DNA of 64,000 nucleotides from the human T2T-CHM13v2.0 reference genome, Homo sapiens. A program made the translations under genes and the position numbers. Where the stretch lies: NCBI RefSeq assembly GCF_009914755.1, contig NC_060926.1. One strand, given 5' to 3'. The notes under the pieces were generated by a model. It searched no databases, was not told the origin of the DNA, and saw only the letters and a program-made list of their open reading frames with translations. This document shows, in pieces, positions 1 through 64,000 of this stretch; positions within the stretch are counted from its first letter, which is position 1, and each line of letters starts with the position of its first letter.

Positions 1-125
1 GGTAAGGAAGGGATGCCTTTTGCTGGGAGAGGTGGGGCCACGGCCCAGGGCTTCCCTGCACTTGTTGGTGCTTGGTGGCCTGGCAGTGTCCAGAGCCCAC
101 GCTAACAACTAGCTTGGTTTTCCAG

Positions 126-276
126 CCACTCCCTGTGTCCCTCCACGTCCGTACTTCAGACTGTGCCTATTTCATCCTGGTGGACAGGTACCTGTCATGG
201 TTCCTGCCCACCGAAGGCAGTGTGCCCTGCCACTCTCCTCCAGCCCAGGGGGGACCAGCCCCTCACCGCCTCCCAG
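126..276 (+). pseudogene. SMPD4BP: SMPD4-like exon ([10 protein letters not shown]...), 1-nt deletion
   Basis: ttttccag|CCA acceptor, CCAG|gtaagg donor. 151 nt versus 152 needed to stay in frame; GTG CCC TG CCA at 222-232. Confidence 0.88.
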
Positions 277-1208
277 GTAAGGCTGCCCTTTGTTAAGACC
301 TGGCCCTTCCATAAGGGAGTGGCCTGGTCACTTGCATCGCCCACGGGGACAATGTTGCCACCCTTTGTCCACGGTTCCCCAATTTTTCTTATGCCTCATT
401 CCCCACCCCCAGCTGTCTTAGCACAGACTGGAGGGTGGGGTGTGGCGGGCAATCTGTCCTTAGTGTTCAGTGTCTTTGGCCATCACTGAAGCTATCAGGT
501 CCCTGGAGGCCTCCACGGCCTGCATGGGAATGGGCTGTGTTGTGCATGGAGCAGCCCTCCCCACAGGCGGTGTCTGAGGCAGTGAGCAGGGTGGAAAGGT
601 TGTCCTATGAGCAAAAAAAATGGAAATCTCTATGGGCCCCTGGAGCAGGTCTTGAAGGGGAGGCCCTGGGCCAAAGAGCCTGTTTTGCCAGTCCAAACAG
701 GCTGAGCCTGATGCGTGCCTGCACAGGTCGGGAGTGTGAACCAGGGGCTCTCATGCCTGGCTGTCCTGGGTCCTCAGTGGGCACTAACGCAGGGCCTCTT
801 GGCCGACTTCCCAGGAGACCCTCTTGCCCCAGCATCAGCTGCCTGTGCACCTCTGACCCTCCTTAATCTCACTGGCCTATTGCCTTCCCCAGGAAGCTGC
901 ATGCAGGCCCCTTCCTGCAAGTGCTGGCCCACCCCAGATCTGCTGTCATGTGTAAGGCAGGCCAGGCCTTTACCTACAATTCACGTGTGGACAGATTCCC
1001 CAGAGGGTGGAGGGGAGAAAGGGAGAGGCAGGGAGGAGATGCTGCCCAGGTGGCGGCAGTGATCAGTGACCCTGAAATGTTGCTGATCCTGTGGAGGACT
1101 TGGAGGTGAGGCAGATTCACACCCTCTTAGATGCAGAATTCAGCCGCCAAGCAGTTTTTGATGCCTGGTTTTTTTTGTTTGTTTTAACTTTTTGCGTTTT
1201 TTATTTTA

Positions 1209-4785
<3,577 letters not shown>

Positions 4786-5056
4786 TATTGATTCTTGACC
4801 AAATCAGCTATTAATAGGGCGGTTACCAAGTGGTGGTTCTCTAACTTATCCCTCCTTCATTGATTAGTGGGTCAGTGGTCACTCTGCGGTAAGGAAGACT
4901 TCTCTCTTTGCTATTTATTTATTCAGGTATATCAGTGTGGATCAGGGGGCTGGGGGGGAGGTATGCATTGTGCTATTGAACAAGTTGTAATCTCTCCCTG
5001 CTCTCGTTGATTTTGATATCCAGATTGCCCCTGGCTAGGCCAGCGGGAGCCTGTAA

Positions 5057-5224
<168 letters not shown>

Positions 5225-5252
5225 TGAGCTGGTCAAAAGAAACTGTTCAGCC

Positions 5253-5560
5253 AGCTGGGCATGGTGGCTCATGCCTATAATCCCCAGCACTTTGTGAGGC
5301 CGAGGTGGGCAGATCATCTGAGGTCAGGAGTTTGGGACCAACCTGGCCAACATGGTGAAACCATGTGTCTACTAAAAATACAAAAATGAGCCGGGCACGG
5401 TGGCAGGCGCCTGTAATTTCAGCTACTCAGGAGGCTGAGGCAGGAGAATCACTTGAACACAGGAGGTGGAGACAGCAGTAAGCTGAGATAGTGCCATTGC
5501 ACTCCAGCGTGGGTGACAGAACTGGACTCCATCTCAAAAAAGAAAAGAAAAGAAAAAAGA
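5253..5560 (+). mobile_element. AluS
   Basis: Full dimeric Alu with A-rich tail. Confidence 0.9.
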
Positions 5561-6225
5561 AACTGTTTAGCCACCTTCCACTATGTGGGGCAGAGTCCCA
5601 GAGGCGGCCCCTCAGCCCGGGGCTGATTCTAAATTGTTGGTATTTTCCTGCTGTGACATTTAGAAAACATGAAAGTAAATCTGCCCACCCTTCTAACTTG
5701 TATGTCATTGATGGCGTTTTTCATCCCAGGATCCCCTGTCCATGGAAGTTGTTTCGTTTTGCCTGTGGTGAGGCAAAATTGTTGCAGAGGCTTTTGGTTT
5801 CCATGACACTGAATGGTGAGGGGTCTGTGCAGCCTCCACAGGCCTTCCATTGATTCAGGGGATCCAAGTAGTAGGTGACAGATTTCCTTGTCTGCCCAGA
5901 GGGGCTCCAGCCTGTCAGGATGGTATGGGCTGGCTCACTTCCTGAGTGCTGGTCAGCTCCCAGGTCCTGGCTGTGTCTTCTAGGCACACATCAGAGAGAT
6001 TCAGCAGGTGCCGCTTCTGACGCTGGATCCTGGGGCTGACTTGGTAGCCACAGCCTTGCTTTTGACAGCCTGACATGTAGATAAGATAGGATTCTATCTC
6101 CCATCTTGTATATAACTCCTAGTATTTGGGGTGCTACACTTTTTGAAGCCTCCATACCGTTTCACAGCATCCTCGCAGGGTGGAATGGTAAGAACCGTTG
6201 CCCCTGTTCACAGAGGGGACCATGA

Positions 6226-7280
<1,055 letters not shown>

Positions 7281-7310
7281 ATGGTTTGACTAGCTAATGC
7301 TTTTTTGCAG

Positions 7311-7382
7311 GTTTTTGTTGAAATGTGGCTTCATCACTATTCGTTGGAGATGTATCAAAAAATGCAGTCCCCTCATGCCAAG
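7311..7382 (+). pseudogene. SMPD4BP: SMPD4-like exon [24 protein letters not shown]
   Basis: ttgcag|GTT and AAG|gtatgt; 72 nt. Confidence 0.9.
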
Positions 7383-10300
7383 GTATGTTTCCACAGTTTT
7401 TCTTCCCACCTCCTGCTTCTGACCCTGCTCAGCCTGCTGCTTCTTATCCTGCCTCGGAGTGAGTTTTCACAGGCTGGATGGTGGGAAGCAGAAACCCACC
7501 ACCCACCTGTCACTCAGAAGCCGAGTAAGAAGTGGGCATCATTCTCTAGTTTCCGGTGGCGGGCAGGGGGCATTGCACACTGACGTGTAGACACTTGAGG
7601 CCTGGAAGTCTGGCCTTTCCGGGGCCCTCCCTGTGCAGCTTCCTGAGCCCCCTCCCTGGCAGCGGGAACAGATGAGGTTGTGGTGCTCTTGCTCTGGGGG
7701 TGGGGGGAGCTGCAATGCCTCTGGGAGCCACTTTCTCGTCTGTCTCCTTGACCATCAGCAGTCTTTGTGCTTTCCCACGAAGGGGTGGCCTGGAGCCTTC
7801 TTTGCCTGCTCCCCCTACTCCCCCACCTCCTCCAGAGCATGAGCAAGCAGCCCTTCTCGTGGCGAGTGGCACCTGGTGCCCCCCTGCATGCAGCCTGGCT
7901 TGCCTCCTCTCCCTCCGCCTCGCCTCTCCCCACTCTCTCTCTGGGCAGCCTGCTGCCTTCAGATGCATGGAGGTGGCGGAGGCCCTGGGTTGTTACTGCT
8001 GTTGCCGTTCCTGGAGCTAGCACCACCCCTGGACCGGTCAGAGTGAGAAAGCAGCTAGGTGAACCTTAGATCTCCAGTCAGTCATCTCCATGGAGCAGCT
8101 TGACTCATGCCCATCCATGCCCTTGCCTGAAGTGGCATCAGCCACGTAGTCTGGTGCCCATGGCGTCTGTGCATCAGTATGCTTGGGAAACTTTGGCTTT
8201 GTCACTGACAGAATTATTGAGGGCTTCCTCCAGAATGTGGGTGATGGAGTTAAACTTCAGAAGAGCATCCTGTCACTTTTCCTCTGGTTCTGGCAAAGAG
8301 CTGTGGGTCTGCTTCTGCCACAGTCTGCAGCCAGTTCCATGGCCCCATGCTTTGCCATGTGGAGGCTCTCTCAGAGCATAGGGTCCCCCAAATCCTCACC
8401 CTCAGAATCACATGGGTGGAGAGTGGGGAAAAGCTGAGGACCCCATCTTGGGCCTCTTGAGTCACGAAGAGCCTGCAGTGCCCTTCCTGCTTCCAGAGCA
8501 GACTTGCTGCATGTCCCTGGCTGGTGCCTGGGGGCCTGGTTATTCCCCGGGCCCGCTCCTCCCGCAGGGCTCTGGGACACTCACTCAGCACTCGTGCATG
8601 TGGCGTGGCGTGGCCTGGCAGGGGCAGGGGCCACTGCACCGCATTGTGTTCCTGTTGCTCCTTCTGCCTTCTGAGGGAGTGTAGTAAGCACACCTACTTT
8701 CAAGAGTCAGCCAGAAAGGCTCTTTTGGGCTGTCACCTGTGAGGATTCTGTGTCCTCACGGGCCAGAGGAAGGGCAGGGGGCTGTCCCTGTGGAGGGCAG
8801 GAGGTGCAGTTCCCTTCTTCCCCACATTTGCTTCCTCTTGGCCAGACGTTGGGGTAGGTGGGCCCTGCCCAGAATACCTTGCAGTAGCCGGACCAAGTAC
8901 CCAGAGACGCTCCACTCTTCGCCTCTTCCAGTTCAGGCAAAACACAAAACGCAAGAAAACTTGGTGGGTGGGAGTCAGAGAAAGGCAGCTGTGGAAGTCT
9001 GTGTCTCCCAAGGCTTCTTGTCGCTTGCCCAGGCCTGTGCTACACGTACTGCCATACAGAAATCCCTGCCCGTCCCCACTAGACCTTATTTTCAGATGCA
9101 GGAAGTGAGGCTCCTGGGGTCATCCTCCTCACCCTGCTTGAGTCCAGGATGCGTGCTTGCTCCCCAGTGGCCCTGTGGGCAGTAAGGATGGCCATGGCGC
9201 TGTAGGCCACTGTGTTCCTGCAAGCAAGGGCAGAGCCACACTGGGGAACTATGTGTCTGATTCCTCCCTGAGCCCCAGGTCTGGCACAGAGGAAGGCTGT
9301 GGAGGGCAACACCTTCCTGCCCTGCTCCTTCCCTCCCTGCTCTGCGTGTCATGGCGACTGGCGTGTGTTCTGATTTCTCCTGTGTGGAGCCCAGTGGGTG
9401 TGCTGCTTGGGCAGGAGGCATGCTGCTGGCGGGGCAGGATGTGCACCAGGCCGGCTGTGGCTGCACTGGGCTGAAGGGGTGCTTCGGCAGGCCGTGGTGC
9501 TGCAGGGCAGCAGCTCGGAGGGTCCTGGCTAGGAGCCAGCTCAGCCTCAGGTTCCTGCTGCCTCTGGGTGTGTGTGGCTGTGGCCAGATCCTCAGGGGCT
9601 CCCGCCCTTGGGAACCCACTGTATGTGGAGGGTGGGAGTTTCTGGTGCGGTAGGAGAGGCTGCCTCCAGCAGTCAGAGCTGATGTGCACACCACCTTAGC
9701 TGACGTCCAGACTATGAGGGTGGAGGGCAGGGCCTGGTGGCCTGAGCCTGTGCTCCTCGTCTCTGTGCTACCCTTGGGGACCTGTCCTCGCCCTCAGTTC
9801 TCAGAGAGCCAGTCATGGAGGGGACATTGATTTGAGTTTTAGACACATAGGAATCAATCATGTCTTATACCAATTTGGTAAATTTCTTAAGACAACCCAG
9901 GGAAATCCAGTCAATTCCACATGTGTCTTTTCTGGGCAGAGTCTTCCTCCTGGAACATGCTCCGCTGGTTTCTTTTCTGAGCCTCAGGATCTTGAGGTCT
10001 TGGTGGCTGGCAGCGTGTCCCAGTGAGGGCCCTGGGCTCTTGGAGGGCTCTGGGTTGCATGTGCCACACATAGTGTGACTTCAGAGTCACTGGGGAGAGT
10101 GGGTCCCATCTTGAAGGGCAGTGAGTTGGGCCCTTCCAAGGAGCTAGAGAGGCCTTTAGGCCCCAGCAATACTGAGGGGCCACCCAGGTGACCTGGAGGC
10201 CCCTCTGCCCGGGCCTCCAAAGCGAGGACAGTATGGCCACAGCCCTGGCCTGGCTGCGGAGGCGGGTGCTGCGCTGGCCCGCGGCTGCTGGGACTGCAAT

Positions 10301-10488
10301 TGTTTGGATTTTCACTGACCGTGCTTTGTTTTTGTTTTTTTCTCCTCACTCCTGGGCTCGTTCTCATTGCTTTCTTTCTCTCTCCGCTTCCCCCTCCCGT
10401 GTCTGGTCCTATCTCTCCCCTTCCCCACCCGGCCCTCTTGTCCTCTGCTCTTCTGTCTCTTCTGACATCTCTCTGTTCCTTTTCTCAG

Positions 10489-10575
10489 CTGGAGGTTCTG
10501 CACTACCGACTCAGTGTCTCCAGCGCCCTCTACAGCCCCGCCCAACCCAGCCTCCAGGCCCTCCACGCCTACCAA
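10489..10575 (+). pseudogene. SMPD4BP: SMPD4-like cassette exon LEVLHYRLSVSSALYSPAQPSLQALHAYQ
   Basis: tctcag|CTG and CAA|gtactg; 87 nt, frame-preserving. Confidence 0.88.
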
Positions 10576-12105
10576 GTACTGGCTCATTCGTTCCCTTCCC
10601 CCTGCCCAGAGTGCATGTCCATGCCTGGCAAAGCAAGGGGCCGCCGGGGCCGGCTGCTGGTGACTCAGAGGCTAGTTCCAAGCAGAGCGTAGCCCCTGTG
10701 TCGGGGGGAGGCAGGGGTCAGCCTCCAGCCTGGCTTGGCCCCTGGCTTTGTAGACTAGTTTGGTTGGGGGTGGGGGTGGTGGCTTTGTGGCAGAACGAGG
10801 CATGTGGGCATGTGGCCCTGGCTGTCCAGGTTCCCGGCCAGTGGAGGTGTCACAAGCTCTCCAGTGTTGGAGGCCCCGTGCTTGGCCCTGGTTTGAAGAG
10901 CTGGAGTCCTCAGGCCTCAGCAGTGGCTGGGTTCACTGCACTCTGCAGGGTCTGGCGCTTAGGAAGGAGCTGAAGACGCAGAGGCCTGGGACTTACGGGT
11001 GGTGTGGGTTCTGCCTTGTTCAGAACTGTCACCCAGCCTGGAGGTGCTGTGACCCAGAGCCTGCGTGTGAGGCAGGGGGGTGGGAAGGACCTGGGGCTTG
11101 ACCCTATAGCCCACAGAAGCTGTCAGTCCTTGACAGCCCAGCCAGCACCCGGCCTTCATCCGGGGAGCCCTGGCCACTCATATACACCTCCAGAGGCAGA
11201 TTAGAGTGGGTGGTGACCTCATAGAGGTTGCAGCTGCCTAGGCAGAAATGACAAGTGTGTGGATGGATTTGAGGTCAGTGAAGCAGAGTTCAGACCTGTA
11301 GGGAACTTCAGGGATGACAGAGGAATCTGTGAGAGCCGGGGGAGACGGGCTGTGCTCACAGCCAGTGATCTGTCCCGTTCACCTGGGAAGGAGCACACAT
11401 GATTGAACAGGAATTTGAGCACAAGATGAGAAAATGTGTTGGCCCCTTAGCGCTGGTGGGCTGGATGGCGGCCACAGCACACGGGGGCACCTCATTCCGC
11501 AGGAGCCACTGCAGAGGAGAGGAGGAACCTGAGGGCTTGTGCCAGGGAGGGAGGACAGTGTCCAGAAAGCATCTGGCAAACCCCATGGTGGGAAGGTGAC
11601 CAGCGAGACCCAGGTGGGGTGAGCTGAGGTGCTGTGAGTCTCAGCCCAGTGGGAAATGTGCGGCTTTGGGGACACATCCTTAAGAAGCAAGCAGGTGACT
11701 GTGACCAGGGACTCCATGTGGGAACATGGCCCAGGAGGGGTGCAGAGCTGAGGGAGAAGTTTGGCTCAGCAAACCTATGGGAAAATAGCCTGAGAGGGTT
11801 CCATGTGACTGCCGGGGGCAGGGGTGGACAGTGGGCCCTCCAGACCCTTCAGAAGGACCAGGTGGTGTGGGGCAAGTGCACCAGCAGGGAAAGGCAGTTT
11901 TCCAGTTCCCATGTGGAGGTCTTCCCCTCCCCTGAGCTGCAGGGAGGATGTTACGGCTCAGAATCCCAGGCCAGGATTGGAGGGAGGGCCTGGGCTGAGA
12001 CTGGAAGAGGAGAAAGATCCTGGTCTAACTTCCCACCCCACTGGTGCCCTTCTAGTTAGGCAATATAGATACAGGTATTATGTCTCATACTTTTCTCCTT
12101 CCGTC

Positions 12106-14621
<2,516 letters not shown>

Positions 14622-14947
14622 TGAGGGGAGTCCCTTTCTGTTCACAGAGCACGTGAGGCCTCTCCAGGCCTAGGCAGGTGTCCTCTCACCCCGCCCAGTT
14701 GGCTCCCAGAGCCTCTCTCTCCAGACTGGCCAGAGAGGCCCCATTGTGCTGCCATCTCTTGCATCTCATATTCTTCAACCCTGTCAGAAGAGCTGGGGTG
14801 GCCCTGACTGCCAGGGCCAGCGGAGTGGGCTGTTTGTATGGGACTGAGGGTGAGGTGTGTGCAGGAGCTGCACTGACTCGGCCGCCTGCGTGCTGTGTGT
14901 CCTTGGGATGTTCCCTAGCCTCTCTGAACCTTGGTTTCTTCCTCTGA

Positions 14948-15732
<785 letters not shown>

Positions 15733-16393
15733 TGAGCCGCAGCCCCTCTCACAGACATGCCACTGGCTCCCCCAGGTGGATATTGTTCCAGTGGGTGGAG
15801 GCCAAGCCAGCGGCCTGTGCTGGGGTCAGCCTGGCCCTGGCCCCCGTGGCCTCCTGAAGTCCTCTCCCAGCCCCTGCCGAGCGGAACACAGACCAGCCTT
15901 TCCTAGGCTCAACTTTGCCAGGCCCTAGAATTGGTTTCTCATGGAAGCCGTGGGTGACCCATCCTGCCCTGTCCCCTCTCCCTTCTGTCCCAGACGAGTG
16001 TTCAGCCACCCCGAAACTATCCCTTGATCTTCATCAGCACAGAGCAGAGCAGCAGTGATCAAGCAGGGGATGAGGGAAGCCGTCTTCCCCCATCCCCTGC
16101 TTGATCCTCACAGCAGACCCCAGGCTTCCGTGGCACCTGGCATGGCCACTGACCCCTCCCCTCCTTGCCCAAGGCATTCCCCTTTGGACCCTCTGGGGGA
16201 TCCTCCCTCAGCCCCCTCAGGCTCTGGGCTGGCCTCTGCCATGGTGGCTTCCATCCACTTGGAAAGGGGCCTCAGCCTTGCTAAGGATGTGGCGTCCTCA
16301 GAGGGCCTGGGTCTTACCTGCCTCTGTCCTGCCCTCCCTGCCTGCCCGTGGCCCCCTGAGCTGTCATCTGTGACAGCTTGTCACCTTGGCTAG

Positions 16394-16664
<271 letters not shown>

Positions 16665-17215
16665 GTAAGTCCTCAGCCTGGGCCAGCCGGGTAGACGTCA
16701 ACCCAGCCAGACCAGGGCCAGGCCCTTAGCTGGGGGTGGCTGGTCTTTAAGAGGGACCCACACGTCCAGAGTGGGCCCCGGCAAAGGGTGCTGTGGAGAC
16801 TCCTGGGACACATCTGTGCGGTGAAGTCTGAAACTGGCTGGATCCTGCCTGCCCTGCAGCCACCAGGCACTGGGTGGGGGATCGCAGGTGTGCTCACAGA
16901 GCGGGCCGGCACGGTCCAAGCTGCGGCCCCGTGACCCCGCCGTTTAACCCTGGCAACTCGTGGTGGCCGCTTCAGGAGGTGAGCCTGGTCTCTGCCTTGC
17001 ATTCATCCTGGCTGGGTTGGGCGTTGGTTTCTGTCGATCCTCCTGTTGTTTACCTCCTGCAGACACTGCTAGGGGCTCTGTGAGCCAGCAGCTCCCCCAT
17101 CCGCCCTCCCCATGTCAGCCACCTACTGTGTGGGAGATGTTGCCAGGCAGGGCCTCAGGAGGACACCCCTGGGTCAGGGCTCCCCAGACACCTCAGAGAC
17201 ACCCCAGAATCCTAA

Positions 17216-17554
<339 letters not shown>

Positions 17555-17730
17555 TGATCTGGCAGGAAGGAGGGAGGCTGGGTGTAGATTTGACGCCATA
17601 TCTCCTTCCCCCATTTTAGTAAAGTCTAATTTTTTCCTGATAACGAAGGCAGTGTTTGTTGGGAAATTTCAAATGTAGAAGATCATCCTTTAGTCTTTAA
17701 AAGTCCTCTGGCAGAAGCCACTCCTCCTGA

Positions 17731-18441
<711 letters not shown>

Positions 18442-18587
18442 TGAGAGACCTGTGTCTCAGAGGCACATGGGCTGGGCCCTGACCCGTCCCCAGCTCCCTC
18501 CTGCCTCGTGAGCAGAGGCCATCAGGCTTCTCTGAGTTGTGTGCGGGGCTGTGTTTTCTGACCCGACCCCATGGCCTGGCTTTCTAG

Positions 18588-18716
18588 ATCATCAGTGGGC
18601 TGCGAAGGTTTGAAATTGAGTACCAGGGGGACCCGGAGCTGCAGCCCATCTGGAGCTATGAGATCGCCAGCTTGGTCCACACGCTCTTCAGGCTGTCGTC
18701 TGCCATCAACCACAGA
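18588..18716 (+). pseudogene. SMPD4BP: SMPD4-like exon [10 protein letters not shown]...INHR
   Basis: ttctag|ATC and AGA|gtgggc; 129 nt, open. Confidence 0.9.
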
Positions 18717-18798
18717 GTGGGCAGGAGGGCAGGCCTGGCCTCTTCAGAGAGGGTTCTAGATGCTCCTGCTTGGGGTGCAGTCCTGGGGTGGCCTGTGA

Positions 18799-20350
<1,552 letters not shown>

Positions 20351-20539
20351 TTCTGGCACCTGGGCTCAGTCTCTAGGAGGTTCACCTGTACAGAGTCCCT
20401 GAGCACACGGGGGCTGCAGAAACAACTGTTGGGCACCCTGTCGGCCCCTCCCCCCAGTGTCCACAGGCCTGGGCCTCTGGCTTCCTATGCTTTCCTCTCT
20501 CAGAGGCACAGTAGACTTTGCCCTGTCTTTACAAAAGAT

Positions 20540-23008
<2,469 letters not shown>

Positions 23009-23096
23009 AATAACACTGGGTTATTGTGTTTATTTGGAGAGTAAGTATGGTTTAAGGAGATGTGTATGGGTGCCAGGTTGACAAGGGGTGGACTTT

Positions 23097-23215
23097 TGAT
23101 GGTTAATTCTATATGTCAACTTGTCTGGGCCACTGGATGCACTCATATCTGGTTACACATTATTTCCTGGCAGGTCTGTAAGGGTGTTTTCAGAAGAAAG
23201 TGGCATTTAAATTGG
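23097..23215 (+). mobile_element. MLT2-type (ERVL) LTR fragment
   Basis: tgatggttaattctatatgtcaacttg...gggcca...catt...taaattggt matches the recalled MLT2 5' end. Confidence 0.65.
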
Positions 23216-23554
23216 TGGTGCAAGCAGCCATGCATACATTTCTGCAGTAGCTTCCCTATAGCTTGCAGGAACCAGAGCGGGCAATAAGAGCCCCATCCTC
23301 CAAATACTGGGGATCTGTGCTCTGATTGATGATGGCTGCTGTTGATTGTGAAAATGCAGACAAAGAGGCAGGCAGCCACTGCTGCAATCTCCACTGCTAT
23401 GTTTGCAACGTCCCTCCTCAACCCTCACTGCCTCCCTGGGTACACACCTTCCAGGAGGTTTTTATGGATCAGCACCTCCTCCTGCCTTCATTTTTCTTTT
23501 CTCCTTCTTGGGAACCAGATGTTTAGGACTAGGACATTCAAAAGCAACCACATA

Positions 23555-26570
<3,016 letters not shown>

Positions 26571-26589
26571 TGGATGCCTTGTAAATCAC

Positions 26590-32173
<5,584 letters not shown>

Positions 32174-32419
32174 GCCACCCCAATCTGGTCAGTGCCAGGC
32201 CCACCAACCTGCAGCTGGAGACTGGCTCTCTATAGCATTTCCTGATACTTCCGCTACTTTTAGGCCTGGCTAAATTCCAAGACAGATAACACTCAAGATA
32301 GATAAAGTACTTGATCTCCAAACTGACAAACTGTTTATTTTCTAGCTGTTATTTTGCTATTTGGCATTTACATAAAAGCACACGATGAAGCAGGTATCGC
32401 CTTACCTGTTGAAACTGAA

Positions 32420-32425
32420 AATAAA
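32420..32425 (+). terminator. CCDC74A polyadenylation signal
   Basis: AATAAA ~250 nt after the stop, with GT-rich sequence downstream. Confidence 0.75.
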
Positions 32426-33124
32426 GCTTGTTTATTTCCAAGTTGTGTGCCTGGCTCCTCACTGGCTATCAGGCGTCGCGTCCCTTCCCAGTCCCAGCCC
32501 TTGGCCTCTAGCCCAGGCCCTGCTGTCTGCAGGGACCTGCCTGGGCAGCCCAGTCTTGCGCATCCTGGGACCTGCCAGCGGCCCTGGGAGATAGGCATTG
32601 GCAGAGCCATGCACATCCTCCCTGGAAGCGGGAGGGCTTTTCTGGTCCCCTGGCTGGGCTGGAGCTGCGTTCCAAACACATGATCACTCTGTCTCTTGCC
32701 CACACTGCACACTCCTGGGGGCAAGAGGCTGTCCTCTCCTGCCCTGACACAGCACCGCAGACAGGGGGTCCAGCCAGGCTCGCCCTCCTCCTCGGAGGGC
32801 TGTCTCGAGTGCTGTGGCCATGCCCACACCACCCCTTCCGCCATAGCACAGCCATGTCCATGTCGGGGGTGGGGTGGCCAGCTTACTGCCCACCCTCAGC
32901 CAGCCACACAGTCTTCCCAGGCCCACGGCCCCACTTCGTTGGCATTAATCTCAGCCTCTTCCTGCTTCAGGGAGCAGAACTTTGCCAGGAAGCTGGGGAT
33001 GAACCAGGCCAAGGAATGGGACAGTGTGTCAGAAAGGACAGCCCAGGCCCGGGGGCTTACAGCATCCTAACAGGACAGCAGGCCCAGTTTCATGGAGTGG
33101 GGGACACAGTGACGAGTCCTGAAA

Positions 33125-36509
<3,385 letters not shown>

Positions 36510-37821
36510 AATATTTTTAAATAAAAAATTACAAAGCTGTTTTTCTTAAAATGTTACAGTAAAATGTTATCTGTGTGTAAAATGTATCTATTTTATGTGT
36601 ACCTGTGTGTGTATGTGTGTGTGTGTGTGTGAGAGAGAGAATTCTGAATTAGAAAGCATATGTACCAAAACATTAGGAGTAGTTATGTTAGAGTAATGAG
36701 ATCATGAATGATTTTCACTTTCTTCTTTATACCTTATCAATCATCATCTCAAAATTTACAATCAGAATTCATTATAAGCTATTGTTTGTTTATTTATTTA
36801 TTTATATTCGCAGTGGCACGATCTCAACTCACTGTAACCTCAGCCTCCCAGGGTCAAGCAATCCTCCCACCTGAGCCTCTGGAGTAGCTGGGAAAAATCA
36901 AAGTTAAGTATTCTTCAGTTTAAAATAACTTGTTATAATTATGTTGTTTAGCCTCATGGTAACCAGAAAACAAAAATCAATAATAGATACCCTAAAAATG
37001 AAAAGCAAGCAATTAAAACACACTATCAGAAAAAATTACCTCACTACAAATAAAGACAGGAAGGATGGGAAGGAGGAAAGAAAAGAAAGAAAGAGAGAGA
37101 TCAGAGAGAAGAGAAAGAGGAAGGAAGGGAGAAAGAACAAAAGAAAAAAGAGAGAATAGCAAAACAACCAGAAAACAAGTAAAAAATGGCAGTAGTATGT
37201 TTTTAACCATTAATAATAACCTTGAATATAAATGAATTAAATTCTCCAATTAAGACAGAATGGCTGAGTGGATTAAAAGACAAGACCCAACTATATACTG
37301 CCTACAAGAAACTCAGTTCACCTATAAACATACATAAACTGAAAGTGAAGACATGATAAACGATATCCCATACCAGTGGAAACAAAAAAAGCAGGAGTAG
37401 CTCTACTTAGATTATATAGACTTTCAGTCAAAAAAAGAAAAATATGAAGATAATTATATAATGAGAAAAAGTAAACAGCAGCATAACAATTATAAGTGCA
37501 TATGCAACCAGCACTCAAGCAACTAAATACAGTAGCAAATATTAACAGACCTTAAAGGATAGACTGCAATACAGTAACAGAATGCCTCAATGCTCCGCTA
37601 TAATCAACACCCCACTGTCTTCAACGGACAGATCATCCAGACAACAAAACATCATCAGTTAAACTGTACTCTATACCGAATAGACCTAACATTTGCACAG
37701 CTTTCCACTCCGCAACTGCACAATGCACATTCCACTGAATAGCATGAGGATTATTCTCCACAACAGACTATGTGTTAGGCCAAAAAACAAGTCACAACAC
37801 ATTTTTAAAAACTGAAATCAT

Positions 37822-38107
37822 GGCCGGGCGCGGTGGCTCATGCCTGTAATCCCAGGACTTTGGGAGGCCGAAGGGGGCGGATCACATCCTGGCTAACACA
37901 GTGAAAACCCGTCTCTACTAAAAATACAAAAATTAGCTGGGCGTGGCGGCGTGCACCTGTAGTCCTAGCTGCTGGGGAGGCTGAGGCGGTAGAATGCCGT
38001 GAACCCAGGAGGTGGAGCTTGCAGTGAGCCAAGATCGTGCCACTGCATTCCAGCCTAGGTGACAGAGCGAGACTCCGTCTCAAAAACAAAACAAAACAAA
38101 ACAAAAC
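37822..38107 (+). mobile_element. AluY-like element inserted in L1, with ~20-bp internal deletion and (CAAAA)n tail
   Basis: TSD CTGAAATCAT at 37812-37821 and 38108-38117. Confidence 0.88.
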
Positions 38108-40416
38108 CTGAAATCATATCAAGTATCTTTTCTGACCACAGTGGAATAGTACTAGAAATCAATAACAGGAGGAAAAACTGTACAAATACATGGAAATTAA
38201 AATACATGCTCATGAACAATAAATAAATAAATGAAAAAAATAAAAAGAAAATTAAAAATTTATTGAAAAAAGAATAGAAACACAACATAACAAATCCTGT
38301 GGGATGCAGCAAAAGCAGTTGTAAGAGGAAAAAGGCATAGGTATAAATGCCTACATCAGAGAAGTAGAAAGATCTCAAATAGCTAACCTGACAGTATACC
38401 TGAAGTAATGAGAAAAACGAGAAAAATAAAATGCTAAAATTAGTACAAAAAATATCATAAAGATTAGAGAAGAAATTTTAAAAATAGAAACAAAAAATAC
38501 AAAAAGTCAATGGAACAAAGAGCTGGATTTTTTAGAAAAAAATCAAAACTGACAAGCTTTAACTAGACTAAGGAAAAGAAAAAGAAAACAAAATCATAGA
38601 TGAAAAACGAGACATTACAATTGATAACAGAAATATGAAGGATTATACGAGATTACTAAAAACACCTATATAAAAACAAGTTGGAAAATCTAGGAGAAGT
38701 GATAAATTTCTGGACACATAACAAATTCCCAAGATAGAATGATAAACAAAAAACCGGAACAGATCAATAATGAGTAATGTAATCAAAGCAGTAATAAAGT
38801 CTTCTGTCAAACAAAAACACAAGAATCACGGTTTTACTGCTGAATTCTACCAAACGTTTTTAAAAGCGCTAATACCAATTTTACTCAAAATATTCCCCAA
38901 AAAATGAAGACAAAGTAAGTCTTCGAAACTTGTTCTATGAGGAGAGCATGACCCTGGTACAAAAACCAGACCAGGAAACAACACAAAAAGAAAACCACAG
39001 GCATTTTAAATATCCCTGATGAACACAGATGCAAAAAAATCCTCAGCAAAATACTTGAAAATTGCACTTGACAACACAATAAAAAGATGATCTGCCATGA
39101 TCAAGTGGGATTCATCCCAGGAATATGAGGATGATTCAATAAAACACAAATAAATAAATGTGCGACATCACATTCAGCGAATCAAGAACAAAAACCATAT
39201 AATCATTTCAGTAGATGCTGAAAAAATAAAAAAACATTCCTTCATGACAAAAACTGAACAACATGAGTACAGAAGGAACATATCTCAGTGCAATAAAGGC
39301 CATATATGACAAACCCACAGCTAACATCATAATCAATGGGGAAAGGTTAAAACTCTTCCTCTAAGGCCTGGAACGAGTGTGGCTACTTTTACACCACTTT
39401 TATTCATCATAGTACTGGAAGTCCTAGGTAGCGCAATTAGACAAGAGAATGCAATAAAAGGCATCCAAATTGGAAAAAAGAAAGTCAAGCTCTCTCTGTT
39501 TGCAGGTGACATGATCATATATATATATACACATAGAGAAACAGAGAACCCTAAAGATTCCACAAAATCACCTACTAGAAATAATTTAGTCAAGTTGCAA
39601 GATACAATATCAACATATAAAAATGAGTAGCACACTCATGCACCAATAATGAAATACCTAAGAAATGAAGACAGCTATTTCATTACCAAAATAATTATAT
39701 CTAGGGATAAACTTAACCAAAAAGACAAAAGATCCCACAATGAAAACTATAAAACACAGATGAAAGCTATTAAAGCAGACACAAGTAAATGGAAAGATAT
39801 CCCATGTCCATGCACTAGAAGAATATTGTTAAAATATCTATATCACCCAATGTGATCTAGAGTCAATGCAATCCATGTTAAATTACAAAAGACATTCTTC
39901 ATAGAAATAGAAAAAAATATCCTAAAATTCACATGGAAAAGCAAAATATCTCAGATAGACAAAAGAATCTGGAATAAAAAGAAAAGCTGGAGGCATCACA
40001 CCTGACTTCAAAACATACTACAAATCTGTAGTAAGCATGGTAATACCAAAACAGCATAATACTATCAAAAAAAGGGGCGGGGGAGAAACAGAGAAACGAA
40101 GGAATGACAGACATAGACAAGTGAAACAGAATAGAGAAATCAGAAATAAATTCACGCATTTATGGTGTACTCATTTTTAACAAAGGCACCAAGAACACAC
40201 ATTCGGGAAGGAAGGACAATCTCTTCAATAAACTGCTAGGATAACTCAACACCCACATGTACAGGAATACATCTAGGCCGTTATCTTACCATATACAAAA
40301 ATCTACTCAAAATAAAGATTTAAATGTAGGACCTGAAACTATAAAACTACTAGAGAAGAAAACATAGGATAAATCCTTCATGAAACTGGTTAGGACAAGG
40401 AATTTTCAAATAGACA

Positions 40417-40509
40417 TCAAAAGCACAAGCAACAAAAGCAAAGATGTAATTACATTAAACTTGTCAAAAGCACAATCAACAAAAGCAAAGATGTAATTAC
40501 ATAAAACTT
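40417..40509 (+). repeat. 47-bp tandem duplication inside L1
   Basis: TCAAAAGCACAA.CAACAAAAGCAAAGATGTAATTACAT.AAACTT x2. Confidence 0.85.
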
Positions 40510-40669
40510 AAAAACTTCTGCAAAGCACAGGAAGAAATCAGTAGAACGAAGAAACAACCCAGAGAATAGAAGAAAGTATTTGCAAACTATCCATCAGCCA
40601 AGGGGTTAATACACAAAATATATAAATAACTACTCAAAAGCAAAAATACAAATAATCTGATTTAAAAAA

Positions 40670-41870
40670 ATCTACCCCAAATCTTTGTCTCCCACCATTA
40701 TTTTCCCACCTTCTTTTCCCGACCACCTTTGGCCTCCTCCCCCTCGCCACCCGTTTTCTTCCTCCATCTACCCCAAAACTTTTTCCCCACCATCATTTTG
40801 CAAAGCCTTCTCTGCTCTCTCACTCACCACCCTTTTCCCCATCCATTTACCCAAACACTTTCCCCACTGGTTTTTCCCACCGTCTTTTCCCCTTCTCCCT
40901 GGCCACGTTCTTTTTCCCCATCCCACTCTCATCACCCTCTTTTGCTCCTTCATCTAAGCAACAACGTTTTCTCCCGTCTTTTCCCAAAGCCTTCTCCTCA
41001 CTCCTGCCGCTCAACACTGTCTTTTCGCCCTTCATCTACCCAAAAACTGTTTTCCTCATCGTCTTTTCCCCCCGTTCCTCCTTGCCACTTCTCCATCTAC
41101 CCGAAAACATTTCCCCATAGTCTTTTCGCAAAGCCTTCTCCCCACTCCTGCTCACCTCCCTCTTTTCTCTCTCCATCTATCCCCCAGAATATTCCCCACC
41201 GTCTTTTCAGTCTTCCCCCCTTCCCATTCATCCTCTTCTTTGCCCTATCCTGCTTGCCACTCTCTTTTTTACCTTCCATCTACCCCAAACTACTTTCCCA
41301 TTTTTTCCCAACTCTCTTTCCCTGCTCCCTCTCATCACCCTCTTTCCTCCTCCTCGTTACCCTCTTTCCCCCCTCCATCTACCCAAACACTTTTTACCCA
41401 CTGTCTTTTTTTTCTCCACCGTCTTTCTTTCCTGCCCACTATCTTTTTGCAAAACCTTGTCTTTCTCCCGCTGGCTACCCTTTTCCCTTCCCCCACCTGT
41501 TACCCTCTTTTCCCCCTCTATCTTCCCAAAACCTTTTCTCCCCACTGTCTTTTCACAAAACCTTCTCTCCCTACTGCTCAACGCTGTTTCTCCCCCCGAC
41601 CATCCTCTCTTTCCTCCTCCCCTTGACACCCTCTTTTCCTCCTCCATCTACCCATAAACTTTTTACCCACCATCTTTCTGCAACACCTTCCCTCCTTCGC
41701 GCTCCCCACCCTGTTTTTCCCCCACCATCTACCCAAAAACTTTTTTTCCCACCATCTTTTCCCCACCGTCTTTTTGCAACGCGTTCTCCTGCTCGCTAAC
41801 TTCTTTTCCCTTTGGGACTAACCACCCTCTTTACCCCCTCCATCTATCCCAAAACTATTTTCCTCTTCTT
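40670..41870 (+). repeat. Degenerate C/T-rich minisatellite
   Basis: About 13 copies of a CCATCTACCC(A)AAAC..TTTTCCCCACC.TCTTTT core at 60-140 bp spacing; very G-poor on +. Confidence 0.8.
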
Positions 41871-42040
41871 ACCGCTCCCGCCGCACTGCCATCTCGGTCG
41901 CGGTCACCACCAGTTGCAGCGAGGCGAACCACAGTGGAGCGGCTCCAGCCTCCAATTACCCATTCCCGGTCCTCTAAGCCGGTCACTGAGCAGCTCCATA
42001 AGAAAGTACGGGAACCTGGAAGGGCCTGCCTTCCCTTCGG

Positions 42041-42301
42041 GAGCATTCATATACTGAGGTTATATATATATATGAGGGTTCCTGGACTGCATGTTCTGAT
42101 TGGATGAGAAAAACCCTCCAGGGTTACTCTGATTGGACTTTATTATCATGTTCTGATTGGATGAGAGCAAGTCTTGAGACAACCAATCACAGCATGAAAA
42201 TAAAGTCCAATCAGAGTAGGCCTAGAGGTTTTTTCTCTCATCCAATCAGAACATGTAGTCCAGGAACTGCATGTGCGCGACCTCAGTACGTAAAGCATGC
42301 T
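42041..42301. promoter_or_regulatory. Palindromic CCAAT-box cluster, putative bidirectional promoter
   Basis: ATTGG at 42099, 42132, 42156; CCAAT at 42183, 42207, 42242. Arms 42078-42160 and 42183-42267 are reverse complements. TATA-like sequence at 42049-42073. Confidence 0.7.
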
Positions 42302-42604
42302 GAGGCGGTGTCAGGTCATTTTAGGCTCTTCAGTTTCGCGTTTGGTATCCGGCATGGCTGCCACCTGTTTCTGGCTGGAGCCTCGGACACTGGCTCACTG
42401 CAGTTGGTGGTGTCGACAGAGCGGTAGGAGGGCGGCGGGCAGCAGGAGCTTCTCCTGCTGGGCAGGAAGACGAGTAGAAGGGAGCGGCACCGAGGCATGC
42501 TGGAGGCTGGAGCCTGAGCCACCCCGGCTCGCCTCGCTGCGGTTGGTGGTGACCTCGGACACTGCAGCTCGGCCAGAGTGGTAGAAATGTCCTGGTGTAG
42601 GTGA

Positions 42605-43250
42605 GTCAGCTGGGGATGCACTGCCCGCATGTGGGGGCAGGGGTTGGGTGTCCTATTGGGGCTCACTCCCCGAGGCTGCACTGCCTGTGTCAGGGGGCTG
42701 GTTGGGGGCACTCTCCGAGGTTGCATTGCTGGCGGTGGGGGTGCGGTGTTGGCTGGCTATCTGGGGCTACACTGCCCACGGTGGCGGGGGTGGTGGGCGG
42801 GGGAGGCAGGTTGTGTGCACTAACGTGTACTGCTGGTGGCGGGGGATGGGTTAGGGGCGCTATTTTCTGCTGCACTGCCCAGGGCAAGGAGTGGGTTGGG
42901 TGGTTATTCGGAGCTACGATGCTGGTAGTGGGGGGTGGTTTAGGAGTGTTGTCAGGTGTTGCACTGCCCTTGCTCAGGGTGCACTATCAGGAGCTCCCCT
43001 ACCCGTGGCGGGGTGGGGGCGGCGATTTTGGGGCACTGTCTTGTGCAGCAACACCTGTGGCTGGGTCAGGTTGTGGGCACTATTGGGTGCTACACTGCCT
43101 GTGGAGGGGGTGGTTGGGGGGGTATTGGGGTTACACTGCCTGCAGCTGGCACAGGGTGTGTTGGGTGTGCTGTCCGAGGGCTACACTGCCGGCGGCAGGG
43201 GTCAGGTTAGGGTTGCTATGGGGGCTATACTGCCAGTGGTGTTGGTCGGC
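42605..43250 (+). repeat. Degenerate G-rich ~40-bp minisatellite
   Basis: More than 10 copies of GGG(G)CT(A/G)CACTGCC separated by G-runs. Confidence 0.75.
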
Positions 43251-43822
43251 TGCAGAGGTGGTGGGGACAGCAACAGCCATGGTCTCCTTGCTCCTTCGGG
43301 TGACTCTTCTCCTTTCCGTACTCCAGACTCTAGAGGGTGATCTCTTCCTGCTCGTGCAATCTTGAGCATGGCAGGACCCCCACACCCACTGCGGTTCTCC
43401 GGCCTGCACCTCCCGCCCACACCCCATGCTCTGTGTTGGGGAGACCACCTGGGACTACCGGGTGGGGATTAGTGGGCATCGCGGGGGACTGTGGGAACAG
43501 GGCACTGTGGGTGGAGGTGTCAGGAACGGGAACCAGCAGTTGAGTGGGGAGGGCTGGCTGGGTCTGAGTTTCTCCTACTCCTGCTCCCCAAGGAGTGCAG
43601 CCCTGGTGGGCCCAGCAATTTCTGGCCAGTTGCACCTGGATGGGGGTGGTTTCAGCATAGGCACTCACACCCGCCCCAGTTCCTGGCCACCTTTTGCCAG
43701 AAAGAGAGGCTGGACTTCGGTGGGTGGGTGTGAGTGCCTTAGCTGAAGCTGGTCCCTGCCACCCAGTGGCCAGCATGACAAGGTGAGGCTCTAACGTTAC
43801 CACTCCCTGCATCCCATTCTAG

Positions 43823-43990
43823 GCTTTTCTGGCTTTGCCCGTCTAGCTGCTCCAAGCCAGGCTGGAGGAGGAGGAGAAGGAATCACCTGTGGTACGCTGG
43901 AGCCTGCATGTGGCGTGACTCTGCAGCTCGCCTCATGTGATTGGTGGCAGCCACAGAGACTGCAGCTCGACAGGAGTGGTAGGAGGGTGC
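43823..43990 (+). pseudogene. BAGE-like exon remnant
   Basis: FLALPV*LLQARLEEEEKESPVVRW (43826-43900) versus recalled BAGE [23 protein letters not shown]; preceded by a CTAAC branch site and ttctag acceptor. Confidence 0.6.
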
Positions 43991-44307
43991 CCGCGGGGGC
44001 AAGGTGGTAGGAACCTTGTAGGGTGGGCTGCTGCATTGACGGCGACAGCAATTGTATTGGCATTGGTGCTAGTGGTGGTAGTGGCAGCAAGTCTGGGGGC
44101 CGGGAAGGGGGAGTAGGAGCGCTGCAGGGCCCAGCCCAACCTGGGGTGGGGAGGAACCTGCGGGTGCTGTACCATGGGCCTCGGTGGCAGTGGTGGAGGT
44201 GCACTTAGGGAAAGGGGTCCTCCCCCTTCTTTTGCAGTCTCTGGAGAGTGCCCTCCTTCTGAGCTAGGCGTGAGGGGCAGCATTGTCTCATTCTTAACAA
44301 AGTTTAG

Positions 44308-44663
<356 letters not shown>

Positions 44664-45042
44664 ATTTTTTCCTTCTTTTTTGTTGTGATAGTCTTGGACT
44701 TTTTCAAATTTCGTGAATTGGGGAGGGGATAAAAGGTGTCATTATAGGCCTTCTAATTCCTGCACCTGTTCTTTTTGCTTTTCCTAGTTTGTATATTCTT
44801 CTCATCTTCTTGTTCCTCTTCATTTTCTTTTGCTGCTGCTTCTATTTCATGTTTCTATTCTTGTTTCTCCTCCTCTTTTTGTTTTCTTTATGCCAAGCAA
44901 TGGCCTTAACAAACAACAAGCCAAAATTGTCATTGTGTTGTATTTTTAAAATAACTGGTCCCTTACTGTGTTTTAGGGATGAGAAAAAAAATCAGTTGTA
45001 TAATTAGTTACTTGAATAGCTATGCTTTCATGATCGTGTTAA

Positions 45043-45193
45043 CCCGCTTATGCTTAGCGTTCCAATAATGTTCCATTATTGGAACACTAAGCATGAGGGA
45101 GTTACTTACATCCTACTGCTCAAGGTCATTGACAAGGTCTGATTATTCACTCAGGCAAAAATTCAAAAAATTACAGCCTCTGGCATAAATGGG
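45043..45193. mobile_element. MER85 (piggyBac/PGBD3-derived MITE)
   Basis: TTAA|CCCGCTTATGC...GGCATAAATGGG|GTAA termini; internal GTTCCATTATTGGAAC palindrome and CCTACTGCTCAAGGTCAT. Confidence 0.85.
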
Positions 45194-45337
45194 GTAATGC
45201 ATTGTAAGTAGTTATTCAGAGAATCAAAAAATGAAGCATCACATAAAATATTGGTAGCAAACAGCCATTTCATCTCTCTCACATATTTGGAGCTATGCAA
45301 GAGTCACGGGGTAAGTTCTAATTTATGAGATTATTAA

Positions 45338-46092
<755 letters not shown>

Positions 46093-46889
46093 ATGTATGT
46101 TTTAAGGCAAAGATTCACAACCAAAAAACAAGGCTTTATTAACTTCTGTATCTAGGAACTTGCAGTGTTGAGCCCTCTTTTATTCCTAGTATTACTACTT
46201 TCGGTGTGAACTTTTTATCTTTATTTTACTGATTCCTCTAGAAGTTTATGCATTTTCTTGACTGCTTTAAAGACAATCTATATTGTCTCATTTTTCAAGC
46301 CCATAGAAATGTGTAAGGCCTATAATTTGGACACTTGTTATTTTTAAGGTTATGAGCATGTAGTATACTGTTGATACATGGAAGAATATGTATAAATACC
46401 ACTAGATAGCTTATATTGAAGAGATAATATCTAAATTTTTGTCCAGAGTTGATTGGGTGCAGTTTCTTAGCTGTGTTTCTTAATACATTGTGTCCATGTT
46501 TTAAAGCATATAGAAATTTGAATACTGTTTAACCTCATATAGTCCTTGTTTATAGGTTTAATATTTCTAAAGACTAAAGACATAACAGCTCCCTTTAACA
46601 TACAGTAATACTAACAAAATTTGAGATATACAGGGTTAGAATCCAACAAATTCAAAGGAAAATTGTTAAATTATATAGCTGTAGAGCAGGAATGAAACCC
46701 AGGTTCTAAGTTCCAAGGGGGCCATGAGCTACCATACAGGTGCATCAGTGACTGGGCATAGAGTTGGCGAAATTATGTAAAAGAGTGAGCTGTGGATCCT
46801 AATTATGTGAACATGAATTTTTGAACTGCATGGTGCCTCAGTTTATCCATCATTGCAGTGGGGACAGTAGTAAGTTTTTTTCTGCTCAG

Positions 46890-47830
46890 TTGTCTGAATT
46901 ATTACCCCGGTCTGTCTTGTTGCCACTCTTGATGCCCACATGAGAGGATCTAAGGTAATTTCTGACACCTGGGACTCCTTAAGGAAAAACAAGATTCCAC
47001 AAACCCCGTTTTAGGAGAAACCTCTGTTTTCGCCATGGAACCCCAATAACTTTAAGCAGACAGGTCTCTCTCAAAAATCTAAGGCTCTCTTCTGTTTTGC
47101 CTTGCATTGTCTGACCTTTTTGGTTTGGGTGGGCATCAGAAATTAGTAGGGGAGAGAGATCTAAAGAAAATTGTGGATATGAAGATGTATTTATTGTAAG
47201 AAATGTTATGAAGGAAAGAAATGTTATATGAGAGAGGATCTTATATGGCAAATGGTTGTCCTAAAGTAGAATGACTAATTACGAAAGAGGGAAATACAGG
47301 ACAGGTCAGATAAATTTAATCATGTTGTAGATGGTCTGTGGAAGTTGTGTTATGGTTCATAAAATGGGAAAGAAAATCTTAACAACTGCTAGATCTTTTC
47401 TTGTCTAGAAGTGTTGTGCATGTGATGTATATATAATGGCTTGGCTTAAAAGAAAATGAAAGCTCTTAAATATTTTGTCAGAAAAATAGAAGCTGTAATG
47501 CCTTTTATTTCATGTGACTTCAGTGATCTTTGGGAAATAAAGACAGTGTTAAATCAGTTAAAATCAGTGGTAAAATAAAAATATCTTCAAAATTTATCCA
47601 TTTGGTCTAATTGAAGTCAGAGGTTAAGTTTTAGAAGCGCTTTAATGTCATAAATTGATTCTTTGACTTTGGAAAATAGTTTCATTTACCTGGTTTGGAG
47701 CCGTTAGATTTCTAGATAAGGTCTCCGGACAGGTGGAGTTAGCCATGTCTCCTAGCTATGCTGGAAAGAGTCAGATTTTATCTGCAGTTCTGTCTTGTAT
47801 CCTAGACTCTGCGCCTGGTATGCAATTAAA
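46890..47830 (+). mobile_element. ERV1 (MER4-group-like) internal fragment
   Basis: Non-coding AT-rich text resembling MER4-group internal sequences; family assignment uncertain. Confidence 0.45.
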
Positions 47831-48734
47831 ACTTACGCTGCTGCTAATCTCTGGGTTCCATTTAAAATCCTTCCATCACATGAATACTATCCCCTGTACT
47901 AAATTTTTCCACAATTAAATACTTAGAATCATTTTTGCTGACTTGACCCAACCATTAGTGATATATTTTAAAAACGCTTATAATGTGTCACAATATATTT
48001 AGCAAATGTAGGGAATGACATTTTTACTTTTGTCAGCATTTACATAGCATTTATGTAGCAATGCTATCTCAAGTATTTTTAGTCATTTAAATGTTAGATA
48101 ATAGATATGCTTTTGATTCCTTTGTTTCTATGTAAATATAATTATGAGATATTTAGTAAATAGTATCAATTACATGTTTCACTTATAGAATATACTAATA
48201 AAGTTAGGATTATTTTTATATGCTACATCATATTTACTTGTTGGCTTTACAATAAGTTAGAAATAATATTCTGGATTAACTGTGTGACTCATGAGAGGGA
48301 GTTTGTGCAAGTATAGTCTTTCCAAATTTTTACTAGATTTTTCAAGACTTAACGCTAGAACTGTGAGAACAAGGTAATAAATAAGCATATCTGTTAATAT
48401 CACCTTTGGTCAACTCTTGGCTAGACCCAATGATAATGTAGGAATTAACATAACTTTTCCTACTAAAGGTGTTGGATTTGTTCTGAGAGACCACAAAGTC
48501 ATTGACAAAGTTTAAAAATCATTAGATTAAAAACTTATAGTGCGTTTGAAATTGTTTTGTAGAAAAATATCCTGGTTTACATTGATAGGTTTTTTTTTTA
48601 TAAGAACTAGATCAAGAGAAAGGGAGAGTAGTGATAAATGTCCATGTTTTCAAGTTGAAAAGTAACAGTGTATTACAACAGATGGATTTGATGTCAAATT
48701 ACAAATGCTGAGAACATTATATGTAATTGACTTG

Positions 48735-49985
48735 CCAGAGTAATTATACAAGGCAAAGAAAGGAAAGGCATCTAAATAGGAAAGGAAGGGGTGAGATTGT
48801 CTGTGTTTTAGACTCCACAAAAAACCCCTTATAGCTGATAAACGCTATATTCAATAAAGTTGAAAGTTACAAAATTAACATACAAATAGTATTCTGGTTT
48901 CTATACACCAATGACAAACTATTATCTGAAAAATAAGATAATTCCATTTATAGTAGCAACAAAACAAATATATAAATAAAAGAGCAAAGAGTAATTTTAA
49001 TGAAGGATGTGAACGATTTGTATACTGAAAATTATAGCACATTGATGAAAGAAATTGAAAGTGACAAATAGAAAAACATCCTATATTTATCAATTGAAAA
49101 AATTAATATTGTTAAAATTTCAATGCTATTCAAAGCATTCTACAGATTAAATGCAACCACTATCAAATTCCAATGTCATTCTTCACAGAAATGAAAAATT
49201 AGTCCTAAAATCTGAATGGAACCACAAAAGACGCTGAAAAACCAAAGCAATCTTTAGCAAAAAGAACAAACCTGGAGGCATCAGACTACCTAATATTTGA
49301 CAAAGCAAACAAAAGAAAATGGGAAAGGACACCCTATTCAAATATGGTGCTGGCATAATTGGCAAGCCACATGCAGAAAAATGAAACCATTCTTCAAAAG
49401 GTTAAATACGGAATTACCACATGACTCAGTAAATTCAGTACTATGTATACACTAAAAATAAATTAAAACAAATGCCTCACACATACAAGTATTTATAGCA
49501 ACAAAAAGTAGGAAATAACAGAAATGTCCATGAATTTTGGAGTGGATTAATAAAATGTGGTCTGTCCATAAAATAAAATATTATTTGGCAATGAAAAAGA
49601 AAAACATATTAATACATGCTCCAAAATGGATGAACATTGGAAACATGATAAATGAAAGTAGTGAGTCACACGTAACTATATTATTATGATTCCACTTACG
49701 TGAAATGTCCAGAATAGGCAAATCCTTCCAGAATAGGCAAATTCTTAGGAAGTAGATGGATGATTGCCTAGGGCTGGGAGGGGTTTAAAGGAAGAATGGG
49801 GAAAATGGGAAAAGATTGCTAGTGGGTGCAAGGTTTCTTTTAAGGAGCGTGAAAATGTTCTAAAATTACATTGTGGTGATTGTTTACCCAGTTAATACAG
49901 TTAAAAAAAAGTGAATTTTATACTTTAAATGGGTGAGTTAAATAATATATAAATTATATCTCAGTGAACCTGTGAAAAAAGTTAA
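48735..49985 (+). mobile_element. Old L1 (L1MB-like), ORF2 3' fragments and 3' UTR
   Basis: aaatgtccagaataggcaaatc...aaaatgttctaaaatt...aattatatctca 3' end motifs. Confidence 0.75.
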
Positions 49986-50014
49986 AAAATATGTGGTATG
50001 CATAAACAAAAAGT

Positions 50015-51806
<1,792 letters not shown>

Positions 51807-52286
51807 ATCAGGAGTCGGCGCCGTGGCAGCTTTGGGATAACTTGAGGGCGCATCCTGGGGAAGAAACACCTCCTGTCCGTGGTGCTGACTGCGGAGGACA
51901 GCGCTTCGGCGTGGCTTCTCCGTGGCCCAGCTTCTTTGGTGCATTTTTCTTTCATGGTGAGTACGGAAGCTTTCGTTTTCTGGAATGTTCTGTGTATTTC
52001 TGCTAGATTCTCACTCCTTTTTCTTTTCTCTCTTGATATCTTACCATTAACTTTACAGTAATACTCATTCCCTGAGGGCTTTTGAGGTTGGAATGTGTAG
52101 GAGGCTTTAGGGCTGTTTCTGAGGGAGACTCCCCATGTAGGTGGAGAGAGAGGAAAGCTCTGGCAGTGGGAGGAAGGGGAAGCCCGGCCCAGGTGGGGTG
52201 TAGGGGCCAGGCCCCAGTTTGGCTGCCTTGCTTTCAAGCCTCAGGTGGAAGGAAAGGATCCAACTTAGCCTCCAGGGTTTGCTAAT

Positions 52287-53325
52287 TTTGGAGATACGGT
52301 CTCGCCCTGTTTTTGGAGATACGGTCTCACCCTGTTGCCCAGGCTGGCGTGCAGTGGTGGATCTCAGTTCACTGCAACCTCCATTTCTGGGCTCAAGGGA
52401 TTCTCCAGCCTTAACCTTTCCAGTATCTGGGCCTATGCCCCACGCCCAGCTATTTTTTTTTTTTTTTGTATTTTTGGTAGCCACGGGGTTTTGCCATGTT
52501 GCCTAGGCTTGTCTCAAACTTCTGAGCTCAAAGCAATCCTCCCGCCTCAACTTACCAAAGTGCTGGGATTACAGGCGTGAACTACTGCACCTGGTCTGCT
52601 GAATTTTTAAATCCGTGTCCCTGACGTCGGGACACAGGGGTCACATTTCTCCACTCCCTGCAGTGCCTGCCTAACTCTGTCCCTCTAGTCATGGCCACCT
52701 GACCGGGGGAAGGGACCTTGCGTGTGGTTTACTGTCCTCTTGGCAGAAATGTCTATTCAGGGTCCCTGCTCAGTTTTGGGTGGATCATTGTTTTTTTTGT
52801 TGCTACTTAGTACTGTTAATGTGTTGTGTATTTTCCATAACAACTCCTTAGCCAATAGGTGATTCCTCAAAATGTTCTTCCAGCCTTTCTTTTTGGGTTG
52901 TTTCCTTTTCCTTGCAAAAACTTTTCACTTTGATGTAGCCATGCATGTTTTTTTATGGCCAGGCATGATGGCTCATGCCTGTAATCCAAGCACTTTGCAA
53001 GGCCGAGGTGGGCAGATCACTTGAGCCAAAGAATTTGAGACCAGCCTAGGCAACATGGCATAACTTCATCTCTACAAAAAATACAAAAAAATTAGCCAGG
53101 CATGGTGGTGTGTGCCTGTAGTTCTTCCAGCTATTCAGGAGGCAGAGGTGGGAGGATCACTTGTGCTGGAGAGGTCAAGGCTGCAGTCAGCCATGATCAT
53201 GCCACTGCACTGCAGCCTGAGTGACAGAGTCCCTATAGTTATCACTTCTATGATTCCCTCAAATTTTCTAACAATTTTTTTGAGACAGAGTCTCATTCTC
53301 TTACCCAGGCTGGAGCACAGCGGCA
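52287..53325. mobile_element. AluJ-like elements (- 52290-52595 with a 25-bp tandem duplication at its tail end; + 52957-53230; fragment 53275-53325)
   Basis: Alu motifs; TTTTGGAGATACGGTCTC.CCCTG twice. Confidence 0.8.
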
Positions 53326-53329
53326 TATC

Positions 53330-56300
53330 AGGGATTGTGAGTCCTCCAACTTAGTTTCTTTTTCTCAGGATTCCTTAGACATTCAGGGCCATTTGTGGTT
53401 CCATGTGATCATCAGCATTGTGTATTCACATTTCTTAAATTTCTGTGCATAATAAAGTATATAATTAGAGAGTATGCTGGGACTGTTGTTCCTCTGGGAC
53501 ATTTTGATTCATGTATATTTTTAATAATGATCAGATCAGGGTATGTGGCATATCTGTTCTCTCATACAGGTATTCTTCTTTTGTGAGAACATTGGAATTG
53601 CTCCCTTCTAGCTTTTTTGAAAAATATAGTATTTTTTTAACCAGAATCACCGAGCTGTGGTATAGAACACAAGAATGTATTTGTCTTAACTAACTGCAAC
53701 TTTGTTTCCATAACCAATCCTCCCATTCCCTCCTTCCCCCTCCTCAGAAAACCGCTACTGTGCCTTCTACTTATCGAAGGCAAAGTTTTCTGGATTCCAC
53801 ATAAGTGAGATGAATCTGCTTGTTTTTCTATGCCTGGCTTATTTTATTTAACATATTTTCCAGGTTCATCCATATGGCTCCAAATGAAAATTACGTTAGT
53901 TTGTTATGGTTGAAGAGTATTGCGTTGTGCAGATAAATACTGCAGTTTCCTCATCCCTTCATCTGTGGATGAACAGGTAGGTTGATTCCATATCTTCTAT
54001 ATTGTGAATACTGTCATGAAACATGGGAAGGCAGGTCACTCCTTAAGGTACTGGTTTCCTTTGCTTTAAATGCATACGCAGTGTGAGGAACATCCCAACT
54101 TTTTCACAGTATATTCACTAATTCACATTGGCATCAACAGCATATAAGAGTTTCCCTTTCTGTAAATCTACATTGGCTGCTACTTTCCAAAAATGTTGTT
54201 GCTGTTTTTGGTAATATTCATTCTCAGTGGAGTTTGATGGTATCTGATGTTGGAGTGTGATTCTGACTCACATGTTTGGAGTATTTAGTGATGTGGAGAA
54301 ACTTTTTTTTTCACCTGTGAATCAGTCTCATGGCCTTTGCAGAAGTGGTTGTGCAGGTCCTTTGCATATTTTTAGCTTGTGTATTTTTTTTTAAATCTTT
54401 TCTCCACTTAGTAGCTTTAGTGCTTGAATATGTTAGACAGCAACCCCTTCCAAAATTGCAATTTTCCACAGTTTTAACCCAATCATCCTTTCCGCCAAGG
54501 TAAGATGCTTTCTCTTTGGGTTCATTGTTTTCTCCCCAATGCAGAAGCTCTGAAGTGTTGGTCTCACAGGTGTATATTTGCTTTTGTCAGCAGGGATTTC
54601 TGTGTCCAATCAGAGAGGGGAAAAAAGAGATCACAAAGTCATTGTATTGTGTATAGGTATTTTGCCTGTGAGTCCATGTGGTATTTGGTTTTCTGTTACT
54701 GTGTTAGTTTGCTTAGCATAGTGACCTGCAGATCCATCCTTATTGCTGCCAAAGCCATTAAGTTTTTTTAAGCTATGTAGGTTGTTGTGGTATCTATGTA
54801 CAGCACTTTTAAAACATGTAATCTCGATGTTATTTTATATTTCCATGTGAATAACACTTCCAAGAACATACCCATGCCTGTGTCATTTTGAAAGGAGGAT
54901 TTATGATTTGTTTTCCTTTGTGTAGATACCCAGTTATGCGATTGCTCATTTGGATGGTAGTTCTAAGTTCTTTGAGGAACCTCCAAACCACTTCTCATAG
55001 TGTGAGAACTAGTTTTTATTCCCAAGAGTGTAGCGGGGTTTGCTTTCCTCCACTGCCTTGCCACCATGTAAATATTTGGACTTAGGACAAATGGCCATTC
55101 TGACCGATGTGAGATGATATCTCTGTTCGTGAGAGTTGCATTTCTCTGATGATGAGTGATGTTGAGGTGTTTGTTCATGTTCTCTACCCATTGTTTGAAT
55201 GGTTTGTTTTTCTGCCTCTTAATTTTTTTAAGGTCATGTTAGAGTCTGGCTATTAGACCTTGGTGAGAAGCATAGTTTGGGAACATTTTCTCCCATCCTG
55301 TAGCCTGTGTGTTTACTGTGCCGGTGATGTATTTTGCTATCTGGCAGTGTTATAGTTTCTTAGGCCCAGCTTGTCCTTTTGGTTTTTCTTGCTGTTGCTT
55401 TTTGTCTAAATGCTTTCCAAAGTCCGTATTGAGAAAGATATGTCCTAGGTTTCCTTGTAGGACTTTTAATAGTTTGAGGTCTTCTGCTGAAATGTTTCAT
55501 TGACCTTGGGTTAGTTTTTGCATCTGATGAGAGTTAAGGCTCCAGTGTTGTTTATCTGCATGTGTCTAGCCACCTAGCCCAGTGCCCTTCACTGCATAGC
55601 GAGCCTTTTGTCCATCTGACCTTTGGTGTTTCAGCATGGCTTTGGAGTTTCAGGGCATTTTGTGGTCCCACGGGAATTTTAGCATTGTTTCTCTATGTTG
55701 CTTTCAAGAAACAAAATTAGCCCTGTCCTAAAGATGGACAACTAGAGGGTCGAGAGGGACATTTGGGTCCATGCATGCATCGTATAGGCATGAAATCAGG
55801 GTATTTAGCGTCATTTTTTGCCTTGTAGAGTTTTCATGTCTTTGAGTAAGGAGAGCGAGAACCCTCCTTTCTGGCTGTCTTGAAAACTACCCTTTGGTAA
55901 AGTTTTCCATAATCATCCTGCTGAGGAATAGAAAAGCAGGTTTCATTCCTCTTACGCAACGTGTCACTTTGTACCTGTTTCCTATGCCCACCCATGCCCA
56001 GCCTTCTGTTCCAACCCTGGCAAGCACAATGGTGCTTTGTAGGTCTGTGTGAGATAAAGTTTCCTAGATTCCTCATGAGTGAGGTGATGCGAGGTTTGTC
56101 TTTCCCTGCCTAGTGTGTTTCATTTACCATAATGTCCTCCAGGTTCCACAGTGTTGCCACGGATGACCTGATTTCAGTACCCGTGTCTGGCTGTAGAGTA
56201 TCTGGTCGTGACTGGATACTGCAGTTTCTGGATCTCATCCTCTGGGGGTGGACAGGTAGGTTGATTCCTTATCTTGGCTATTGCGACTGGTTCCGCAGTC

Positions 56301-56940
56301 AGCGTGGGAAGGCAGATGTGTCTTCCGTGTACTGATTCATGTGATTCCAGTAGCAGCACAGCTCAGTGAAATGGTTGTCATATTTTCAGTTTTCTGAGGA
56401 ACCTCCTGCCTCTGTAGTGTGCGTACCAATTTACCTGTTAACAGTTGTGGATAAGAGAGCTCTCCTCTTTGGAAATTCACAGCAGCATTTTGTGGTTTCC
56501 CTTCTTTTAAGATACATGAAGGTCTTTGTTATACTCATTCCACCGAGAGAGACACAGTATCTGAGTCTTGTTCTGATTTTCATTTTTGTCATGATTAGTG
56601 ATGTTAACCAGGTGTTAACAAGCATACTTGTTTTCAGTTTTATGTGTTCTTTGCAGAAAAGCCTCTTTGGTTTCTTTATCCAGTTTTGGTTTGGTAATTA
56701 ATTTCTGTTTTCTGGTGTTTTTTGCTAGTTAGTAATGTTAGTTACTTACACCTTTTCCAAAAAATGCCTCATCAGCTGTGTTTTTCTCCAAACGCTTCTT
56801 ATGATCCTTTGTATGTTTCTTTCTTTTCATTCATGTTTTTCATTCTTTCTTGCCCACAAGCCATGTAGTCTGATGCAGTTTCAGGTGTGTGCAGTGTTCT
56901 GGTTTTCCGTTATGTTGGTGACTGATGAAGTTAAAGAAAT
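53330..56940 (-). mobile_element. Array of highly diverged L1 (L1MA/L1P-like) 3' fragments
   Basis: Recurrent antisense L1 3' motifs (gattccacataagtgag, ggttgattcc.tatctt, ccaggttcatcc). Confidence 0.7.
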
Positions 56941-57714
56941 TCACTAGCATATGCTTCTAGGATGGTAGAGAGCAGTTTACAGCCTGAGACCCATCGCTAG
57001 GTAAGAAACTGGTTTTGGATTCTGTCTTGCAAATTCCTTTTAAAGAATAAAGTTAACATTTAACAACCAGCTGGTGTTAATTTGTGCTTACACTTAGAGT
57101 GCTCAGAAATCATAATTTGTGTGACCATTGTTAGTTTAGCAGCATTTTGTCCTCGCTGAAATATGGTAATAAGATTAAAAGAGTTTTGTTTAAAGGAGCA
57201 CAATTGTGTAAAAGCTTAATTAAAAGGGTAACATCCAGATGTGTGTGCATGTGTGTGTGTTTGTATTTGGAAGACCTTCATGTTTTTGTTTTTGTTCTGT
57301 TTGTTTTACTCTTCTAAGACCTTGTCTTTTTGTTGTTGTTGAGCAAATGTGTTTATTTTATTTTTTGTCTTTTTCTTCTCAGTTGACTGAATTCTGTTTT
57401 CACTTGATTTTTTTTTTTGACTAAAATAGTTATTGCAACAGAGGCTACTACTCTTGGGTTTTTAAGGAAGAGTGTAGTTTAATTTGGCTCGAAGAAAAAT
57501 ATTAGTGTCTTCCTGTAGCACCATCGGACTCTTACTTTCTGTGCTTTATGAAGTAAATTTTGCTATTGGATTTTCACCTGAGTTGTTTCCTTTAATGTTT
57601 CAATTTAAGGCTGTTTAGTTTGACAGCTGCCTAGGGTTGTGAAACAAGTTATCAAGAATCTGAAAGTCTGAGAGAGAAAAAAAGGGCGGAGGTCTTTAAA
57701 TCTATAAAATGTAC

Positions 57715-58411
57715 TGTGACAGCCCAATGCATTCACCTTGCCCGCTGCCTAGACAGAACCGATTTATCAAGACAGAGGAACTGCAGTGGAGAAGGAGTAA
57801 CTCACGCAGAGCCGGCTGTGTGGCAGACCCAAGTTTATTACTCAAATCGGTCTCCCCGAGCATTCGGGGATCAGAGTTTTTAAAGATATTTGGTGGGTAG
57901 GGGCTTGGGAATTGGGGATTAGTCAGGTTGGAGATGGAATCATAGGGGGTTGAAGTTAGCTTTTCTTGCTGTCTTCTATTCATGGGTATGATGGCACAAC
58001 TGGTTGGGCCAGATTACCGGCCTGGGCAGGGTCTGCAACACATAACAAGCCCTGATCTTAGGTTTTACAGTAGTGATGTGATGTTACCTGCAGGAGTTAG
58101 GGGAGGTTCAGACTTTCGGAGCCAGAGACTGCATGACCCCTAAACTGTACATTCTAATCTTGTAGCTAATATGTTAGTCCTGCAAAGGCAGACTGCTCCC
58201 CAGGCAAGAAGGGGTTCTTTTCAGGAAAGAGCTATTACCAATTTGCTTTCAGAGTCGAACCGTGGACCAAATTCCTTCCCAAAGTTAGTTGAACTTACAC
58301 CCAGGAATGAACAAGGACAGCTTAAGGGTTAGAAGCAAGATAGAGTCGGTTAGGTCTGATTTCTTTCACTGTCATAATTTCATTAGTTATAATTTTGTAA
58401 AGGCGGTTTCA
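57715..58411 (-). mobile_element. LTR8 solo LTR inserted in MER4-int
   Basis: TG...CA termini; the reverse strand begins TGAAACCGCCTTTACAAAATTATAACT; 4-bp TSD GTAC at 57711-57714 and 58412-58415. Confidence 0.85.
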
Positions 58412-60180
58412 GTACTTCCATCGATATGCCTAACAGATTTTTATATGTATTTGTGTGTTGTATACAGGATGTTCCACTACCAAAAATATATGAAAGAGCT
58501 CTAATTAATTGGCTTAAAGAAAAATAAAAGTACTTAAGTTAGATACTAAAAAAGACTAGTCAAATGGTTTTTCAACTTTATGTAACTTAAGTAAAATCTT
58601 TAATAAGCTAGCTTTAAAATTATTGTAAAACAATATTAGAAATGTCTTAAGAATTGGCAGCATACATTTTTGTTTACATTTAGTAATCAACCGATTTCAT
58701 ACATATTCCTGCCAGATACTATAAGGTGTCAAAATTTGGCATGGGGGGGTTTCAAAACTATAAACTCAGCCCAAAATGGAATGATCTTTACTTGAGTAAT
58801 TTTTAATAAGTAAGACATTGATATGGGTTTAATAAAAATAGCTGCATGTTGAATTTAGTAAGATTACTAGCACTTCTAATCCTGTGGCTTTTGGCAGTCT
58901 AGTCCACAGACAGTAAGGAAAGGACTGTTACTGCCTTTGTTTCAAAGCTAAAGTATAAACCAGGTTCCTCCCAGTGTCAGTTCGGCCTATGTGCAGGAAT
59001 GAACAAAGACGGTTTGGAGGTTATGAGCAAGATGGAGCCAGTTAGGCCAAATCTTTTTTCACTGTCTCAGTTATAATTTTGCAGTGGTGGTTTCATAACT
59101 TTAAATCATGACTATCACAGATTTCATAAATAATCTAGGTAAACAATTAGGTAAATGTAGTGGGATAAGTACTTGTAGACAAACGTCATAATTTAGAATA
59201 TAAAGTAAAATTAAATAATAGATATTTCATTATTTGGGTATTTTCCAATAAACATATTGTAGGAAAACATTCTTGCCAAAAAAAGTGTGTCTTCTTTTCT
59301 AAAAAAAAAAAAAAAAAGTTGAACAAGTTTTGTGTAATTCAAAGCTTATTTAAAGTTATGTATAAAACAAGGTAAAAGGAACCAGGAAATAAAAAAAAGC
59401 TGTAAAGAAAGTTGTAAAGAGGTTGTTTTTGAGGTAAAAAGAGCTTAAAGAGAAATACTATTACCTAAGAAAGAATCCCGTCTAGTAAGTTTAGTCCTAA
59501 AATAAAATACTTGGTTGTTTAAAAAGAGGGGGTGTTCAGAATAAATCAGAAAGTCTGACCATGTCGTAAACAGTCAGTGTAAAGTCACAACAAGGATTTA
59601 TATGTTTAAAAAACCCAAAAACTTCTATATGATAAAGTTGTCATATTAAGTTTTGGTTTGCTTAGGAAAAAAAACCTGAGATTTTTTAAAAATTGAGGTC
59701 ATTACATCCATGTGTCTTCCTGTATATGCTTTTAAAATCCTTGCAACATTGAGTTACAGGGCTTTTAACTCCTAGGTCTAAAAAGGACACTAAGTCCTGC
59801 TAATCTTAAACACCCACAGCAATTAAAGGCTCATCTTCAGGCCCCATAGAAGATGCCAATTCAAATAAACTGCTGCATTCCTGAGACACAGGGCAAGAAA
59901 TGATGAAAGCTATTCAACTCCTCAAGACCCAGGGACTATTGTGAAAGAGGTGGGAGCATAAGATTGTAAGGGCCGATTTTGAAAAATAAAGTAGGTTCAG
60001 TTTCTCTATGCATTACTTATTAATGTCAAAGGCACACTGATGCAAAACCAGTATATGGACGCTTGTGTCAGATTAACAAGGTTTTCTTGAAGCATTAACC
60101 AACTGCTTAGTACAGGTTATAAAAGGCTGATGGAATTATATTTTGTAATCAAGATTACATTTTATAGATTGTTTACAAAA

Positions 60181-60642
60181 TTTTTTTTTTAAGTTTTTTT
60201 TATTATACTTTAAGTTTTAGGGTACATGTGCACATTGTGCAGGTTAGTTACATATGTATACATGTGCCATGCTGGTGTGCTGCACCCACTAACTCGTCAT
60301 CTAGCATTAGGTATATCTCCCAATGCTATCCCTCCCCCCTCCCCCCACCCCACCACAGTCCCCAGAGTGTGATATTCCCCTTCCTGTGTCCATGTGATCT
60401 CATTGTACAATTCCCACCTATGAGTGAGAATATGCGGTGTTTGGTTTTTTGTTCTTGTGATAGTTTACTGAGAATGATGATTTCCAATTTCATCCATGTC
60501 CCTACAAAGGACATGAACTCATCATTTTTTATGGCTGCATGGTATTCCATGGTGTATATGTGCCACATTTTCTTAATCCAGTCTATCATTGTTGGACATT
60601 TGGGTTGGTTCCAAGTCTTTGCTATTGTGAATAATGCCGCAA
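60181..60642 (-). mobile_element. Young 5'-truncated L1 (L1PA2-like)
   Basis: Near-consensus L1 3' UTR with the GAG diagnostic (GATGACGAGTTAGTGGG), not ACA/ACG; ORF2 C-terminus ALFTIAKTWNQPKCP...SLIGGN. Confidence 0.88.
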
Positions 60643-62598
60643 ACAAATGTAATTGGCTTCATGCTGTTTTTAAAAAATTCTTAAATTATCACTTTGGTTA
60701 AATAAATGACTTTACAATGACCTGTAATCCTATTTTTAACATCAAGTGTTTTAAACATTTTATATTTGACAAACTTCCCAAAATCAAATTATATATTATG
60801 TCTTTTTCTATCCTAAGTAATCCTTTAAGACATTAGGTTCTCTAAAGTCTAAAAATGACATAATTTGGCTTACCTGCTATAAAATGTTTGGAAACATTGT
60901 CAAATATGAAATGGTGTTTGGCTTTCTTTCAGATCCATTTGTATATGTTTTTGGTATGTTTCCAAAATGATGGGAAACTCCTGTAATTCTGATATAACTT
61001 AGTGTACATTATTTGTAATAATCATAATTGTTATGTTAAAATCATTGTGTGCCACGGAGGTAACAAATTCACTTGTCAATTGTGTCTTTTAACTATGGCT
61101 GCCTTAAATTTTTTTTCATCCACAGGTAATTGTCTTGTTTTGTCTCGTTTTAAACCCTCTTTATAAGGTGGGTTTATAATCAGCTATAGGACTCTAACAG
61201 GTGCACTTAAGTTCAGGTTTTCTGATAATTTTGGAAATTGTTACACTGGAATAAAGCAAAAAATTTCAAAATTCTCATGGAGAGCTGAAATGTTCATGAC
61301 TATCAAACAGAACAGGAGTTAACTGAGATAACTGAACCAATAGAAAACTGAAGTTATCTTTTTGACTTTTTGCTTAAAACATTGCTAATACTTTTAGTTT
61401 TTCAGAGTTAAGGAAACTTTTATTTACAGCTTTTAACAATAAATTATTGTATATTCCTGTGAACAAAATTTGGAGCATATTTGTTTTTCTCTACCTAATT
61501 TCTCCAGAATTTGGAAACTATGAGTATTCTTAATTTATGGCAGTATAGTTACTTGCATAAGTGCAAGAAGAATCTGTTTTATTTTGGAATAGGACACAGT
61601 TGGAGAATTTGGTTATTTTATCAAGGGTTTGACTGAAATGGTGTGCTTTCCTTTAAGGAATCAAAACTGACTTATCAAGCCAATAAAGCCCTTGGAAAAA
61701 CTGGCCTCATATTTTGTGTACACAGTCCCTGTACAGGATTTTGACCTGTGGTAAATAAAGAATGTCATTTTCTGAGAGGTGCAGAAGCCCCAGGTTTATC
61801 TTGGAACCTCAAGAGGAGAGGAAATTCACTGAAATCATAGGTATTTGATGGCACAAATCCATGGCTGGGCTTGGCTTTGAAAAAGTCTTATCTAAGATTC
61901 CTGCTATGGAATAAAGTTCCATCAAAGCCAATTTAAAAGCCTATGTAAAAAATAATGATTGTTGCACTGTATGCAGATAATTAGGCCAAGTATAATAAAG
62001 CAAATCAGTTCTAACATGATTCATCTTTAGTAGAAATTTGAAAACTGGAGAGAGACAAAAATTATTTTTCAAAACTACAGTAGACTTGTTTTTAGATTCT
62101 AGTCTTGCCTAATGTTTTTTCAATTTTTATTATTTTCTACAGTTTGGACCGAATTCTAATTTTTCTTGCCTACGAGTCTTTAAAATAATGTTTTCAATTT
62201 TTTTTCAATTATTCCTAAACGAAGCGGTGCTTTCTTAAAACCCTGCAAACTGAAGCCAGACCACTTAAACTTCAGAAGAAAATAACAGCAACCTATTTAC
62301 ATACATAAGCCACTTTCATACCTGCCTACTGAGGTATGGACTGCAGAGTAACGTGGCTTATATTGATTTTTCCAGGATTGTTCTTTTGTTTGTTGTTGTT
62401 TTTTCTGCCTTCCTCCCCGCTATTTTAACTTCACAGGATGTGAGACTTCACAACCTGCTAAGAATGAGCATTTAGGACCTACCTATCTAGGAATAAACCC
62501 TCCTAGCCATGAGAGATCAGATGAAACCCGAGACCAGAGATTCATTTTCTTGTAAAATGTTTTTTCCAAAAGATTTTTTAAAAAGAAAAGGAGAGAGA

Positions 62599-63031
62599 TG
62601 TGAAAGGAAAATATCTGGGGCCCCTAAAATCACTAAGGAAAACTCAGGCTGGAAACTGCTTAGGGCCAACCTGCCTCCCATTCTATTTAAAGTCGCCCCT
62701 CTGCTCCCTGAGATAGAAGCATATCTGATTGCCTCCTTTGGAGACTAATCAGAAACTCAAAAGAATGTAACCATGTGTGTATCACTCATCTGTGACCTGG
62801 AAGCTCCCTCCCTGCTTCCAGTCTTCCTGCGTTTGCTTCAAGTTGTCACATCTTTCTAGACCAAAGCAACGTACTTCTTACATATATTGATTGTTGTCTC
62901 ATGTCTCCCTAAAATGTATAAAACCAAGCTGTGCCCTGACCACCTTGGGCTCATGTCATCATGTCCCTGAGGCTGTGTCACGAGTGTGTTCCCAACCTTG
63001 GCAAAATAAACTTTCTAAATTAACTGAGACC
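62599..63031 (+). mobile_element. MER4A-type 3' LTR (3' end truncated)
   Basis: Starts TGTGAAAGGAAAATATCTGGGGCCCCTAAAATCACTAAG; TATAAA at ~62918 and AATAAA at ~63005. Confidence 0.8.
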
Positions 63032-63039
63032 TTCATTTG

Positions 63040-64000
63040 AGTTTGCTGCTGGACACCCTCATTGTGTTTATTGGCCTGTTTCTCTGTTAATGCCTATCAC
63101 GAATGGCTTGGGTAACTAAAGCTTTGGGAAGTAATGTAAAGTGGAAGAGTGTGATGGCTCCACCGACTTTGTATGTGTAGGAACTGCTTTGGGAATGCGG
63201 GGCATTTGATTGTCCCACGGGATTTTTAGTATTGTGTTGTGATCCTATATGGAAAACAAAAATAGGACATGGTCTGTGTTTTTATTTAAAGGGTGCAACG
63301 GACCTTTTTACATGAATCAATGAAACTGCAGGACCTAGCGTCTGTTTCATGCTACAGTGAGGATTTCTTGATGGAGAGAGCATTCCAAATCCTTTCCAGC
63401 AATATTGAATATTATGTTATGATACTGTTAAGCCTAGTCACCCTGCTGTGCCGTACAACACCAGAGTAACTGCGTCTCATCTGAACATCCCTTTGCAGCC
63501 ATTTCCAATCCTCCCCCCAGCCTCTGGTACCCACTGTTGACATTGCTACTCTATGAGATTCACTTTGTTAGATTCCACGTGCATGAGATTTTGCAGTATT
63601 TGTGTTTGTCTTCCTCTGCCTGGTTCATGTTTTTTAACTTAATGTCTTCCAGGTTTTTCCATCTTGCTGGTAGTGAACTGATGTCCGGAAGTTTGATGGC
63701 TGAAGAGTATACCGTTGTGCATATATCCTTCAATTCCTGCATTTTTTAATCTGTAGAAAGACAAGTAGGTTGATTCCCCATCTTAGTTATTGTCCAGAGT
63801 ACTTCATGAAACATGAGAGGGAGATACCTCCTTAAGGTAGGTTTGGTTGGCTTTGCAGGTATACCCAGTGTTGGGATGGCTAGAGGAACTGGTGGTTGTG
63901 TTAATTGTTTCAGAAACCTCCAGCTGTCTCCCAGCAGGTATACGAATTTGCATTCAAACCAGTAGTGTGTAATAGTTCCTCTGTCTGCAAATCTACACTG
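63040..64000 (-). mobile_element. Diverged L1MA-like fragment
   Basis: Same antisense L1 motifs as 53.3-56.9 kb. Confidence 0.7.

What the first reader, a model, noticed from the sequence alone, without database searches (positions are those of the whole stretch)
41865..42606. Palindromic six-CCAAT bidirectional promoter with mirror-image BAGE-like first exons
Seen: two ~85-bp arms (42078-42160, 42183-42267) are reverse complements around a ~22-bp spacer, giving three ATTGG then three CCAAT boxes (spacings 33/24 and 24/35 bp). The symmetry extends outward (TACTGAGGT 42052-42060 / ACCTCAGTA 42280-42288, with TATA-like sequence). Beyond that, the same ~90-bp unit (GGAGGCTGGAGCC...TCGCCTCGCTGC..TGGTGGTG...GAG(C/T)GGTA(A/G)) lies on - at ~41870-41960 and on + at ~42370-42430 and ~42500-42590. 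Each side has a splice donor pointing outward (- strand GCG|GTAAGA at 41873/41872; + strand TAG|GTGAGT at 42600/42601). Recalled: the - strand text GAGCTGCTC..CCGGCTTAGAGGACC..GGAGGCTGGAGCC resembles the BAGE cancer-testis 5' UTR. Inference: a head-to-head inverted duplication built a self-contained, NF-Y-driven, cruciform-capable promoter/first-exon cassette. Carried by segmental duplications, it could switch on neighbouring sequence in both directions in germ line or demethylated tumours.
Basis: partly seen in the sequence, partly recalled or inferred. Interest (0 to 1): 0.8.

Follow-up and report, generated by a model that had tools for sequence, protein, structure and literature searches.

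The report
Known palindromic REP522 promoter repeat
The mirror-image six-CCAAT element is real, but it is one of about 60 copies of an already described human repeat (REP522), the one that supplies the promoter and first exon of the BAGE cancer-testis genes, so it is an accurate observation of a known thing.

Summary
A 190-bp palindrome (42078-42267) carries three ATTGG then three CCAAT boxes, flanked by mirrored TATA-like relics, mirrored exon-like units and outward splice donors.

It is not unique. A 29-nt core word finds 60 loci on 13 chromosomes of this genome, each set in kilobases of shared flank.

Three links tie it to known things:
- A published BAGE primer sits about 90 bp beside a complete palindrome at 10 of its 12 genomic sites.
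- The published miR-5701 sequence lies exactly inside two chr15 palindrome copies, and a preprint places that miRNA in the Rep522 repeat.
- REP522 is described in print as about 1.8 kb, "largely palindromic", and enriched among the most cancer-activated CAGE promoters.

Two results appeared in no text I could read. The core is almost free of CpG and changes about 3.3-fold more slowly than its flanks across 42 copies. There is no compensatory change between the arms, which fits protein binding rather than a hairpin.

NF-Y binding and activity of this particular copy remain untested. Its two TATA boxes are degenerate and no gene is annotated on it.

Verdict: already known kind, low to moderate interest.

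The parts
40407..44324 (.). Extent of the multi-kb unit shared with the other copies. Homology continues past an insertion, up to 50000, in the chr14 and chr22 copies.
   Evidence: chr14 and chr22 copies align to query 4408-8325 (window 40407-44324) at 84-85%; 13 of 19 loci align in one piece over more than 3 kb at 75-93%.
40650..41866 (-). Intron-like tract downstream of the leftward exon. It is pyrimidine-rich on the + strand (purine-rich on -), with degenerate repeats spaced about 60-200 bp.
   Evidence: families D1-D8. GC skew -0.67 to -0.86 and AT skew -0.3 to -0.55.
41867..41875 (-). Outward splice-donor-like site GCG|GTAAGA.
   Evidence: GGTAAG or GGTAGG is kept at this place in 34 of 44 aligned copies (my count).
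41873..42030 (-). Leftward exon-like unit, including CTTAGAGGACC (41978-41968), the GGAGGCTGGAGCC unit and GGTGGTG. The predicted transcription start site is about 42005-42030 (inferred).
   Evidence: (I3, I6). The start site is inferred from the TATA position and from the '+32' name of the published primer.
42046..42053 (-). Degenerate TATA-like site, reading TATATGAA on the - strand. The family consensus is TATATAAA.
   Evidence: TATAAA is kept on this side in 19 of 44 copies (my count).
42078..42163 (.). Left arm of the palindrome with three ATTGG boxes (42099, 42132, 42156). It contains an exact 20-nt internal duplication at 42090 and 42147.
   Evidence: (I1, I2, D14).
42140..42158 (+). 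19-mer that matches the published miR-5701 sequence at 17 of 19 bases.
   Evidence: Exact copies lie in the chr15 palindromes.
42164..42179 (.). Central spacer between the arms, conserved like the arms.
   Evidence: 1.12 changes per site over 16 columns.
42180..42267 (.). Right arm with three CCAAT boxes (42183, 42207, 42242).
42287..42295 (+). Degenerate TATA site, TACGTAAAG. The family consensus is TATATAAAG.
   Evidence: TATAAA is kept on this side in 23 of 44 copies (my count). BAGE-type copies carry a 6-bp deletion here.
42315..42600 (+). Rightward exon-like region with two units (about 42370-42430 and 42500-42590). Donor-like sites lie at 42423|42424 (GCG|GTAGGA) and 42600|42601 (TAG|GTGAGT). 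The predicted transcription start site is about 42315-42335 (inferred).
   Evidence: (D17, D18). AGGTGAGT is exact in 21 of 44 copies; 12 copies are not aligned at this point.
42601..43300 (+). G-rich degenerate repeats spaced about 90-150 bp, downstream of the rightward exon.
   Evidence: families D5, D6, D9-D12. GC skew +0.18 to +0.42. G4-type motif at 43106-43130.

Best explanation
The finding is one copy of the REP522 repeat, a palindromic unit of low copy number that was spread by segmental duplication through pericentromeric, acrocentric short-arm and a few euchromatic sites.

Its centre is a 190-bp palindrome almost free of CpG, with three CCAAT boxes in each orientation. Five of the six carry the extended CCAATCAG form. 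In the family consensus a TATA box sits about 115 bp out on each side, facing outwards. Beyond each TATA lies a CpG-rich, exon-like stretch built of GGAGGCTGGAGCC...GGTGGTG...GAGCGGTA(A/G)G units that end in splice donors, and then a G-rich tract on the transcribed strand.

Most likely mechanism (inferred): a CCAAT-binding factor of the NF-Y type occupies the core, which has no CpG to methylate. Transcription then starts outwards about 140-160 bp from the centre on both sides, and the first exons splice into whatever lies downstream. Activity is gated by methylation and H3K9me3 of the CpG-rich flanks. The copies are therefore silent in somatic tissue and can fire in germ line, early embryo and hypomethylated tumours. 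BAGE is the best-known product of such a copy.

Shown here: the anatomy, the copy family, the kinship with BAGE and miR-5701, and the slow change of the core. Taken from print: silencing and cancer or embryo activation of the family. Inferred: NF-Y, the transcription start sites, and any activity of this particular copy, whose TATA boxes are both degenerate.
For: Anatomy.

Family:
- A 261-nt query finds 40 scored places out of 65 candidates.
- The 29-nt core word with up to 3 mismatches gives 83 matches and 0 in the control, which I grouped into 60 loci.
- Flanks are shared for kilobases.
- Flank-only queries return the same loci.

BAGE: the published primer BAGE.BS+32f, with its bisulphite changes reversed, hits 12 places. 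Ten have a complete palindrome about 90 bp away and 2 a partial one. Locus L043 reads ATG GCG GCC AGA GCG|GTAAGA, that is M-A-A-R-A followed by a donor. This fits the published peptide AARAVFLAL.

REP522:
- The BAGE locus holds a large REP522.
- REP522 is 'about 1.8 kb, largely palindromic' and enriched in the most cancer-activated CAGE promoters.
- It is up-regulated at the 8-cell stage.
- miR-5701 overlaps Rep522. The published miR-5701 inhibitor oligo matches exactly only at two chr15 sites inside palindrome copies, which are 84-85% identical to window 42077-42259.
- miR-5701 rises after 5-Aza and TSA treatment.

Constraint:
- Parsimony changes per site across 42 copies are 0.67 in the CCAAT boxes, 1.26 in the rest of the core and 3.4-4.2 in the flanks.
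- For A/T-consensus, gap-poor columns they are 1.01 against 3.37 (p = 1e-23).
- 26 of 42 copies keep all six boxes.
- Core length is 186-192 bp in 42 of 44 copies.
- The core has 0 CpG here, with a median of 1 and a maximum of 3 across copies. Flank CpG observed/expected is 0.78 and 0.68 here, against 0.29 for the whole window.
- GC skew changes sign at the core, so both outward RNAs would be G-rich.

The hub's gene table lists RefSeq 'enhancer' features at 41979-42480 and 42481-42980.
Against: - No REP522 consensus (Dfam or Repbase) was available, so the family name rests on three indirect links, not on an alignment.
- NF-Y occupancy, CAGE and RNA data could not be consulted. No paper in the searchable library joins BAGE with NF-Y (0 papers).
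- This copy has degenerate TATA sites on both sides and no annotated transcript in the hub's table.
- The slow change of the core could be partly ascertainment, because most loci were found with the core as query. Searches scored only 40 of 76 and 40 of 70 candidates.
- The slow change could also reflect lower mutability of an AT-rich stretch without CpG.
- Box 4 is broken in 11 of 42 copies.
Confidence: 0.75

Rival explanations
1. Same repeat family, but this copy is an inert relic. It no longer works as a promoter, and the conservation of the core reflects low mutability and recent duplication rather than selection.
For: - Both TATA sites are degenerate in this copy.
- The hub's table shows no transcript here.
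- The nearest paralogues, chr2:130.56 Mb and chr2:131.64 Mb, are 89-93% identical, so part of the similarity is simply young age.
- The core has no CpG, the fastest-mutating dinucleotide.
Against: - All six CCAAT boxes are intact here.
- Flank CpG observed/expected is 0.68-0.78, against 0.29 for the whole window.
- A/T-only columns still show 1.01 against 3.37 changes per site.
- The hub's table lists RefSeq enhancer features over the element.
- BAGE-type copies lack the right-hand TATA and are still expressed genes according to the literature.
Confidence: 0.2
2. The palindrome matters as DNA structure. A hairpin or cruciform would stall replication or promote breakage and so help spread or rearrange the duplicated segments.
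For: - The single-strand hairpin energy is very strong (-73.5 kcal/mol, z = -14.95).
- All copies sit in duplication-rich regions.
- Some copies have lost an arm: L041, L045 and L047 lack a hit spanning the centre, and L032 and L046 carry internal deletions.
Against: - There is no compensatory change between the arms. The covariation score is 0.078 against 0.079 in shuffles, and 9 pairs changed on both sides against 7.6 expected.
- Arms within a copy are no more alike (82.6%) than arms of different copies (81.9%).
- A 16-nt spacer and roughly 12-17% mismatch work against extrusion.
- The spacer is as conserved as the arms.
Confidence: 0.05
3. The palindrome is a genuine microRNA precursor of the mir-5701 type, and its conservation is due to that.
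For: - The published miR-5701 sequence lies in the left arm of the chr15 copies and matches 17 of 19 bases here.
- The element folds as a long hairpin.
Against: - Conservation covers all 190 bp, including the spacer, and is strongest in the CCAAT boxes. It is not limited to a 22-nt duplex.
- There is no covariation.
- The preprint lists miR-5701 among putative miRNAs that merely overlap repeats.
- The predicted transcription start sites point away from the hairpin.
- Rfam gives only matches to unrelated hairpin families, all below their thresholds.
Confidence: 0.03
4. It is a small non-autonomous DNA transposon (a MITE) that inserted independently at each site.
For: It is a compact palindrome of about 190 bp and nearly constant length, next to a TA-rich stretch at 42062-42073.
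Against: - Every examined copy shares flanks well beyond the palindrome, up to several kb.
- Flank-only queries find the same loci.
- No copy was seen with the palindrome alone and unrelated flanks.
- No target-site duplication is evident.
Confidence: 0.02

Closest known systems
REP522 repeat (RepeatMasker class Satellite/telo)
   Same: - Described as about 1.8 kb, largely palindromic, unclassified and interspersed, and as enriched among the most cancer-activated CAGE promoters.
- Present at the BAGE locus and overlapped by miR-5701.
- Up-regulated at the 8-cell stage.
- The element here is palindromic, multi-copy and linked to both of those markers.
   Different: No alignment to the REP522 consensus could be made. 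In this copy recognisable symmetry reaches only about +/-410 bp from the centre. It reaches about +/-300 bp in BAGE-type copies and about +/-2.2 kb in the chr22:32.59 Mb copy. The passages I could read do not mention the CCAAT boxes, the TATA sites or the slow-changing core.
BAGE gene family 5' end (promoter and exon 1)
   Same: A palindromic six-CCAAT core lies about 90 bp upstream of the published +32 primer site at 10 of its 12 sites. The exons are built of the same units, with the same GCG|GTA(A/G)G donors.
   Different: The window copy is only 74-77% identical to BAGE-type loci. It lacks the full primer site and the M-A-A-R-A start. It belongs to a different branch of the family tree, the chr2/chr14/chr22/chr13 group. 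BAGE-type copies carry a 6-bp deletion that removes the right-hand TATA.
hsa-mir-5701 (annotated miRNA on 15q11.2)
   Same: Its sequence is part of the left arm of the same palindrome in two chr15 copies. It is reported to be de-repressed by 5-Aza and TSA, as expected for a copy silenced by methylation.
   Different: The window copy differs at 2 of 19 bases. Whether any copy is a real miRNA is doubtful.
LTR12 / ERV9 LTRs as NF-Y-bound, multi-CCAAT repeat promoters
   Same: A repeat family that carries several CCAAT boxes, is bound by NF-Y and keeps its CCAAT boxes under apparent pressure (passages of PMC3730095).
   Different: LTR12 is a retroviral LTR that spread by retrotransposition and is not palindromic. 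The element here spread inside duplicated segments and is a two-way palindrome. NF-Y binding to it is not shown.
Mrps12/Sarsm bidirectional promoter with an array of four CCAAT boxes
   Same: A non-transcribed core under 200 bp, with CCAAT boxes that NF-Y reads in either orientation to drive two divergent genes.
   Different: That promoter is a single-copy, TATA-less CpG island of housekeeping genes. It is not a palindrome and not silenced by methylation.

Membership tests
REP522 repeat | Alignment to the REP522 consensus (a RepeatMasker or Dfam call) | not testable with these tools
   No Dfam or Repbase library is on hand. The hub's table gives no repeat family names.
REP522 repeat | Largely palindromic unit of about 1.8 kb | tested here: met
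   Central inverted symmetry is 190 bp plus outer units to +/-410 bp here, about 590-620 bp in BAGE-type copies, and arms out to about 2.2 kb in L034.
REP522 repeat | Present at the BAGE locus | tested here: met
   One search gives the print statement. The palindrome lies beside 10 of the 12 published BAGE primer sites, with a partial copy at the other 2.
REP522 repeat | Overlaps hsa-mir-5701 | tested here: met
   One search gives the print statement. The oligo matches exactly only inside the chr15 palindrome copies.
BAGE gene | Carries the published BAGE 5' primer site | tested here: not met
   There are 0 matches in the window within 3 mismatches. Only the first 11 nt are exact.
BAGE gene | Open reading frame starting M-A-A-R-A at the exon-1 donor | tested here: not met
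   It is seen in L043. The window reads differently on both sides.
BAGE gene | Downstream exons derived from MLL3/KMT2C | not tested
   Known to me only from the titles and reference lists seen. No MLL3 sequence was compared.
NF-Y-dependent bidirectional promoter | CCAAT boxes in both orientations with NF-Y-type flanks | tested here: met
   There are six CCAAT boxes, five of them as CCAATCAG. They are kept in 31-41 of 42 copies, depending on the box.
NF-Y-dependent bidirectional promoter | NF-Y occupancy in cells | not testable with these tools
   No ChIP data are available. The supplement of PMC3730095 could not be read.
NF-Y-dependent bidirectional promoter | Divergent transcription start sites and CCAAT-dependent activity | not testable with these tools
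   There is only indirect support: family-level CAGE statements and the hub's enhancer features.
mir-5701 microRNA | Mature sequence present in a hairpin | tested here: inconclusive
   17 of 19 bases match in the left arm and the hairpin is strong. No processing evidence exists, there is no covariation, and no Rfam family reaches its threshold.

The most novel reading that the evidence does not exclude
The 190-bp, CpG-free, six-CCAAT core is kept by purifying selection in some 40 or more paralogues. The reason would be that it is an NF-Y landing pad that methylation cannot block directly. Each duplicated REP522 copy would then be a ready-made two-way promoter, gated only by the chromatin of its CpG-rich flanks, and used in germ line and at embryonic genome activation.

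On this reading 'mir-5701' is a promoter palindrome mis-annotated as a miRNA. The family may descend from the 5' region beside an RFPL gene on 22q12, where early-branching copies lie (midpoint-rooted tree).
Probability: 0.3. Interest if true: 0.5.

Novelty: already known. Interest (0 to 1): 0.3.

Why it matters
The element shows how a segmental duplication can carry its own two-way, cancer-testis-type promoter, and it explains where the BAGE promoter and first exon come from. That much is already in the repeat catalogues and in CAGE studies of REP522.

First, the centre of the repeat is a six-CCAAT palindrome free of CpG that changes about three times more slowly than its flanks. Second, there is no sign of selection for hairpin pairing. 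Third, the annotated miR-5701 hairpin is this same promoter core.

Together these give a concrete hypothesis, testable by mutation, for why REP522 copies fire together in hypomethylated tumours and early embryos. For this particular copy the practical consequence is small: no annotated transcript depends on it.

Tried and rejected
- Contiguous coding sequence for the published BAGE peptide AARAVFLAL: none in 47 loci and none in the genome with a degenerate pattern. The likely reason is that the peptide spans the exon-1 donor.
- Rfam: 7 matches, all below their family thresholds (Phe_leader, MIR4372, mir-2483 and others). I read them as generic long-hairpin matches, not as kinship.
- Selection for hairpin pairing: tested and not found.
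- Homogenisation between the two arms of a copy: not found.
- MITE reading: rejected, because the flanks are always shared.
- Open reading frames across the element: eight frames of 48-249 aa, none with any support. Not pursued.
- Reading the Kaczkowski 2016 Cancer Research paper by DOI: not held.
- Supplement of the NF-Y ChIP paper: not readable.
- One pattern search failed on the server. I repeated it in plain letters.
- Literature searches: BAGE with NF-Y gave 0 papers. BAGE with CCAAT gave 13 papers, and none of the 10 listed titles concerns the BAGE promoter. 'REP522' gave 14 papers; I read passages in 9 and found no occurrence in the main text of a tenth. None of those passages mentions CCAAT or NF-Y.
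Full report

Yes.
- The arms 42078-42163 and 42180-42267 are inverted repeats. The repeat finder splits them into a 36-nt pair at 94% and a 58-nt pair at 86%, with 16 nt between the inner ends.
- CCAAT lies on the - strand at 42099, 42132 and 42156, and on the + strand at 42183, 42207 and 42242.
- Five of the seven CCAATCAG words in the whole 64-kb window fall inside this stretch. CCAAT as such is rarer in the window than in shuffles: 85 matches against 193.
- The symmetry continues outward through TACTGAGGT/ACCTCAGTA. It also reaches the unit at 41899-41954, which is inverted against 42501-42557 and repeated directly at about 42373-42412.
- The two outward donor-like sites read exactly as stated.
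- Folded as single-stranded DNA, the 190 nt give -73.5 kcal/mol against -19.8 +/- 3.6 for shuffles, z = -14.95. Chance is excluded.

**2. Is it unique?**

No. The window lies in T2T-CHM13.
- A 261-nt query over the palindrome found 40 scored places out of 65 candidates, at 76-94% identity.
- The 29-nt word 42200-42228 with up to 3 mismatches gave 83 matches, and none for the reversed control. I merged matches within 1 kb into 60 loci on chromosomes 2, 5, 7, 9, 10, 13, 14, 15, 17, 18, 20, 21 and 22.
- The copies are not bare palindromes. Of 19 loci fetched with 1.5-kb flanks, 13 align to window 40.5-43.8 kb in one piece of more than 3 kb at 75-93%, and the other 6 over 1.7-2.2 kb.
- With a 14-kb query (only 8 candidates scored), the chr14 and chr22 copies align from window 40407 to 44324 and again from about 44670 to 50000.
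- Queries made only of the right flank or only of the left flank return the same loci (40 of 76 and 40 of 70 candidates scored).

The element therefore spread inside duplicated segments, not by transposing on its own.

**3. Common anatomy of the copies**

I aligned 44 of the 47 loci fetched up to that point. Three (L041, L045, L047) had no hit spanning the centre.
- Core length is 186-192 bp in 42 of 44 copies. L032 and L046 carry deletions.
- Mean column identity of the 42 complete cores is 90%.
- The six boxes are intact in 40, 40, 36, 31, 41 and 40 of 42 copies. 26 copies keep all six.
- The family consensus has TATATAAAG about 115 bp to the right of the centre on the + strand, and its mirror image on the - strand to the left.
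- By my count, TATAAA survives in 23 of 44 copies on the right and 19 of 44 on the left.
- In the window copy both are degenerate: TACGTAAAG at 42287-42295, and TATATGAA on the - strand at 42053-42046.
- The strong donor AG|GTGAGT at 42600/42601 is exact in 21 of 44 copies; 12 copies are not aligned at that point.
- The left donor GGTA(A/G)G is kept in 34 of 44 copies.
- The core of this copy has no CpG. The flanks have CpG observed/expected of 0.78 and 0.68, against 0.29 for the window as a whole. Across copies the core holds a median of 1 CpG and at most 3.
- GC skew is -0.7 to -0.86 to the left of the element and +0.2 to +0.4 to the right. RNA made outwards on either side would be G-rich.

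**4. Kinship with BAGE**

A paper on BAGE hypomethylation prints the bisulphite primer BAGE.BS+32f (passage). With the bisulphite changes reversed it hits 12 places in the genome, 10 exactly, and 0 in the control.
- Ten of the 12 places have a complete palindrome about 90 bp away. For example, in L029 the palindrome is 2214-2403 and the primer starts at 2491. The other two places have a partial palindrome.
- These BAGE-type loci align to window 41860-42337 at 74-77%, and at 70-71% in the opposite orientation. Their symmetry spans about 590-620 bp.
- In locus L043 the exon reads ATG GCG GCC AGA GCG followed directly by GTAAGA. That is Met plus the first four residues of the published antigenic peptide AARAVFLAL (passage), and then a donor.
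- This explains why no contiguous coding sequence for the peptide exists in the genome.

The window copy is not a BAGE locus.
- The 26-nt primer has no match within 3 mismatches; only its first 11 nt are exact, on the - strand at 41978-41968.
- By flank type and best alignment, the BAGE exon corresponds to the + side of this copy. BAGE-type loci have it on both sides.

**5. Which known family is it?**

Three independent threads lead to REP522.
1. Ward et al. 2013 state that the BAGE locus contains a large REP522 repeat. It is covered by H3K9me3 in human liver and transcribed when human chromosome 21 sits in mouse liver (passages).
2. A meeting abstract by Kaczkowski describes REP522 as about 1.8 kb, "largely palindromic, unclassified interspersed repeat", and strongly enriched among the most cancer-activated CAGE promoters (passage). 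Another paper cites Kaczkowski 2016 and Horie 2017 for cancer-specific expression of REP522 and of lncRNAs driven by it (passage).
3. A preprint lists hsa-miR-5701 as overlapping the Rep522 repeat (passage). The miR-5701 inhibitor oligo printed in a supplement matches exactly at only two places, chr15:18.857 Mb and chr15:19.728 Mb. Both lie inside palindrome copies that are 84-85% identical to window 42077-42259. Two 1-mismatch hits elsewhere (the two I fetched, on chr3 and chr4) show no homology. The window has the same 19-mer with 2 mismatches, at 42140-42158.

Other print statements fit the same picture.
- REP522 RNA rises at the 8-cell stage.
- REP522 is enriched in lncRNA exons.
- miR-5701 rises after 5-Aza and TSA treatment.

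I could not align to the REP522 consensus, so the name is inferred at roughly 85-90%. In this copy the symmetry reaches only about +/-410 bp. In the chr22:32.59 Mb copy it reaches about +/-2.2 kb.

**6. Is the core constrained, and for what?**

I counted parsimony changes per site on a maximum-likelihood tree of 42 copies.
- CCAAT pentamers 0.67, the rest of the core 1.26, the flanks 3.4-4.2.
- Restricted to columns with an A/T consensus and at most 5% gaps, the core has 1.01 and the flanks 3.37 (p = 1e-23). The near, non-repetitive flanks have 3.35 and the central spacer 1.12.
- Caveats: most loci were found with the core as query, paralogues can exchange sequence, and repeats in the flanks may be misaligned.

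The arms do not co-vary.
- With the palindrome written as 82 pairs, the covariation score is 0.078 against 0.079 in shuffles. Nine pairs changed on both sides against 7.6 expected.
- Arms within one copy are 82.6% alike and arms of different copies 81.9%. Left arms are 85.5% alike among themselves and right arms 89.2%. Left arms form one clade of 42 left and 3 right arms, with low support (0.32).

I draw three conclusions. The inverted duplication is older than the spread of the family. The consensus arms are 92% identical. What is conserved is the sequence of each arm, not the pairing between them. This fits protein binding sites better than a hairpin, a cruciform or a miRNA stem.

**7. Most likely mechanism**

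The anatomy and the kinship are shown. The rest is inferred, or taken from print about the family.

A CCAAT-binding factor of the NF-Y type would occupy up to six boxes, spaced 24-35 bp apart, in a core that has no CpG to methylate. The outward TATA sites, or TATA-less initiation as in BAGE-type copies, would place the start sites about 140-160 bp from the centre. In this copy that is about 42005-42030 on the - strand and 42315-42335 on the + strand. These figures come from the TATA positions and from the "+32" name of the primer.

The unit-built first exons end in donors and can splice to whatever lies downstream. Methylation and H3K9me3 on the CpG-rich flanks would keep the copies silent in somatic cells.

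Two precedents exist. NF-Y reads CCAAT in either orientation and drives a bidirectional promoter with an array of four CCAAT boxes (passages). NF-Y also binds the multi-CCAAT LTR12 repeat family (passages).

For this copy:
- In favour: six intact boxes, retained CpGs, and the two RefSeq "enhancer" features in the hub's table (41979-42480 and 42481-42980).
- Against: degenerate TATA sites and no annotated transcript.

**8. Novelty and verdict**

The repeat family, its palindromic nature, its promoter activity in cancer and its presence at BAGE are all in print, so the finding is already known in kind.

I did not find three things in the texts I could read:
- the six-box, CpG-free core;
- its roughly three-fold slower change, without compensatory change between the arms;
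- the identity of the miR-5701 hairpin with this promoter core.

My searches were 'REP522' (14 papers; passages read in 9, no main-text occurrence in a tenth), BAGE with CCAAT (13 papers; none of the 10 listed titles concerns the BAGE promoter) and BAGE with NF-Y (0 papers). Kaczkowski 2016 and Horie 2017, with their supplements, were not available to me and may cover these points.

Interest 0.3.

Noticed in passing
L055:2977-5761 (G000 chr22:32.822-32.825 Mb), next to the palindrome copy at L055:41-243: An RFPL-type gene lies on the + strand, starting about 2.7 kb from a palindrome copy. Pfam matches are RDM 1.9e-22, RING 2.5e-18, PRY 5.7e-15 and SPRY 1.1e-26. On that side the unit-built exon is missing. 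This copy and two others within 240 kb on 22q12 branch early in the midpoint-rooted tree. Whether the family began near this gene is open.
   Followed up: partly
window 40650-41870: A tract of about 1.2 kb that is almost purely pyrimidine on the + strand (GC skew down to -0.86, AT skew to -0.55), made of degenerate repeats spaced about 60-200 bp. It is shared by the other copies. A purine/pyrimidine mirror tract of this length could form triplex DNA. Not tested.
   Followed up: no
L041, L045, L047 (chr5:181.84 Mb, chr13:18.10 Mb, chr21:11.86 Mb); L032, L046: Some copies have only one arm of the palindrome, or an internal deletion, yet keep exon-like units on both sides. I read these as secondary deletions between the similar arms rather than the state before the duplication. 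This was not settled.
   Followed up: partly
L034 (chr22:32.59 Mb): In this copy the inverted symmetry extends to about +/-2.2 kb: 71% over 1195 aligned bases, at 808-1964 bp to the left of the centre against 1102-2234 bp to the right. This suggests the ancestral unit was a much larger palindrome than survives in the window.
   Followed up: no
window 33125-35764 and 90723 onward (hub's gene table): MED15P4 lies on the - strand about 6 kb downstream of the leftward donor. POTEKP lies on the + strand about 48 kb downstream of the rightward donors. Either could in principle receive a first exon from this element. No transcript evidence was available.
   Followed up: no
window 42297-42584 (+): An ATG-started frame of 95 aa runs through the rightward exon-like units. 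It contains an internal M-A-A start at 42354 and the residues WRLEPE, which are encoded by the GGAGGCTGGAGCC unit. There is no evidence that it is translated.
   Followed up: no
window 43106-43130, 43451-43511 and 44317-44364: Two G-quadruplex-type motifs lie on the + strand inside the G-rich repeats. A (GT)24 run lies at the point where homology with several copies is interrupted.
   Followed up: no
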